A stretch of DNA of 64,000 nucleotides from a virus. Numbering within the stretch: position 1 is the first letter of the stretch; each line of letters opens with the position of its first letter. Made by a program: the position numbers and the translations under genes. The notes beneath the pieces are model-generated. The model saw only the letters and a program-made list of their open reading frames with translations, had not been told where the DNA came from and made no database searches. Location: the IMG/VR virus record IMGVR_UViG_3300047666_001259, positions 41,909 to 105,908 of that record, one strand, 5' to 3'. Positions 1 through 64,000 of this stretch are shown here, one piece after another.

Positions 1-2781
1 CAATAACCTTGTTCTCATGTGATAGGTCGGTATTGCGTTTTCGTCACCTCCCGTATGGTTTAAAGATACTATAGGGACTGAGAACCCTTCTGGCCCTTCG
101 GCTTTCAAGTTATTTCCCCCATTATAAAGAGTGATATTTTTCCAAACTAAACCGTATCTTGCTTTAGTGTATTTAAAGTCATCAAAATCAAATACTGCAT
201 TTGTCGGAAGGATTAACTCTAAGTGATTAAATGATCCAAATAAACCAAAAGGTATTGGGTATGATTGATTTGGGGTTAAAGTAATCATGCCCATAATATC
301 CACATCGACAACTCCTTTATTAGTGATTTCTAACGTCATAGCTTGCATGGTAAGCATATTACCCTCACTATCATTTGACCAGAACTTTCTACCTCCAGCG
401 CCTCCATCGTTTTTCGTCTGTGGTCTTAATCTATTTCCTGACTTACCTCTTTGAGCGTAAAACTTTCCGAACTTCAATTTTACAAACTGAGAAATTGGCA
501 CTGGGTCTGGTGAAACCAAGTTATAAGGAGATGGGTCTAATATTCTATAAATATCTAAAGAACCCTCTCTAATATTAGGGGAGTTTCCCATTTCTAAAGC
601 AATTCTTCTTCCATCTTCAAAATTTTCAAAACTAATTGAATTACTATAAGGAGCAACGGAAGTGTAGTAGCTAGTAGTAGCTTCGCTCTCTGAGACTGTT
701 AAGTTTGGTCTGTCAGTATCGTTTTCTAACATAGCCTCTGAACCTCCCCACCAAGGGTAACTAAACACTCTCGGCATACCTTCGGGTCTTAACCAATACC
801 CGTACCCACACTCAACTCTCTGATATTTCTCCCCATTTAAAACAGATGAGACACCATTATCAATCGGAAACAAAACATTTGGTTTATAACCGTTGGCATA
901 CATTTCATTCTGGTTAACTCCTTGTTCGTACTTATATAGATAATTTTGGGTCACTGTCTTAGAAAAATTGTTCTTAAACCAATTTAAACTAGCCCCAACA
1001 CCTCCATCATAAGAAACCCCATAGCCTCCCGTACCACCCAAGCCAGAATCTGAATTTTCATCACTAAAGTCAGCAAACTGCCTTCCAACTAGATCACCAT
1101 CTATATACTTTGGTCGTTCAATATATTTTTTACCTTCCTCACTAAGAAGGTTGAAGTCAGGATTCATTACCACAGGCACTTTTGGAATGCTATATTTTTC
1201 TGGATACAAAGGACTCCAAGGTTTTTCGTAAGGAAAGAACCCCTCAACACCAACTGATCCTGCGTTTGGTGTTGAGTAAGATGTATTGTTTCTGTTTAGA
1301 TTAAAATGATCTCTTGTTGCATACTCAACCTCATCGAGATGAGTTTTTTCTAACCCTGTATGTCTAAATACGGCATCCTTAGAAATGTATTGTTGCGATA
1401 TCTGATAACCAGCTAGCCAAACTCCTCTCTTGCCAGTTGGGTTTCCATTAGCATCAGTTCTAAACCCGTCAGGGTCATACATATTAGCTGGAATCTTAAA
1501 AGCATGATATCCTTTAGTTCTAAATTCAGCATTCTTTTTTCTTTGAGCAAACTCATTATACCAAAATATTCTTGAATCCTCATCACGGTCATACATGTTG
1601 TGGATTTCAACAATTTCTTTATTTTTGATTGGATAACCTTCTTGAGACATATCTCTAACTGAAAAAGTTAGTGGTGAATTATAGCCTTTAGCCTGTAATT
1701 CCTCAATAGCTTTTCCTTCAAAAGAAATTGGAGTTGTAAAAAAGGTAACCCATTTTCTTAAATCTAGATTCACATCAATATTTACTTCCGTATAACCTGT
1801 TTGAAATGAACCCCAGTTTGGAATAATATCTAACGGAATCTGACGGTAGAACAAACTAGGAATAGTATCTAAGTTTGGTTCGTCATTTACTGGGAATGGG
1901 AAATTGTTCAAAGCAATCTCATCCTTCGTTAGTCCTTGTTTAAATAAATCTACTTCAAACAACATTACTTGACTTCCTGTCGGAACATTGTTTAGAATGA
2001 ACTCCCCATTATCGTTGGTGTATGTGAAGTGTTTGTAGTGAGAAGGGATAGTGTCAAACTCGCTACCACTTCTTAGATATTCTGAATTGTCTTGATTAAA
2101 AGACTGAGGGTCAAAGTACTCGTCTGGACTTGAACCTTCTTTTAGGTTTAAAGTAATTCTGTCACCTTGAGAATCTAAAGCTCCGAGTCTTGGGAACTGA
2201 GTTGAAGGCACAAAAACACCAACTGGCACATTGGCTAGTGGAATCCTTATTTTATTCCCTATTTCGTCTCTAATTGGCTGTAAAGCATTAAGAGTCCCCA
2301 TTAGAGTCCCCGTGTCTGCCTCTTGATCAGGTAAGCTGTTGGTGAGATTATTGTAAACGTCAAGCGTATTTAAAAAATCTCTTGATCTAACAAGTTTTGT
2401 TGTAACAAATAAATCATCAATCTCTGCATCGTGAAAAAAGACAAACGACTTTGAGTCTCCCCCAAATCTTATGCTCATCTCTTCTAAAAAAGTTAATTTG
2501 AATGCATTTTTATCCTCCTCGTTAAAAACGAAATTATAAGCATTCGCATAACTATGTCCTGTGTAATATTGATCGAACTCAGTTGGTCGTACTAAATTAT
2601 TTTGAGAGTTTCTCAACCAAACCTCGTTTCCATCAAATTGATTTACGTATTGTGGAACACCCTGTTGATTCAACAGGACAATCGAAGGCACACTATCTTT
2701 CTCACCCAACGGTATTTTGGTGTCGAAAAACACTACTGTTGTTCCTGTGCGTGACTTTTTAAGTAAAATTTCCTCTTGCAT
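1..2781 (-). CDS. Large virion structural protein (baseplate/tail-associated), 3' end runs off the window
   Basis: Absent from the ORF track. ATG at 2781 (MQEEILLKKSRTG...), frame open where checked, including the left edge. Contains YTNDNGEFILNNVPTG...EVDL, typical of the conserved protein next to baseplate genes in large Bacteroidota phages. Preceded by TATTTAT. Confidence 0.7.
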   Translation of the reverse strand, partial: MQEEILLKKSRTGTTVVFFDTKIPLGEKDSVPSIVLLNQQGVPQYVNQFDGNEVWLRNSQNNLVRPTEFDQYYTGHSYANAYNFVFNEEDKNAFKLTFLEEMSIRFGGDSKSFVFFHDAEIDDLFVTTKLVRSRDFLNTLDVYNNLTNSLPDQEADTGTLMGTLNALQPIRDEIGNKIRIPLANVPVGVFVPSTQFPRLGALDSQGDRITLNLKEGSSPDEYFDPQSFNQDNSEYLRSGSEFDTIPSHYKHFTYTNDNGEFILNNVPTGSQVMLFEVDLFKQGLTKDEIALNNFPFPVNDEPNLDTIPSLFYRQIPLDIIPNWGSFQTGYTEVNIDVNLDLRKWVTFFTTPISFEGKAIEELQAKGYNSPLTFSVRDMSQEGYPIKNKEIVEIHNMYDRDEDSRIFWYNEFAQRKKNAEFRTKGYHAFKIPANMYDPDGFRTDANGNPTGKRGVWLAGYQISQQYISKDAVFRHTGLEKTHLDEVEYATRDHFNLNRNNTSYSTPNAGSVGVEGFFPYEKPWSPLYPEKYSIPKVPVVMNPDFNLLSEEGKKYIERPKYIDGDLVGRQFADFSDENSDSGLGGTGGYGVSYDGGVGASLNWFKNNFSKTVTQNYLYKYEQGVNQNEMYANGYKPNVLFPIDNGVSSVLNGEKYQRVECGYGYWLRPEGMPRVFSYPWWGGSEAMLENDTDRPNLTVSESEATTSYYTSVAPYSNSISFENFEDGRRIALEMGNSPNIREGSLDIYRILDPSPYNLVSPDPVPISQFVKLKFGKFYAQRGKSGNRLRPQTKNDGGAGGRKFWSNDSEGNMLTMQAMTLEITNKGVVDVDIMGMITLTPNQSYPIPFGLFGSFNHLELILPTNAVFDFDDFKYTKARYGLVWKNITLYNGGNNLKAEGPEGFSVPIVSLNHTGGDENAIPTYHMRTRLL

Positions 2782-2906
2782 TTTGTACTTTGTCTTTGAT
2801 ATAAATAATACATGTTAAATTTCTGAAAGTAAAGAATTTTAATTATCTTTGATTTATTATGAGAAGCTAGCGTATTAAAAAAACAAAAATTTGAAGAAAT
2901 ATCATA

Positions 2907-3086
2907 ATGGAACTATCAAAAATAAATAATGTAGTTTTTGAAAACATTGATTTCAATGACTACCCAGATTACTCAGATGCTTATATATTTAGTGCTGACT
3001 ATGACGGAAAACCAATGAGTAAAATAGAATTAGATTCACTTCCTAGCGAGTGGGTTTATGAACTGTTAATCAAACAATTAGACTAA
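2907..3086 (+). CDS. Small acidic phage protein (59 aa)
   Basis: Hand-translated MELSKINNVVFENIDFNDYPDYSDAYIFSADYDGKPMS...; lies downstream of the TATCTTTG box at 2844. Confidence 0.65.
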   Translation: MELSKINNVVFENIDFNDYPDYSDAYIFSADYDGKPMSKIELDSLPSEWVYELLIKQLD

Positions 3087-3087
3087 A

Positions 3088-3516
3088 ATGGAATTAACAG
3101 AACAAGACAGGCAAGACCTTAAAGTAGAAATAGATCACATTTTTGACTCAGGAGCAAATAATATTCGTTTATCTGAAATGATGGATAGATTTATCTCTCA
3201 AAAAACAGGCTCTTTAGATGTAAATTGCTTGGGCGAAACTCAAGATATGGAGTACTTAGAGAAGAATCTCCTTGCCTCTTTAAAGAAATTACCGCATGAA
3301 ATAAAATATCCAGAAGTAGATGGATTTTATAAGCACTATAAAGGTGGGGTGTATAAATTCATGTCTATGTCTGAACATACAGAGACAGGAGAAAAATTAG
3401 TCATTTACCAATCTTTATTATTCGGAAGTATCTACGCTAGACCTTTAGAAATTTGGAATGAAAGTGTAAATGTTGGATCAGAAGTAGTGCCGAGGTTCAA
3501 AAAAATGACTACTTAA
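3088..3516 (+). CDS. DUF1653-domain protein
   Basis: C-terminal YKHYKGGVY...HTETGEKLVIYQSL...YARPLEIW...RF motif. Confidence 0.8.
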   Translation: MELTEQDRQDLKVEIDHIFDSGANNIRLSEMMDRFISQKTGSLDVNCLGETQDMEYLEKNLLASLKKLPHEIKYPEVDGFYKHYKGGVYKFMSMSEHTETGEKLVIYQSLLFGSIYARPLEIWNESVNVGSEVVPRFKKMTT

Positions 3517-3520
3517 AATT

Positions 3521-3709
3521 ATGAAATGCGAAAAACATAAGAAAGGCATGATTGTACTTCATGCTTTCTCAGAAGGTGAATGTATTATTTGTGATACTCA
3601 TATTGACACTGCCCACATTCCCTGCGATTTGGTTTGTCAAAAATGTAGTGAAGAAAAAAACTTATGCCATATTTGTGGTGAATCTACTGCTTGCCCTGAC
3701 AAGCAATAA
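3521..3709 (+). CDS. Small Cys-rich (Zn-binding) protein
   Basis: Multiple CxxC/CxxH motifs in 62 aa. Confidence 0.6.
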   Translation: MKCEKHKKGMIVLHAFSEGECIICDTHIDTAHIPCDLVCQKCSEEKNLCHICGESTACPDKQ

Positions 3710-4019
3710 CATCATCTAGCTCCTTCTTTATAGTTTCCATATATGATGCATCGAAAACATCATAAAAGAATCCTATCCTCATTGTGTGATAGGAGTTGTT
3801 TATAATATTTTTAAATTCTCTCTGATTATCTTGCTCATACCTTTGAAATGAATCCTTAGAATCTAGGACTTCAACAGGAAATCTATGAAAAAATAACTCA
3901 AAATGATCTCCACATTCTTCTTGTAATTCAACCATTTCATTATAAGTACAGTCCGTAGGCTTAACGGTAGAGCCTAAAGTCAAACAAAAAATCAACAGTA
4001 TAAAGATTGATAGCTTCAT
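3684..4019 (-). CDS. Hypothetical secreted/membrane protein
   Basis: Hydrophobic N-terminus; coupled to the stop of the wedge gene. Confidence 0.5.
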   Translation of the reverse strand: MKLSIFILLIFCLTLGSTVKPTDCTYNEMVELQEECGDHFELFFHRFPVEVLDSKDSFQRYEQDNQREFKNIINNSYHTMRIGFFYDVFDASYMETIKKELDDVIACQGKQ

Positions 4020-5890
4020 TATAAAGAAGCTACACGGATTGAAACATCTTTTGCTACATCCATAATCTCGAACATCACCAAAGGTAAACCTCTTACTGAA
4101 TTGTCTAGTAAGTCAATCTCAGTAATATAACCCCCTGTTTCAGGAATCAATTGTGTGTTTGATCCAGCTTGTGGGTGAAGAGTTTCTGAATAACCACCAT
4201 CTTGCATGTTGAAGAACTTAATCTCGACAACGTTAATCACGCCCGGTACCTCTCGGAGGGTGTCTACAATTTGAGATACGTAAATATGCTCATTCATTTC
4301 CCATTTTTCTACATCAAAGAAATCGTTAATCTCTTTCACTGTAGCTTGCTTAATCTCTTTTGAATTAAAGTTATCTCCATCAATCAACAGATCAACATTT
4401 ATTCTAAGATTTATAATCTTTCCATCGTTGATCTCAACAAAGTCGTTTATCATTCTGTAACGAGAAATGTAATTAATCAAATTGTCTTTAATTCTATCGG
4501 TTGAAGGAGATACTAGTTTTCCATTTCCAGCTCTGGAAATGATATGCATGATTACCTTATTCTCATCAACTTCAGCTGCAATTCTAAATGGTGATCCGAA
4601 TTTTCCATCAATCTGATAGGCACGAGATGTGTAATCCCTGAGAGTAACACATCTCTCTTGAGCTGCGTGGTTAGCTGCTGTGTTGCTGACGATTTCTTCA
4701 ACAGAAGGCAATCCTCTACCCCCAAGAGCTGGAAATGGGTTACTTACTCTTGTTGAAGCTACGACTGCATCGTTAGTTCCTTGGTCGATTCCCGGGTTGG
4801 TTGAGTTGATATTACTAACCTCCTGTAAAACATTTGCCCCAACATTAGAAGTCAAACCCCCACCAGCTCTATACTTTACATAAACAGTACAATTTGCAGG
4901 TAATTTTTTTCCTAAAGCCTTATTATCTAGTACATCTCCAATATTGATCGCACTCTGAGGCTTGAAAGGATTTTCAACCCCAATCAATGAGTCCAAATAA
5001 TTCTCATAAGCATCATACGACTCTACGCCACCACCAAAAGTAATCCTACAAGAACCGTCTGCTAAAAATTCTTTCTCAAACCTTCTAGGAACTTCTTTCC
5101 AATATCCTTGGAAATTTCCATTTGCATCTTGAACATCTGATTGCTTAAAAAATAAATCATCAGTCGGAAGAAAGTCTACTTCATACCATTTAATCGAATC
5201 GTTGTTGAAATCTGAAAATGTTGGATTAGAATCCAACCCTAACTGCTCGTATATGATTATAGAATCTACATGAAGAACATTCTTATCAGGGATATTGAAT
5301 TTATAGAAAGGCTTATTGCCATCAGTAATTTCTCTTTTTATGATCTTAGTAACCCCTGCCTTAACCTTTTCTCTCTTTACGATTTGATATCTAAGAAGTT
5401 GTTGGTTCTGGTTTAAAACCTCATTAATAACTCTGTTTGGTATTCCGTCTTCCGAGAAGTCAGAAGAAAAATCTATATCTTCAAGAGTTTCAAAAACTTG
5501 ACCACCACCAGCAACCCTTAACCCTGAACGGTATATTGGTAAATATGAAGTGTCTGGCCCGTCAGAGGTAGCTGGTACATCAATGATTATATCAACAACT
5601 GTTACCGCAGGGCGTACACCCGGCACCCTATAACCTTTGGTTTTTGCCAACCTATAAGCATCAACTCTTTGACGAACTCCGTCTAAAAACAGTGAGTTGA
5701 ATTTTTTGTCCGCAAGGTGAGAAAGAAGATCACCAACATAGGCATTCAAGTCGAGTATTGCCATGCCCGGTGATGCTACATTGAAATCTTGCCACTCATC
5801 TGGATAAAAGGCTTTTAGATAATTCTCCAAATCTGTTCTAATGGAAGAAAAATTTCTACTTAAATAATTAACTTGTACTTGATCTGACAT
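4019..5890 (-). CDS. Baseplate wedge subunit (T4 gp6 / baseplate J-like)
   Basis: N-terminal YLSRNFSSIRTDL...LDLNAYVGDLLS; FGGG; YRAGGG..SNV; AAQERCVTLRDY; C-terminal VPGVINV. Confidence 0.9.
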   Translation of the reverse strand: MSDQVQVNYLSRNFSSIRTDLENYLKAFYPDEWQDFNVASPGMAILDLNAYVGDLLSHLADKKFNSLFLDGVRQRVDAYRLAKTKGYRVPGVRPAVTVVDIIIDVPATSDGPDTSYLPIYRSGLRVAGGGQVFETLEDIDFSSDFSEDGIPNRVINEVLNQNQQLLRYQIVKREKVKAGVTKIIKREITDGNKPFYKFNIPDKNVLHVDSIIIYEQLGLDSNPTFSDFNNDSIKWYEVDFLPTDDLFFKQSDVQDANGNFQGYWKEVPRRFEKEFLADGSCRITFGGGVESYDAYENYLDSLIGVENPFKPQSAINIGDVLDNKALGKKLPANCTVYVKYRAGGGLTSNVGANVLQEVSNINSTNPGIDQGTNDAVVASTRVSNPFPALGGRGLPSVEEIVSNTAANHAAQERCVTLRDYTSRAYQIDGKFGSPFRIAAEVDENKVIMHIISRAGNGKLVSPSTDRIKDNLINYISRYRMINDFVEINDGKIINLRINVDLLIDGDNFNSKEIKQATVKEINDFFDVEKWEMNEHIYVSQIVDTLREVPGVINVVEIKFFNMQDGGYSETLHPQAGSNTQLIPETGGYITEIDLLDNSVRGLPLVMFEIMDVAKDVSIRVASL

Positions 5891-5903
5891 CTTCTTTTGT
5901 TTT

Positions 5904-6293
5904 TTAAACTACTGGGTTTTGAAATTGGAATGACAAATTTATCTCGTCTTCCAGTGAATTGAATACAACTATGCTGTAAACAAATCTCACTTTCAAAACG
6001 TAAGTGTTTTCATCAAATTCAAAGATTAATTCTTCTAATTTAATTTCTGGAATTACATCCTCTATAACTTGCCTAACTTCGGCTTCTAGCATATCCTCAG
6101 TAATATCATCCCAAGGATCAAAAATATAGTTATAGAAAGGTGAATAAACGTTAGAGCGCATGGGACGCTGACCCGGTTTCGTAGTCATCAACGAAATCAA
6201 GTTTGTCTTAATCGCATCTCTGGTGGTTTTTGTGGTTTGAAACCTACCTCCTTGAGAAGAGTCATTAAACGGAAAAGCTATGCCTATATTCAT
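5904..6293 (-). CDS. Baseplate protein gp25 / GPW family
   Basis: IGIAFPF...AIKTNLISLMTTKPGQRPMRS motif; start moved to ATG 6293. Confidence 0.85.
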   Translation of the reverse strand: MNIGIAFPFNDSSQGGRFQTTKTTRDAIKTNLISLMTTKPGQRPMRSNVYSPFYNYIFDPWDDITEDMLEAEVRQVIEDVIPEIKLEELIFEFDENTYVLKVRFVYSIVVFNSLEDEINLSFQFQNPVV

Positions 6294-6365
6294 TTTTATA
6301 CCTTTGTATTCATAATGTAAATAATGCAGCAAAAAAAATAAACTAATTAAATCTTTTTGCCACAG

Positions 6366-6372
6366 TATTTAT
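6366..6372 (+). promoter_or_regulatory. Putative late promoter TATTTAT (also 40506, 51913 on +; 2801, 11730, 16563, 18863, 29245, 31382, 57347 on -)
   Basis: On the coding strand 4-30 nt upstream of structural and putative late genes. Confidence 0.65.
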
Positions 6373-6386
6373 AATAAAAGTTCACA

Positions 6387-7805
6387 ATGGGAATCTACAG
6401 AATATATCCTTCCTCATCAAACACTATTGCTAACGGTAGGTATGCTACATACAACTCTAGCCAGAATGCCGTAGCCAATTTGTGGTATGGAGGTGGAATG
6501 GGTGCAAACACCTCTTTCCGTCAAAATACTTACAGTAGATTTATGATGCAATTTGACCTATCTACTTTAATGCAAAATTTTGCAGACAAGACAATTGTTT
6601 CTGGAAGTGTATCTTCTTATAAATTAAAAATGACCAGTACTGTTGTAGGTGGTCGTGAATTAGAGAGGGAGGGAAGGATTGCAAAGTTAGATGCAGTTAT
6701 TGCTACGTCTTATGACCTTCTTGCTTTTCCGATCAATAAAGATTGGGATGAAGGTAGGGGTTATGATATTCTAGAATCTGAATTTGTATTTACCCAATAT
6801 GGTGTTCCTAGAATTACTGGTTACTCAAACTGGAATTCGGCAACGACCCTAACCGCTTGGGATGAAGATGGAATTTTTGAAGACCCATCAGCTTCTACAA
6901 TTAACAACGCTACTCAACATTTTGCTTTAGGAAACGAGGATATTAATATGGACGTTACAGACATAGTTAGCTCTTGGGTTGACGCATCGGCTGCAAACAA
7001 CGGTGTAGCGCTATCGTTTTTACGTCCCTACGAGCTTATAAGCTCCGATACACAGAGTTTCACGTCTTTCTTTACCCAACACACCAATACAGCTTTAAAG
7101 CCTCATATAGAGGTTAATTTCGATCAATTGATTGAAGATGATCGTTTGTATGTTTCTAATAATAGAACATCCAAGCTTTACCTCTACACTTTTAGTGGTG
7201 ATTCACCAGCAAACTATGTATCAATTGGGTCGGTTGATATCACCGACAACGCTGGAACTGTAATTTATTCTGGTTTACCTGTCAATCAAACTGAAAGAGG
7301 AGTTTATTATGTGGAAGTTCTAATGAGTGGAGCTACTAGAGGTCAGAAATATAAAGACGTATGGAATGACGTTGTATTTAATGCAGGAGTAGACTCAACA
7401 ACATTTACTCAAACATTTACAATTAAAGATAATTACTACCAAAGAACTCCTTCGGTAAATGATTATTCAGTTGATATTTATGGAATTGAAAATGGTCAGA
7501 AAATTGTAACGGGAGACAAAGTGAAAATCTTCTGCGATCTTAGGTCAAACTACCAATCTTTTAAAGCTCCTTCTAATCCATTTAGAATGTTTTATAGAAT
7601 TGTGATGAATTCACAAGTAGAGGTTGTGCCTTGGAGTCAAGTGAATAGAATCGTTACGGATAATTGTCTTTCTCACTATATTGATCTAGATACTATTTGG
7701 TTGCTTCACAACCAAAATTATAGAGTTGAATTTAAAATGCAAGAGTACGGAACCAACAGAAGGCTTCCTGAAACTCTTGAGTTTAAAGTAATTAACCCTT
7801 TTTAA
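6387..7805 (+). CDS. Virion structural protein (DNRLRE-like N-terminal domain)
   Basis: SRFMMQFD, WDEGRG, MDVTDIVSSW..NNG, HTNT..PHIEV motifs; late-type TATTTAT upstream. Confidence 0.65.
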   Translation: MGIYRIYPSSSNTIANGRYATYNSSQNAVANLWYGGGMGANTSFRQNTYSRFMMQFDLSTLMQNFADKTIVSGSVSSYKLKMTSTVVGGRELEREGRIAKLDAVIATSYDLLAFPINKDWDEGRGYDILESEFVFTQYGVPRITGYSNWNSATTLTAWDEDGIFEDPSASTINNATQHFALGNEDINMDVTDIVSSWVDASAANNGVALSFLRPYELISSDTQSFTSFFTQHTNTALKPHIEVNFDQLIEDDRLYVSNNRTSKLYLYTFSGDSPANYVSIGSVDITDNAGTVIYSGLPVNQTERGVYYVEVLMSGATRGQKYKDVWNDVVFNAGVDSTTFTQTFTIKDNYYQRTPSVNDYSVDIYGIENGQKIVTGDKVKIFCDLRSNYQSFKAPSNPFRMFYRIVMNSQVEVVPWSQVNRIVTDNCLSHYIDLDTIWLLHNQNYRVEFKMQEYGTNRRLPETLEFKVINPF

Positions 7806-8184
7806 TAGCGGCTCTAGGCTCAAGGTCTCCTTGTAACATTCTCCTAAGGGAGCTAACAATGTCTTCTTCAAATTGTTTTACGTAATCCTGCGCCTCATTG
7901 CAATAGCTGGAAATAATCTCATAATTTCTATAAGAACTATCTGATTCAATTCCCCACAATACTCTGATCCCAGTTTCTTTAGACAAAACTTGTAAATCCA
8001 TTATGTAAATTTTGTTGGAATCTTTTAGGCTTGATTTATCTAATTCTTCGAAGAAAGGAATCACCTCTTCCTCAACTTCTAAACAATCATTGTCGCTAAA
8101 AAAAACAAAGTTAACTTTATAGTTTTTTATTAAGCGCTTTATATCTCTTTTACTTGAATCCGTTATCTCGTAGTTCTGTTTCAT
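7792..8184 (-). CDS. Hypothetical protein
   Basis: ORF track; ATG 8184 preferred as start. Confidence 0.5.
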   Translation of the reverse strand: MKQNYEITDSSKRDIKRLIKNYKVNFVFFSDNDCLEVEEEVIPFFEELDKSSLKDSNKIYIMDLQVLSKETGIRVLWGIESDSSYRNYEIISSYCNEAQDYVKQFEEDIVSSLRRMLQGDLEPRAAIKKG

Positions 8185-8389
8185 TTGGGTATCCTGTTTT
8201 TTTGTAACACGTTGTACAATACTTGTAGACATTGTTGCTCTCCCCAAATTTAAGCATTTTTTCTGAATGATTACAATCATTTTGAAAAATAGTTAATTCT
8301 TCTTGAAGAATCGCCATCTGCTTTATAATTTCAGAACACCTTTCATGCCTGTTTACTTTTTGAACCTTAGGTTCGCTATTCTTTCTCAT
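8150..8389 (-). CDS. Small protein with Cys/His (Zn-ribbon-like) motifs
   Basis: CNH...CTTC. Confidence 0.55.
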   Translation of the reverse strand: MRKNSEPKVQKVNRHERCSEIIKQMAILQEELTIFQNDCNHSEKMLKFGESNNVYKYCTTCYKKTGYPNETELRDNGFK

Positions 8390-8462
8390 GTGAGTCTAAA
8401 ATACTGTAATGATAAGTACATTATAGATTTTTCTAACTCTTATGTTTCCAAAAGGAAAGGTT

Positions 8463-9398
8463 TTAGTTTATTCTTACATAAGAAGAAATTATTCTCTGCA
8501 ATTCCCCATCAACAGTGTATCTTGAGAGCTGTTCTGATAGAGACGTTGGAGCTAATGGGCTTTGTGGAGTGTGAATATGAGTCAACAACAACCTGATCAT
8601 CAAATCAAGCAATTTAATCAACTCATCACCTTTAACGGAAGGGCTTAATGAGTTAGCTAAATCTCCAAAAGAACTTAAATTATCATTTTTCTCAAACTTC
8701 GCAATACTCTTGTCTCTAAATTTACCTAAATGAGAATATAGATTAATTACTGTTGATGTAAGGTCAGATTTCGAATAAGCTTTTAACTCAACATCTTCAT
8801 CAGTGTTTTCTTTTTGAGAAATACTAAGGAAAGCAGGTGTTTTGGTGTTTGGTTGTAAAGTTCCTTTTTCAAAAGCTCCCGCCACCAGTCTAACTTCTTT
8901 TGATTTCAGTATTACCCAAGCATCATCACGACCTTCTAATCCTACATCAAAACCTTTAGGGATATCTAAATTACTTAAATCTTTACTTGAAATCTGAGCT
9001 TTAGAATTTGTAGCTGTATCCTTATATATGTTCTTAGCACTAGAATAGGATTCAATCTTGTGTTGAAATTGAGAAGTGTGGACTGGCCCTGACCAGTATC
9101 TGATTCCCGTATTATTCTTTGGGTCTTCTAAAAATACAAAGACCATTTCACCTACTCTAGGTTTAGAATAAATAAAAGAACTCTTCAAAGGTACACACCA
9201 AGGAAGTTCATTGACATTCTTAGCCAAACGATCACGATCATCAATCCTTACTTTGATCCTACCTTGAGCCAAAGGGTCATCAACAAACTCTACTTTAGCA
9301 GGGTAGACGTTTCTAAAATTAGCATCACCCTTGCTTGAGTAGCTTTTTTGACCCTGAATATTCAGGTTATGTCGCATCTGCTCATCAAATCCACTCAT
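8463..9398 (-). CDS. Baseplate hub/spike, gp5 / VgrG OB-fold
   Basis: VDDPLAQGRIKVRI...LPWCVPL...PRVGEMVFV OB-fold signature; C-terminal HIHT metal-binding spike motif. Confidence 0.85.
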   Translation of the reverse strand: MSGFDEQMRHNLNIQGQKSYSSKGDANFRNVYPAKVEFVDDPLAQGRIKVRIDDRDRLAKNVNELPWCVPLKSSFIYSKPRVGEMVFVFLEDPKNNTGIRYWSGPVHTSQFQHKIESYSSAKNIYKDTATNSKAQISSKDLSNLDIPKGFDVGLEGRDDAWVILKSKEVRLVAGAFEKGTLQPNTKTPAFLSISQKENTDEDVELKAYSKSDLTSTVINLYSHLGKFRDKSIAKFEKNDNLSSFGDLANSLSPSVKGDELIKLLDLMIRLLLTHIHTPQSPLAPTSLSEQLSRYTVDGELQRIISSYVRIN

Positions 9399-9607
9399 TA
9401 CAATTGATTTATTAGTTCACTATGATTGTGACTTAGTTTATTTAAATCCTCAATACTCTTTACTACCGCTAAACGAATAATTTCCTTTTTTTCAATAGTT
9501 TCCTCTTTATCAAGGTCATCACACATCTCAAGGATTAAGTCCCTCAGAGATATAATTTCTTTTTCAACATTCTTTGCTGATTTTAATATTTTATCTTTTC
9601 CGATCAT
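9398..9607 (-). CDS. Hypothetical protein
   Basis: ORF in a translationally coupled operon. Confidence 0.5.
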   Translation of the reverse strand: MIGKDKILKSAKNVEKEIISLRDLILEMCDDLDKEETIEKKEIIRLAVVKSIEDLNKLSHNHSELINQL

Positions 9608-10014
9608 CTTGCTATTCCAATTCCAGTGTGAGGTGCAATTGTGGCTCCAACTACTGAGATTGGCCCACCTGCATTAGCTCCGTTTGCATTTAACAAAGCT
9701 CCTTGATCTAATACTACATCAACTCTCATTTGACCTTGAAGGTGGTCAACAACTTCTTCGCACATCACTTTTACAAATGCCTCGAATACATTTGGTGTTC
9801 CGTCAGCAAGAACTCCTGTAGGGATTCCCGCTTCATCAAATCTTGAAACTATGGAAGAAGAAAGTAGTTGAGAGTTCAGCCCGGGTCTACCCTTTGCCAT
9901 CAATATCTGTCCAATAGAAAGTCTAGGGACAGGAATCCTATCCTCTTCCAACATGAACAAAAGAAAGTTTGCCACCTCCTCTGATTTATTTAATCCTTGA
10001 TCTATTTTTAACAT
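9604..10014 (-). CDS. Putative baseplate/spike-associated structural protein
   Basis: RPGL...AGIPTG...GANAGGP motif; adjacent to gp5-like gene. Confidence 0.55.
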   Translation of the reverse strand: MLKIDQGLNKSEEVANFLLFMLEEDRIPVPRLSIGQILMAKGRPGLNSQLLSSSIVSRFDEAGIPTGVLADGTPNVFEAFVKVMCEEVVDHLQGQMRVDVVLDQGALLNANGANAGGPISVVGATIAPHTGIGIAR

Positions 10015-10023
10015 CTTGTTTTT

Positions 10024-11289
10024 TTAAGCGGTTGGTATTGGTACTATGGTTGCTAAAGTCGATGCAGCAGCGGCAAATTTTCTTGCTTTCTCTGCCGTTT
10101 CAGCAACGTCTCCCAGCATTCCAAACCTAGCCTTTATTTTTTCAGCCTTTCTTCTTTGTCTTTCTAAGAAAGTTCTAGCAAAATAGTTTGTCACTAATCT
10201 TTTGAAAACTTTGATTACTTCCAACAAGATAATTGCTAACAACCCTTTTAGTAGAAGGTTTAATATTCTTTCGGAGAATTCAGCTTTTTCTTGGTTGTCT
10301 GGGTCGTTTATAATAGAGCAGGGATCAGAAAGTAAACTATCCTTTGTTACATTAACTCCCGCAGGAGTTGATTGAATAGCGTCCATAATTGGATCAATAT
10401 AAGCGTAAATTATAGTAGAAAAATATCCAATCAACTTCTCTATTAATATTCTGAAGAAACTTTTACCAGCCTTATTAGCGTTCTGTTCGTTATTAATTCC
10501 TTGTGTTTGACTTTGAACGTAATTCACCATCACCTCCATACTTTGAGCTGGAGTCACAGCTTGACCTTCTATGGTTTCTGTTCCTCCTCCTTCAAAAATA
10601 AAAGATGGGTCTTCTGGTAATTTAATCTTTATTGTCTGACAATTTATCTCAAACTCTACTTGCCCAGCCTCTAATTGTCTTTTTAAAGCTATTCTATTGT
10701 ATTCTAAATCTTGATCCTTAACAATTGCTTTGTTTGATAAATCAAAATTCGAAGCAGCGCATACAGCTGCATTAATAAGCCTATCTCTTTCAGCAGCACT
10801 AGGATTTAAATATTCTCCCGCTGGTGAGTCCTTCCCTCCAAATATCATTAAAGCTAAATCTTTAGCCATCTGTTGCTTAAAAGTTTCTAGAAAATTAGTC
10901 GGCATCACAGCACTAAAATAAGCCATGTTTTGTGACTTAAAACTTGAGGCAGTTTCTGCGTCTATTGCACCTGATTGATTGATGTTTGGTAAAGAAATCC
11001 CCTTCTTAGAGAGAGTTTCTGCCAACCCATCTAGAACAGTATCTTCTAAAAAACTTGATCCAGCACCAAAAAGCCTATCAATAAAAACCAAAAACAATAC
11101 CTCAGGTTGAATACCCATACTCTCCATCACTTTGTTTAGATAATCAAACATAGAAACTTGTTGAAATTTCGGAATGTTTATCTGCTTAAACAAAGGAATG
11201 TTTAACAGGTTTTTCATCGAAGATATTTTCGATACAAGTTCTGACTGAGAACTTGTTAAAGGATTTTGGGCTGGTACGTTAAAAGCCAT
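10024..11289 (-). CDS. Putative virion structural protein
   Basis: 421 aa ORF in the baseplate operon. Confidence 0.5.
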   Translation of the reverse strand: MAFNVPAQNPLTSSQSELVSKISSMKNLLNIPLFKQINIPKFQQVSMFDYLNKVMESMGIQPEVLFLVFIDRLFGAGSSFLEDTVLDGLAETLSKKGISLPNINQSGAIDAETASSFKSQNMAYFSAVMPTNFLETFKQQMAKDLALMIFGGKDSPAGEYLNPSAAERDRLINAAVCAASNFDLSNKAIVKDQDLEYNRIALKRQLEAGQVEFEINCQTIKIKLPEDPSFIFEGGGTETIEGQAVTPAQSMEVMVNYVQSQTQGINNEQNANKAGKSFFRILIEKLIGYFSTIIYAYIDPIMDAIQSTPAGVNVTKDSLLSDPCSIINDPDNQEKAEFSERILNLLLKGLLAIILLEVIKVFKRLVTNYFARTFLERQRRKAEKIKARFGMLGDVAETAEKARKFAAAASTLATIVPIPTA

Positions 11290-11714
11290 TATCTTTCTTT
11301 ATTGTTGTCGTTATCTATTTTTCTCTTTTCTTTCTTTGATCTCCTACCGTCTCTCATGTCTTTTGCCATTTCAGCAAAAAGCTCTCTCTCTTCAAGAGTG
11401 ACAGCAGAAGCTTGAGTCGATTCATCTAATTCGCTATATGCAATCTTCTGGATCGAATTTGCTATATCAATGATTGATGATGACGACTTCGAAGCAAGCT
11501 CTAAATAAGAGATTGCTGTCTTACCAAGCATGGCAATCATTTCTCCCTCATCCATTTCGTTTGCAGCCGCTCGGTACATATCCATTGATTCATTTCTTTC
11601 TTCCATTTTAAGCTTAATGGCATAGTTCATCAGTTCGGTATAAGAGTCTTTGGTAGTTTCGACTACAGGAGTCTTACTATTACTCTCTTCTGGTGTTAAA
11701 TTTTGATCTTCCAT
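11289..11714 (-). CDS. Hypothetical protein (first gene of a late operon)
   Basis: ORF; TATTTAT just upstream on the coding strand. Confidence 0.55.
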   Translation of the reverse strand: MEDQNLTPEESNSKTPVVETTKDSYTELMNYAIKLKMEERNESMDMYRAAANEMDEGEMIAMLGKTAISYLELASKSSSSIIDIANSIQKIAYSELDESTQASAVTLEERELFAEMAKDMRDGRRSKKEKRKIDNDNNKER

Positions 11715-11748
11715 ATCAATTTGTTTTTCATAAATAAAGCATTAAAAA

Positions 11749-12135
11749 TTATCTACTTTTAAGAAAATTAGTTTTCATCACAGCATATTTAAATTCTAAG
11801 CTTCTTGTGATGTTTAATAAAGCGGGTTTACTTGCCCTAACAGGAGTCTCTCGGATTAAATATTGGATGAAGTGTTTCCTTGAGTGAATAATCTCTTTCA
11901 ATTCAGAATATGGCATTTCATTAAAGTCTTCAATTAAACTAGCCACCGTCTGAAAAAAGAAATATTTCTCATCGTTATCTGTATTCAAATACATATCGCA
12001 ATCATGGTCTAACCCAGCTAGTATAAAATGATAAAAGCCAGCACAGTTCTGGTTATTGATCCCTGCGTGGCTTTTGTCATTAAATATAGTTCTGAGGAAA
12101 GAGTAAAAAATTGCTTGTCTTACTTCTAAATCCAT
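11749..12135 (-). CDS. Hypothetical protein
   Basis: ORF coupled to the sigma gene. Confidence 0.5.
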   Translation of the reverse strand: MDLEVRQAIFYSFLRTIFNDKSHAGINNQNCAGFYHFILAGLDHDCDMYLNTDNDEKYFFFQTVASLIEDFNEMPYSELKEIIHSRKHFIQYLIRETPVRASKPALLNITRSLEFKYAVMKTNFLKSR

Positions 12136-13010
12136 TATCCTTCTTCTTTCTTCTTTATAAATCCTTGTTTCTTAACTCGGTAGAAGGCTCTGATCCTAGT
12201 TAGAGAGTAAGTGATATCTTTTCTCTGTAACCCAGTTTCTTCCGCTATCTCTTTATAAATATCAACTTTATTATAAGCTCCAATTTTATGGTGTTCCGTT
12301 AGGATATACACTAGAGCTTTTGAAACTGTGATATCATTCTTTGTCCACTTACTCTCTTCACCTTTCTCAATTTCTTCTTCAAGAAGAGATTTTATGTAGT
12401 GAAAGAGTTGGAACATGATATCCATTTCTTCTAATGGCAATCCCTCCTCATCTAAGCTCTCCAGTCTCTTCGCATCCACTTCTGGTTTATGATCTTCATA
12501 ATCCAAAAGTCTAGACTTAGTTTCGTGGGTCTTCTTTATTTCATTCATACAATAGTTCTTCGCCATTGTCCCGAAATAAGAAAAAGATTTATGACCCTTG
12601 TAAGGATCAAAGTTTGCAAACTTGTCGTGTATGTGACCAAGACAGTCGTTGTGAGCTGTCCTTACGTCAATGTCATATCTGAAAAGTTTATATCTATAAA
12701 TGATATTCTCGACTAACCTGTTTAAAGGTTTTTCTAAATGCTTTATGTACAAGCGATTCTTCTTATCTTGTACTTCCTCGCTCATAGACCATTCAATCTT
12801 GTCTTGAAACTCCGCCAGAGTTCCATCTTCAATTGTTGAGTCATAAGTTTCTTTCCTGTTTTCTAAGTACTGTTTCATCTTAGCAGTTAAAAATCGAGTA
12901 TCCATTTCTAAGAACACTCTCACCGCCTCTTCTGTTTCAGCTGTCCAGTATATTTTCTTCTTCTTTTTTTCAGGTATTACATTAACTATTGGTGCTGTGT
13001 TACCTGTCAT
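12135..13010 (-). CDS. Phage sigma factor (T4 gp55-like late sigma, sigma region 2 plus C-terminal HTH-like region)
   Basis: YWTAETEEAV...LVENIIYRYK...NFDPYKGHKSFSYFGTMAKNY resembles the FDP..K..F.YF core of gp55/sigma-2. Confidence 0.7.
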   Translation of the reverse strand: MTGNTAPIVNVIPEKKKKKIYWTAETEEAVRVFLEMDTRFLTAKMKQYLENRKETYDSTIEDGTLAEFQDKIEWSMSEEVQDKKNRLYIKHLEKPLNRLVENIIYRYKLFRYDIDVRTAHNDCLGHIHDKFANFDPYKGHKSFSYFGTMAKNYCMNEIKKTHETKSRLLDYEDHKPEVDAKRLESLDEEGLPLEEMDIMFQLFHYIKSLLEEEIEKGEESKWTKNDITVSKALVYILTEHHKIGAYNKVDIYKEIAEETGLQRKDITYSLTRIRAFYRVKKQGFIKKKEEG

Positions 13011-13458
13011 TATATTTTTTATTTTTTTTAATCTTATAAATCTCGTTCATAACATAACTTTTTATTATTGTACTGTAGTAAGAGTAAGATTTATATCCTA
13101 TGTAGGGATTAAAATTTGTAAATTTTTCATATACATAACTTAAACAATCATTATGAGCTGTTATTATATCAATGCCATAATCGGATAGCATGTAACGATA
13201 AAAAATGTTTTCTATCATTTGATTTAAAGGTTTTTCTAATTGATTTTTGTACAATCTATTTTTCTTATCTTGCACTTCTTCACTCATTGACCATTCAATT
13301 TTCTTCTGATACGATGCTAAACTACCTTTAAGACACCTAGTTAAAAATTGAGTGTCCATCTCTAAAAACAACCTAACAGATTCTTCCGTTTCATCTGTCC
13401 AACATATGTTGTTATTTTCAGGCGGTGCAGTTTTTTTTCGCTCTGCGTTACCTCTCAT
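13000..13458 (-). CDS. Truncated paralog of the adjacent sigma factor (N-terminal domain only)
   Basis: Shares KIEWSMSEEVQDKKNRLY, LEKPLN, AHNDCL, NF.PY.G.KS.SY with 12135..13010. Confidence 0.75.
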   Translation of the reverse strand: MRGNAERKKTAPPENNNICWTDETEESVRLFLEMDTQFLTRCLKGSLASYQKKIEWSMSEEVQDKKNRLYKNQLEKPLNQMIENIFYRYMLSDYGIDIITAHNDCLSYVYEKFTNFNPYIGYKSYSYYSTIIKSYVMNEIYKIKKNKKYNDR

Positions 13459-13460
13459 TT

Positions 13461-14423
13461 TTACGCTGTTTGTTCGATTAATTCTACTCTGCTTAAATCG
13501 TCATCGAAGAATACATAATCATCTAGAGCTGCTTGCGTCCAGTGTTGAATCTCTCCTTGAGTAATTCCACCATTTTCAGGCTTCAATTGTGTAAGGTGAG
13601 AAGGAATTTTAGAAGATTTATGAGTAAATGTATCGGTAGCTGTGTGTCTCAGCAAATAACCTACTCTTGGGATATTCATCACCTGAATATCGTTGTATAC
13701 CATTCTCAAAAAGAATTCGTAATAGTTTGTTATTTTTAAACATCCTTTCATAGGATACATTAAACCATCTCTTTCCTCAATATTATCACTCTCCTCCACT
13801 AAAGATGACACTCGATAAAGTGCGCCTAAAGGGTGAATACAATTAAATCTACTCAATAACATATAGTCATAGTATCCTGCGGATTCAGCCATGTTGTCTG
13901 CCCAGCAGAATTCATTAATATATGAAGTAAATGATTCAGCGATCATATTCTTGATCAAAGGTAGGAAGATTCCAACTTTAGCGTTTTCTTCAGCATATTT
14001 CTCTGCTATTTCGTACCACTTAAGAGATACTTCATCTTCACATTCAACAACCGAGAAATAATCATACCCAGAATCTACCGCTAGTTGGAACGTCTTATTA
14101 AAGATGTCCGCAAAGCTATTAATCTCGATCTGCTCAATTGTGTGATTTACCTCTGTTCCATCGAAATATTCGATTTTCTTTTCAGTTTCTTTTCCATCCT
14201 CATCTTCTCCGTCTACGAAAACAGAAATAGTAGGCTTCTTAATAACTTCAGAAATTGTCTCTAACTCGTCATCTGCAAAACCTTCGTGTAGAAATACTAC
14301 ATCAATGGGTTTGTCTTGCATAGAAAGTCCGTATAGACACTTATTTAAAAGCTCAATTCTTAAGTCTTTGTTGAGGTATACCCCAACAAGTGTATTAGTT
14401 TGTTTTTGCGGCTTCAAGCTCAT
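13461..14423 (-). CDS. Glycosyltransferase (GT-A / family 2-like)
   Basis: YFSVVECEDE (DxD-like), YEFFLRMVYNDIQVMNIPRVGY; adjacent to a GT-B gene. Confidence 0.6.
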   Translation of the reverse strand: MSLKPQKQTNTLVGVYLNKDLRIELLNKCLYGLSMQDKPIDVVFLHEGFADDELETISEVIKKPTISVFVDGEDEDGKETEKKIEYFDGTEVNHTIEQIEINSFADIFNKTFQLAVDSGYDYFSVVECEDEVSLKWYEIAEKYAEENAKVGIFLPLIKNMIAESFTSYINEFCWADNMAESAGYYDYMLLSRFNCIHPLGALYRVSSLVEESDNIEERDGLMYPMKGCLKITNYYEFFLRMVYNDIQVMNIPRVGYLLRHTATDTFTHKSSKIPSHLTQLKPENGGITQGEIQHWTQAALDDYVFFDDDLSRVELIEQTA

Positions 14424-15603
14424 GTGTTCTTTCAGTTTTATATTCTTTAATAATTTCAAAAATTCTTTCCTTCTCACCACTTACGGTATAATTCTTAAGA
14501 AGGTCTTCATAGTCAGATTGGATTTGTGGAACATCCATTTCTCCAGATAACCATTTTTCCAATGCTACACCTAAAAGTTCTACCATTTGGAATATTTCTC
14601 CGTTGTGCGCCCAGAATCCATTATTATCCTTCACATACTCTTTTGAGCCGAATGGGAACCATCCAACTACGTGAGTACCAGAAGCCATTGATTCTAGTGG
14701 TAATGTACCAAATCCAGCAATCTCATCTGTATACATACAGAAAGCGAATTCTGAAAGTCTTTCAGCAAACTCTTCACGCTTCAAACCTCCTAGCTCCACA
14801 AATCTCACCCATCTTAGGTGTGGGTTTACAGCACGGAACATTTTAATGATGTTCATTACTTTGAGATTAGTTTCTTGACCTCTTGGGGTCATGAAAGCCA
14901 CCATAGGCTTTTTCTTTGAGATTTCCTCTGGAAGTTGAAAGACTTCTCTATCGATCCCTTGACGAATCTTCTTGATGTTCATGCCCGGCATCGTGGTGTT
15001 GATAAACTCGGTAATAGCATCCGAAACAGAAACAACGTCTCTAATTCCGAAGTTTTGCCAGCTTTGACCATCCTGCATTCCAGTAAGGACATATGCCCAA
15101 CTTTGCGCTAACACAATTCTCTTACAAGAAACTTGTGCTGTCATTTGCATAATATTAGGGAATCCCTCAGGGATAAACATAAAGTCTTCCGACTGAACTT
15201 GAAGTGGCGTAGTTTCAAACGTAACTACCTTACCTTCCGAGTTGATCGTCTTTGCCTCTTTGTCTCCTAATGCTTTGAATTCTATTTTACTAATATCAAA
15301 ATCAACCCAATCAGCATTAAATGTATTAAAAATGTCTACTCTCTTTTTAGCTTTCACAGACTCTTGTTGTGATAAGTTAGGGTCGTGTTGTGGCTCATAC
15401 CACACCTTGATATCATATCTCTCAGATAAGTGAGATGCCAACCTTAAGAGAACGCCAACGCCACCACTAGGGGTAGGCATTGCAGGACAATAAAAATGTA
15501 CAGTGAATTTATCTCCTCTGATTCTTTCTACCACCTGATCGATTAGTTCGTTACGGCTAACCTCTTCTTTTTGGACTTCTTGCTCTTGAATTTCTTCTGC
15601 CAT
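14395..15603 (-). CDS. Glycosyltransferase (GT-B / family 4-like)
   Basis: PSGGVGV N-terminal motif; GFGTLPLESMASGTHVVG signature. Confidence 0.8.
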   Translation of the reverse strand: MAEEIQEQEVQKEEVSRNELIDQVVERIRGDKFTVHFYCPAMPTPSGGVGVLLRLASHLSERYDIKVWYEPQHDPNLSQQESVKAKKRVDIFNTFNADWVDFDISKIEFKALGDKEAKTINSEGKVVTFETTPLQVQSEDFMFIPEGFPNIMQMTAQVSCKRIVLAQSWAYVLTGMQDGQSWQNFGIRDVVSVSDAITEFINTTMPGMNIKKIRQGIDREVFQLPEEISKKKPMVAFMTPRGQETNLKVMNIIKMFRAVNPHLRWVRFVELGGLKREEFAERLSEFAFCMYTDEIAGFGTLPLESMASGTHVVGWFPFGSKEYVKDNNGFWAHNGEIFQMVELLGVALEKWLSGEMDVPQIQSDYEDLLKNYTVSGEKERIFEIIKEYKTERTHELEAAKTN

Positions 15604-15740
15604 AATTGTTTTATTTGGATTACTAAGTCAAACTTAGACAGCTAGGATTTAAAATTCAAGTTTTTTTTAAAAAAACTATTTAACCATGTTTTTTTTGATT
15701 TTCACGATCAATCTTCTTATTTTAATTAAAATTATACACA

Positions 15741-15956
15741 ATGGATTTAAATTCAGCAATTAAAGTACTTATCGACAGCACTCTTAAAGCTCAAGAAAGT
15801 GGGCTTTACTCTTGGTATGAATCAAGAGATATAGCTAACGCAGTTGACGCTATAGAAGAAATTTCTAGACAACAACAAGAAATATTAGCAGCTCAACACG
15901 TTAAAAAAGAAAACGAGCAACCAGCTATCCCGCCTGTTGCTCGTCCTCAAGAGTAA
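15741..15956 (+). CDS. Hypothetical protein
   Basis: ORF track. Confidence 0.55.
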   Translation: MDLNSAIKVLIDSTLKAQESGLYSWYESRDIANAVDAIEEISRQQQEILAAQHVKKENEQPAIPPVARPQE

Positions 15957-15964
15957 GTTTGATT

Positions 15965-16546
15965 TTAAAGGATTCTATACTGAGAATCCCTTTTTAGAAT
16001 GAAGTCATTTTTCGTTTCAACGAAGAATGATTCTTTAATTGTGTCGTATATTACAGTTTCCTTGCTATCTTTACCTAGATCAATGTAAACTCCAACTACA
16101 TTATCCCAATCTGCATTCCAGTGGTTTTTTCCGTAGATTTCTTTGTATCCATTACCTTCTAAGATAGAATTAATCTCATCGAGAGAATCTCTCACGTCAC
16201 TCACCATCCCATTTCTAGCGGAAACCAGAATAGATTTCGTCTTGTTTGGGAATGACTCTAAAAGACCTTTTGAAAAGTCATCGTATTCAAATGTGCTTTC
16301 ATGCAATAACTTTTGTCTGTTGAATTCCATATCAACATGTTCAGTTAATGGCTTACCATTAACTGCTTTAACATTGTAAAGGATGCCATCATACTTTCCT
16401 TTCTCAAACGACCTTCTTTTAAACTTGATGGTTTTCTTAACTGTCTCGTCTTCTTTTCCTTCGTTAAGAATCTTAATTGTATTCAACGTCCTGCTTTCAC
16501 GAATTCCGATTAACTCCAAATTCCTCTTTTTTCCTGTTTGTTCCAT
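15965..16546 (-). CDS. Hypothetical late protein
   Basis: TATTTAT upstream; IRE/LNE/LHE motifs. Confidence 0.55.
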   Translation of the reverse strand: MEQTGKKRNLELIGIRESRTLNTIKILNEGKEDETVKKTIKFKRRSFEKGKYDGILYNVKAVNGKPLTEHVDMEFNRQKLLHESTFEYDDFSKGLLESFPNKTKSILVSARNGMVSDVRDSLDEINSILEGNGYKEIYGKNHWNADWDNVVGVYIDLGKDSKETVIYDTIKESFFVETKNDFILKRDSQYRIL

Positions 16547-16580
16547 AACTTTTTCATTTCTAATAAATAGTTAAGGAAAT

Positions 16581-16853
16581 TTATTTTTTGCCACTTTTAA
16601 TGTTATCGAGATTGATATTCAACCCACTTAACATGCCGTTATCTTGCACTTTATCATTCTGGCTTCTAATCCCTTTCTTTTGATCAGTAAAGGCTGTTTC
16701 TAGTATTGTTTCTATGATCTCGGAAGAAACCCCTATTAATCTATTTTTCATTTGGTCTGCATCTAAACCCTCTTCGTTATTATGCCAGCTTGCTATCTTA
16801 AAATAAGTTAGCTTAACAAGCTCGTCCATGTCAATCTGTATTTCTTTCATCAT
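16581..16853 (-). CDS. Hypothetical protein
   Basis: ORF track. Confidence 0.5.
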   Translation of the reverse strand: MMKEIQIDMDELVKLTYFKIASWHNNEEGLDADQMKNRLIGVSSEIIETILETAFTDQKKGIRSQNDKVQDNGMLSGLNINLDNIKSGKK

Positions 16854-17250
16854 CTATCATTTTTAAACATTTATCTATTATACTACTTTTTATGTCATAC
16901 TCCAAATTAACAACACCACCCTCTCCTTCAATTTTCTTCTCAATTCTCCATTCAGCACCCTCTTTCTTAGTGTAGTGCTTCATGGTGGAATATTCGTTTC
17001 CTGATTCAATGATTTTCATCCAAGTATAATCTTTCGGAAGAAGTTGATATACAATCTGTTTTTTAGAAACCATAATACTTTCATACAGCTTCCCGTCTTT
17101 ATGCTTTTCTATTTCTAGGTAGTTTGCAAAGTTCACTCCCGTCATTTTGGGATTAAATACATATTTATAGGAGACACCATCTTCTGCCTCAGTCGTGAAG
17201 TTGTGAGTGGTTCCCATAAAATGAGAAGAGTGATAATTAGAAGTCTTCAT
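16831..17250 (-). CDS. Hypothetical protein
   Basis: ORF track; ATG 17250 preferred as start. Confidence 0.5.
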   Translation of the reverse strand: MKTSNYHSSHFMGTTHNFTTEAEDGVSYKYVFNPKMTGVNFANYLEIEKHKDGKLYESIMVSKKQIVYQLLPKDYTWMKIIESGNEYSTMKHYTKKEGAEWRIEKKIEGEGGVVNLEYDIKSSIIDKCLKMIDDERNTD

Positions 17251-17266
17251 ACTAAAAGATAACAAC

Positions 17267-18223
17267 GTGGCTAAGAAAAATCAAATAGAAGACCGAAAAC
17301 CTGTTTTAAGAGATGCCATGCTCTACTATTATTTAGAGTTTGAATCTGAAGTTTTAACTGGAGAAGATATCAAAAAACTTTTAAGTTATGCCGATTTAGA
17401 TAAGGTTCCAGATAGGGTCATCCTTCTAAATGATATCTACTCAGAAAACCTTGACTGGAACCAACTATCCAACGCAAAAATAGCTAGACTAATTTCTATG
17501 TTCATTGACCGTAAGGATGTCCAATTCATTCTGGATAAAGTCAATTTGAAAGAAAAAAAATTTAAGATCAGGGAAATCATTTGGTGTATAGCTAGAATGC
17601 CTGAACTTACAGAAAATACTTTTGGAATAGATTTAAAAAAACTCACAAAAAAAGATGCCTACACTCTATTGAGTCTTGGGCATGATTATTTTATTGACAG
17701 GATCGATATATCTCGATACAGGTTCAATCCAACAGAGATATATAAAATTGTCAGATCATATCTGTTCGACAGACCAATTATGGAAAAAGTTAAATCTAAT
17801 ACATTAGAAGGGTTTCACGTATCTCAAGTATTAATCAATACTGGGAGAGATAATCTTGATCTTATAAAATTAGAGAAACTCACCCCAAGTCATTGGGTAG
17901 AAGTTTTAGGGAAAAGGAAATTTTTATTTGATCTTTGTGATTTCAGTAAGTTTCTCGAAGAGGATGTAATCTTTGCTATTAAACTAGTATCAATATTTCC
18001 CGATTATCAACCTGCTCATAATTTCATTCTAAAAAAGAAAGACACTATTGGGGATAAAGGGTGGGGTATGTTGTTAGAGTTGTTTCCAACTAAATACATA
18101 GATCACTGCGATTACGGTAGCTTGTATGAAGGTACGTGGGTTAAAGTTGTAGACAAACATCCAGAGCTTCTATCTTATAGAGCTAAAGTGGTTAAGAAGG
18201 CTCCAGAACTTCCGATAATATAA
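17267..18223 (+). CDS. Hypothetical helical-repeat protein
   Basis: 318 aa with recurring W..(V/L)L...P units. Confidence 0.5.
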   Translation: MAKKNQIEDRKPVLRDAMLYYYLEFESEVLTGEDIKKLLSYADLDKVPDRVILLNDIYSENLDWNQLSNAKIARLISMFIDRKDVQFILDKVNLKEKKFKIREIIWCIARMPELTENTFGIDLKKLTKKDAYTLLSLGHDYFIDRIDISRYRFNPTEIYKIVRSYLFDRPIMEKVKSNTLEGFHVSQVLINTGRDNLDLIKLEKLTPSHWVEVLGKRKFLFDLCDFSKFLEEDVIFAIKLVSIFPDYQPAHNFILKKKDTIGDKGWGMLLELFPTKYIDHCDYGSLYEGTWVKVVDKHPELLSYRAKVVKKAPELPII

Positions 18224-18844
18224 TTACTTCTCAGTTTCAATTATAGTAATCCCCATACTGTGAGGTGCTGGGTATTTTCCACCAAAATACGGAAACAATT
18301 TATATGTGAACCACTGGAGTAAACCAGTTGGGTTTTTATCAACTCTTTTTAACGCTCTTTCTCCATCAATATTTTTAGCTTTGAATTCATAATAGGTTTT
18401 GAAAGCATCTAAATCCAACTCCACCCACTCTTCAGGTAAACAATCGATTAATTTTTCGTACTTTCGCTCCCCGTTAACATAGCAGTAAGTGTGAATTTCT
18501 ATTTTTTGACCCATAGCTCTCCATCCAAATCTTGCGGAATTTTTATGGTGGTGACCAAAAGAGAATCCAAAAAGTTTATTGATTTGATCGTATTGATCAG
18601 GTAGAGTATAAAGGCATTCTTTATCAAATTTCACTTTGATATTTAAGTCTTTCATTTTAAAATAAAAGAAAACCCAAACCAACGCAGTCATAACTATAGA
18701 TGCCCAGCCGTAAATATTTTCAATGTTACTATTCAAGAATATTCCTGCGGTCAAAAAAATCATTCCAAGCGGATAAAGTAATTCCTGAAACTTCAGCCCT
18801 TTAAAAAAATGTTTACCTTGCTTAATATTGAATCTCTTTTCCAT
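18224..18844 (-). CDS. Membrane-anchored protein with a beta-sandwich-like domain
   Basis: Two TM helices, then INKLFGFS.GHHHKNSARFGWR...LFPYFGG. Confidence 0.55.
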   Translation of the reverse strand: MEKRFNIKQGKHFFKGLKFQELLYPLGMIFLTAGIFLNSNIENIYGWASIVMTALVWVFFYFKMKDLNIKVKFDKECLYTLPDQYDQINKLFGFSFGHHHKNSARFGWRAMGQKIEIHTYCYVNGERKYEKLIDCLPEEWVELDLDAFKTYYEFKAKNIDGERALKRVDKNPTGLLQWFTYKLFPYFGGKYPAPHSMGITIIETEK

Positions 18845-18905
18845 CGTTCTTTGAATTTGCTAATAAATATGTATATATTATCTTAACTTTTATTGAAAAA
18901 ACAAA

Positions 18906-20111
18906 ATGATAAATTTAGAATACTGTTTAATTGAAAATCAATACAGCAAAGACAAAGAAACTATTGTCTGCATTACACGTAAGGGGGAAATAGAACTAGA
19001 TAGGTCAATCACAGAAGATTTGAACTACAAGAGAGCGGTCTTGATTCTACAGAAATATGAATTCCTCGCATTAGAGAAATTATGGTTTGAATGTTACAAG
19101 AGTGATGGTTTAGATAAAGAGCAGCTTGCGAAAGACTTTTATGATATTGGGATTGATCAATCTGAAGATTTAAAAAACCACTTAAAGGATATGATTGAAC
19201 TTACTTTTGAACTAGAAAGCGACTCTCCTGTTAAAGATAATGGTGATCCTGAGTTTTTTGTACCAGACCAAAATAGTTACACAATTAATATTGACGATAA
19301 GTCAGTAGACACTACTGACTCAAATACGTTTAATTTCACAGATATTAACTTTACCGCTAACAATACAGAAAAAGCTAAGCCAACTTACCAAGCAAGCAGA
19401 AACAGTTTGATATCCTACAAAACTCCAGAGAACAAAGAAGTTGTCTCATTCTGTTTTTATCTTTTCTTAGATGCAAAGCTTTCTGTTAACGGAGAATACT
19501 ATTTCCTTTTTAGAGGAGATTTCTTTAATGAGATAGGAAGTGAATCATCCAACTTCATTAAGCCAATAAAATTAGACTTTAAAAGAATTGTGTATGACGT
19601 TAACGCTGTACAAAATAAAATTGTCTTTGAAAGCATAAAAACTTCACAAGAAATTATGGAAGACATTGATTGCCTGTTCTCCACTAAATACAAATTCTTT
19701 AAAGAGTTAAAAAATTCCAAAGGAAAAACTACAAAAGGAACGATGGATTTAGATTTCAACATTCTTGAGATCAAAGACTGTATTGATAAGGGTGCTAAAA
19801 TCGTTTTTGAGACATCAATGATGGACTTTCAGACACTTTGTGTGATAAGTGACCGAGTAGAAAAAGAAATCGAAGCAGAGTTATCTGATATGATGCCAGT
19901 AGTATTTTTACAAAAAGCTGTTGACGAACTACATGAGAAAATAAACACAAAAAGAGTAGAGGCAGCTACGGCAGAGGATTATGAAGACGCTTCCAAATAC
20001 AAAGAGCTTCTTGAAGCTGTAGAGGGAAAAAGAAATATGATTTACTCTTACCCTAGTAAAGACATGCCGATGGAAGATTACTTTGAGAAATTCAAGATAG
20101 GAAAATTCTAA
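18906..20111 (+). CDS. Hypothetical protein with C-terminal UVR-like motif
   Basis: AATAEDYEDASKYKELL. Confidence 0.5.
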   Translation: MINLEYCLIENQYSKDKETIVCITRKGEIELDRSITEDLNYKRAVLILQKYEFLALEKLWFECYKSDGLDKEQLAKDFYDIGIDQSEDLKNHLKDMIELTFELESDSPVKDNGDPEFFVPDQNSYTINIDDKSVDTTDSNTFNFTDINFTANNTEKAKPTYQASRNSLISYKTPENKEVVSFCFYLFLDAKLSVNGEYYFLFRGDFFNEIGSESSNFIKPIKLDFKRIVYDVNAVQNKIVFESIKTSQEIMEDIDCLFSTKYKFFKELKNSKGKTTKGTMDLDFNILEIKDCIDKGAKIVFETSMMDFQTLCVISDRVEKEIEAELSDMMPVVFLQKAVDELHEKINTKRVEAATAEDYEDASKYKELLEAVEGKRNMIYSYPSKDMPMEDYFEKFKIGKF

Positions 20112-20140
20112 AATATGGCTTGTTATTAGAATATTTTTTC

Positions 20141-20148
20141 TATATTTG
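20141..20148 (+). promoter_or_regulatory. Bacteroidota housekeeping -7 box TAnnTTTG (also 2844, 29295, 31423, 57398 on +; 15629, 44997, 50052 on -)
   Basis: Matches the established Bacteroidota primary-sigma consensus; located at operon starts. Confidence 0.75.
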
Positions 20149-20169
20149 CTGTGACAAAAAAGCACAAGT

Positions 20170-21294
20170 ATGGATTACAAAGACTACAAGCCTTGGGTGC
20201 AAACCAAACTATCGCCCAAATTCCACTCAGACCCTGAAGATGATCGGGAGAGTGAATTGAGAACAGTTATTGAAGACTTCATTAAAGTCGGAAATCAACT
20301 AGATGTTCTTAAAAAGAACAAATTTTACGGAAGAGTTAAAGGTCATCCCAATCACGTAGAGTCAGGGGTTGAGGTTCGTCCCTCAGATTCTAATTTTATA
20401 AAAGAATCTGAAGATGAACAGCTTCTTCATGCTATTATCGGAATGGCAACTGAAACAGTAGAAATGCTGGAGGCGATCTATGCCTCAAAATGGAAAGGAG
20501 AAGAATTCGATACAGTGAATTTCTTTGAAGAAATGGGAGACCTTGAGTTTTACCGTAGCATTCCATTTAATAACCTCGATTGGACTGAGAAACAAGTCCG
20601 TGATACCAATTATTTCAAGTTAGAGAAAAGATATCCAGAGGGTTACACTGATAACAGTGCGAATAACCGTGATCTGGAATCAGAAAGAGAAATTCTCGAA
20701 AAAGGTTTGTCAGAAAAAGTCACCACAATTATCGATGAACCAGTAATTCTGGTTTTCTATCTCAATGTTGGTAATTTAGAAGAATGTGATGTGCAGGAAT
20801 CCATTGAAAAGATCAAGCATCAATTCCGTTTTAAAGATGAAAAATTTTTAAGTTTTTTTATTCCTGTGCGTAACCAAGATTCTAAGGTCGAATGTATCTA
20901 TCCTGTTCTCCTTGATGATACACAAAAATCAAAAGTCAAAAAAGCAATTCAGCGACTCGAAAAAGAAATACCTGAAATAAGCTATAAATTTATTTATGTT
21001 GCCTTAACAAGTTTTGATGCATTTCATGGAATAAAAGTTCCAGCAAGATTTGAAAATTTGATGAGGGAAATTGAATCCACTTATGACGAGATGATTGAAG
21101 GTGTGTTTACTGATTATGACGAGTACAGAAGTTTTGAAGTTGAATGCGCTTCGCAAGCAAGGCATGGTTCAAACGGAACAACTGAGTATGAATCTCTTAA
21201 AACAGATGATTTAACTGACCTTTTTGATGTAGAAAAAGAACAGATAATAAAACTTGAAAGTTATAAATTTCTAACCTTCAGTTATGATGTCTGA
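20170..21294 (+). CDS. MazG-like NTP pyrophosphohydrolase fused to additional domains
   Basis: HAIIGMATETVEMLE...EEMGDLEFY...N..KLEKRYPEG. Confidence 0.8.
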   Translation: MDYKDYKPWVQTKLSPKFHSDPEDDRESELRTVIEDFIKVGNQLDVLKKNKFYGRVKGHPNHVESGVEVRPSDSNFIKESEDEQLLHAIIGMATETVEMLEAIYASKWKGEEFDTVNFFEEMGDLEFYRSIPFNNLDWTEKQVRDTNYFKLEKRYPEGYTDNSANNRDLESEREILEKGLSEKVTTIIDEPVILVFYLNVGNLEECDVQESIEKIKHQFRFKDEKFLSFFIPVRNQDSKVECIYPVLLDDTQKSKVKKAIQRLEKEIPEISYKFIYVALTSFDAFHGIKVPARFENLMREIESTYDEMIEGVFTDYDEYRSFEVECASQARHGSNGTTEYESLKTDDLTDLFDVEKEQIIKLESYKFLTFSYDV

Positions 21295-21691
21295 AAGAAA
21301 AATTATCGAAAAAGGTCTTATAAATGACGAGTATTTTTATCTATCTTTAATAGAGGTGGGGGCTAAAATTCCATTAAAATTTAAACCTTTAATGGAGGAA
21401 ATAAAAACTAACTTTAATGGAAGTTTTGAATATATATTTGATAATTATGAAGATTATCAAATACAAGTAGAAGTTTTCAAATCTAACAATGATATTGAGT
21501 CATACGAGACAATAGAATATGAAGATGATTATAATGCAATACTTTCTGATTTATGGAATATTTCAGAAAATAAATTATTAAAGCTCAAAAGTTATAAAGA
21601 ACTTAAAAAGAAAGATATTATTGAAAAGCTGAATGCAGCCAATGAAAGTAAAGATTTGCTTTCAACAATAAAACATCAAAAATTAAAGTAA
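21284..21691 (+). CDS. Hypothetical protein (resembles the C-terminal part of the upstream MazG fusion)
   Basis: KIP.KF..LM.EI...F.Y..Y...L.DL......KL.SYK shared with the C-terminus of 20170..21294. Confidence 0.55.
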   Translation: MMSERKIIEKGLINDEYFYLSLIEVGAKIPLKFKPLMEEIKTNFNGSFEYIFDNYEDYQIQVEVFKSNNDIESYETIEYEDDYNAILSDLWNISENKLLKLKSYKELKKKDIIEKLNAANESKDLLSTIKHQKLK

Positions 21692-21695
21692 CAAC

Positions 21696-22805
21696 ATGAA
21701 CAATCTAGATAAACAATACCAAGACTTACTTCAAGATATTCTTGAAAACGGCACAAAAAAAGGAGATAGAACAGGAACAGGAACTATCTCAGTGTTCGGA
21801 AGACAAATTCGACACAACATGAAAGATGGGTTCCCTCTTTTGACTTCCAAGAAAATGGCAACCAAACAAATTATCACTGAACTTCTTTGGTTCTTACGTG
21901 GTGAGACAAATATTCAATCTCTAGTTCAAGATGGAAACTATATTTGGGTTGGTGATGCTTATAAGAAATACACCACGTACCACAATAACCATCCAACTAT
22001 CCACTCCAATAGATTTGAGATTCTTTCTAGAAAAGATTTCATCGAAAAAATCAAAACTGATAACGATTTTGCTAAACAATGGGGCGATTTAGGGCCAATC
22101 TACGGGAAACAGTGGAGAAAGTGGACTTCCACTTATTTTGATAAATACACCTCTCAAGACCCGAAAGATTTATCAGTTCACGTAGATCAAATTGCAGAGA
22201 TGATAGATAAGCTCAAAAACCGACCAGATGATCGAAGAAATATGGTTACTGCTTGGAATCCAGCTGAAGTAGATGCCGCAACACTTCCTCCATGTCATTA
22301 TGGTTTTCAAGTTTGGACAAGAGAACTCTCTATAAGTGAAAGAAATATGATCATGTACGATCACCCTGAGTTTGATGTAGGTGATGTTCCAATAGGAAAG
22401 CGAGAAGAGGAAGATAAAGAACATTATCTCAAAATGGATCACCAATTATGTGATGGGTATAATGTTCCAAGGCGAGGAATTTCACTTCTCTGGAATCAAA
22501 GGTCTTGTGATACTCCTTTAGGGATTCCGTTTAACATTGCTTCTTACGGAGCTTTGTTGCAAATATTAGCCCAAACAGTAAACATGGTTCCTGAGGAGTT
22601 GATTGGAAATCTTGGCGACACTCACATTTATTTGAACCAAGTAGATGCAGTAAAAGAACAGCTTAAAAGAGCTTCTCACAAACTACCTCAATTGGAAATT
22701 GAAATACCAAAAGGAATGACTGACCCTGCTGAGTTAAAGTATGAAAACTTCAAGTTATTAAATTATATATCAGAAGACAAAATTGCCTTCGAATTATCAA
22801 ATTAA
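21696..22805 (+). CDS. thyA: Thymidylate synthase
   Basis: DRTGTGT, ELLWFLRG, LGPIYGKQWR, LPPCH, QRSCD..LGIPFNIASY, GDTHIY. Confidence 0.97.
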   Translation: MNNLDKQYQDLLQDILENGTKKGDRTGTGTISVFGRQIRHNMKDGFPLLTSKKMATKQIITELLWFLRGETNIQSLVQDGNYIWVGDAYKKYTTYHNNHPTIHSNRFEILSRKDFIEKIKTDNDFAKQWGDLGPIYGKQWRKWTSTYFDKYTSQDPKDLSVHVDQIAEMIDKLKNRPDDRRNMVTAWNPAEVDAATLPPCHYGFQVWTRELSISERNMIMYDHPEFDVGDVPIGKREEEDKEHYLKMDHQLCDGYNVPRRGISLLWNQRSCDTPLGIPFNIASYGALLQILAQTVNMVPEELIGNLGDTHIYLNQVDAVKEQLKRASHKLPQLEIEIPKGMTDPAELKYENFKLLNYISEDKIAFELSN

Positions 22806-23123
22806 ATGAAAAAATACAAAGCATACCTAAAACAAAGCGGAGAAGGTTGTGATTACACAATTGGATGCGCTCAAACTGTGGTGGGATTTTTAGCAGAGAA
22901 CATGGAGTCAGCTCACCTTAGGCTTAAAGAGATTATTATGGATGAATACACTGGAGAGCGCCAGTTAGATTCAGCAAATATTTACGAAGTAACTGAGGAG
23001 GTGTCTGTAAATTTAGAAACACTCTATGCTGAGTATAATGAAATGCAAAGAGCTGCCGCTCAGGGTTATAAACTCCAGAAGGAAAGAGAAGAATACGAAC
23101 GACTAAAAAATAAATTTGAATAA
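22806..23123 (+). CDS. Hypothetical protein
   Basis: GEGCDYTIGC motif; coupled ORF. Confidence 0.55.
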   Translation: MKKYKAYLKQSGEGCDYTIGCAQTVVGFLAENMESAHLRLKEIIMDEYTGERQLDSANIYEVTEEVSVNLETLYAEYNEMQRAAAQGYKLQKEREEYERLKNKFE

Positions 23124-23353
23124 TGGCAAAAAAAGATGAATCATGGAAAGAGGAATGGAAAGACATGCCTGAATTCCACCAAGAAGATTTAACCTCTCAC
23201 AGAAAAGTTGTTATTCATTTTAGAAATGACGAGGATGTGGAAGAATTCGCAAATCTTATTGGTCAGAAATTAACTCCGAAACAAAAAAGCACTTGGTTTC
23301 CTCACATGGAGCCAAGAAGATATGCACACTTAAGATATACTGATGAATCCTAA
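23123..23353 (+). CDS. Small partner of the TET-associated glycosyltransferase
   Basis: EWKDMPEF.QED...VIHFRN.EDVEEFA.LIGQ.LT...STWFP, a family usually found next to or fused with TAGT genes. Confidence 0.65.
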   Translation: MAKKDESWKEEWKDMPEFHQEDLTSHRKVVIHFRNDEDVEEFANLIGQKLTPKQKSTWFPHMEPRRYAHLRYTDES

Positions 23354-24197
23354 ATATCCCATTTACATCCCATCCAAAGGAAGGTGGGAAACAAGGAAAA
23401 CAGTAAAGGCTCTTGAGGCAATTAATGTGCCTTACAGTATTGTTGTAGAACCTTTTGAGTATGATTTGTATTCGGCAGTTATTAATCCTGACAATATTCT
23501 GGTATTACCAGAAAATGACATGAAATTAATAGGGTCAAGAAACTGGATAAAAGCACACTCAATTGAAAAGGGTTTTAAAAGACACTGGCAACTTGATGAT
23601 AATATTGAACAGTTCAATAGGCTTAACCAAAATTTGCAAGTAAAGGTTTCTTCTGGAACAGTTTTTAGGTGTATTGAAGACTTTACCGATAGATATGAAA
23701 ACGTAGCTTATTCAGGTTTTCAATATGACCACTTCGCAAAAGCTAAAACAAAAATGTCGCCCTACATTTTAAACACAAGAATTTACTCTTGTACGCTAGT
23801 AAATAACAGCGTACCGTTTAAATGGAGGTCAATATACAATGACGACACAGATGTTTGCTTACAAGCTCTTAAAAGCGGTTGGTGTACAATATTATTTAAT
23901 GCTTTCCTACAATGTAAAGCAACAACGATGACCGTCAAGGGAGGAAACACGGAAGAGTTATACTTGATTGAAGATGGTCGAAAGAAGATGGCTCAAGCGT
24001 TAGTGGATTTACATCCAGATGTTGCGAGAGTAGCGTGGAGGTTTAATAGATGGCAACATGTTGTAGATTACAGTTCATTTAAGTCAAACAAACTAAATAA
24101 AAGAGAGGGTTTAGTAGTTCCCGACAGAGTGAATAACTACGGAATGGTCTTGAGAGATTTTGGAACTCCAAAGAACGTTCCTGAACAATATAAATAA
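23343..24197 (+). CDS. TET-associated (GREB1-like) glycosyltransferase, putative DNA base modification
   Basis: YPIYIPSKGR, RNWI, HWQLDDNI, RIYSC.L, YNDDTD, KGGNT, RWQHVVDY. Confidence 0.8.
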   Translation: MNPKYPIYIPSKGRWETRKTVKALEAINVPYSIVVEPFEYDLYSAVINPDNILVLPENDMKLIGSRNWIKAHSIEKGFKRHWQLDDNIEQFNRLNQNLQVKVSSGTVFRCIEDFTDRYENVAYSGFQYDHFAKAKTKMSPYILNTRIYSCTLVNNSVPFKWRSIYNDDTDVCLQALKSGWCTILFNAFLQCKATTMTVKGGNTEELYLIEDGRKKMAQALVDLHPDVARVAWRFNRWQHVVDYSSFKSNKLNKREGLVVPDRVNNYGMVLRDFGTPKNVPEQYK

Positions 24198-24314
24198 AAA
24201 TAATGAGACTAATTGACTACCTGCTGATAGCTGATATGAATTCTTTGAAATCTAAATATGAGATTATACTTTGGACAGGAGAAAAGGGAGCAGAACAATT
24301 TAAAACAAAAAACG

Positions 24315-25646
24315 ATGAATTACGAAAAAATTAAAGAAGGAATCGAAGTATTCGGGTTCTGTGGTAAAATTGGAACTGGCAAAAATTATATTGCCGAACA
24401 AATTTTCCAAAAGATGATGCCAGAAAAGCAGACAGCAGTTTTAGCGTTTGCAGATCAACTAAAAATTGATGGAATTGTAAAGCTTGGTTTGGAGCGTTAC
24501 AAATGTTTTGTTGAGAAAGATGAATTCACAAGAAAATCCCTTCAACGCATCGGAACAGAAGAGGGTAGAGATGTTTATGGAAAAGATTTATGGATCAACT
24601 ATATGAGAGAGTGGATCATGGTCAACGCTGAGCGTGGAGTTAAAAGATTTATCATTTCGGATGTTCGTTTCAAAAATGAGTTTGATCTAATAGCGGAAGA
24701 ATTTAATGGAATCAATATTAGAGTAAATGCTCCCGAAAGAAATAGAGAAAAATTGATCCAAGAAGCTAAGGGTGATGAGGAAAAACTAGCACTATTATCA
24801 GCTCATATCTCTGAAACTGATTTAGATGAAGGTAGAGATTTTGGTTACACAATCACTAACGACTATCAAGATAACGCTGTACTTCAAGTCAGAGAACTTA
24901 TAAAAGAAATTAAAGCAAAGGATAAAGAGGATTTAGTAGTATTTTGTGATGTTGATGACACAATCTGTAAATGCGGTATTTATTATGAAAGTATCATTAA
25001 TGAAGTTCGAGATTTGATCTGGAGTAACCTATCAATCAGGGTTGATAAAGAATTCTTTAATGACTCTTACAATTCTGCTTTTAAAAAGAGAGATGGAGGT
25101 TATTATAAAGTCTTCTTTGAGCTTACTAGATTTGCAAACTCACTAGCTGGAACTGTTGAGGAATTTAACATGCACATCAACCCTAAAAATTATGCAAGAA
25201 TTCATAAAAAAGCTTACGAATTAGGTATGAGTGTATTCGATGTAAATTATGAAGAAATACCAAATAGAATCAATGAGTTACGGGAGCTTCAAAAGAGTGC
25301 TAGAGTAGTTTTATTTACAATGGGTGATCATTTGGAGCAATCTAAAAAAATATGTCAGCTAGGCATACAAGATATTGAGTTTGAAATATTTGACTTCAAA
25401 GACGCAACGATATTTAGAAATTTAATGCATAAGTATCCAGCTCATAAGTACGCAATGATTGGGGACTCTCTCCAGAGAGATGTTCTTTCAGCAAAAGAGG
25501 CTGGTGTAGATTACCCTATTTTAATGTTGGCAAAGCCAAATCCTTTTGTAAATTATGACAAATCAGAAGAGGAAGGATACCATATTGTCAAAAGTATTGA
25601 GGAGGCTAAAGTCTTCATTGAGAGAGAAGTTCAGGTGTCTCAGTAA
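24315..25646 (+). CDS. Deoxynucleoside monophosphate kinase fused to a HAD hydrolase
   Basis: GFCGKIGTGK, AFADQLK, R..LQRIGTE.GR, ISDVRFKNE, HISE (T4 gp1-like); then DVDDT...MIGDSLQRD (HAD). Confidence 0.85.
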   Translation: MNYEKIKEGIEVFGFCGKIGTGKNYIAEQIFQKMMPEKQTAVLAFADQLKIDGIVKLGLERYKCFVEKDEFTRKSLQRIGTEEGRDVYGKDLWINYMREWIMVNAERGVKRFIISDVRFKNEFDLIAEEFNGINIRVNAPERNREKLIQEAKGDEEKLALLSAHISETDLDEGRDFGYTITNDYQDNAVLQVRELIKEIKAKDKEDLVVFCDVDDTICKCGIYYESIINEVRDLIWSNLSIRVDKEFFNDSYNSAFKKRDGGYYKVFFELTRFANSLAGTVEEFNMHINPKNYARIHKKAYELGMSVFDVNYEEIPNRINELRELQKSARVVLFTMGDHLEQSKKICQLGIQDIEFEIFDFKDATIFRNLMHKYPAHKYAMIGDSLQRDVLSAKEAGVDYPILMLAKPNPFVNYDKSEEEGYHIVKSIEEAKVFIEREVQVSQ

Positions 25647-25670
25647 ATTTTTATCAACACTAGAGCTAAA

Positions 25671-26069
25671 ATGATAAATGAACCATATTTAAAAATACAT
25701 TTCTATAATAAACCAATAATGTTAGATAAAAAAAAGTTCTATGATTTGGGAGACAATCTTAATTCCAAAATTCATAGCCAAACCTTTTGTGAAGCAATTT
25801 CATTAGATAAGTTTGAGGGTTGGACAGAAGTAGGCAAAGTCTACAATCTTAAAGCGCAGGGTAAAGAATTTGGTGAGGCAAGAATTCTTGCTGTTCATGA
25901 ATGCGACAAGTCAGATGTGTACAGTAGGAGCTTACCTTCGATGTTGATGTCTTTAGCATCGGGAGAGAGCAGTACTAGATGGGCTGAAAAGCTTGAAGAC
26001 TTATCTCCTAAATTTTATTTTGTATTGTTTGAAAGAATAGTTCAGTTAGAACTAAATCTTAGTGACTAG
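25671..26069 (+). CDS. Hypothetical protein
   Basis: ORF track. Confidence 0.5.
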   Translation: MINEPYLKIHFYNKPIMLDKKKFYDLGDNLNSKIHSQTFCEAISLDKFEGWTEVGKVYNLKAQGKEFGEARILAVHECDKSDVYSRSLPSMLMSLASGESSTRWAEKLEDLSPKFYFVLFERIVQLELNLSD

Positions 26070-26478
26070 GATCAACGTCAGTTGGTGTTGGTAGAGAATC
26101 TAATTCAGGGGGAGAATAAGTGCTAGTAGGATTTGAAGTTGGAACGGGAACGGGTTGAAGAACAACTGTTCCTGTAGTTCTATCCAGAAGTAACTTAACA
26201 TCCCCCTTAATTTCCCACACATCATCTTCAATAGCTTCTGTGTCTTCAGATACTTCTTTTACTTCAAGAAGAACTTCTTGTTTCATTTTATTCAATCTCT
26301 CAATGTCCTTTTGTTGATTTTCATCAATTGCAGAGTTAAGATTTAAATAGAAATACACGAGCAATCCCATAATAATAGACGAGACAATTCCTAAGAACCA
26401 AAAAATAGTTTTAATATTTGTGGTTACAGTTGAATCTTCATTGAACTCCTTATTTCCTACTTTAAGTCTATTTCCCAT
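26059..26478 (-). CDS. Single-TM coiled-coil membrane protein
   Basis: TM segment IFWFLGIVSSIIMGLLVYFYL; Pro-rich tail; ATG 26478. Confidence 0.55.
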   Translation of the reverse strand: MGNRLKVGNKEFNEDSTVTTNIKTIFWFLGIVSSIIMGLLVYFYLNLNSAIDENQQKDIERLNKMKQEVLLEVKEVSEDTEAIEDDVWEIKGDVKLLLDRTTGTVVLQPVPVPTSNPTSTYSPPELDSLPTPTDVDPSH

Positions 26479-26479
26479 T

Positions 26480-26944
26480 TTAAAAAGATGTGCAGCTATC
26501 CCAAGTAATAAAATACTGTGTGTTTGGCTGTAAGTTATACAAACTAGACACCGCTCTAGTTTCAGCAAAGTTTATTAATAAATATCTATCTTGATAAATT
26601 ACTTGATCACCGTAAGGCGTAATTGCGTGAACTTTAAAGTTCGTTATGTAAGTAGCTGATCCCACACCACCTTTTCTGCTTTCGCCATAAATGTATAAAA
26701 CATTCCAATAATATCCTTGACTCCAAGTTGTGTTGCTAATAGCTGCTTTAAAATGAGAATTCCCATTCCAGTGGGCATTCCACTGAATTGAGTTCACATG
26801 CATCTTATTAACATAAGGAGTTGATTCAGAGTAAGATATCCCTATCTTTTCCTTTTCTGTTGAATCAAATGTTGAATTTGCAACAGCCGAAGGAAACAAA
26901 GTTAGAGATAAAATTAAAAACAAATATGTTAAGAGCTTTTTCAT
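26480..26944 (-). CDS. Secreted hypothetical protein
   Basis: Signal peptide MKKLLTYLFLILSLTLFPSAVA. Confidence 0.55.
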   Translation of the reverse strand: MKKLLTYLFLILSLTLFPSAVANSTFDSTEKEKIGISYSESTPYVNKMHVNSIQWNAHWNGNSHFKAAISNTTWSQGYYWNVLYIYGESRKGGVGSATYITNFKVHAITPYGDQVIYQDRYLLINFAETRAVSSLYNLQPNTQYFITWDSCTSF

Positions 26945-28494
26945 ATATCGTAAATATGTTCGTTTCCGTAATTTTTTGCATAATCTTTAATAAACACACC
27001 GGCTATAGAGTTTGCTTCATCCTCGATGTCCCCACCAATATCTTGTACTGGATCACCAATATTAAACAACCCAAGTTCTCTCTGCCTGTTGTGAACTAGC
27101 TCATGAGCAATACTTCTTAAGATATCTACCATAGCTCTACCTCCGCAGACAATGTAATTCTCATTATAGTAAGGAGAATAAGCTGCTGTAGTCATCCCAT
27201 CCTTTTTCTTATCCATTAAAATAACTTTAATAGGCTCTTTCATTTCAAGCTTGAATTGAACAAAGCACATGAAGTCTTGTATGGTCTCTAATTTTATAGG
27301 GGTCATTCCTCTAATTTCTCCCTCTATCGTAATCCAATTCTCATCGTCCTCGATATCCTTGGCTTCGTTTATTTTGTTTTTTGCTACCTTCTTTTTTTCT
27401 TTAGCCATTTCAGGATTGGTAGTAAAAGCAAAATCATCAACATCACCTTTTTTCATTTGCTTAGCAGCTTTTCCAGCTTCTCCCGAAGGCTCAATGTCTC
27501 CTGACTGCATTTGGTCAACAACATTGAAAAACTTTCTTTGCTTGTCCGATACAGCTTTCTCATCAATTGAGATGTAATCGTTAAAGGATTTTATCTTAAG
27601 ATCAGATAATGTGTCTAGATACCCTTTCTTTCTAAGGTATTTAAAAGCTAAATTTGCTGCACTCAGCTCTTCTTTATCAGTTTCAAGACCTTTAGAACGA
27701 GCATTCCATATTTTATCAGAGATTCTATCTACTAGTCCCCCGATTTTGTCAAACCCATTTGCTTTCTCAGCTTTTTCAATCATTCCAATAAAAGAAACCA
27801 CCTTCTTTTTAACATCTTCGACATCAATTTTAGAGTTGTTCTTTTCTGGTTTTGTGTTCCATGTATTTTTTACAAGAGAATACTCACCATTAGAGTGAGT
27901 TTTTTGTTCAGAGTCTTGAGCATACAATTCTATATCGTGTCCTTTAATGCGAACATCGTACTTAGAATTCCAAACAGTTTTCTTAGCATGAAGAAATTCA
28001 GATACTAAATCTTCATCATCATCGATCTTATCGTAATCAATCACAAGGTGAACATCAATATCGCTAGTTTCGTTGTAAGTATAATGAGCCATTGACCCAA
28101 CTATAACAACATCTCTAATAGGTGCTTTGATCTTTAAGAACTCATAAAAGTCTTTTGCAGCCGTAAGAAGGGCAGTGCGGACATCACTCTTGAGAGTTTG
28201 GTCTTTATCCCACAGAATATCACTCAAACCATCTTTAATCACCCCAGAGGCTTTAAAATCGATATCGTCAACATTGATCTCATCTAAAATTTCTCTGTAC
28301 CTGTGAGGGTAGAAGTATTTTTTAGATGGGCTATTTGGGTTTCTATGTGCGGCTGATTTCTTAGACGCAAGGGAAGTGTTACGGGGGGATTCTTGAGTTA
28401 AGTCCTCGTTTTCTGTCGAAAGAATAAACTTATCGTCAGCTCCATTCCTCTCGGAAATATTTTTCTTTTTGTAAGTTCTTGAACTTCTTGACAT
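26941..28494 (-). CDS. Pol-beta-superfamily nucleotidyltransferase fused to a DUF3008-like linker and a HEXXH zincin domain
   Basis: IVGSMAHYTYNETSDIDVHL...ELYAQD; AVSDKQRKFF...AKQMKKGDVDDFA; AHELVH...EDEAN. Confidence 0.75.
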   Translation of the reverse strand: MSRSSRTYKKKNISERNGADDKFILSTENEDLTQESPRNTSLASKKSAAHRNPNSPSKKYFYPHRYREILDEINVDDIDFKASGVIKDGLSDILWDKDQTLKSDVRTALLTAAKDFYEFLKIKAPIRDVVIVGSMAHYTYNETSDIDVHLVIDYDKIDDDEDLVSEFLHAKKTVWNSKYDVRIKGHDIELYAQDSEQKTHSNGEYSLVKNTWNTKPEKNNSKIDVEDVKKKVVSFIGMIEKAEKANGFDKIGGLVDRISDKIWNARSKGLETDKEELSAANLAFKYLRKKGYLDTLSDLKIKSFNDYISIDEKAVSDKQRKFFNVVDQMQSGDIEPSGEAGKAAKQMKKGDVDDFAFTTNPEMAKEKKKVAKNKINEAKDIEDDENWITIEGEIRGMTPIKLETIQDFMCFVQFKLEMKEPIKVILMDKKKDGMTTAAYSPYYNENYIVCGGRAMVDILRSIAHELVHNRQRELGLFNIGDPVQDIGGDIEDEANSIAGVFIKDYAKNYGNEHIYDI

Positions 28495-28506
28495 GTTCGA
28501 GGGGTT

Positions 28507-29214
28507 TTAAATTAATTTTTCAAAATCCTCGCTGCTGTATTCATACCAAGTTTCAAATAGTTGATTGAAAACATTCAAGGAATGTCCTGCTTTAGAGGCG
28601 TTCATTTGATTTGCTTCATCAAGCTTGTCAAAATCAAAATTAGCTTTCTTTACTAGGACACACTCTTCTTTGTCCATAATAACTACTAATCTGTCTTGAT
28701 TCTGCGGAAGACCCCACATTCTAGATTCTTTGATTCTACCTTTGTCTTCAGGGATTTCATAACCCATTAATCTTTTAAAGGTATCTTGCTCCTGTTCTTT
28801 CTTGTAGCTCTGCTTCTTTTGATCGTTGTAAACCTTCATAGCCTCATTGATCTTTGGGTTTCCTTTTTCCCAAGACTTCCCTTCTTGACCTGTAGGGACT
28901 TTAATTGTGGAGTCGGGGTTAAATGATGGGCAAATTGCTGGAATAGAGTTTCCTGATTTGTCGGTCATTCCCGGCAATAGAAGCTCATCCTCATCCTGAT
29001 GAAGCTTAGAATCATGCATCTCATTAATTGAAGTGAAAATACCTTTTTCCAAATCTTCTTTCATTTGATTCACATCAGCCATAAGAGAATCAATATCATA
29101 TTCCTCCCCTTCAGGAAGAATAATATTCTTCTCAACAGCATCAGCCTTTTGGTCAGAGGTTAAATCCCTGTTCAATTTCTCCAAAAGTTTTTCGAAACTT
29201 GTTTTATTTTTCAT
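28507..29214 (-). CDS. Hypothetical late protein
   Basis: TATTTAT upstream; LLE/INE motifs. Confidence 0.5.
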   Translation of the reverse strand: MKNKTSFEKLLEKLNRDLTSDQKADAVEKNIILPEGEEYDIDSLMADVNQMKEDLEKGIFTSINEMHDSKLHQDEDELLLPGMTDKSGNSIPAICPSFNPDSTIKVPTGQEGKSWEKGNPKINEAMKVYNDQKKQSYKKEQEQDTFKRLMGYEIPEDKGRIKESRMWGLPQNQDRLVVIMDKEECVLVKKANFDFDKLDEANQMNASKAGHSLNVFNQLFETWYEYSSEDFEKLI

Positions 29215-29322
29215 CGCAAAGTTGTAGATATATGTTCTCTGTTAATAAATACCTAAAAAAAACCCCTTATTTTAAGCTCTTTTAAAAAAATTAGTATCTT
29301 TGTAAAGAACAAACTTAAAAAG

Positions 29323-29835
29323 ATGACAAAAGAAATTCAAGAAAATGCTCAAAAAGTAATCGATGCTGGAATAGCACACGATGGGCAGAGACCTACTATG
29401 TTTGACTCACTAGACTACGCTCTAGAGGGATATGTGATTCTGACTAATGGGGATTTTAGGTCTGTTTACAACAAACAGACCATTATCGAAACCCTCTCTA
29501 AAGAATATCAGGAAGATTGTGACCCTGAAGATGATCCGATGGAGATGGCGTATGAGTGGTTTTATTTCAATATTCTCGGAACAGGTCTTTCCGAAGGGAC
29601 TCCAGTATTTATGGAAGGGTTTTATGATGACCTATTTTCTGACCTAGAATTATCCGAAGACGAAGACCTCTTCATGAAGACAATAGTGGAGGATGGTGTT
29701 TGGTCTATTTTCGAATGTGGAGCTGAAAGTTTTGAGTATGATTACCTATTGGTTTTTGATGCTAAAAAAATGAAAGCCCTCGATATTTCTACCGAAGGCT
29801 TTCCAGATTGTAGTGCTTTTCTTCAAAGGTTATGA
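29323..29835 (+). CDS. Hypothetical acidic phage protein
   Basis: EWFYFNILG...GTPVF motif; TATCTTTG promoter upstream. Confidence 0.6.
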   Translation: MTKEIQENAQKVIDAGIAHDGQRPTMFDSLDYALEGYVILTNGDFRSVYNKQTIIETLSKEYQEDCDPEDDPMEMAYEWFYFNILGTGLSEGTPVFMEGFYDDLFSDLELSEDEDLFMKTIVEDGVWSIFECGAESFEYDYLLVFDAKKMKALDISTEGFPDCSAFLQRL

Positions 29836-31377
29836 AAGTAACTCTGTAAACCTTTGAGCTTCAGCCTGAGCTAACCATTTACCCATTTCTGGGGTTCCAT
29901 TAGTAAGCCCTGCTGCTTCCGCATCCTTACCACCTAATTTAGGTAGATTGATGTAGTCCATAAAAGCTTCAATCATCTTTGGATCACCCATTCCTAACAG
30001 CCCAGCTTTTGCTATCTGCTCAAAAGAAGCAGACTGTTTGTCTCTCTTTGATTTAGCATTGTTTGGGTTTAGGGATTTTAGGTCAACCAAATAAGAGACC
30101 GCCTTAGCAAAATCCCCAGAGTACTTTGCAGCCATTAAAGCCTTGAAAAGCTTATTTGGGTTGTTGTTTCTAGCAATCGAAGCCAAAACAACAACCTGAT
30201 CGTGATCATTTACCAATTTCTCTTTAACATTAACGTTAATGTTAGGGAGAACCTGTGGCATCATTCCAAAATCCTCAAGCATATCCAAGTAGTTTTGGAC
30301 AGACTTAGCTTGTTGTATTCCCTTCAGAAACTCAGCCATAATAGCTTCAGCTGGCTGACCTCCGAGAGAATTGTTCTGACGGATAGAATCAGCAGTCGCT
30401 TGATCCAAAGGGTTACCAACACGAGCAGCAAACCTAATTGCCCTCATAACTCTAATTCTGTGTTCATCAAACCTTTGAGTAGGATCACCTACAGTTCTTA
30501 CAATTCCGTTCTTGATATCCTCGATACCACCAACGAAGTCAATGATTTCTTTAGAATCAATATCATAGTATAAGGCGTTGATCGTCAAATCACGTCTGTA
30601 AGCATCTTGGTCAATGGTTGAGTATGCAGTTTCAGGTTTAGTGTGATCATCTCCGATGTCAGTTCTAAACGTAGCAATCTCATACAATCCGATATCAGTA
30701 TTAGGAATATGATCAGGAGTGGCTACGTGGACTACGGGGAATGTAGCACCAGCTTCTTTGATTCCGTACCCACCAACTGCATTAAACATAGCCAAAATCT
30801 CTTGCGGCTTGGCATCAGTTGCTAGATCGTAATCTTTAGGTTGCACCTTATTTAAGGCATCTCTAACTGCCCCTCCAACAACATACAGTTCAAATCCAGA
30901 CTTCGTAAAAATCTGGTTAATCACCAACAGGTCATTCGGTAAAGATAGCTCAAAAGGCACTCTTATTTCGTTTTCTATTTTCTTCAAAGCTTGTTCCATT
31001 AAATCTATTTCTTCAATTGTTGCTTCCACCTCTCTTTCTTGTGGAAGAACCTTAATCCCTTTCTTCTCTAGGAAAGCAACTAAAGCTACCGTCAAAGGTA
31101 CGGAAATTACTCCACCCGCCAAAAGACCTAAAGCTTTTCCTACGTCACCAGTTTGCCTTTTAAGAAAAACCTTCTCTTGTTTAGTGACTTTTTGTCTTTT
31201 GAGGATTCTCATGAGAATCTCCATTGCTTGCTTAGTCTCTTGAGTTTCTCGTTTAATAACATCAGGGGCTTGTTTCTTAACATCCTTAGTTGTATCCCAA
31301 GCCTTATTGACTCCCTTTCTTATTTTCTGAAAAACATTCTCCTTAACGAGCTGTTTTAACTGTTCTTCTTCTTTCAT
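29830..31377 (-). CDS. cca: tRNA nucleotidyltransferase (CCA-adding / poly(A) polymerase family) with an N-terminal LETM1-like extension
   Basis: YVVGGAVRD...KDYDLAT, EIATFR, DAYRRDLTINAL, RVMRAIRFAAR. Confidence 0.88.
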   Translation of the reverse strand: MKEEEQLKQLVKENVFQKIRKGVNKAWDTTKDVKKQAPDVIKRETQETKQAMEILMRILKRQKVTKQEKVFLKRQTGDVGKALGLLAGGVISVPLTVALVAFLEKKGIKVLPQEREVEATIEEIDLMEQALKKIENEIRVPFELSLPNDLLVINQIFTKSGFELYVVGGAVRDALNKVQPKDYDLATDAKPQEILAMFNAVGGYGIKEAGATFPVVHVATPDHIPNTDIGLYEIATFRTDIGDDHTKPETAYSTIDQDAYRRDLTINALYYDIDSKEIIDFVGGIEDIKNGIVRTVGDPTQRFDEHRIRVMRAIRFAARVGNPLDQATADSIRQNNSLGGQPAEAIMAEFLKGIQQAKSVQNYLDMLEDFGMMPQVLPNINVNVKEKLVNDHDQVVVLASIARNNNPNKLFKALMAAKYSGDFAKAVSYLVDLKSLNPNNAKSKRDKQSASFEQIAKAGLLGMGDPKMIEAFMDYINLPKLGGKDAEAAGLTNGTPEMGKWLAQAEAQRFTELLS

Positions 31378-31434
31378 ACGTATAAATACTTTAAAGTATT
31401 CTTTGTTAAAACGAAAATTTTGTACATTTGTTGC

Positions 31435-31593
31435 ATGATAGAAATATTAGAAAAAATTGTACCTTCGCAAACAGGCGACCCTCTCGGTCAAGTTATTGAT
31501 TTATTTGATGACCTTACGGATGGAGAAAGAGTCATAGTGATGGATGGGTTTAACCAAAGAACAGGAAAGAAGCTAGAAAATTCAGAAAAATAA
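31435..31593 (+). CDS. Small hypothetical protein (52 aa)
   Basis: Hand-translated MIEILEKIVPSQTG...; directly after the TACATTTG box; stop overlaps next ATG. Confidence 0.5.
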   Translation: MIEILEKIVPSQTGDPLGQVIDLFDDLTDGERVIVMDGFNQRTGKKLENSEK

Positions 31594-31781
31594 TGGAAAG
31601 AGATTCGACAGAATACAAGTTAGCTGAGAAAATAGTGCAACTAGAAAAAGCTTTGAGGGTAGCAAACAGAGCTTTGGAGTTGAGTGGCTCTTACGGAGTC
31701 CACCCTGACATATCAGTTAGTTTTAGGGAAAGTCAGAAGTTCCACAAAAGAGTAAGAGAAGTAATAAAAGAAAACAAATGA
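31593..31781 (+). CDS. Hypothetical protein
   Basis: ORF track. Confidence 0.5.
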   Translation: MERDSTEYKLAEKIVQLEKALRVANRALELSGSYGVHPDISVSFRESQKFHKRVREVIKENK

Positions 31782-32185
31782 AGAAAGATAAAGAACCATT
31801 ATTCCATTTAGAATTTGTTACAGAAGAAGATCAAAAAAAGAAAGATGCTGAAACAATTTCCAATCTCAAAGAGGAACAGAAGAGTGAGTTCGTTTTTGAA
31901 GGAGAATCTCTTTATTTAGATTATTCAGGTCACGCTTTTTTGAATGGATTCTTTAATAGTTACATTACCAAATCTAGCATAAGAGCTACACAATATCTTA
32001 GCGGATTCTGGAATATAAATGGTGATGGCTACAATTATGAAGATGGCAAATTTATAAAAATAGAATACCCTGAACAACCATCAGAGCCAATAGATTTCAA
32101 TAATATTAGTTTTCCGATAGTAAAAAATGTTGTTGCAAAACTAATTTCTGATGATTTAGTTTCAGAAACACCAAAACACGATTGA
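31778..32185 (+). CDS. Hypothetical protein with a C-terminal motif resembling T4-like major capsid protein
   Basis: FPIVKNVVAKLISDDLVS. Confidence 0.5.
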   Translation: MKKDKEPLFHLEFVTEEDQKKKDAETISNLKEEQKSEFVFEGESLYLDYSGHAFLNGFFNSYITKSSIRATQYLSGFWNINGDGYNYEDGKFIKIEYPEQPSEPIDFNNISFPIVKNVVAKLISDDLVSETPKHD

Positions 32186-32207
32186 TAATAAGCAAATTAA
32201 CAGGGTT

Positions 32208-32417
32208 ATGAATGTAAAAGAAAAAACCTTCAAAATGGTGGACTGGAATGATATATTACCTATAGTTCCTGAACACAGTTATTTATGGGACGTTGGAAAT
32301 GATTCCTTCACCATTTACTTTATTAATGATCCCAGTGAAGAAGATGATCCTATCTCTAAATTTCTTATTGAGAAATATGATAATATTAGTGTGGGGGATT
32401 CAATATTAATAGGATAG
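32208..32417 (+). CDS. Hypothetical protein
   Basis: ORF track. Confidence 0.5.
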   Translation: MNVKEKTFKMVDWNDILPIVPEHSYLWDVGNDSFTIYFINDPSEEDDPISKFLIEKYDNISVGDSILIG

Positions 32418-32423
32418 AACAGA

Positions 32424-32858
32424 ATGACAAAGAAGAAAAAGAAAATAGTACAAATTGATCTTGACGGAGTTATGGTCGATTACATGGAGCAAAAGGAAAA
32501 CGGCTCTCTTCACCAAGATGAAAGAGGCTTCTTTTTGACAATGAGACCAATAGTTGGAGCTGTAGATGCTTATCACAGACTTCATTATAGTGAAGAATAT
32601 GAACCTTACATTCTTTCTACCGCACCTTGGAGCAACACTTGGTCTTGGATGGAAAAAAGAATCTGGGTCGAAACTTTTATTGGTGAGAAAGCTTTTAAGA
32701 AGCTCACTTTGACTCATAACAAAAACTTAGTCATAGGTGATTATTTAGTCGATGATAGACCTTTTAATGGTGCAGCTGAGTTTACGGGAGAATGGATTCA
32801 AATGGGTTCGGAGAAATTTCCAGACTGGGACGCAGTGTTAGAATATTTAGGAGTATGA
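32424..32858 (+). CDS. 5'(3')-deoxyribonucleotidase (NT5C, HAD family)
   Basis: DLDGVMVD, ILSTAPW, EKRIWV, K.L..GDYLVDDR. Confidence 0.88.
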   Translation: MTKKKKKIVQIDLDGVMVDYMEQKENGSLHQDERGFFLTMRPIVGAVDAYHRLHYSEEYEPYILSTAPWSNTWSWMEKRIWVETFIGEKAFKKLTLTHNKNLVIGDYLVDDRPFNGAAEFTGEWIQMGSEKFPDWDAVLEYLGV

Positions 32859-33079
32859 GATACTTTAAAAGGAAATTCAAAACCACTCAAGGAGTTAGGT
32901 TAGCTATCTTCCTGAAGAGACCTTATGATTGGGTTAGATTAAAGCTAGAAGGACAATCTATACTTTCTCACAAGTATAGTTATTCTCTCATTGGTTTTGG
33001 GGAGTATCAAGGAAGATATAAGATAGTAAATTTAATCATTACTCAAGAGATGATTGATGATATAAAAAAAACAATTTGA
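32855..33079 (+). CDS. Hypothetical protein
   Basis: ATGA overlap with the upstream gene. Confidence 0.45.
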   Translation: MRYFKRKFKTTQGVRLAIFLKRPYDWVRLKLEGQSILSHKYSYSLIGFGEYQGRYKIVNLIITQEMIDDIKKTI

Positions 33080-33162
33080 AGAATCATTTTTAAAACTTGT
33101 CCATATAAGAAACTTATCAGTCGAGCAGAGAAAGCTCTAGAATTATAATAAAACCAAAAACA

Positions 33163-33372
33163 ATGAAAGAATTTAATACCATAGGAACTATTACATTTGA
33201 TTTCAGTATCGATGTTGAAGCCTTAACGGAAGAAGAAGCTGAAGCAAAAGCGTTGGAGATAGTTAAGAATTATTACCACCTAAGCGTTACTGGTGCATAT
33301 CATCAAAAAGATGAAATAAAAATCAAACACCTAGACACAGGAGTTTCTCGAAATATTCAGACGGAATTTTAA
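33163..33372 (+). CDS. Hypothetical protein
   Basis: VEALTEEEA motif. Confidence 0.5.
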   Translation: MKEFNTIGTITFDFSIDVEALTEEEAEAKALEIVKNYYHLSVTGAYHQKDEIKIKHLDTGVSRNIQTEF

Positions 33373-33388
33373 CAGAACGGCTTTGATT

Positions 33389-33414
33389 TGCAACAAATAA
33401 TTTTTTCTTGCGTT
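33389..33414 (+). promoter_or_regulatory. ECF-type promoter TGCAAC-N16-CGTT (other copies at 33957, 44992, 50268, 53836, 58080, 62230 on +; 53205-53230 on -)
   Basis: 8 copies, spacer exactly 16 nt, each about 8-25 nt before an ATG. Confidence 0.8.
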
Positions 33415-33432
33415 AAATAAAAAAAATTTAAC

Positions 33433-33939
33433 ATGCAAATAAAACTAAAAAGTAATAGTTTAAAGAATCTTTCATTTATCTTTGATGCTCTTGGAACGTT
33501 AAATTTATCTTACGAAGATGAAGTAAGTATCAACCAGCATTTAAATTCAATAAAAATTGATATCCACCATCTTCAATATAAAGGAGAATTTGATGGTGAT
33601 AAATTTATAGATTTTATTGATCGAGTTAAGTTTGTTAATAATCTAGAAATCAAACACCCTAACTGCTTAGCTGAGAGGATATTTGCTTTAGATATATTAA
33701 AATCAAACGGTGTTGATTTATCTCAACCAAAAATAGGTGAATACGAGGTGGTTAAAAAAAAGTCGAGCGAGAGATTTTTTCAAAAATCCTCTGGTAATAT
33801 TAGTAGTGTTTTTAGTTTTGTAAACCTTGTTGGTGACAAATTAATTTTCAGTTCTATCACTATAAATAAGTTTAGTTCATTTGAGATAATAAGTAAAATT
33901 TTAATTGATAAGGTTGAAAATTATAAAACTCAAAACTAA
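33433..33939 (+). CDS. Hypothetical protein
   Basis: Preceded by TGCAAC-N16-CGTT. Confidence 0.5.
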   Translation: MQIKLKSNSLKNLSFIFDALGTLNLSYEDEVSINQHLNSIKIDIHHLQYKGEFDGDKFIDFIDRVKFVNNLEIKHPNCLAERIFALDILKSNGVDLSQPKIGEYEVVKKKSSERFFQKSSGNISSVFSFVNLVGDKLIFSSITINKFSSFEIISKILIDKVENYKTQN

Positions 33940-34007
33940 TTCTTTGCGAAACGATTTGCAACAAAACGATAAATAATACGTTAAAGAGGAAACAAACAAG
34001 TAAATAT

Positions 34008-35282
34008 ATGACTCACAAGGAGCTAACAAACATCGAAGGAAGGTATACGCAGTCAACTATTGATGACGATTTATATAAGCTGAACATGCAGTACGCAGCC
34101 TTTGTTCTTTTTCCAAGAGCTAAAGTTCAATATAAGTACATCCTTCGATCTGATGTTAAATTCCCAAAAGGATTCGGAGCCGTCCTGAGAGACATCATCC
34201 ACCAATATTCTGGACTTACTGCTCCAGAAGGTGCAGAAGAGTTTCTTAATAGAAGATGTGGGTATTTACCTCCTACTTTTATAAACTTCTTATTGAATTT
34301 CCGTTTCAACCCTTCTGAGGTTGGAATTATTCAACATAAAGATGGATCAATTGAAATTGATATCGAAGGATACTTTTTCTCAGCTATTAGATGGGAAGTA
34401 ACTTTGATGGCAACAATATCTGAGCTTTACTTCCTAATGACGGGAGAGGCTGATAAGATTGATATCGAAAGAATGAACAATTCTGGAGAAAAAGCAAGTC
34501 ATCTTAGATTGCATGCAATCAAGTTTGCTGAATTTGGAACTCGAAGAAGATTCTCTTATAAAAACCAACTTCATACAGTTAAAGAATTGAAGAGAACTGG
34601 TTGGGACAGTTTTATCGGAACATCTAATGTTCACATCGCCATGATGGAAGATTTAACTCCAATTGGAACTCAAGGTCATGAGTGGTTCATGTTTCACCTA
34701 GCCATGTATGGTGCTAGAATGGCAAATGTCATGGGAATGAGAAATTGGGCTGATGTCTTTAATGGAGACAACGGAATTATCCTTCCTGACACATTTACTA
34801 CTGATGAATTCTTAAAAGTATTTGACAAAAGAATGTCTAAGCTTTATGATGGATCAAGATGGGATTCTGGAAGCTATAAGGATTTCACCGACAAATTCGT
34901 TGAACATTACAAAAAATTCAAAATAGATCACACTTCTAAACAATATGTTTACAGTGATGGGATTAACTCTTTACAAAAGTGTTATGATATCGTAAGCTAC
35001 GGAAATAAAGTTCACGATATTCCTAGATCAAACTTACCTTTAGGTATCGGAACTTGGTTTACCAACGACTTTGAAGGAATCACTCCTTTGAATCAAGTAA
35101 TCAAAATGTGGGCAGCACAACCAATCGAAGACGGAAGGTGGATTGATGTTTGTAAAATTTCTGACTCTTTCGGTAAAGTTACTGGAGAGAAAGAAGAAGC
35201 GGACTTGACTATGAAGGTGCTTGGGGTTAATTTAGAAGACCTTCAGAAAAAGAGTGAAGAAGCAGAAGTGTCAGAAGTATAA
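34008..35282 (+). CDS. pncB: Nicotinate phosphoribosyltransferase
   Basis: DDDLYKLNMQ, EFGTRRRFS, GTSNV, PIGTQGHEW, DT, R.DSG, SDG, GIGT.FTND, KISD..GK. Confidence 0.92.
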   Translation: MTHKELTNIEGRYTQSTIDDDLYKLNMQYAAFVLFPRAKVQYKYILRSDVKFPKGFGAVLRDIIHQYSGLTAPEGAEEFLNRRCGYLPPTFINFLLNFRFNPSEVGIIQHKDGSIEIDIEGYFFSAIRWEVTLMATISELYFLMTGEADKIDIERMNNSGEKASHLRLHAIKFAEFGTRRRFSYKNQLHTVKELKRTGWDSFIGTSNVHIAMMEDLTPIGTQGHEWFMFHLAMYGARMANVMGMRNWADVFNGDNGIILPDTFTTDEFLKVFDKRMSKLYDGSRWDSGSYKDFTDKFVEHYKKFKIDHTSKQYVYSDGINSLQKCYDIVSYGNKVHDIPRSNLPLGIGTWFTNDFEGITPLNQVIKMWAAQPIEDGRWIDVCKISDSFGKVTGEKEEADLTMKVLGVNLEDLQKKSEEAEVSEV

Positions 35283-35692
35283 TGGAAAAAATGGGAAGCA
35301 AATTAACACATAGATTTACAGTATTTCCTCAAGACACCAACAATCTCCAAACTTTATTTGGAGGAAAATTGATGGCTGAGATGGATTTAGCAGCAGCAAC
35401 TCTTTGTAGAAAGCTTTTGATAACATCTGAAGCAGAAGGAGCGGTTACTGCATCTTTCTCTAGGATTGATTTTACAGCACCTGCTCATGTGGATGACTTA
35501 ATCGAAATCAAAGCTGAGTTAAAGATGATTGGAAAATCTTCATTGAGGATACGGTTGGTGGCTTCAAAAGAAGACCCAGACGGAAAGGTAATAAAAATTG
35601 GGAGTTCTAACGCAACTTTTGTATCTTTGAAAGAAGGGAAATCTTTTCCTCATGGAATTAACTGGAACAATGTATGTTCCGAATACTTTTAA
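35282..35692 (+). CDS. Hotdog-fold acyl-CoA thioesterase
   Basis: VFPQDTN...LFGGKLMAEMDLAA...IDF.AP...IGKSSL. Confidence 0.85.
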   Translation: MEKMGSKLTHRFTVFPQDTNNLQTLFGGKLMAEMDLAAATLCRKLLITSEAEGAVTASFSRIDFTAPAHVDDLIEIKAELKMIGKSSLRIRLVASKEDPDGKVIKIGSSNATFVSLKEGKSFPHGINWNNVCSEYF

Positions 35693-35695
35693 AAT

Positions 35696-36334
35696 ATGAT
35701 TACAATAGGTTTATATTTCGGATCATTTAACCCGCTCACGAGAGCGCACTACAAAATTGCAGAACATTCTTTGACTCATTTGGATGAAGTTTGGTTTGTG
35801 GTTTCTCCCGCCAATCCTGATAAGGAAGCAACTGGAGAGTTAGAAGATGCTAGTCATAGGCTTGAAATGGTTAAAAGAACAGTGGATTTCTATAATGAAA
35901 ACAAGAAATCTGTAAACCTATTTGCTTCTGATGTAGAGTTTCATCTTCCTAACCCATCTTGGACTGATTCTTCAATTAAGAAGATTAAAGAAGAGCTTCT
36001 TAGAGATCGAGGTTTGAATGAGGGTGAATATGATCTTCGAATCATTTGTGGTCGTGACACTCACTACAGAATTCAAACTTGGAAGAACAAAGATTACATT
36101 ATTGACAACTGTAGTTTCTTGGTTTATGACCGTGCTGGAGTTGATTCAGTAGAAGACGAAGCTCTTCATCTAAAGAGTTATTATGTTAATGATCTTGGCA
36201 TCCTTCCAATATCTTCTACAATAGTCCGAGAGACTATTCATAAAGGAGGAGAAATATTTAATCTCGTCCCAGATGTCGTTGACTGTTACATTAGAGAGAA
36301 CGGCTTGTATCCTTACAAAACTAAGAAACGATGA
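35696..36334 (+). CDS. nadD: Nicotinate-nucleotide adenylyltransferase
   Basis: YFGSFNPLTRAH, VWFVVSP.NP, I.G.D, WK, ISSTIVRE. Confidence 0.88.
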   Translation: MITIGLYFGSFNPLTRAHYKIAEHSLTHLDEVWFVVSPANPDKEATGELEDASHRLEMVKRTVDFYNENKKSVNLFASDVEFHLPNPSWTDSSIKKIKEELLRDRGLNEGEYDLRIICGRDTHYRIQTWKNKDYIIDNCSFLVYDRAGVDSVEDEALHLKSYYVNDLGILPISSTIVRETIHKGGEIFNLVPDVVDCYIRENGLYPYKTKKR

Positions 36335-36594
36335 TCCCAATAGATATAGAACATGAACTCTATTATGATCGTGGCAAGCCTGAGTTAAGAGAGAGAACTC
36401 GTAATAGATTAATTAAGATGAAAGAGGTTGGGATGGAAGCATACCATAACTATCAATTCGGTTATGAAGGTGTGATGTCAGGTCTTTGGATTGAAAGAGT
36501 TTGGGGCTTTAGTGAAGAGAGATGGAATAAATACATGAAATGGGCAACGGACTTAATTAAAGAGAAAACAGATGAAGCTACTAAGGTGTCCTAA
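36331..36594 (+). CDS. Hypothetical protein
   Basis: Coupled ORF. Confidence 0.5.
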   Translation: MIPIDIEHELYYDRGKPELRERTRNRLIKMKEVGMEAYHNYQFGYEGVMSGLWIERVWGFSEERWNKYMKWATDLIKEKTDEATKVS

Positions 36595-37930
36595 TTGTAA
36601 TGACGTTATCCGTTTAGTTCATATTGAATGGAGAACTTGTGAGTGTGGAGGTTGTGGAGGTCAATATAATAAAGACCTCATGAGCGCAACCATCGGAGGG
36701 AAATGCGATGTAATTGGGCTATCAAATTTATTCTTCAACGAAGACTTTAGAAAAAAGACTTGGGAAGAAAAAGTGGAATTCAGAAAAGAAATTAACCATT
36801 ACCCCGCTGAGATTTGGTTCGGAGAGATGCAAGGCGACAATCAGATCATTCGTATTGAAGACCCTAAAGGTGGGAGAATTGAAATGGATGTAGAGTTTGA
36901 CCCAGAGAGTGAAACTACTAAATCAATCATCACAGACAAAAGAAATTATTTTGTTAACCTTGCTGACGATACAAAGCCGAAAGAATTAATTATTCATAAT
37001 AAAATGGTTCCGTCTTTTAGAGATGCTGAAATGAGATTGGGAGGAAAGTCTTCCGCTGTTGAAGCCATAACAGATAGAACAAAAGAACAAAAGAACAATA
37101 ACATGGAGACAATCAATTACGAAGAAGTAGCAACCCATATTACCAAGTGGTTGAAAAATTACAGCGTAAAAGCTGGGGCTAAAGGATATGTTCTTGGTAT
37201 TTCAGGAGGAGTGGATTCAGCGGTAGTTTCTACTTTGTGTGCCAGAACTGGACTGCCTCTAACTTGTTTGGAAATGCCGATCCACCAAAACGAAGAACAT
37301 GACACTCGTGCTGCAAGACATATTGATTGGCTTGAAGAAAATTTTGATTACGTAACAAGAGAAAGAGTTGATTTGACAGCAACTTTCGATTTGTTCATGA
37401 ACTCAAACAGTATTATTCAAGGTGGGGACATGTCCGCTGTTCGGCTAGCAGGAGCCAACGCCAGAAGTAGACTTAGAATGGTTCAGCTTTACTTAATAGC
37501 TTCAATCAAGAATATGTTGGTCTGCGGTACGGGAAACAAGGTTGAAGATTTTGGTGTAGGATTCTATACTAAGTACGGTGATGGAGGAGTTGATGTAAGT
37601 CCAATTGCAGACCTTTTAAAGACAGAAGTTTGGGGATTGGCAAAACACCTTGGAATAAACGAAGAAATCGTTTCTGCCATACCTTCAGATGGTTTGTGGG
37701 GAGATACTAGATCAGATGAAGATCAGATTGGAGCCTCTTACCCAGAGCTTGAATGGGCAATGGCTTATATCGATAAAAATTACACTGACATTTCAATGGG
37801 GGTTCATCCTTACAATGATGTTACGGAAAGACAAATGGAAGTAATTGACATTTATAGAGGATTCAATTCTCGAAACCAACACAAGATGGTAGAGATTCCC
37901 GTTTGCGATGTTTCTAAATTTAGAAATTAA
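36572..37930 (+). CDS. nadE: NH3-dependent NAD+ synthetase with an N-terminal Zn-ribbon domain (NadE domain from about 37103)
   Basis: LGISGGVDSAV, NARSRLRM, GTGNKVE..VGFYTKYGDGG, PIADL.KTEV, PSDGLW, DEDQIG, NQHK. Confidence 0.92.
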   Translation: MKLLRCPNCNDVIRLVHIEWRTCECGGCGGQYNKDLMSATIGGKCDVIGLSNLFFNEDFRKKTWEEKVEFRKEINHYPAEIWFGEMQGDNQIIRIEDPKGGRIEMDVEFDPESETTKSIITDKRNYFVNLADDTKPKELIIHNKMVPSFRDAEMRLGGKSSAVEAITDRTKEQKNNNMETINYEEVATHITKWLKNYSVKAGAKGYVLGISGGVDSAVVSTLCARTGLPLTCLEMPIHQNEEHDTRAARHIDWLEENFDYVTRERVDLTATFDLFMNSNSIIQGGDMSAVRLAGANARSRLRMVQLYLIASIKNMLVCGTGNKVEDFGVGFYTKYGDGGVDVSPIADLLKTEVWGLAKHLGINEEIVSAIPSDGLWGDTRSDEDQIGASYPELEWAMAYIDKNYTDISMGVHPYNDVTERQMEVIDIYRGFNSRNQHKMVEIPVCDVSKFRN

Positions 37931-37948
37931 TAACATTTAAATCGAATT

Positions 37949-38260
37949 ATGAAAAAAGAAAATTTAATAGAACAATATAAAGAAATATCGAAAACATATT
38001 CATCTTTTGAAGATTGTTATAATCTTGTAACAGAAACTAATAATGTAGAAATATGTAAATTTTGTTTAGATTCTGATGGTATTTGGAAAAGACTTGAATT
38101 ACAATGGATGTTGGAATTTTTTCAAACCAACGAAGAATATGAAAAATGTGAAGTTTTGAAAAAATTAATAGAAGAACATTTTATTGCTGATGAATATAAA
38201 CAAAATGAGTTGAATAGTAAATTAGATGAATATGTTTCTTATATAAATAACGGTAGTTAG
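37949..38260 (+). CDS. Hypothetical protein, UVR-like motif
   Basis: LEFFQTNEEYEKCEVLK; very AT-rich; left flank of the cassette array. Confidence 0.55.
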   Translation: MKKENLIEQYKEISKTYSSFEDCYNLVTETNNVEICKFCLDSDGIWKRLELQWMLEFFQTNEEYEKCEVLKKLIEEHFIADEYKQNELNSKLDEYVSYINNGS

Positions 38261-38601
38261 TAATCCTATATAAGAATAGTAATAAAGGACGTGGAACTGC
38301 CGCTAATGAAATAATGAGTGGTTATGCGTTGTATAATAACAACTGTGCTGAACCCACTTGGTTACTTACTGAGTTTAATTATTTAAAAGAAACAACAAAT
38401 ATTAAATTCAAAAAATACTTTGGATATAAATTAACTGAAGAAGAAAGCGTTGTGTTTTGCTATGAAAATGATTGATATAATGAGTGAGACACTAAGGAGT
38501 GCAAAGGGAGTGCCTAATGGCTCTTTTCGGTGTGCCGATGACGAATGTATGTTATCCCCCTCTCATTCATTATATCTTTTGTTATTGTGCGTTTTAATAC
38601 A

Positions 38602-38810
38602 CTCTAACGGTTTGTGTATGGGTATTTTTTGCCCGATTTAATAATAACTAAAATTTAATAAAATGACTGAGGAAATTAAGCAATTACTGATTGACTGTGC
38701 AAACTTTATCCAACCGTATGATGATGGAGGAAACGAAGCTGAAAGGTTAATGATAAGACTTGATGAAGCACTAAAGCAAGGGTAATAATTACCTATACAC
38801 GTTGTTGTAT
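38602..38810 (+). repeat. attC-like site A (209 bp, loop carries a 40-codon ORF)
   Basis: CTCTAAC 38602-08; arms 38614-34 / 38780-800; GTTGTAT 38804-10. Confidence 0.8.
38663..38785 (+). CDS. 40-aa ORF inside an attC-like loop (possibly truncated)
   Basis: MTEEIKQLLIDCANFIQPYDDGGNEAERLMIRLDEALKQG*; A-rich leader. Confidence 0.5.
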   Translation: MTEEIKQLLIDCANFIQPYDDGGNEAERLMIRLDEALKQG

Positions 38811-38897
38811 GTCTTTTTTAATTGCATACAATATGTTGTATGTGCCGTTATGAGGCACGAGCAATGAATTTTAAACCTTGTTAGGCACTTTACGATA

Positions 38898-39089
38898 ATG
38901 GATAAGATGGAATCATTCACGTACAAAGGCTTCAAGGTAGACCCAACTTGTTATAACTATGGTTTTGAATGTATAGTTCAAGACGAAGCACCAAAGCTAT
39001 TTGGTATGTCTATAAATGGCATCAAGTTAGAGATTGACGAATGGATTAAAAAAGAAAAAAGGGAAGGGGAAAACTTAGAGTACCTATAA
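38898..39089 (+). CDS. Cassette ORF, hypothetical
   Basis: Follows GTTAGGCAC at 38880; ends in a degenerate complement TAGAGTACCTATA. Confidence 0.55.
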   Translation: MDKMESFTYKGFKVDPTCYNYGFECIVQDEAPKLFGMSINGIKLEIDEWIKKEKREGENLEYL

Positions 39090-39106
39090 AATTAAAGACA
39101 AATAAA

Positions 39107-39412
39107 ATGAACGAATCAAAAGAAATGATGGGGGAGCAATGTTTAACCGAAAAACAAACATTAAAAACCTCTTTAGAAAAATTAAACCAAAGAAACTATG
39201 AACTGAATGATATTGCGTCATTAAGTTCTCTATTAGTAGAAAAATTCTTTAACCCTAATAACGAGCCTAGAGATAATCAAGGTTCTGATAGAGAAAAAGA
39301 AAGACAGCCTGATAATATAGTTGAAGTTTTTGACGAGGTATCTAAAAAGCTTGGTAATAACATAAACACTATTGGGAGCAATTTGCAAAGAATATTGGCA
39401 ATAATGGAATAA
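39107..39412 (+). CDS. Cassette-region ORF, hypothetical coiled coil
   Basis: ORF track. Confidence 0.55.
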   Translation: MNESKEMMGEQCLTEKQTLKTSLEKLNQRNYELNDIASLSSLLVEKFFNPNNEPRDNQGSDREKERQPDNIVEVFDEVSKKLGNNINTIGSNLQRILAIME

Positions 39413-39481
39413 CCAACTTGTGAGCGTGGGCTTTTTCTTATTAGCAGAATGTTTGATTTGAAACTGAATTTAGCCCATGAC

Positions 39482-39575
39482 TTACAACGTTTAGGCTAAG
39501 GTTAGTAGCCTTTAATACTAACCATTAAATTATAACAAGACCTATTGAGGCTATTAATTTTAGCCATTGTTAGGC
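39482..39575 (+). repeat. attC-like site B (94 bp)
   Basis: TTACAAC; 17-bp stem 39494-510 / 39549-565 (3 G-T pairs); GTTAGGC. Confidence 0.85.
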
Positions 39576-39585
39576 ATAGTTTATT

Positions 39586-39789
39586 ATGGAAGCAAGAGAA
39601 TTTTACGACAAAAGAATTAACGAAGAACCGACTATTGGAAGCGTACAGTTAATGGAAGAATATGCAAAACATATTATTGAAATTAACTTTTGTGATGGCT
39701 CTCCTATTGAATTTAACAAACTATCGGTTGAGCAACTAAAAACAATTCACAAAAATATAAATAAGTGTGTCGATTGGGTTAACTCCTAA
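39586..39789 (+). CDS. Cassette ORF, hypothetical
   Basis: Between GTTAGGCATAGTT and AATTGTGCCTAAC; LMEEYAK motif. Confidence 0.6.
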   Translation: MEAREFYDKRINEEPTIGSVQLMEEYAKHIIEINFCDGSPIEFNKLSVEQLKTIHKNINKCVDWVNS

Positions 39790-39793
39790 TTGT

Positions 39794-39924
39794 GCCTAAC
39801 GGAATTGTATAAGGTTTCGTTACGTAGATTAAATAATAAATTAACAAATAAAAACTGAATTGTGATTAAGCAAGAAAATAATAAACAAACAGAAATTAGT
39901 AATGAACTTTATACGGTGTTATGC
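39794..39924 (+). repeat. attC-like site C (131 bp)
   Basis: GCCTAAC; arms 39807-23 / 39899-914 with one bulged T; GTTATGC. Confidence 0.85.
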
Positions 39925-40200
39925 CCCGTTAATTTGTTTAGGTACTTCCTTCGCAAGCAATACAAAGACGTTGAAATTAGTAACGAAGAATGCGATGAAT
40001 TAAACACAGACTTTCACAAACACTTAACAAGCCTAAAGTTAAGCGAAAAGCAAAAGGAAAACATAATGCCTAAAAGTGAAATAGATGTAATAATGAACTC
40101 TGAACACCCATTAAGAATGGATGGATTTAGCCCTGCTTATGTTTTTCATTTTGGTGAATATATAAAAAGTAGAGCAGTCGCATTGGCTAATGGGGCATAG
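39862..40200 (+). CDS. Cassette ORF starting inside the site C loop
   Basis: GTG start in the loop; reads through GTTATGC (ELYTVLCPV); TAG stop lies in the next site's left box. Confidence 0.6.
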   Translation: MIKQENNKQTEISNELYTVLCPVNLFRYFLRKQYKDVEISNEECDELNTDFHKHLTSLKLSEKQKENIMPKSEIDVIMNSEHPLRMDGFSPAYVFHFGEYIKSRAVALANGA

Positions 40201-40205
40201 CTGTT

Positions 40206-40394
40206 GTTATCGGCAGTTTAATTGAAAAATATCAAAAAGTTCGCAATAAAAATCAGGAGCAATTTATGACTCAATTTGGAAATGAATATTCTATATCAAA
40301 CGCACTTTTATTGGAAGAAAGAGATTGTTGCGACAGATTTATAGAAGATTTGAAAAAACTGCCGATAACGGCTGATGATAAACAATCGTTTTAA
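40206..40394 (+). pseudogene. Headless cassette ORF (62 codons) after a collapsed site
   Basis: VIGSLIEKYQKVRN...LKKLPITADDKQSF* open from the GTT; upstream hairpin reduced to GCATAGC-tgtt-GTTATCG. Confidence 0.5.
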
Positions 40395-40416
40395 TGTTGT
40401 TTATCATTTGTTATGT
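40363..40416 (+). repeat. attC-like site E (54 bp, minimal)
   Basis: CGATAAC-ggctg-ATGATAAACAA-tcgttttaatg-TTGTTTATCAT-tt-GTTATGT. Confidence 0.85.
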
Positions 40417-40525
40417 GTAGGTGTGGTTAATTAAGGTAGAATGTTTAATCGGAGAACTGAACAAAAATTTTAAAAGAAAAAGAAGGGTTGATTTTAAAAT
40501 TTGAATATTTATATATAAACATATT

Positions 40526-41044
40526 ATGAGTGAAGATATGAGAAAAATGATTGATAAAGCTAAGAACTTTAATCAGTTTTTAAATGAAAACGAAAATTTA
40601 ATGAACCAAATATTAGATAAAATTAGTTCTAATGGTATAACATCATTAAATACTGGTGAATTAAAATATTTGAAACAATATTCTTCTGGACAAATAAATC
40701 CAGATTTAGAAAAAGCACTTCAAGTTGAAAGTGGTTTTGTTTTTGTTTCAAAAAATATACCACTGTTAAGATTTGAATATAATTTCACCGAAGAATCAGA
40801 TGAAGAATATCAAAAAATGCTACACAAAGGAACCGTTTATATTGACGGATTAGAATTTGATGGAGATATTTATTGTGATGAAAATGGAAAATATGAAGCA
40901 TTCGATTTTCACACATATCAATCCAATGATGATGGCACAACTGACCAAATAGAAGATTTAGCTTACTATGATGATGAGTTAGATGGTAAGATAGAAAAAT
41001 TCTTTAAAAATGAAGTTTCTCCTTACTTAACCTATTCATTTTAA
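40526..41044 (+). CDS. Cassette-borne late-type protein
   Basis: Own TATTTAT at 40506; N-terminus ...NFNQFLNENE; ILDKISSNGITSLN.GE..YL. Confidence 0.65.
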   Translation: MSEDMRKMIDKAKNFNQFLNENENLMNQILDKISSNGITSLNTGELKYLKQYSSGQINPDLEKALQVESGFVFVSKNIPLLRFEYNFTEESDEEYQKMLHKGTVYIDGLEFDGDIYCDENGKYEAFDFHTYQSNDDGTTDQIEDLAYYDDELDGKIEKFFKNEVSPYLTYSF

Positions 41045-41093
41045 AAAGTTGGCGGGATTTTTCTTTTAAAATTTTCAACCGAAATGTTGATTA

Positions 41094-41133
41094 GAACGAT
41101 AAACGGAACGATAAACGGAACGATAAACGGAAC
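41094..41133 (+). repeat. 12-bp tandem repeat (GAACGATAAACG x3.3)
   Basis: Directly visible. Confidence 0.9.
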
Positions 41134-41139
41134 ACTTAC

Positions 41140-41236
41140 ACATAACGTTAAGTATATGGTTTTGTAAGCCATAGCAGAAATTTACAAATTAAAAACGAAT
41201 ATTAATTAGGCTTATAAACTATATACATTGTTGTGT
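41140..41236 (+). repeat. attC-like site F (97 bp)
   Basis: ACATAAC; arms 41152-70 / 41209-26 with one bulged T; GTTGTGT. Confidence 0.85.
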
Positions 41237-41270
41237 GTAATACGGGATTTAAGCCACAAACTTTATAAAA

Positions 41271-41453
41271 ATGCAAAGAAAGATAAATTGCAAACACAAC
41301 AACATGGGTGCTTGGTGTACCAACAAGGATATAAAACGCTCATTGTTTGGTATAGGTGCAAGATGTTGTACTGAATTTAATGACAAAAAATGTGATTTAA
41401 AAGAAATTAGAACAAGGAAAGGCAAGCCGCCACCAAGACCAACGAAAGCGTAG
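41271..41453 (+). CDS. Cassette ORF, small Cys-rich protein
   Basis: Between GTTGTGTGTAATAC and GTATTACACACAAT. Confidence 0.6.
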   Translation: MQRKINCKHNNMGAWCTNKDIKRSLFGIGARCCTEFNDKKCDLKEIRTRKGKPPPRPTKA

Positions 41454-41459
41454 TATTAC

Positions 41460-41684
41460 ACACAATGTTATGGATATGGATTGATTTTTAACGGATAAAT
41501 AAACACAGAATTATGAATATAGACGAAGAAAATAAAGCAAAAGAATTTTACATTAAGAGTGCTATAAATGGCATTCATACACCACGAACTAATATGGTTG
41601 AGATAAACTATTTAGATATGCTAAAGCTAATGCACTCTTACAGCCAAGAGGTAGTTAAAAATTTATCTATATCTGGTGTTAAGA
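41460..41684 (+). repeat. attC-like site G (225 bp)
   Basis: ACACAAT; arms 41473-92 / 41654-73; GTTAAGA. Confidence 0.8.
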
Positions 41685-41851
41685 ACTGGGTGGCGGTTAA
41701 AGACTCTATGCCCGAAAATTGCGACCAAGTTTTTGTAAAGTATGAAAATGGCAAATATGGAATAAATGAATGGTGGAAAAGTGATGATTGCTGGAAATAC
41801 CAATTTGATAATATGATAGTAAAAGAATGGTGTAAGCCACCTTGTTCTTAA
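41513..41851 (+). CDS. Cassette ORF with a C-terminal DUF551-like domain, starting inside the site G loop
   Basis: WVAVKDSMPE...V...W...P.PP; stop is the TAA of TCTTAAC. Confidence 0.65.
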   Translation: MNIDEENKAKEFYIKSAINGIHTPRTNMVEINYLDMLKLMHSYSQEVVKNLSISGVKNWVAVKDSMPENCDQVFVKYENGKYGINEWWKSDDCWKYQFDNMIVKEWCKPPCS

Positions 41852-41915
41852 CGTCTCGTATATGGTGTCGGAATTTTATTTTTCTTAAAATTATGCATTA
41901 TATACTTTGTTACCA
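41846..41915 (+). repeat. attC-like site H (70 bp)
   Basis: TCTTAAC-gtctc-GTATATGGTG...CATTATATAC-ttt-GTTACCA. Confidence 0.8.
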
Positions 41916-41945
41916 ATAGTACGGATTTTAATAACTAAATTTAAT

Positions 41946-42227
41946 ATGAAAACAATAACTTCAATTATAGCACTAGCTAAGGCATTTTTTATATTGCTTG
42001 TTAGGCGTAGTGCTTCTTTACCGCAAGTCTTAATGACTAAAAATGATTTTGAATTAGTTTTAAACCACTATCTACTAAATTATTGGGATATAAAACATGA
42101 AAATATTGATGGATTTGAACATTTAACAATTCAAAATCATTTACCATTTTATAAAAAAAGGTTTGAAGAAATGAAAAAAGTAATTGATGAACGCAAGATT
42201 ATTCGTGTGATGGTGCATTACACCTAA
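41946..42227 (+). CDS. Cassette ORF reading through the half site at 42000
   Basis: ATG 41946; ILLVRRSAS spans GTTAGGC; stop is the TAA of ACCTAAC. Confidence 0.55.
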   Translation: MKTITSIIALAKAFFILLVRRSASLPQVLMTKNDFELVLNHYLLNYWDIKHENIDGFEHLTIQNHLPFYKKRFEEMKKVIDERKIIRVMVHYT

Positions 42228-42273
42228 CACTGGAATAGATTGCGTTTCAATGCAACTCTATGGAATGTTAAAG
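42222..42273 (+). repeat. attC-like site J (52 bp)
   Basis: ACCTAAC; ATAGATTGC-gtttcaat-GCAACTCTAT; GTTAAAG. Confidence 0.75.
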
Positions 42274-42307
42274 CACGTTTTAATGTGCTAAATTTTAAAT
42301 TCATAAA

Positions 42308-42592
42308 ATGAAAGATTTGAAACCAAATTTTAAATCAGTTAGAGAACTCTGTGAAGAGTTCGGAGTTCAGGTAGAGCTTTCTTTCGGGAAGAAATTTAGA
42401 GCTATCGTGAGCAATGATGAAGAAATTCATGTGTTACAAAACGGATGGGATAAAAATCTAATTGAAGAAATCTCAGCCTTATCTGCTGAGATGTGGAAAA
42501 GAGAAGAAAAAAGATATAAGGAGATTTCTGATAGGCTTAAAAACTTAGACCCTGAAATCTTTCCAGACAACTTATTTGAAGATAAAGAATAA
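42308..42592 (+). CDS. Hypothetical protein
   Basis: ORF track. Confidence 0.55.
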   Translation: MKDLKPNFKSVRELCEEFGVQVELSFGKKFRAIVSNDEEIHVLQNGWDKNLIEEISALSAEMWKREEKRYKEISDRLKNLDPEIFPDNLFEDKE

Positions 42593-42792
42593 TGGTAAGA
42601 AGGAGCGATATTTGGTTTTTTGGAGTAATTGCATTTGCGATGTTCCTAATAATATATGATGTAGTTACGCAGACATTTCAACCTTGGCATAACTACTGGA
42701 TGATTCTCCTGATACCTTATGTTCCTATTAAGATTTTTTATTCAAAATCAAAGCTGTTCAGATGGCTTAATACAGATATATGGAAAAGTTAA
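42592..42792 (+). CDS. Small 2-TM membrane protein
   Basis: Two hydrophobic segments. Confidence 0.55.
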   Translation: MVRRSDIWFFGVIAFAMFLIIYDVVTQTFQPWHNYWMILLIPYVPIKIFYSKSKLFRWLNTDIWKS

Positions 42793-43244
42793 AAGCAGCA
42801 ATCGAACTTAAGAGTAAGTATAACCAAATGGAGCTTGAAGAAGTGGCTGAAGAGTTCTCTAGATTCTCTGGTCAAAAAATTCCTCAGAAAGCTATTGAGG
42901 ATTTTAGATTTGTTGGTCTAAACAATGTAGACTTTTTAACATCTGATTGGCTAAACCGATACAGCTTGAAAAATCTTTTTCAATACGAGGTTAAGAAAGA
43001 AAAGAATAAAATACCAAACCCAGAAGATGGTGAATTCCTAATCATGAGAATCATGCACACTTCTGATAAACAATTCCAAAAAGGAATGAATGTTTATGTG
43101 CTAAATAACGAAACTGAAGGAAACTGGGTTTCCCGACATTGTGATACAGGTTATTTAACAATTCCAAAAAAGTTTAGGCATATGGAGGTTAAAGTCTTTG
43201 AATATAACGATGACAATTGGTATTTAACAGGACTTAAATCTTGA
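42780..43244 (+). CDS. Hypothetical protein
   Basis: ORF track. Confidence 0.5.
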   Translation: MEKLKAAIELKSKYNQMELEEVAEEFSRFSGQKIPQKAIEDFRFVGLNNVDFLTSDWLNRYSLKNLFQYEVKKEKNKIPNPEDGEFLIMRIMHTSDKQFQKGMNVYVLNNETEGNWVSRHCDTGYLTIPKKFRHMEVKVFEYNDDNWYLTGLKS

Positions 43245-43282
43245 GTTTCTCATTTGTTTTTATTAATTTAAAAATAAAACAA

Positions 43283-43672
43283 ATGGAAAACTCAGAATTT
43301 TCACTTTCAGGAGGCAATGATACAATCGGATTAGATTCAATCGGAACTGGTGATGGTGTTATAACAATCACAAACGGAACCACAACAAGTTGGGTTCAAC
43401 TTGAGCCTCAGCCTCAGTATGTTGATCAAGAGATATTGGAATATAATGTTTCGGAAAACAGAAAAAATATAGAAATTATTGTCAAGCAAAAACAGGCTTG
43501 GGGACAGACCTACATAGGAACTACTCCAAACTTTTCTGTTGATGAAAGAATTTTAAAAAGAATCTATAAAGTTAGAAATGGGAAGTTGAAGCTATTTAAA
43601 GAAGAAGTAGGAGAGGTTATACCTCCTCAACACATTCCAGAAAGTTATAGGTTCAATGAAGAGAAGAAGTGA
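43283..43672 (+). CDS. Hypothetical protein
   Basis: ATG MENSEF after an A-rich leader. Confidence 0.5.
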   Translation: MENSEFSLSGGNDTIGLDSIGTGDGVITITNGTTTSWVQLEPQPQYVDQEILEYNVSENRKNIEIIVKQKQAWGQTYIGTTPNFSVDERILKRIYKVRNGKLKLFKEEVGEVIPPQHIPESYRFNEEKK

Positions 43673-44090
43673 TAAGTCAGTGTTAACGAAAGCCTTCGCA
43701 ATAGCGAAAAGAAATGGCTTTGATGTAAATCCTGCCATATTCACTGACGCTAGAACTGACAGTTGGTTGATTTCAGACCAAAAAAATTACTACAACCTTA
43801 TTTTTGATCACAGATTTGCTAGAGCTTTGTTCGGCAAAGAATTAGTGACGATTGATCCTTACGGTGAAGAATTTGAAGAAGATGAAAAAGAATTCTATCA
43901 AATAGATTTAGTCAAGACAGTAACAGCAGGGAATTTCCCGCTAGCTGGACTAGTTTATATCGAGGATGGTGTCGAAATCCCTCATTGGCAATATCACTTA
44001 AGTCACATGGCTCTATCTGAAGACCCAGTGGATTACTTAAGGATTTACCTGAAAGACTTCGACAGACTCACCAAGAAAATTGAGAAGTAA
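43656..44090 (+). CDS. Conserved phage hypothetical protein
   Basis: LIFDHRFARALFG...WQYHLSHMALSEDPVDYL. Confidence 0.6.
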   Translation: MKRRSDKSVLTKAFAIAKRNGFDVNPAIFTDARTDSWLISDQKNYYNLIFDHRFARALFGKELVTIDPYGEEFEEDEKEFYQIDLVKTVTAGNFPLAGLVYIEDGVEIPHWQYHLSHMALSEDPVDYLRIYLKDFDRLTKKIEK

Positions 44091-44092
44091 TA

Positions 44093-44992
44093 TTAACTCA
44101 TTGTAATAGGGGCGATATTTTTGTTAAATTTGTCCCAAAGCTTCTCAATCAACTCACTTTTTGTAACCTCAGTGTTTCCTTTTTTCTTAAGAGTAATCAC
44201 CTCACAACCAGTTAACCCGTATCTGTTTCCGCTTTTGTAAGGATTTTTTCCTACACTCAAATTGTAATCAAAATAAAACAAATCTTCCCCCTCATCGTCA
44301 AGGTTTTTTTCCACTCTATCTGATATATCATAGCATATCACTTCTGGAACAAAGTAATTCCCTTTTCCATCAGTTACGAATTCATTGTGAGGAATAGATT
44401 CAATTTCTTTAATGTATTCAGTGAAGACTTCTTTGGCTGACTTAAATTTATAGTCCTCATCTTCTATAAAATCAACATTGTAATCTCTGGACTCTATATT
44501 TCCTTCTTCGTTGAATTCTATAAAACAACATCCGTATCCAATTGTTGTTTCAAATTCAAAACGGTCACAACCATCGTAAGAGCTATATCTTTCAGACAAG
44601 TAATGAATGTTATCCAATCTACCCTCTTGATTTTCTCCAAGCCTTCTTATCTTTCTTACAAACTCACCCTGCTTGCTAGGGATTCCTTCTGAGTGAAACC
44701 TATTGAAGTATTGACAAACATCAAACTTCTTGTTGATCAAATAGATTTTTGTCTTTTGCTTTAACTCTTCAATTTCTTCTTTCGGAATAACCACTGAATT
44801 ACCATCAGGGTCTTGACATAAAACTTCTTTACCACTCAAGTCCTGAATGACTTTCAAATTGATGTGATGCCTATAATTAAATGTTTCTGGAGTCTCAATA
44901 GCCTTAATTTGCTCCACTAATGCTGGGTCGAGATTTTTGTAAACACTATGAGCGTCTGAATCTTCTTTTATCTTTTCTAATAGTTCTATCAT
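44093..44992 (-). CDS. Hypothetical protein
   Basis: ATG 44992 just after TATATTTG on the minus strand. Confidence 0.55.
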   Translation of the reverse strand: MIELLEKIKEDSDAHSVYKNLDPALVEQIKAIETPETFNYRHHINLKVIQDLSGKEVLCQDPDGNSVVIPKEEIEELKQKTKIYLINKKFDVCQYFNRFHSEGIPSKQGEFVRKIRRLGENQEGRLDNIHYLSERYSSYDGCDRFEFETTIGYGCCFIEFNEEGNIESRDYNVDFIEDEDYKFKSAKEVFTEYIKEIESIPHNEFVTDGKGNYFVPEVICYDISDRVEKNLDDEGEDLFYFDYNLSVGKNPYKSGNRYGLTGCEVITLKKKGNTEVTKSELIEKLWDKFNKNIAPITMS

Positions 44993-45029
44993 GCAACAAA
45001 TATACAAAATTTACGTTAAGTATAGTATT

Positions 45030-46184
45030 ATGTGGAAATGTTTTGGTTATACGGAAAAAGTAGAAGATTTAGACTGGCAAGCAATTACCAATAAGTTTGA
45101 ATGGATTAGGGATATGATAGGTGTCCCTCAAGACCCCGTGTTCCATGCTGAAGGTGACGTTTGGACGCACACACGCATGGTTACGGAAGAAGTTATATCT
45201 CATCCAGACTTTCTAAAATTAGACTTACAAACCAGACACATCATGTTTACATCTGCTTTGTTGCATGATGTCGAAAAGAGATCAACCACTCAGGAAGAGT
45301 TTAACGAAGAGTTAGGTAGAATCCAGATCGTTGCACCATCTCATGCTAAAAAAGGTGAATACACCGCCCGTCAAGTTCTCTACCGTGATCTTGACTGCCC
45401 TTTTGATGTCAGGGAAAAGATTTGCAGAATCGTAAGATATCATGGACTCCCTATTTTCGCAATAGAAAAAGATAATCCACAAAAATCTGTTATTCAAACT
45501 TCCCTCTACGGAATAAATCACTTATTGCGTATTTTTTCTGAATGTGATATGAGAGGAAGGGTGTGCGGTGATTTTGAGTCTCAAATGTATCGCATTGAAT
45601 TGTTCGAAGAGCTTTGTAAAGAGAACAACTGTTTTGATAAACCTTATGAGTTTGAGTCAGACTTATCTAGATTTATCTTCTTCAAAAAGAGCCAATCCTC
45701 TCCAGATTATGTTCCTTTCAATAACATTGAAATGACAGTTCACTTGATGTGTGGAATACCTGCTTCGGGGAAAGACCACTTTATCAAGAATAACCTGCCT
45801 GATCTCCCAATGATATCGCTAGATGATATCCGAGAGGAGCTTGGATTTAAAGCTGGAACAGGAACTGGTCAAGCTATTCAGGAGGCTAAAGAACGTGCGA
45901 AGCAATACTTGAGAGTTGGTCAAGATTTTGTTTGGAACGGAACAAACATCACAAGAGAAACTAGAATGCAGTTGATTGATTTGTTTACTTCATATAAAAT
46001 ACACCCCGCCAGAGTGGTGATTCAGTATGTGGAAACTGCATCAAATCAGCAGGTTGTGCAAAATAAAGACAGAAAAGCTGTTGTTCCCTCGAAAATTATT
46101 GCTAAATTTGTAAGAAATCTTGAAGTGCCTGATTTGTCAGAAGCACATCAGCTCAATTACAATTTAAACTATGGCAGTAACTAA
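45030..46184 (+). CDS. HD-domain phosphohydrolase fused to a P-loop (polynucleotide kinase-like) domain
   Basis: PQDPVFHAEGDVWTHT, LLHDVEK, H..KG, YHG, CD..GR; MCGIPASGKD, SLDDIR, VWNGTN. Confidence 0.85.
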   Translation: MWKCFGYTEKVEDLDWQAITNKFEWIRDMIGVPQDPVFHAEGDVWTHTRMVTEEVISHPDFLKLDLQTRHIMFTSALLHDVEKRSTTQEEFNEELGRIQIVAPSHAKKGEYTARQVLYRDLDCPFDVREKICRIVRYHGLPIFAIEKDNPQKSVIQTSLYGINHLLRIFSECDMRGRVCGDFESQMYRIELFEELCKENNCFDKPYEFESDLSRFIFFKKSQSSPDYVPFNNIEMTVHLMCGIPASGKDHFIKNNLPDLPMISLDDIREELGFKAGTGTGQAIQEAKERAKQYLRVGQDFVWNGTNITRETRMQLIDLFTSYKIHPARVVIQYVETASNQQVVQNKDRKAVVPSKIIAKFVRNLEVPDLSEAHQLNYNLNYGSN

Positions 46185-47079
46185 AAAAAGACCAGCAAGA
46201 AAACCTCGATCATTCAAGAAAACGTTTTCACCATATAAAGCCCTCAAGGTTGATGAACAACACTTAGAGCTTGAAGGTAAAATAATCCCAATTAACGGCA
46301 TCACCTTTCAACAGAGTGGAGATATCCTAAGTGAAATCCCTCACCCAAAAGCAGAAGGAGCAACTCTGACCACTCACAGCAACTCTGCTTTAGAAAGATA
46401 TAGTCCCAATAACATCGATTGTGTTCAGTTTTGGCAAAATGCCACTAGAGACTTCCCAATCAATGCAATCGCAGGTAGTCAATGTATGAGTGTGAAAGAC
46501 ATTGATGACAACCATAAACAGTTGATTCATCACGAGTATTTCAAAAACTTTGTCGGAACTCTAAAAAAAGAAGAAAAGGTTTTAGAGATCGGAGTAGGAT
46601 ATGGCTCTCTTTATAAAGCTCTTCTAGCTGAAGATAGAATTAAAAAGGAAGATTGGAATTTTTTGGATGTAGTGAAGTTAATCGATTTCGAACACCCAAA
46701 CTTCTACTTAGGAAATGGATGGGACATTCCAAGAAAAAATGGAATTCCAGAAAAGTTTGATGTAGTGGTTAGTCATAACTGCTTCCAGCACTTATCTCAT
46801 GACCAAAGAGTTTCTTATTTGATTGACATCTTTGATCGATTAAAGTCTGGCGGCAGACTTCATTTCAACGCATTTGTATTTGATGATCAAGATCACTCGA
46901 ACATTGAGTTCTTTACAGGAGTGAGTGAAGATGGTTATCCTTTGAGTTTTTTCTTTGGTCAATACACTAAATGCATGCCTTTCACAGATAGTTGCAAACT
47001 CCTTGCGGAGATAGGTTTTAAGGTTGTAGAATTTGACACTGACCACAACAGCGGATTCTTCCATTGTATTAAACCTTGA
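46171..47079 (+). CDS. Class I SAM-dependent methyltransferase
   Basis: VLEIGVGYG, FDVVVSHNCFQHL, RLKSGG. Confidence 0.8.
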   Translation: MAVTKKRPARKPRSFKKTFSPYKALKVDEQHLELEGKIIPINGITFQQSGDILSEIPHPKAEGATLTTHSNSALERYSPNNIDCVQFWQNATRDFPINAIAGSQCMSVKDIDDNHKQLIHHEYFKNFVGTLKKEEKVLEIGVGYGSLYKALLAEDRIKKEDWNFLDVVKLIDFEHPNFYLGNGWDIPRKNGIPEKFDVVVSHNCFQHLSHDQRVSYLIDIFDRLKSGGRLHFNAFVFDDQDHSNIEFFTGVSEDGYPLSFFFGQYTKCMPFTDSCKLLAEIGFKVVEFDTDHNSGFFHCIKP

Positions 47080-47245
47080 TATTTTAGAAAAATTCTTTTA
47101 TATTCCTTTATGGAAGCAAAAGTAATTTCTGAAATAAAAAAAGCTTTAAACTATTTAAAAGAGAATCAGTCGCAAATTTCAGAGGATGTTTCTGAATTTG
47201 AGGACTCGATTCTCTTTGCGTTTAAAGAATTAAAGAAAATAGAGC

Positions 47246-47695
47246 ATGAACAACCAAAACAATAGACCACTGCTGCAACAATGGGCAGGAGGGATTGATT
47301 TTAAGACGATCCTTATCATCATCTTAGGGTTGCTGGTGGCGTTTATATTTCTTTTTAATTCTGGATGGCAACAAAATACTGGTTATTCTGATGATCAAGT
47401 TGATCAGTTAAAAGCTATCTTTGAAGAAAGAATAACTGACTTAGAAGAAGAAAACAGTCAACTAACCGATTCTATAGTAGTGTACACCGAAGTTGCCAGA
47501 CAACTCAGAGAATCTATTACTGATAGAGAAGGCGTAATAGATGGGCTTCAGGAAATAATCGATAAAGAGCAAAAGAAGATTGATGATCTACTTGCACAAA
47601 GAGAAGAGATAAGAGAAGAAATAAAGAGCTTGGACGATAAAGGGTTGGAAGATTGGTGGATAGAATATTTCAAGAGTAAAGAAGAAAAAGAATGA
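47246..47695 (+). CDS. N-anchored coiled-coil membrane protein (spanin-like)
   Basis: Single TM helix plus long coiled coil. Confidence 0.5.
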   Translation: MNNQNNRPLLQQWAGGIDFKTILIIILGLLVAFIFLFNSGWQQNTGYSDDQVDQLKAIFEERITDLEEENSQLTDSIVVYTEVARQLRESITDREGVIDGLQEIIDKEQKKIDDLLAQREEIREEIKSLDDKGLEDWWIEYFKSKEEKE

Positions 47696-48354
47696 AGAGA
47701 CTAATACTAATATCATCTTTGTTGTTTCTATTTTTAGGAACAGGATTCTCTCAGCATAGCTCAGACTTTCTAGCAGAAAGAATTGGCTTTGCCGAGCAAG
47801 ATTCCGTTGATAGAATTACGAGACAAGCGACTGTGGTTTACAGTTCAACTAAAGATACAATAGACTTTCCAGATCAAGTAAACGAGTTTCCTCCGATAGA
47901 GGCAGAGACTGATTCGACTGGATATGTTTTTTTTAATTTTAACAAACCTTATCCGTACTTCAAGTATATTAACGGAACCAATGTTCTTTTGATGACTTCT
48001 ATACAAAGTAGACAAATAGCTAGTGATATCTCAGATTATTCAATTATGGATTCAATCATTGTTTCATATGAATTTAAAAATGCTCACTACCTTAATTTGA
48101 TTGAACAAAAAGATTTCACTATCCTTGATTTAGAAGGAATAATCACACAAAAAAATAGTACAATAGATGCTCACGACTCTATGTTGGCTAACAAAGACGC
48201 TATCATAGATGAAAAAGATACAGAGATCAGATTACTAAATGATGACATAGAACTCAAGAACAAAGCTCTTAAGAAGCAAAAATGGCTTATTGGTGGAAGT
48301 TTAGGAATAGCTATTGCTGTACCTGTAGCTGTCTTGATTTTTGGAAACAAATAA
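47692..48354 (+). CDS. Signal-peptide coiled-coil protein with C-terminal TM (spanin-like)
   Basis: Signal peptide, coiled coil, KKQKWLIGGSLGIAIAVPVAVLIF. Confidence 0.5.
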   Translation: MKRLILISSLLFLFLGTGFSQHSSDFLAERIGFAEQDSVDRITRQATVVYSSTKDTIDFPDQVNEFPPIEAETDSTGYVFFNFNKPYPYFKYINGTNVLLMTSIQSRQIASDISDYSIMDSIIVSYEFKNAHYLNLIEQKDFTILDLEGIITQKNSTIDAHDSMLANKDAIIDEKDTEIRLLNDDIELKNKALKKQKWLIGGSLGIAIAVPVAVLIFGNK

Positions 48355-48360
48355 AAAATA

Positions 48361-48921
48361 ATGGAAGAAAACAATAACATAGAAACTCAATCGGAAGAAA
48401 ATAATCTTCTATCTGAGACTCAGGCGCAAAAAAACAACCAGTTGGTTACGCAGTTAAAAGATGCCTTGTTAATTAATCAAGTTTTAGCCTCATCGGTTGA
48501 AATTCTTGGTGAAGCTCATTTGACAAAAAATGAGAAATACGAAATGATTAGAAACCTGAATGAAGCCTCAACAATTAGTGAGGTTCAAACTCGTGCCAAT
48601 ATCATTAGAGAACAATTTGGAATTCAATCTCAGTCTCAAAACTTTAGAGATATTCAAGAGGACGATAGCTTTTGGTCATCTAGCTTTAGAAATGAGCTAG
48701 ACAATTACTATGATCTTCATAAAGGGGTTAATGTAAAAATGACTCTAGCAGAAAGTTTGATTGAAGTTGAAAAATACTTCAAACTTCTTACGGAGTACGG
48801 TAAATCTAACGAGACCAATGTTCAAAGCATTACTGATAGAATTCTTGAACAAGAACCTAAAGCTAGAACTGGACTCGAAAGACTTAAAGGGCTAAACGTC
48901 TCGATTAACACCATTCAATAA
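48361..48921 (+). CDS. Hypothetical protein with a prohead-scaffold-like motif
   Basis: NQVLASSVEIL...LTKNEKYEMIRNLNEASTISEV. Confidence 0.45.
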   Translation: MEENNNIETQSEENNLLSETQAQKNNQLVTQLKDALLINQVLASSVEILGEAHLTKNEKYEMIRNLNEASTISEVQTRANIIREQFGIQSQSQNFRDIQEDDSFWSSSFRNELDNYYDLHKGVNVKMTLAESLIEVEKYFKLLTEYGKSNETNVQSITDRILEQEPKARTGLERLKGLNVSINTIQ

Positions 48922-50032
48922 AAGAGAAAGCATAATCGTGCTTTTCATCTTTTTCATGTTTTATTGGATCACCTGCTTTCAGCTTGAATTTATTCAGGTC
49001 TGGAAAAAAACTGTCTGCCTCAAATTCTCCTTCTACTTGAGTTTTATAAACTTTACTGATCAATCCCTTATCTAGGAATTCTGAGTATATTTGAGAGCCA
49101 CCACAGACCATAATCTCGTTCTGATCATTGTTCTCTGTCCAGTCAATCGATTTAGCTACTGCTTCTTCAATCGTGTGAACTACAGTTACGTTGTCCTTAG
49201 AACCTTTGTACATCCCACTTTTATCAAGGGCATCAATAGCTACTTGGTAATTTAGGTCTCTAGTAACAACAAAAATGTGTCTCTTTGGTAAATCGAGTCT
49301 CCCAAGAGATTCATAGGTCTTTCTTCCCATAACCAAAGCCTTCCCTATAGTGTTATCTTGGAAATACTTGAAATCATCAGGAAGATGCCATAAAAGCTTG
49401 TTGTCGCTACCAATCTCGTTATTCATCCCAGTAGCCACAATTGCAGAGAAGTTCGGCTCAAAGCCCATTGCTTTACGCACACGAGCATACTGCTGCTCAA
49501 TTGTGCCTGAAGCATCAATCTCAATAACTTTTCCTTTTCCAGCAAAATAATCCAGAATAGGTTTTGTTTCGTCTTCGTATTTTTTAAGTCTTCTTTTGAA
49601 GGTATCTTCCGTATCGTCCTCACGACCTAGCTCTTTAGCTCTGATGTTCATTCTCTCAATGAGAGTAACGTTATCAGTTTTGAAGTGAACAAGAGCTTCG
49701 AATGGCTCTCTACGGTTAAACATATATGAAGCAATATCTTTTGCTTGAGCAATAGTTCTAGGGTAGCCATCTAAAAGAAACCCTGCATCTACGTGTGGGT
49801 ATTCCATAATGAAATGATTCTTCACCATTTCGCTTATAATTTTGTCTGGCAGAAAAGTTCCTTTGTCTACTCCAATCAATTTAGCGTACTCGCCAATTTT
49901 AGTTCCCCTCTCCATTTCCTTTCGGATCATATCTCCAGTAGATAAGTGTTTGAAATTTTGTCTCTCCGCAAGTAGGTTGCAAATTGTTCCTTTTCCTGTG
50001 CAAGGAGCGCCAAAAATTAAGTAATTCTTCAT
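48905..50032 (-). CDS. Adenylate kinase - dihydrofolate reductase fusion
   Basis: GAPCTGKGT, HLSTGDMIR, FLLDGYPRT, GREDD (Adk); IG..NKLLWHLPDDF..F, VMGRKTYES, GGSQIY, ADSFFP (DHFR). Confidence 0.92.
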   Translation of the reverse strand: MKNYLIFGAPCTGKGTICNLLAERQNFKHLSTGDMIRKEMERGTKIGEYAKLIGVDKGTFLPDKIISEMVKNHFIMEYPHVDAGFLLDGYPRTIAQAKDIASYMFNRREPFEALVHFKTDNVTLIERMNIRAKELGREDDTEDTFKRRLKKYEDETKPILDYFAGKGKVIEIDASGTIEQQYARVRKAMGFEPNFSAIVATGMNNEIGSDNKLLWHLPDDFKYFQDNTIGKALVMGRKTYESLGRLDLPKRHIFVVTRDLNYQVAIDALDKSGMYKGSKDNVTVVHTIEEAVAKSIDWTENNDQNEIMVCGGSQIYSEFLDKGLISKVYKTQVEGEFEADSFFPDLNKFKLKAGDPIKHEKDEKHDYAFSFIEWC

Positions 50033-50084
50033 TATCGAATGTTTGTTTTAGCAAATATAGACATAAAGTTGTATATTCGCAAAT

Positions 50085-50270
50085 ATGGAAAAGATAGAGG
50101 ACATAGTTATCGGTCAAGCAATGGGCGATATATTCGATTATTTAAGAAAAAAACACCCTGATAAAGATGTGTTCGAATTCAAGATTGGAAGAGTAAGAGG
50201 TCATGCAGAAAATTCGCTAGACTTAACGATTACAGACTTCGATTATAAAAATATAGACGAGGGTTGTTGA
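50085..50270 (+). CDS. Hypothetical protein
   Basis: TATATTCG box upstream. Confidence 0.5.
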   Translation: MEKIEDIVIGQAMGDIFDYLRKKHPDKDVFEFKIGRVRGHAENSLDLTITDFDYKNIDEGC

Positions 50271-50302
50271 AACAAGTTTCTTTTTTTTACGTTTAACTTA
50301 AT

Positions 50303-51007
50303 ATGTACAAGAAAAAACAGAGCGTTAAGAAGACTTACTCCAATTACACTATCGAGTGTACTTACGAGAGATTTAACGGAACGTATATCAACCAATACCA
50401 CATCACTTACTCTGGAGTTCATCTTCCGAGAGAAACAAAACTTAAAGAAGAGTTTCTTTATTTAGAAGAGTCATGGTGGAACATTCCAGACAATACCAGA
50501 GATACTCAAAAACAAAAAGTATATGATGCCGAAAAAGTAGCTTGGGCAAAAATAGGGAAGACAAAATTTAAAGATCACATGCAAGCCTCTAGGTTTATTG
50601 CAAAGGTGATCTCAAATAAATGGTTTGTTGACAATTTTCATATTCGAAAGATGTCAATGAGACACGATCACAGAAACCACGTTTCAGCCAGAGGTGGAGG
50701 TAAATACAATTGGCACTCTAGAGATGGGAAGATCATTATTCCTGACTGGGCATTATCAGATTATGTTATTCTACATGAGATTGCTCATTGTTGCCAGCAG
50801 TTTAGACCCGGGCATGGGAGAAACTTCTGCTTCATATACCTTCAGCTAGTAAGAAAGTTTGTCGGCAAAGAAGCAGCCGAAGAACTTGAGCTTCAATTCA
50901 AAAAGAACGGAGTACAATATTGGATTTACGGTACAAGAGAACCGCACATTCAAGAAAATTTAGAAACACTCATGAACAAAAGAAATGAAAGCTACTGTCC
51001 TTTTTAA
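50303..51007 (+). CDS. SprT-like zincin metalloprotein
   Basis: QKVYDAE, VILHEIAH...HG.NF...YL.LV. Confidence 0.7.
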   Translation: MYKKKQSVKKTYSNYTIECTYERFNGTYINQYHITYSGVHLPRETKLKEEFLYLEESWWNIPDNTRDTQKQKVYDAEKVAWAKIGKTKFKDHMQASRFIAKVISNKWFVDNFHIRKMSMRHDHRNHVSARGGGKYNWHSRDGKIIIPDWALSDYVILHEIAHCCQQFRPGHGRNFCFIYLQLVRKFVGKEAAEELELQFKKNGVQYWIYGTREPHIQENLETLMNKRNESYCPF

Positions 51008-51726
51008 AGTTCGTGAGGCATTATCTTTCTGATCCTGAAAGTTAAATCCCAATAAGGATTGAGGTCTTCAGTCTTATATTGCTTGTTCAGTCTTTCTAAT
51101 TGAATAAAGACCACTTTACTGAGTACTTCAACCCCAGAAGATGAGGTAAAGACTATAACCACTTTCTTTTCATCAAAACCATCACCAATTCTTTCAAATG
51201 ATCTCTTAATAAAGTGATTCATTTTAGTGTGAGCGCCCATCTCTTCTTCATTGATATTAATGATTTTTAATTTTTTATCAAACAGCTGATCGAAGTTCTT
51301 CTCATTGAACTTTCCAGCAATCGCTTCATCTTGATAAAGCATTGATCCCTTTATTCCGAATATTTTCTCTTCCTCTGGAAAGTGAATGTAGACCGTCTCG
51401 ACTGAATCTTTCTTATAGACATCAAAACCCAATGCTTTAAGCTTGTCGATCATATCGGAAGCCTCACTTACCTCGAAGTCACTAATTTTGGACTCTATCT
51501 CAAAAAGACTGCTCTTTAGTTTCTTTAAACCCTCTTTCCCTTCCTGAAGGTTTTCCTTCATTATTTCAATATCAGTCTCATAACAAGAGATTTCGTGTTC
51601 TTCTCTTTGAATTTTTTTAACCAATTCATCTTTCTCTATTCTTAGATTAAAAAGATTTGGAGACTGCAACTCCTCTTTTACTACTGTTTCGTTTGTGAAA
51701 TTACAAACTGTATATCCTGTACCCAT
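51004..51726 (-). CDS. Hypothetical coiled-coil protein
   Basis: ORF track. Confidence 0.5.
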   Translation of the reverse strand: MGTGYTVCNFTNETVVKEELQSPNLFNLRIEKDELVKKIQREEHEISCYETDIEIMKENLQEGKEGLKKLKSSLFEIESKISDFEVSEASDMIDKLKALGFDVYKKDSVETVYIHFPEEEKIFGIKGSMLYQDEAIAGKFNEKNFDQLFDKKLKIININEEEMGAHTKMNHFIKRSFERIGDGFDEKKVVIVFTSSSGVEVLSKVVFIQLERLNKQYKTEDLNPYWDLTFRIRKIMPHEL

Positions 51727-51940
51727 TACTATGTGTTTTATACAATATATGAATAAATTAATTGAAATTCAAGAAAAAAAAGTTGTCAACAAATATATAA
51801 TGAATCTATAGAAACACAAGTCTAACGGCAATGAAACCTCGATAAAAACTCCTCCCTATTATATTGATCTTTTTCTTTATATTGCTATTTTACCAAACAA
51901 CAAATAAGAAGCTATTTATTTTCAAAGAACATAAATTGTT

Positions 51941-52825
51941 ATGAGAAAACTACTTACTATCCACTTAGTCTGCTGCGCTCTTTTATTCTCAGTCTTTATA
52001 AGCTGTAAAAAAGAGGTCATCGAACCAGACGCTCCACAAATAGAAAATGTTATAAGAACAACTGAGATGCCTACTCAAGAAGAGTTTGACAAAAAAGTTG
52101 ATTGTGTATACCAGATGTTACAAAACACTGGTAACGAAGAAATAATGGCTATTGAGTATCAAGTAGTTCATAATACAATGAAAGAAGCATATAAGAATAA
52201 AAGAAAGGTATGTTATGACACAATAGACCTTCTTGGTTTGCTTGCGGAATACGGAATAACTACTCCAGATTATATTCCTGTTTGGAACAGCCACTTTCAA
52301 GATGCAAATTGCACTGTTGCACAATGGCAATATTTCGCTAAAGAAAGAGGAGAAGATGGAACGGCAGAGAATACAGACTTAATTCCTGATCAAGTTATAT
52401 GGACTGTTTCTGGAACTGATGTTGATGCTACCGCTACAGAAGGAACTTTGAAATTTGTTACATATACCACTAATTTAGAAGGAGATACTATTCCTAACAC
52501 AAATTGCCCGGGTACGTTTCAACCACCCTGTAATGGCGCTCATCCAGTAGATGTTACAGCTACAGTGGGGATCGCTGTATATCAGAGGTCTAATATTAGC
52601 TACGGACATGTAAATAACGTTCCTGTTGGAATAGCCCCACCTTGTACTGAGTATTCAAGTGCTGATATCACGAATTCTTCAACATTCGACTTTGACTGTT
52701 TTTGTCCAATCGTATTTGATGAGTTTGAGTTCTTAATCGATGATGGTCTAGTGTGGGATTTGAATGGGGATCATTCTGTTAATTCAGCTGATCTTCTAAT
52801 TTTATTGGCAGCTTACGGTTGTTAA
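51941..52825 (+). CDS. Lipoprotein with a dockerin/EF-hand-like motif
   Basis: Lipobox FISC-KKE; DLNGDHSVNSADLLILLAAYG. Confidence 0.7.
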   Translation: MRKLLTIHLVCCALLFSVFISCKKEVIEPDAPQIENVIRTTEMPTQEEFDKKVDCVYQMLQNTGNEEIMAIEYQVVHNTMKEAYKNKRKVCYDTIDLLGLLAEYGITTPDYIPVWNSHFQDANCTVAQWQYFAKERGEDGTAENTDLIPDQVIWTVSGTDVDATATEGTLKFVTYTTNLEGDTIPNTNCPGTFQPPCNGAHPVDVTATVGIAVYQRSNISYGHVNNVPVGIAPPCTEYSSADITNSSTFDFDCFCPIVFDEFEFLIDDGLVWDLNGDHSVNSADLLILLAAYGC

Positions 52826-53196
52826 TCCTCTTCTTTTACTAAAACAAATTCTGGACTCACACTATAGATGAGATTTTTATATTGAAAATCTTTCGTAAGG
52901 TACACATGAATAGAGTCGCCTTCTTGGATACAACCCCAAGAATGAAGGTAACTGTCTTGAGTAATGTGGTGTCTGTAATTTTCATACTCCAAAAACAAAT
53001 CATCCCTACCATTACGTTCATTTTTTTGAACACAAATAGTTGCAGCTAAGACTTTTTCATCTCCTCTCGGATCGCATTTGGTTAGAATGACCGCAAATAT
53101 CCCAAAGAACATAACAGTCCAAAGGAAACCTCGGATTCTCAAGCCCATTAGAAGGACTAGAAATAATAGCAAGAAAAATAAAGTAGTTACACTCAT
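52822..53196 (-). CDS. Membrane protein
   Basis: Two N-terminal TM segments; GGTAAC-N16-CGTT upstream. Confidence 0.55.
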   Translation of the reverse strand: MSVTTLFFLLLFLVLLMGLRIRGFLWTVMFFGIFAVILTKCDPRGDEKVLAATICVQKNERNGRDDLFLEYENYRHHITQDSYLHSWGCIQEGDSIHVYLTKDFQYKNLIYSVSPEFVLVKEED

Positions 53197-53215
53197 AAAG
53201 TGTTAACGAAAAAAA

Positions 53216-53809
53216 TTAATCATTGTTACCATCGTAACCTCTTAATTTTCTCATCTTAAGATAGAATGGAGAAGTTTTCTTAGCAATACTAAGTTTCTCC
53301 TCGTCATTTGCATCATAGAACTCTAAGCTATTAAAGTTGGAGTCTGGCGCTTTAGAATAAATTATATTACTTAGAAAGTTCTTGTCGGTACTAGTCTGAA
53401 AGTCACTCCATTCTGGATTCTCTTTCTTTTTAATATCGTCTCGTTTAAAAAACTTACTCCAAACACCATATGCTTCATCAGTAGTGTTCCCAGTTCGATC
53501 AGGCATTAACCCTTTAGGGAAAACGTCCATCATTGCAATCTCGTACATTGATGCTCCGAAGTTAGGAGAAGCTGCCACACCTGTTACTTCGTAGTCTCCA
53601 GAATTAGTTTGAAAAATCTCTATGTTTCCAACAACTTTATCTGTTACAAAATCAAACAGATTATAAGAGGTGCGTCCACCAGACTTTTCTACTACAACTT
53701 TCATTGATTCGGCAAATTCGCCTATACCAATTCTAGCTTCAGGTAGAACTTCTTGTTCGCATTTGCAAATATGCTCTTGAATTTTGTTTCTTATCTTGTC
53801 TCTTAGCAT
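53216..53809 (-). CDS. GNAT-like late protein
   Basis: YEV.GVAA..NFG..MYEIAM...LMPDR...A..VW; IQE/LPE leader. Confidence 0.5.
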   Translation of the reverse strand: MLRDKIRNKIQEHICKCEQEVLPEARIGIGEFAESMKVVVEKSGGRTSYNLFDFVTDKVVGNIEIFQTNSGDYEVTGVAASPNFGASMYEIAMMDVFPKGLMPDRTGNTTDEAYGVWSKFFKRDDIKKKENPEWSDFQTSTDKNFLSNIIYSKAPDSNFNSLEFYDANDEEKLSIAKKTSPFYLKMRKLRGYDGNND

Positions 53810-53870
53810 TGTAATAACTTTCTTTCTCTAAATAGTGAAACATTTATGTATTTTTTACGTTACACAAATT

Positions 53871-54521
53871 ATGGAACAAGATACATTTACAGAGATTGAA
53901 GAGAAATATATCAACCGACCATTTGAAGAAGAGCATATGTCTTTTGAAGATTTTCAAAAAATAGACGATATTCGAGAGAAAACAAAGGTTAGTAACAAAA
54001 CTCACAAAGAAAGACTTGAAAGAGCAAACTCTTTCCGAGAGCTTCAGAAAGGTGACCGTGTTTACTTCACTTATAAGTATGAAAATAAGTCCTATAATTT
54101 TATCGGAACAATTACTTCGATAAAAGGAAAAAATCGATACTCTCAAGAATTTGAAGTTGAGAACCAGATTGGTAGATTCAAAGGTCTTAATAGATTAGAT
54201 AACGGAATCAGGTTTCGTGCAAATTTAGATTATTCTCACGTAGAAATTCCTATTGCACTTAAAGAGGTTCCTACAAAGAAGCTTCTTAATCAGTTTAGAA
54301 TGTCTAGGAACTCCGAGTTTCGATGCTATGGGTATTATGATAGCTATTACTATGGGGGAGAAGTAGAGACCCTTAATGAGGCTCTAACTGAATTGGAGGA
54401 CACAAAATTTCTTGTAGTAAAAGGTGTGTATGCAACAATTCTTCAAATGAGAGCTGAGCTTTCCACTAGAGAGCATGTTCTTTCTAAATTTGAAAAGAAA
54501 ATTCAAAGACAACTCAAATGA
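53871..54521 (+). CDS. Hypothetical protein
   Basis: ATG 53871 downstream of TGAAAC-N16-CGTT; ELSTREHV motif. Confidence 0.55.
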   Translation: MEQDTFTEIEEKYINRPFEEEHMSFEDFQKIDDIREKTKVSNKTHKERLERANSFRELQKGDRVYFTYKYENKSYNFIGTITSIKGKNRYSQEFEVENQIGRFKGLNRLDNGIRFRANLDYSHVEIPIALKEVPTKKLLNQFRMSRNSEFRCYGYYDSYYYGGEVETLNEALTELEDTKFLVVKGVYATILQMRAELSTREHVLSKFEKKIQRQLK

Positions 54522-55457
54522 TATCAGATTTCATCACAAATATGACTTTACTCCAGTATTTGGGGATAGCAGTTTTAACGTTTTTGTCTACTATGCTTAT
54601 TGGATATGAGCTTCACTTCAGTCGTGTTTTTAGAAACGAACTATATGATGATCTGAATTTCTGGAATATTATCCTTACTGCCTTCTTTTCTTTAATATGG
54701 ATAGTAACAATTCCTATCTTTTTTATAGTAGTATTAATTTTCAACGCAACAAAACTTTTCAAATAATGAATTACTTACCAATTGAAGTTATTTTATTAAT
54801 TTCTATTTGCTTTCTTCTTTTAAGCGTTTTGCTCAAAGATAAGATTCAAAAAGCATTCCACCCAGCTATTCTTTACTTTCTAGGAGTAGCTCTCCTTCTA
54901 TTTTCTGTCGGAGCTTATTTCTTTACAGAGGACGAATGTACTTATGAATTTGTCGGAACTTACCCTATTGAATTCTCTCAAGGTGGGAATATAAATTACT
55001 TTTTTGATTATGATGGAAATCTATATGATGCTGAAGCAGTTGTGGAAAATTTTTCTAGTTCCAGTAAAAAAGTGTATATTTACTCTTCAGAAGAAGATAA
55101 ATCTTCTTTAAGAAGTGTTTTTCAAGCCGAAAGGCGATTGGAATTTCGATCCGCTGAAGACAAGTATATATTGAGAATAAACAGAGATAAAGAAGTGAGA
55201 GAATGATGTGTTACCTTGTTTTTGCAATTTTGATTTTTATTGCATTTCCGTTAATATCTTACGGATCAGTTAAGTTTTTTGACTGGAGAGAATTTGGGCT
55301 TTTTGAGAAGGATAGATGGGATTCCAACAAGATCACTTACGTTGGCGGTGATTCCTCAGTAGCTTGGCTTATAGGCTCTTTTGCTTGGGGTATTGTTTTA
55401 ATCTTAAGCTCTGTGGTTCTTATAGTCACAGAAGGCGCAAAACTCTTAAAAAGATAA
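54518..55457 (+). CDS. Three small membrane proteins (54518-54766, 54766-55206, 55203-55457)
   Basis: Coupled ORFs with TM segments. Confidence 0.5.
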
Positions 55458-55459
55458 AC

Positions 55460-55843
55460 ATGAAAAAATTAGCAACACTAATACTGGGGATGTTCTTGGT
55501 TCTAGGAACCGCATTCGCCCAAACGGAAGAGGACTTCTATTCTCTATTTTTAGAGAAAGGCTACGATCTGGAAGAAAGAATACTAATCTCAATCGCTGAA
55601 CAATTCCAAACAGATGATAAAGCCACCTTCACACAAGACAGTACTTATTATGTGGTAACCATAGGGGGAGACCTTCTATGCGAAACTCATTTTAATGATG
55701 CTGAAGAGGTTGCGTTCACTCAGCATGATGTTGACTCTAACTTTTCTTACTTCTCATCTGGATATTACTATATCGTATTTTTAGACAAAATGAAAATGTA
55801 TAAACTATGTCCTATATCCAGAGCTTTAAAGGGAGAGAAGTAA
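55460..55843 (+). CDS. Secreted hypothetical protein
   Basis: Signal peptide MKKLATLILGMFLVLGTAFA-Q. Confidence 0.55.
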   Translation: MKKLATLILGMFLVLGTAFAQTEEDFYSLFLEKGYDLEERILISIAEQFQTDDKATFTQDSTYYVVTIGGDLLCETHFNDAEEVAFTQHDVDSNFSYFSSGYYYIVFLDKMKMYKLCPISRALKGEK

Positions 55844-56190
55844 ATCTTAATCTTCCCGTAAAAATATATCGATGCCTTAACAGAAAAGGTGTAGTGTTTT
55901 CTGTTCAGCAGAAAGGTAAAGTAGTTGGTCACACTAGCGATTTTACTCTAGTGAATGCTGTGTTTAAAGTCTCCAAATCAGGACAGAAAAGAGCAAGAGA
56001 ATCACAAACTCGAAATGTTCATGCATTTGTTGTGGGAAATGTAGTTGAAAATTTTATAGGAGAACAAAAAAAAGGGAGAGTAAAATACAATCCCTTTTTA
56101 AATGATTTTTTCTATATAGAAAGCTCGGAAGACATTATTGAAAAAGCTGATAGATTACACTTCTCTAATGAAGGTCTATTTGTGATTTAA
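55807..56190 (+). CDS. Conserved phage hypothetical protein
   Basis: IYRCLN...FSVQ...FKVSKSGQ.R......NVHAFV.G...YNPF. Confidence 0.65.
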   Translation: MSYIQSFKGREVNLNLPVKIYRCLNRKGVVFSVQQKGKVVGHTSDFTLVNAVFKVSKSGQKRARESQTRNVHAFVVGNVVENFIGEQKKGRVKYNPFLNDFFYIESSEDIIEKADRLHFSNEGLFVI

Positions 56191-56495
56191 GCTCCTCCCC
56201 AGAATGCAGCCCAAAGTGCAAGCGCAGCAATGATGGTTCCAAGAATCGTAGCAATAGTGTTATTCCTAGTCATACGTTTGTTGAATTCAATTTCTTTCAC
56301 TTCAGCAGTGTTCTTCATAATACCTACCTCTTTTTCAAGAGCCTCAATGTCTTGTTCTAGTTCTAAATTTAGAGTCTTAATCTCAATTAAGTTTTCTCCC
56401 ATAGTTCTAAACTCCCTATAAAGATGCTTTAAAAGCTCTTTCTCAGTCCATACATCTGGATTAATCAGTTGGTCTTTTTCGTTTTTTTCTGACAT
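56187..56495 (-). CDS. Coiled-coil protein with C-terminal TM (holin/XhlA-like architecture)
   Basis: Coiled coil then IATILGTIIAALALWAAFW. Confidence 0.5.
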   Translation of the reverse strand: MSEKNEKDQLINPDVWTEKELLKHLYREFRTMGENLIEIKTLNLELEQDIEALEKEVGIMKNTAEVKEIEFNKRMTRNNTIATILGTIIAALALWAAFWGGA

Positions 56496-56505
56496 CTTTC
56501 TTTGT

Positions 56506-56913
56506 TTATTCGCTTACTGGCAAAGCAGTAGCTAACCAATAATCTTTTTCTTTACTTTCAGAAGAGGAAATCCATCTCATCTTCTGATAACTTCCATCTT
56601 TTTTGATGTATCTGTTAGTTATCATTTCTCCTTTCTTAGGCTTGCCTTCCACCTCTCTGTTATAAATATCTAAAGTTCTTTTTACATCGTCTGGATGAAT
56701 AAAAGTTGCGAAAGGAACAGCGCATAATTCTTCTTTAGTGAAACCAAGTATTTTTGCCCATGATTTATTGACATACAGGAACTTACCCTCTCTGCCGATA
56801 ACCACATTCATGGTCTTACTATTTTCAAAAAAATCTTTATAAGTTTGCGACTTATCGAATATTTTGTCTACGAGATCATAAAATGCATCTCTATTGTTTA
56901 AATTAACCATCAT
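56506..56913 (-). CDS. Stand-alone PAS-domain protein
   Basis: FFENS...GKFLYVNKSW..ILGFT.EEL...PF..FIHPDD...NRY..KDGSY. Confidence 0.88.
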   Translation of the reverse strand: MMVNLNNRDAFYDLVDKIFDKSQTYKDFFENSKTMNVVIGREGKFLYVNKSWAKILGFTKEELCAVPFATFIHPDDVKRTLDIYNREVEGKPKKGEMITNRYIKKDGSYQKMRWISSSESKEKDYWLATALPVSE

Positions 56914-57331
56914 AACCCTTGACTATTCTTTCATTTTTATCTAAAGGAAGACAAACAGCCATAATATGCTTGTTCTCATCTATTGTAGCGCTAATCCAAC
57001 TTACCCTTTGGTAGTCGCCATCTAGCTTTCTAAACCTACAACAAAACCCTTTTGAGAGGACTCCTGATTTGCATTCCTTAATTTTGTTAAACATTTTCTG
57101 AGTTTTATCTATATCATCTGGATGAATATAAACCAAAAATGGGATAGCACACAATTCCTCTTCCGAGAAACCAGTTAACTCAGCCCATCTGCTATTTACA
57201 TAGGAGAATTTACCCTCTGTATTCATAACCATATTAAGAGTTTGACTCTCGTAGAAAAAATCAGCATAAGCCTCCCTCTCTTTGTAAACCAAATCTAATA
57301 CAGTTTCTAATTTATTTTTGTCTTCTAACAT
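56903..57331 (-). CDS. Stand-alone PAS-domain protein (paralog)
   Basis: GKFSYVNSRW..LTGFSEEEL...IHPDD...R.RKLDG.Y. Confidence 0.88.
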   Translation of the reverse strand: MLEDKNKLETVLDLVYKEREAYADFFYESQTLNMVMNTEGKFSYVNSRWAELTGFSEEELCAIPFLVYIHPDDIDKTQKMFNKIKECKSGVLSKGFCCRFRKLDGDYQRVSWISATIDENKHIMAVCLPLDKNERIVKGYDG

Positions 57332-57419
57332 GTAAAGCGCTTTGATATAAATAGTAAATAAAAACCTCTGTTTTTGAAACCCTTCATTATTTTTGCTTAT
57401 CTTTGAAAAAAAACAAACA

Positions 57420-57689
57420 ATGGCAAAACAAGAAATGGTAGATGTTTTTGATGCTCAAGAACTCGCAGTTAATATTCTAGGACTAGATGAAAATCTAGAA
57501 TATGATGATGTAGAAGAAGCTTTTATGAAAAAATTCCACACCGATCTAGATCATTTCGCATACCTTCTAGGTTATTTAGTTCCCATGATTGATGTTGGAA
57601 CCTCAGAGTTAACTGGCAATTCTTATAAAGGGTTCTCAATTGATTTGGGCGGTGATGACCGCATGTTCATCGTTAAAACTGAGGTTTAA
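57420..57689 (+). CDS. Hypothetical protein
   Basis: ATG after the TATCTTTG box; S.LTG..YKGF motif. Confidence 0.55.
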   Translation: MAKQEMVDVFDAQELAVNILGLDENLEYDDVEEAFMKKFHTDLDHFAYLLGYLVPMIDVGTSELTGNSYKGFSIDLGGDDRMFIVKTEV

Positions 57690-58084
57690 TGAATCTATTC
57701 CAACTCCAAAAGACCACACTTAACTCTGGCAAGGTTTCAGAGTTCAAGATAGAATGCGATGCGTTAACCGATGAAGATTGGAATTGTATCGCTTTTCTTT
57801 TAGCAGAAAAATTACCCAACTTCAAAAGAACAATAGGTGCGCCTAAGGGCGGTAATATATTGGCTGAAAAAATGGCAGAATATGCTACCGATAAAGATTC
57901 TCTTCCCACGTTAATTTGTGATGATGTGTTGACAACTGGTGGTTCTATGAGACGTTTTAAGACTATATTAGAGACTACTGAGAGCTATGGGGGCGCAAGA
58001 TATACTGGCGATAAATTCATTGGAGCAGTGGCGTTCCTGAGAGGAAAATGCCCACAATGGATAACTCCTTTACTAAGGATGTAA
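57689..58084 (+). CDS. Type I phosphoribosyltransferase (orotate PRTase-like)
   Basis: SG..SEFKIECDAL, G.PKGG, LICDDVLTTGGS. Confidence 0.8.
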   Translation: MNLFQLQKTTLNSGKVSEFKIECDALTDEDWNCIAFLLAEKLPNFKRTIGAPKGGNILAEKMAEYATDKDSLPTLICDDVLTTGGSMRRFKTILETTESYGGARYTGDKFIGAVAFLRGKCPQWITPLLRM

Positions 58085-58113
58085 CATTTTTAAATTAATC
58101 ACGTTAGAGAATT

Positions 58114-58494
58114 ATGAATATCATTAATATCAATGGCAAAACTATCCACACTAATGGCTCTAGTATTTCCATAAACAATAACCAATTATACATTGATGGA
58201 AAACTTCAGGATCAAGGAGATGTAAAAGTCTTTAATATTACTGTTGAAGGAGATGTTGGCTCAATATCAGGAGGATTCTCCGACATTACAGTAGGTGGAA
58301 ACGTTACTGGTAACATTAATAATGGCTCAGGAGATGTTGAGTGCAACAATGTTGGTGGCTCAATAGCAACAGGCTCAGGAGATGTCGATTGCAAAAACGT
58401 AGGAACAAACATCAAAACAGGATCAGGTAGCGTCAAGTGTGGAGCGGTTGCTGGAGATGTTAAGACAGGATCAGGAAAAATAGTACATAAATAA
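58114..58494 (+). CDS. Beta-strand repeat protein (DUF4097-like)
   Basis: Repeated V.G.I.TGSGDV.C. Confidence 0.7.
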   Translation: MNIININGKTIHTNGSSISINNNQLYIDGKLQDQGDVKVFNITVEGDVGSISGGFSDITVGGNVTGNINNGSGDVECNNVGGSIATGSGDVDCKNVGTNIKTGSGSVKCGAVAGDVKTGSGKIVHK

Positions 58495-58498
58495 AACT

Positions 58499-59620
58499 AT
58501 GAGAAAACCCCGTTGGATAATTCAAGATAATCTCATTTCTGAGAATGATCGAAATGAACTACAAGAAGTCCTAGACTCTCTAGGGATACCTCATGTTGAG
58601 GTAGTTGTACTTCCGTTCTCGGAAGACCTTCCTGAATTCCCAATAGATGCCGAACACGAAAACATCTATTATGGATCGACCACGTTTATGAACAACCTCT
58701 ACAAGCAACTTAAGCCAATAGGTCTTTTCTATAACCACGAAACTTTCTCCATGAAAAATTACATGGAGAAATGGGGTGAGCATATGTTTAATCACGGTGC
58801 AGAATTTACTACAATTTCCCAATTCATCAGAAACACTGAAGATGATGATAAAACTAAAATCTTTATCAGACCAGACGGAGATGGAAAAGAGTTTGACGGG
58901 ACTGTGGGTAGCGCCAGAAGTGCCAAGCTCATGCTGAAAAATTTGCTTCACAACGACCCAAAAGTTGATAGTTGGTTTGAAATCATGGTAGGTGAAGCTT
59001 ATGCAATTAAACGAGAGTGGAGGATTTATATGGTTAACGGAGAAGCTGTCTCAGCGTCTCAGTATCGAAACAACCATACCCTCTCGAAGAACTCTGAAGT
59101 TTCTTACGAAATAAAGAAATTTGCTGAAGAAAGAGCAAAGGAGTACCAACCTCACGAAGTCTTTGCAATGGATATTTGTGAAGCCTTAGATGATGGTGAA
59201 TTAAAACTCTATATCCTAGAATGCGGGTGTATGAATTCGGTTGGATTCTACCACTGTGACAAGCAAGGGTATATAGAAGGGGTGACCAACTATATTGTCT
59301 CGAAACAAATTCCAGATCACACTCTTCTAATCAATGGTGAAGCTCACCCTTGGTCAGAAGAAATAGAAGTTATAGATGAGAGTGAGTTCGGAATGAACAT
59401 CACCATATGCTTCGACTGGTCTTATAGAAAAAGGCAGGTTGAAACAAGACATAACTGCACTGAGCTACATCACCTCTACCATAAAGAGAGAAGGGATTGG
59501 TTTCACCAACTTGATTCTGCTTTTGAAAGTGATATTCACGGAACAGGAGGAACGAAGAGTATGAATAAACTCAAATGGATCAAAGCGGAAAAAGCTTTAA
59601 TCTTACATAAAGAGTACTAA
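58499..59620 (+). CDS. ATP-grasp domain protein (DUF4343/R2K-like) with a C-terminal extension
   Basis: YGS, FIRP....KEF.G, EWR..V.G....SQY, MDI, ILE.G.MNS.GFY. Confidence 0.75.
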   Translation: MRKPRWIIQDNLISENDRNELQEVLDSLGIPHVEVVVLPFSEDLPEFPIDAEHENIYYGSTTFMNNLYKQLKPIGLFYNHETFSMKNYMEKWGEHMFNHGAEFTTISQFIRNTEDDDKTKIFIRPDGDGKEFDGTVGSARSAKLMLKNLLHNDPKVDSWFEIMVGEAYAIKREWRIYMVNGEAVSASQYRNNHTLSKNSEVSYEIKKFAEERAKEYQPHEVFAMDICEALDDGELKLYILECGCMNSVGFYHCDKQGYIEGVTNYIVSKQIPDHTLLINGEAHPWSEEIEVIDESEFGMNITICFDWSYRKRQVETRHNCTELHHLYHKERRDWFHQLDSAFESDIHGTGGTKSMNKLKWIKAEKALILHKEY

Positions 59621-59642
59621 TTGTAAAATTCCGTCTAGACAT

Positions 59643-59678
59643 AAAAAAGCCAGTACATTCTCAGTACTGGCTTTTTTT
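59643..59678 (+). terminator. Bidirectional intrinsic terminator
   Basis: AAAAAA-GCCAGTAC-attctca-GTACTGGC-TTTTTTT between convergent genes. Confidence 0.9.
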
Positions 59679-59679
59679 G

Positions 59680-60006
59680 TTAACACATTTTTTTCAATTT
59701 CATCAATCTTCCTTTAGTGTTTAATTCTTTTCTTTTTAGAACCTTCCCTCCAATCGGAAGAACCACCACTAAGTTATCTGATTTTGCATAATAAGTATGA
59801 TACCTCTTTCCTCTTATAGAGCAACGAATATTCATAATCCCATTAATAACTGAGACCTCTACCGCTTTCATACCATTCAACCTACTCTGACTATCTTGAG
59901 TTTGCATCCAAGCCGATGCTTTCATAAAATATTCACCAACCTGAAGATTTTCAGCTTTGATTAATTTAGTGTGACCAGAAGAAGTTTTTCTTTTTAATAA
60001 TTTCAT
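59680..60006 (-). CDS. Basic hypothetical protein
   Basis: MKLLKRK..SGH.KLIKAENL.VG. Confidence 0.55.
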   Translation of the reverse strand: MKLLKRKTSSGHTKLIKAENLQVGEYFMKASAWMQTQDSQSRLNGMKAVEVSVINGIMNIRCSIRGKRYHTYYAKSDNLVVVLPIGGKVLKRKELNTKGRLMKLKKMC

Positions 60007-60125
60007 GATTTCATGAGTTCGTTAACAACTATCCAATTCGCAAAAATATATCCCTGATGTAAAAAAATTACACCCTATAGCTTGGCTTTTAAACGATCCA
60101 ATAGAAGCTCAGAGAACTCTTTGTC

Positions 60126-60722
60126 CTAATGAGTGATGAAAGTTCTCCTACCGTTCTCATTTCGCTTATCAGCTTGCATTTTTTTACAAGAACCTTTAAG
60201 ATGATCTATTTTCTTTTGCTTTAATTTTTTCATTCTAACCCAATTATATTATATTCGTTTTCTAGAAGAAACGCCTTTTCCATCCGTTCCATCCGAGTAA
60301 ACACTTCAGCCCATGCTTTTTTATTAGATTCGGCATGTTGTATAACCCCAGTCAACACCAAACACTTATCAGCCCTCATTTTTTTAGAGGGAGAACTTTT
60401 TAAATGACCCATGCTTTTTCTTCTTCTAAGTGTTTTCATACCCTTCTATCCTGTATGCCATTTAACTCCACCACCTCTTCTAGTTATTTTGAATTTATTA
60501 TCAGCCCTCATTTTTTTAGAAGGAGGTCTTTTTAAATGACCTATACTCTTTTTATCTCTAAGTGTTTTCATATCAAAATTCTAAGTCATCAATAGTTTTA
60601 AAAGTGTCAAACCTAAGATCAAGGTAAAACAGCTCAACGATAGGTGAAAGCTTCTGGTTTCTAATCTTTTTGCAAGAACCCTTAAAGTGATCAATTTTCT
60701 TTATTCCCTTCCGAGTCTTCAT
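60126..60722 (-). CDS. Four tandem paralogous basic micro-proteins (60573-60722, 60446-60571, 60230-60439, 60126-60233)
   Basis: Hand-translated; shared MK..+.KK..(G/D)H(L/F)K....KK(M/I) leader; DNA direct repeats. Confidence 0.65.
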
Positions 60723-61072
60723 ATCATCTTCTTTATTATTTTCCTCTTCTTTTCAACCTGAAACACTTCATCCTCAAGTATTAAATGGACTCCTACTACC
60801 ACCTTTTTCTTTTTCTTTATTGGAGGTGCATCATTTATATCACTCAAAAAACTTTCAGGATTCCTAGTTCTTGAGAGTTCACATAAAACAATGTTAAAGA
60901 TACGCTTAAATGTCATTTCGTCTATCGATCTTAGTTCAATAGAAGTAACCACAAACCTTCTGTCATACTCTTGAAACTCATCGCCAACAATCACATCTCC
61001 TCGCTGTAAATCAGCAGCCAACTTAGTCGATACCTTCTTTTGCTTTAGGCTTTTCCCGTTGATTAATTTCAT
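60719..61072 (-). CDS. Basic hypothetical protein
   Basis: A.DLQRGDVI...RFVV. Confidence 0.55.
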   Translation of the reverse strand: MKLINGKSLKQKKVSTKLAADLQRGDVIVGDEFQEYDRRFVVTSIELRSIDEMTFKRIFNIVLCELSRTRNPESFLSDINDAPPIKKKKKVVVGVHLILEDEVFQVEKKRKIIKKMI

Positions 61073-61383
61073 CTATATTTGGTTGTTATTAATTTCTTCT
61101 TCTCTACCAAAACAGGCATTAAAATATCAAATGGCAAAATAACAACCGAATTCTTTCCTAATTTTCTCTCGCTATTTTTTGTCCCCCTATTATATAATTT
61201 ATAGACTTTTACCAAAAAAAACCACGTTGCACTTCTATTTAAACCATCATCTACACCTAAAACAACAAACCTACCATCTGATCTATCAATCACATGACCA
61301 CGCTCTAATTTTTGAGGCATCAGGGTTTGAAGTTTTTTATTTCTCCCTTCTGGACGCTTTACTAACTTCCCTAAATCTTTCAT
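61069..61383 (-). CDS. Basic hypothetical protein (paralog of 60719..61072)
   Basis: KLERGHVI....GRFVV; ATGA overlap at 61380-83. Confidence 0.55.
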   Translation of the reverse strand: MKDLGKLVKRPEGRNKKLQTLMPQKLERGHVIDRSDGRFVVLGVDDGLNRSATWFFLVKVYKLYNRGTKNSERKLGKNSVVILPFDILMPVLVEKKKLITTKYR

Positions 61384-61979
61384 TTGATCTTTATCATTGT
61401 GTACCTTCCGTCCTTTAAGGTAATGTAGATACAATCCTTCTTCTCAATCGAATATATCGTGTAGTTGGAATCGTTCAGTCTTCCTTCGTAAGAAATTCTC
61501 TCCCCCTTAAACTCGTCAACCCCACCCAATCTCTCATCCGTAGCTGAAATAAACGCTACTGACTGATCTAAGATTGGAATAAAATGTTCTGGCACAATTA
61601 AATTCAAATCTGCCTTGCTGTTCCCGATATCCTTAATCATCTCCTGATTCACCTGATGAATCAACAACCAAAAAGCTCTCCGTCTAGATGCGTCATCTTT
61701 TTCAGAATCAACAAAATCATACATTCCTAGAATTGTTTTTTCACTGACCTCTTCTGACTCGTTCTGCTCTCCCGTGATCTCCTGAGATGAAAATGAAGAC
61801 TCACCCATCCCACTAGTTCTTACAATAAGTTCCAAATCGAAAAGTAAACCCTCTTGAATCTTGTTTGCTTTTCCCGATCTCACCACATCACTTACAGTCT
61901 CTTCAACCAATTTTTTAATGTGGTCACTATAACCAGAATATTCTGATTTATACTTTTTGATATCGATCTTAAATCCCAT
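61380..61979 (-). CDS. Hypothetical protein
   Basis: ORF track; TATTTTTG upstream. Confidence 0.5.
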   Translation of the reverse strand: MGFKIDIKKYKSEYSGYSDHIKKLVEETVSDVVRSGKANKIQEGLLFDLELIVRTSGMGESSFSSQEITGEQNESEEVSEKTILGMYDFVDSEKDDASRRRAFWLLIHQVNQEMIKDIGNSKADLNLIVPEHFIPILDQSVAFISATDERLGGVDEFKGERISYEGRLNDSNYTIYSIEKKDCIYITLKDGRYTMIKIK

Positions 61980-62263
61980 TGTGTCTAGTTTTATCTACAA
62001 AAATAGAAAAAATTCCTCATAAAATCAATTTTCTCATTGCAATACTTTTTTGCATATTTGCTTTGTACTTAAAAAACCGAGTATAGCTCTGTTTGCTACA
62101 GGATTAGCTTTTTCAAACACAGATGAGATCAACCAATTAAAAGAAGAGGTCAAAAGTTTGAAGAAAAATTCTTAAAATAAGTCTCGGCAAATTTTTTTTT
62201 TGACACCCTAAGATTTAACCCAACCTTTTTGTAACAAATCAAAGATAATCACGTTATATAATC

Positions 62264-62590
62264 ATGGATACAATGGATCAAATAAAAAGAGACTACGAAT
62301 TAGGTCTCCCAGTTCTAACGAAAATTTTTGAACTAAAAAAAGATAAACTTATCCCCCTTATAAAGAAGGTTTGCCAAGGAGTAATCTCGGAACACTACAA
62401 CCACCTCTTTGAGCCAAAAAATGTCAGAGTCACCAAAAAAACAGTAGACGATGAAGTCTCTGAAATTAGAATTGAATTCTATGACGCTCTCTTAATCAGC
62501 CCTATGGGTATTCATCTCTCTCCCGAAAATGGAGCAAACAAAAAAATTATTGCATTTAACGAAACTTTTACCCTAGAAAATCTAATCTAG
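62264..62590 (+). CDS. Hypothetical protein
   Basis: TGTAAC-N16-CGTT upstream. Confidence 0.55.
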   Translation: MDTMDQIKRDYELGLPVLTKIFELKKDKLIPLIKKVCQGVISEHYNHLFEPKNVRVTKKTVDDEVSEIRIEFYDALLISPMGIHLSPENGANKKIIAFNETFTLENLI

Positions 62591-62653
62591 TCTTTATCTT
62601 AAAAAATTTAATCTAACCTTTTCCGACACAACACACACATGTTTTAGGAAAAC

Positions 62654-62690
62654 AAAAAAAAGGAGAGCTGTTATGGCTCTCCTTTTTTTT
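62654..62690 (+). terminator. Bidirectional intrinsic terminator
   Basis: A8-GGAGAGC-tgttatg-GCTCTCC-T8. Confidence 0.9.
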
Positions 62691-62708
62691 ATATAATAGG
62701 TAAATGAA

Positions 62709-63020
62709 TTACCACTCGATCTCCCACTTTCTATCAGTCTGCTCATCTACAGTGATTGTAGAAAAATTTCCTAGAGTCGAAACTGCTTGGATATTCGCTT
62801 GAATGATTACAGTGTTTGTAGTTGATGCTGTCAATATAGAATTACTAGGAACTACAACCTGTGAGAAGTTTGAAATTGTCTGATTTGACTCTACTTGATT
62901 AATATCTGCTAAGTCACCCAAAACAATACTCTTGTAAGCGCCAACGAAAACTCTCTTTGGCATTCCGCTTGCCTTGTAATGGAACCAAGCGTTTGTTGGT
63001 CTGTTGTTTGTTACTTTCAT
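62709..63020 (-). CDS. Hypothetical (possibly structural) protein
   Basis: ORF track. Confidence 0.5.
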   Translation of the reverse strand: MKVTNNRPTNAWFHYKASGMPKRVFVGAYKSIVLGDLADINQVESNQTISNFSQVVVPSNSILTASTTNTVIIQANIQAVSTLGNFSTITVDEQTDRKWEIEW

Positions 63021-63086
63021 GTTATAAAGTATTTAAAGGTTAATGCTAATTAATATCTTAAACTTTTTTCAAACCTACTCGTTTGC

Positions 63087-64000
63087 TTAAACAATTCTTG
63101 TTATACTTCCACTTGTAATGCTGTAAGTGTTTCCGTTGTAGGTATAGTCACCATTAGACAAAGCTGTAGATAATCCAGAGTCTGTATAAACATTCAAGCC
63201 AGTCTGAAGCGAAGAGCCTCCCACTACATAAACTGTAGTGTTGACTCTACCTTGCGCCCAAGCGTAAGAGTCAAAAGCTGCTCCGACTGCATTAATATTT
63301 CCAGCAGCTGTAATCCTACCAGTAGTAAATGTTATGTATTTCCAAGGATCAGTCTGAAATACTGTTCTTGAAACAGAAACTGGAGAGAACCCTTGATCGT
63401 CACTGTAAAAGTAAGTTGCATCAGATAAGTCATATACATCCTCTCCAACCTCGTTGTAGAATGTATAAGATGTTCCTGAAGAGCCTGATAAGTAATAAGT
63501 GTCTGATTCCATTGCGTAATTTGAAGAAGACTGCCTAATACCGCTATTAAAGGTTATCTTTTGATTGGTGTCGGAAGCAGGTACGTCATATTTAAGGGTG
63601 GCACTTATGTTGTAAACAGTGGTTAAGGCTTCGTCTTGGTAGATGGTCGCACTCGGTTGTGATAGACTGACTCCATCCGCCACATAAACAGTATAAACCG
63701 TAGTTCCGATCTCATTAGTTAAAGTGTAACTATCAGCTCCAGCAGACCCGTTAATATGAGAAATAAGACCATTTGTAATCGTAATCGTATCCTCAGCATA
63801 CTTGTAATCTCCATTATATCTCGATGCCAATTGAGTAGGAGTTCTAGAGGTATTAAAAATCGTCCTTCCAATAATAGCTAAGTCACCCAAACTGTTTACA
63901 GAAAAAGCATGCTTCTGACCATCTTTTACCATCAAAAAGCCTTGCTTGTCAGAGTTGATCTCCACAACCTTTCTCTGCCACCTAGCAGTATCAGTTACAG
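63087..64000 (-). CDS. Tail-fibre/virion beta-rich repeat protein, 5' end outside the window
   Basis: Frame open to the window end; repeated T(V/I)Y.D..L.T...G.Y...ITF..G.I units. Confidence 0.6.
   Translation of the reverse strand, partial: VTDTARWQRKVVEINSDKQGFLMVKDGQKHAFSVNSLGDLAIIGRTIFNTSRTPTQLASRYNGDYKYAEDTITITNGLISHINGSAGADSYTLTNEIGTTVYTVYVADGVSLSQPSATIYQDEALTTVYNISATLKYDVPASDTNQKITFNSGIRQSSSNYAMESDTYYLSGSSGTSYTFYNEVGEDVYDLSDATYFYSDDQGFSPVSVSRTVFQTDPWKYITFTTGRITAAGNINAVGAAFDSYAWAQGRVNTTVYVVGGSSLQTGLNVYTDSGLSTALSNGDYTYNGNTYSITSGSITRIV

What the first reader, a model, noticed from the sequence alone, without database searches (positions are those of the whole stretch)
38663..42227. ORFs begin inside the recombination hairpins and end on the crossover triplet
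Seen: ORFs 39862, 41513 and 38663 start in the A-rich loops of sites C, G and A. ORFs 39862, 41513 and 41946 translate through the right arm and GTT (ELYTVLCPV, NLSISGVKNW, FILLVRRSAS), and their stops coincide with the next left box (caTAGc, ctTAAc, ccTAAc). In site A the right arm would read GQKLPIHVVV if it matched its left arm, but two substitutions create TAA TAA. The frame across GTT differs between ORF 39862 and ORFs 41513/41946. Inference: the site doubles as translation-initiation region and coding sequence. If crossover is at AA|C the genes are self-contained; if at G|TT, recombination would shuffle N- and C-terminal protein modules (e.g. the DUF551-like half of 41513..41851).
Basis: partly seen in the sequence, partly recalled or inferred. 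Interest (0 to 1): 0.8.

Follow-up and report, generated by a model that had tools for sequence, protein, structure and literature searches.

The report
Phage genes built across recombination hairpins
In a 4-kb accessory island of a large marine (Flavobacteriales-type) phage, small genes start inside DNA hairpins that bound integron-like gene modules, and related phages carry the same protein front halves and back halves in dozens of other in-frame combinations joined at the hairpin's GTT (valine) codon.

Summary
The island (38.6-42.3 kb) alternates hairpin modules (AAC, spacer, arm, loop, arm, spacer, GTT) with body modules that start GTT(A), end (T)AAC and have complementary ends.

- **ORFs 38663, 39862 and 41513** start in hairpin loops. 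ORF 41946 starts in a weak left arm.
- **ORFs 39862, 41513 and 41946** read through the right arm and GTT, and stop on TAA/TAG of the next box.
- **ORF 41513:** its 56-aa head is joined elsewhere to at least 14 unrelated bodies, and its body to at least 23 unrelated heads. The break falls at Val56, the GTT codon.
- **ORF 38663:** Here TAA TAA truncates it.
- **ORF 39862:** GTT is out of codon phase, and only full-length relatives were found.
- **ORF 41946:** no head or body swap could be shown.

Stems covary between relatives and fold better on the sense strand (32 G.T pairs against 4). No recombinase gene lies in the 106 kb held, so the mechanism is inferred. The stop-in-box coincidence is what TAAC would give by chance.

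The same scan reported this phenomenon earlier on other phage DNA and on this genome's other array. I found no published description.

The parts
38606..38806 (+).
   Evidence: Duplex of 24 bp, -27.1 kcal/mol on the + strand against -16.7 on the - strand.
38663..38785 (+). ORF 38663: 40-aa head module wholly inside the loop, ended by TAA TAA at the start of the right arm
   Evidence: 39 relatives at E<=1e-3. Their 25 tails are mutually unrelated, and 11 continue through an LP(I/L)xxV linker.
38804..38832 (+). Empty 29-bp body module (GTTGTATG...CATACAAT)
   Evidence: A contig of run X8 matches only 38802-38832, with unrelated sequence on both sides. A joint 38832->39493 is seen in run X6.
39415..39571 (+). 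Two adjacent ORF-less hairpin modules: A_B (AAC 39415, GTT 39489) and A_B2 (AAC 39486, arms 39493-39511 and 39548-39565, GTT 39569)
   Evidence: A_B folds with z = -2.65 as DNA. The stretch 39493-39576 has four times the flanking depth and loose ends at 39493 in metagenome contigs.
39569..39800 (+). Body module with the self-contained ORF 39586-39789; ends GTTAGGCA / TGCCTAAC
39798..39920 (+).
   Evidence: 19-bp duplex, -18.8 on the + strand against -9.3 on the - strand. The arms covary with synonymous codon changes in L092. Whole-site fold z is only -0.07.
39862..40200 (+). ORF 39862: GTG start in the loop, reads through the right arm and GTT 39918 (phase 2), stops at TAG in the degenerate box
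   Evidence: 22 relatives, all sharing the same head-to-body junction; one diverges only after residue 76. L092 and an X7 contig have ATG at the same position. dN/dS is 0.97 for codons 1-14 and 0.10 for codons 24-96.
39918..40201 (+). Body module of ORF 39862; ends 12/14 complementary
40206..40412 (+). Body module 40206-40369 (ends 14/14 complementary; ORF 40266-40394 runs on past AAC) plus hairpin A_E (AAC 40367, GTT 40410)
   Evidence: A_E fold z = -4.70.
40410..41146 (+). Body module with ORF 40526-41044 (DUF6576); ends 14/15 complementary
41144..41232 (+). ORF-less hairpin module A_F
   Evidence: 18-bp duplex, -22.6 kcal/mol. Contigs of runs X7 and X9 match only 41143-41232, and depth is up to nine times the flanks.
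41230..41466 (+). Body module with ORF 41271-41453; ends 13/14 complementary, right box degenerate (AAT)
41464..41680 (+).
   Evidence: 20-bp duplex, -20.7 against -13.3. Two compensatory pair changes against L087. The module is kept at 95% aa identity in L090 between different neighbours.
41513..41851 (+). ORF 41513: head (aa 1-56, in A_G) plus a weakly DUF551-like body (aa 57-112), with stop TAA in CTTAAC
   Evidence: 46 relatives: 16 head-only and 24 body-only. Five alignments end exactly at residue 56. Head dN/dS 0.10, body 0.02-0.14. DUF551 is matched by 4 of 31 family members, best E 0.003.
41678..41852 (+). Body module of ORF 41513; ends 15/17 complementary and both coding (VKNWVA / PPCS-stop)
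   Evidence: Three compensatory pair changes against L089; the same pairing is seen in L087, L091 and L096.
41850..41911 (+). Hairpin module A_H
   Evidence: 19-bp duplex; fold z = -3.21.
41933..42002 (+). Putative hairpin A_I (weak): left arm 41941-41953 holds ATG 41946, right arm 41985-41997, GTT 42000
   Evidence: Duplex of only -6.7 kcal/mol; fold z = +0.91.
41946..42227 (+). ORF 41946: 18-aa head, GTT 42000 as Val19 (phase 0), stop TAA in CCTAAC
   Evidence: 11 full-length relatives with two head types.
42000..42228 (+). Body module of ORF 41946; ends 13/17 complementary
42226..42295 (+). Last hairpin A_J (AAC 42226, GTT 42267) and the terminal stem-loop that closes the array
   Evidence: The same terminal element, with compensatory changes, ends the other array.

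Best explanation
The island is an array of two alternating kinds of exchangeable module. A modules are hairpins: (T)AAC, a 4-7 nt spacer, a left arm often holding GTATAYGG, a loop, a right arm often holding TATAC, a 0-4 nt spacer, then GTT. B modules begin at that GTT and end at the next (T)AAC, and their two ends are complementary to each other.

Genes are laid across this scaffold in two ways. Some sit wholly in a B module with their own ATG. Others are split. In a split gene the A loop supplies an A-rich leader, the start codon and an N-terminal head. Translation runs through the right arm and the GTT into the B module, and ends at or near the TAA of the next TAAC.

Structure-directed recombination at the AAC and GTT boxes moves A and B modules independently between phages. 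Where GTT is a codon (phase 0, Val), any head can join any body in frame, so the sites build chimeric small proteins.

Shown here:
- the anatomy;
- selection on pairing (covariation);
- preference for folding on the sense strand;
- coding constraint on a head and on the bodies;
- homology breaks at the boxes;
- many head/body combinations.

Inferred: that the exchange is enzymatic site-specific recombination on folded single strands, as in integrons. The enzyme is unknown. The nearest candidate is a Xer-like tyrosine recombinase next to a similar array in a relative.
For: 1. Anatomy and pairing. Three B modules whose ends are fixed by independently defined hairpins are 14/15, 13/14 and 15/17 complementary.
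2. Covariation. The A_G stem has two compensatory changes against L087. The B41678 ends have three against L089, and the same pairing occurs in L091 and L096. The A_C arms change together with synonymous codon changes in L092.
3. Strand. The stems hold 32 G.T pairs on the + strand against 4 on the - strand. The + strand duplex is at least as stable in all 17 stems, tying in one. Base composition predicts a ratio of only about 1.2 to 1.
4. Chimeras. The head of ORF 41513 occurs with at least 14 unrelated bodies and its body with at least 23 unrelated heads. High-identity head matches (78-98%) end exactly at Val56. The head of ORF 38663 occurs with 25 unrelated tails, 11 of them through the predicted LPIxxV linker.
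5. Translation. Head dN/dS is 0.10 and body 0.02-0.14. Relatives have ATG at the position of GTG 39862.
6. Module boundaries in metagenome contigs. A_F matches only at 41143-41232, the empty body only at 38802-38832, and a joint runs 38832->39493. In five loci the DNA after the TAAC of the 41513 body differs.
7. Phase. The one read-through ORF whose GTT is out of codon phase (39862) is also the one whose relatives all keep the same head-to-body junction.
Against: - No tyrosine, serine or Y1 recombinase gene lies in the 105.9 kb held, which CheckV rates at 31% of the genome. A 94%-complete relative (G003) has no tyrosine recombinase either.
- Folding energies alone are unremarkable for sites C, F, I and J (z from -1.6 to +0.9).
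- The genome-wide count of GTT...AAC inverted repeats is not above simulation.
- Some contig breakpoints are not at a box (39045, 39305, 39436).
- The chimeric proteins are gene predictions from metagenome assemblies. None has been seen as a protein.
- No excision product or circle was observed.
- The window and L087 share both arms and the leader of site G but differ in the loop ORF, which a simple cut at GTT does not explain.
Confidence: 0.62

Rival explanations
1. Canonical integron remnant (CALIN). The sites are ordinary attC sites captured from a host integron and recombined by a host IntI on the bottom strand at G|TT. The ORF overlaps would then be incidental.
For: The layout is AAC...GTT with an R box, spacer and L box. 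Some boxes fit RYYYAAC/GTTRRRY: GCCTAAC at 39794, and GTTAGGC at 38880, 39569 and 42000. CALINs in virulent phages, including a Polaribacter phage, are recombined by IntI1 (PMC9892861).
Against: Pairing is selected on the sense (top) strand, 32 against 4 G.T pairs. B modules are not linked to their downstream hairpin, as a cassette with its own attC would be: five different downstream modules follow one body family. Most right boxes do not fit GTTRRRY. Complementary ends run to 10-17 bp, not 7. No IntI gene lies in the record.
Confidence: 0.15
2. Homologous or microhomology recombination at short conserved motifs. These would be the linker coding sequence, leader-like motifs, or PeSL-like promoter/stem-loop cassettes of T4-type phages. 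No site-specific enzyme is involved, and the hairpins serve transcription or translation.
For: The arms share short consensus words (GTATAYGG / TATAC). A leader-like motif recurs before several ATGs. PeSLs are known to mediate modular shuffling of small ORFs in phage hyperplastic regions (PMC2839356, PMC4122927). Some breakpoints are off the boxes.
Against: The linker (right arm) differs between heads and covaries with its own left arm, so it is not a shared homology tract. High-identity matches end at the GTT codon itself. Unit-specific complementary ends of B modules, with compensatory changes, have no role in homologous exchange.
Confidence: 0.15
3. The structures act mainly in the mRNA. 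They would present the start codon in an open loop, or stabilise or process the transcript through 5'/3' stems around each ORF. The mosaicism would be ordinary phage gene flux.
For: Pairing is selected on the transcribed strand, and G.U pairs are tolerated. Start codons sit in A-rich loops. From my own knowledge, Bacteroidota initiate translation on unstructured A-rich leaders without a Shine-Dalgarno sequence.
Against: This does not explain why homology between genomes breaks at the boxes. Nor does it explain why ORF-less hairpin modules occur as separate high-copy units in other contexts. No Rfam family matches. The reading is compatible with, rather than opposed to, a DNA role.
Confidence: 0.1

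Closest known systems
Integron attC sites and cassette arrays, especially clusters of attC sites without an integrase (CALINs) in virulent phages (Qi et al. 2023, PMC9892861)
   Same: Both are arrays of co-oriented small ORFs separated by imperfect hairpins with AAC...GTT cores, an unpaired spacer and a second paired box. Site sequence varies while structure is kept. The sequence after GTT pairs with the end of the same unit, as expected after a crossover at GTT. The stop codon often lies in the left box. No integrase lies nearby.
   Different: Pairing is favoured on the sense strand. Complementary ends are 10-17 bp long. Loops reach 159 nt and encode protein heads. Body and downstream hairpin are not inherited together, so both boxes are exchange points. 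ORFs read in frame across the crossover.
ORF-11 / ORF-18 of the class 1 integron attI1 site and short ORFs inside attC (review PMC8876359)
   Same: An ORF starts in the recombination site and spans the crossover point. Its end is supplied by whichever cassette is inserted. The site therefore also acts as a translation-initiation region.
   Different: Those are 11-18 aa leader peptides that serve translational coupling. They are not folded protein modules fused to the cassette protein, and no combinatorial head/body families are described.
PeSL promoter/stem-loop cassettes of T4-type phages (PMC2839356, PMC4122927)
   Same: Stem-loop motifs flank small accessory ORFs in phage hyperplastic regions and mark the points of modular exchange.
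   Different: PeSLs are sequence-conserved promoter-terminator motifs that act through homologous recombination and move whole ORFs. The sites here are structure-conserved, unit-specific, and lie inside coding sequence.
Shufflons and invertible tail-fibre segments (R64 Rci; Mu Gin, P1 Cin). Cited from my own knowledge, not checked in a paper here.
   Same: Site-specific recombination sites embedded in coding sequence join one N-terminal part to alternative C-terminal parts.
   Different: Those are inversions among a few fixed alternatives inside one genome, at double-stranded repeats, with a dedicated recombinase next door. Here the modules are in direct order, drawn from an open pool across phages, at hairpin sites.

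Membership tests
Integron cassette array / CALIN | attC architecture: RYYYAAC, spacer, L'' ... L', spacer, GTTRRRY as imperfect inverted repeats | tested here: inconclusive
   AAC/GTT cores, asymmetric spacers and a second paired box are present at 8 of 9 sites. The full 7-nt consensus holds at only a few boxes, and two left boxes are degenerate (AAT, AGC).
Integron cassette array / CALIN | Bottom strand is the folded, recombinogenic strand | tested here: not met
   G.T pairs number 32 on the top (sense) strand against 4 on the bottom strand, and top-strand duplexes are at least as stable in all 17 stems, tying in one. This is an indirect test of strand use.
Integron cassette array / CALIN | A cassette (ORF plus its own downstream attC) is inherited as one unit | tested here: not met
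   The 41513 body family is followed by five different hairpin modules in the window, L087, L088, L089 and L096.
Integron cassette array / CALIN | Recognition by the attC covariance model of IntegronFinder or by HattCI | not testable with these tools
   Neither model is available here. Rfam has no attC family and gave no match.
Complete integron | intI (tyrosine recombinase with the IntI-specific insertion), attI and Pc next to the array | tested here: not met
   No PF00589 match in the 105.9 kb held. The record is only about 31% of the genome, so absence from the phage is not shown.
PeSL regulatory cassettes | Sequence-conserved promoter plus stem-loop motif shared by all copies | tested here: not met
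   Arms differ between sites and covary pairwise. Only short words are shared.
IS200/IS605-type or REP/RAYT single-strand hairpin elements | Y1 HUH transposase and strand-specific hairpin ends next to a fixed target tetranucleotide | tested here: inconclusive
   Strand-specific folding and a fixed TAAC on the left side resemble these elements. No PF01797 match lies in the record. Complementary ends of the B modules are not a feature of these elements.
DUF551 (body of ORF 41513) | Match to PF04448 above the gathering score | tested here: not met
   The window's body gives no match. Four of 31 family members match weakly, best E 0.003. No PDB relative was found.

The most novel reading that the evidence does not exclude
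Large phages of Flavobacteriales carry an exon-like protein assembly system at DNA level. Hairpin modules encoding N-terminal heads and inverted-repeat-bounded modules encoding bodies are separately mobile. They are joined in frame at a fixed Val (GTT) codon by a sense-strand, structure-directed recombination that differs from integron IntI chemistry in strand and in using both boxes. The result is an open combinatorial library of small, probably host-takeover or anti-defence, proteins.
Probability: 0.45. Interest if true: 0.9.

Novelty: new variant of a known kind. Interest (0 to 1): 0.74.

Why it matters
If recombination sites double as coding sequence and as fixed-phase splice points, phages have a DNA-level way to shuffle protein halves as well as whole genes. 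That would explain part of the vast diversity of small orphan phage proteins. It would give a rule for parsing them into heads and bodies: the Val junction and the complementary ends. It would also extend integron-type biology to a system with different strand use and no nearby integrase. The question is directly testable in cultured Flavobacteriia phages and by recombination assays.

Tried and rejected
DNA contexts came only from the search for related loci, so few loci were available (L087-L092, L095, L096).
- **Rfam:** no match in 37900-42700 at E<=1.
- **Sequencing runs:** no RNA holder was listed, so expression could not be looked at.
- **Viral-contig scan for ORF 41946:** no relative found.
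- **Scan for the 38663 head:** it returned only a stand-alone 46-aa version with no visible hairpin context (L095).
- **Anchored AAC...GTT duplex scan of the whole genome:** at -9 kcal/mol it gave about as many hits on either strand (584 and 618) and was too permissive to use.
- **Genome-wide count of GTT...AAC inverted repeats:** not above a Markov simulation. I therefore dropped it as an argument and used position, clustering and covariation instead.
- **Whole-site DNA folding z-scores:** significant only for the short-loop sites B, E and H.
- **Pfam, PDB sequence search:** the ten array ORFs scanned drew only one family match above threshold (DUF6576, ORF 40526), and the 41513 body family had no PDB relative.
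- **"Stop on the crossover triplet" as a special feature:** considered and rejected, because TAA is part of TAAC and one frame in three must stop there.
- **Assembly chimeras as the source of head/body combinations:** considered and rejected. The sequence shared at junctions is far shorter than assembler word sizes, and the combinations recur in independent studies.

Full report
**Context.** The window is the last 64 kb of a 105.9-kb IMG/VR virus record that CheckV rates at about 31% complete. The record is AT-rich, about 34% G+C. It carries NAD-synthesis genes. Its few DNA matches are to cyanophage and pelagiphage nadE and to Cellulophaga and Maribacter phages. A relative of one module lies on a contig binned as Flavobacteriales. 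Between 38.2 and 42.3 kb all ORFs are small and on the + strand.

**Anatomy.** Reading the intergenic stretches and scanning for inverted repeats shows two alternating kinds of unit.
- Hairpin units (A) run from (T)AAC through a 4-7 nt spacer, a left arm, a loop of 0-159 nt, a right arm and a 0-4 nt spacer to GTT. The arms often hold GTATAYGG and its partner TATAC.
- Body units (B) begin at that GTT and end at the next (T)AAC, and their own two ends are complementary.
- Three bodies have both ends fixed by independently defined hairpins: 40410-41146, 41230-41466 and 41678-41852. Their ends are 14/15, 13/14 and 15/17 complementary.
- Exact coordinates are in the parts list.
- A second array of the same build lies 7-9 kb before the window and ends in the same terminal stem-loop, with compensatory changes.

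**Is it more than chance?** The evidence is mixed, and I report both sides.
- Against: the genome-wide number of GTT...AAC repeats at my threshold (4) is not above simulation (3.15).
- Against: whole-site folding z-scores are significant only for short-loop sites. They are -2.65 for B, -4.70 for E and -3.21 for H. C, F, I and J range from -1.6 to +0.9.
- For: all four strong repeats lie in the two arrays and tile exactly with the hairpins.
- For: the stems covary in relatives.
  - The site G stem keeps 20 bp in L087 through two compensatory changes.
  - The ends of body 41678 keep pairing in L089 through three compensatory changes, and pairing is also kept in L091 and L096.
  - The site C arms change together with synonymous codon changes in L092.
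- For: pairing is strand-biased. The optimal duplexes hold 32 G.T pairs on the + strand and 4 on the - strand. The + strand duplex is at least as stable in all 17 stems, tying in one. Base composition would give about 1.2 to 1. So the sense strand, as DNA or RNA, is the one that folds.

**The four ORFs of the finding.**
- *Starts.* ORFs 38663, 39862 and 41513 begin in the loops of sites A, C and G, downstream of A-rich leaders. The real arms are 41471-41493 and 41653-41675.
- *ORF 41946.* It begins in a weak left arm of a site that folding does not support.
- *Read-through and stops.* ORFs 39862, 41513 and 41946 read through the right arm and GTT, and stop on TAG/TAA inside the next box. Only 3-4 of the 6 ORFs that reach a box do so. 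That is near the one-in-three expected because the box contains TAA.
- *Codon phase.* GTT is phase 0 at 41678, at 42000 and virtually at 38804, but not at 39918.

**Are the loop-initiated ORFs real?**
- The head of ORF 41513, including the right arm, differs from L090 at 9 nucleotides but only 3 residues (dN/dS 0.10).
- The body gives dN/dS of 0.02-0.14 against three relatives.
- The body family has no conserved start codon of its own.
- For ORF 39862, L092 and a metagenome contig have ATG exactly where the window has GTG. Its first 14 codons evolve neutrally (0.97), while the arm and the body are constrained (0.26 and 0.10).

- *ORF 41513.* Of 46 relatives, 16 match only the head and 24 only the body. 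Five high-identity head matches (78-98%) end exactly at Val56, the GTT codon.
  - The partners fall into at least 14 unrelated bodies and at least 23 unrelated heads.
  - At DNA level L090 keeps the whole hairpin module between different neighbours.
  - L087 keeps the body with another head.
- *ORF 38663.* The 40-aa head has 39 relatives. Their 25 longer tails are mutually unrelated. In the window the two stop codons begin at the two non-Watson-Crick positions within the arm segment that carries them, and the next body is an empty 29-bp unit.
- *ORF 39862.* All 22 relatives share the same head-to-body junction; one (P0068) diverges only after residue 76. L092 carries the hairpin plus body as one unit between different neighbours.
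- *ORF 41946.* All 11 relatives are full length, with two head types. No DNA context could be fetched.

**Where do genomes break?**
- Contigs of four metagenomes laid on the region show the ORF-less hairpin F as a separate unit. It matches 41143-41232 only, in two runs, at up to nine times the flanking depth.
- The empty body is also a separate unit, matching 38802-38832 only.
- A joint runs 38832->39493, and the site C module occurs in another context at 39802-39922.
- The 41513 body is followed by different hairpins in five loci.
- So both AAC and GTT are exchange points, and A and B units assort independently. A few breaks lie elsewhere (39045, 39305, 39436).

**Mechanism.** The layout matches integron logic: a crossover at the core leaves each unit's first bases complementary to its last. 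Phage CALINs are known, and IntI1 recombines their sites (PMC9892861). ORFs that span the attI1 crossover (ORF-11 and ORF-18) and short ORFs inside attC are also known (PMC8876359).

Three features differ here:
- sense-strand folding;
- no linkage between a body and its downstream hairpin;
- long loops that encode protein.

No tyrosine, serine or Y1 recombinase gene is in the record. In a related 26-kb phage record (G001), a 294-aa Xer-like recombinase lies just past the last hairpin of a similar array. It scores below the cut-offs for XerC/D and for IntI, and its IntI match is split into two stretches. A 94%-complete relative has none. The enzyme and the single-strand step are therefore inference.

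**Literature and earlier notes.** Five searches found no description of heads in attC-type loops or of head/body chimeras. Earlier agents of this scan reported the same phenomenon on at least seven other genomes and on this genome's other array. I tested it independently on this array.

Noticed in passing
window 41093-41132: Three tandem copies of a 12-nt unit (GAACGATAAACG) sit in the 3' untranslated part of body module 40410-41146, just before hairpin F.
   Followed up: no
window 42267-42295 and G000:C1:34657-34690: Both arrays of this phage end in the same GTTAAAG-stem-loop element. Two compensatory base-pair changes preserve the stem, and in the other array a T-run follows it, like a terminator.
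   Followed up: partly
L091:1501-2110: One ORF strings three modules together: the 41513-type head, a middle segment, and a DUF551-like body. It has two in-frame hairpin-arm-plus-GTT junctions (...DLFSV| and ...LTIPVV|).
   Followed up: partly
L094 (G001:C1:13000-23500), recombinase at L094:2975-3859 (-): A related 26-kb phage record has a row of about eight hairpin sites of the same type. One resembles the window's hairpin F. A 150-aa ORF and a 294-aa Xer-like tyrosine recombinase lie directly after the last site, on the same strand.
   Followed up: partly
window 41143-41232 and 39493-39576: ORF-less hairpin modules have 4-9 times the contig depth of their flanks in ice metagenomes. They appear to be multi-copy or shared by many phages there.
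   Followed up: partly
window 41909-41935; G000:C1:33649-33673 and 34096-34120: A conserved 25-27 bp unit (GTTA..A.TAGTACGGATT..TAAYA) recurs 12-20 nt before start codons. It may be an empty body module or a leader or promoter motif.
   Followed up: no
window 34008-37930: A nicotinate-salvage NAD operon (PncB-, NadD- and NadE-like ORFs) lies directly upstream of the array. The NadE part has 400+ relatives in viral contigs.
   Followed up: no
proteins P0092, P0100, P0113, P0114, P0116, P0117: The 37-aa module of ORF 38663 (LLIDCANFIQPY..GGNEAERL) also occurs at the C-terminal end of other small proteins, and alone. It therefore behaves as a free-standing mini-domain.
   Followed up: partly
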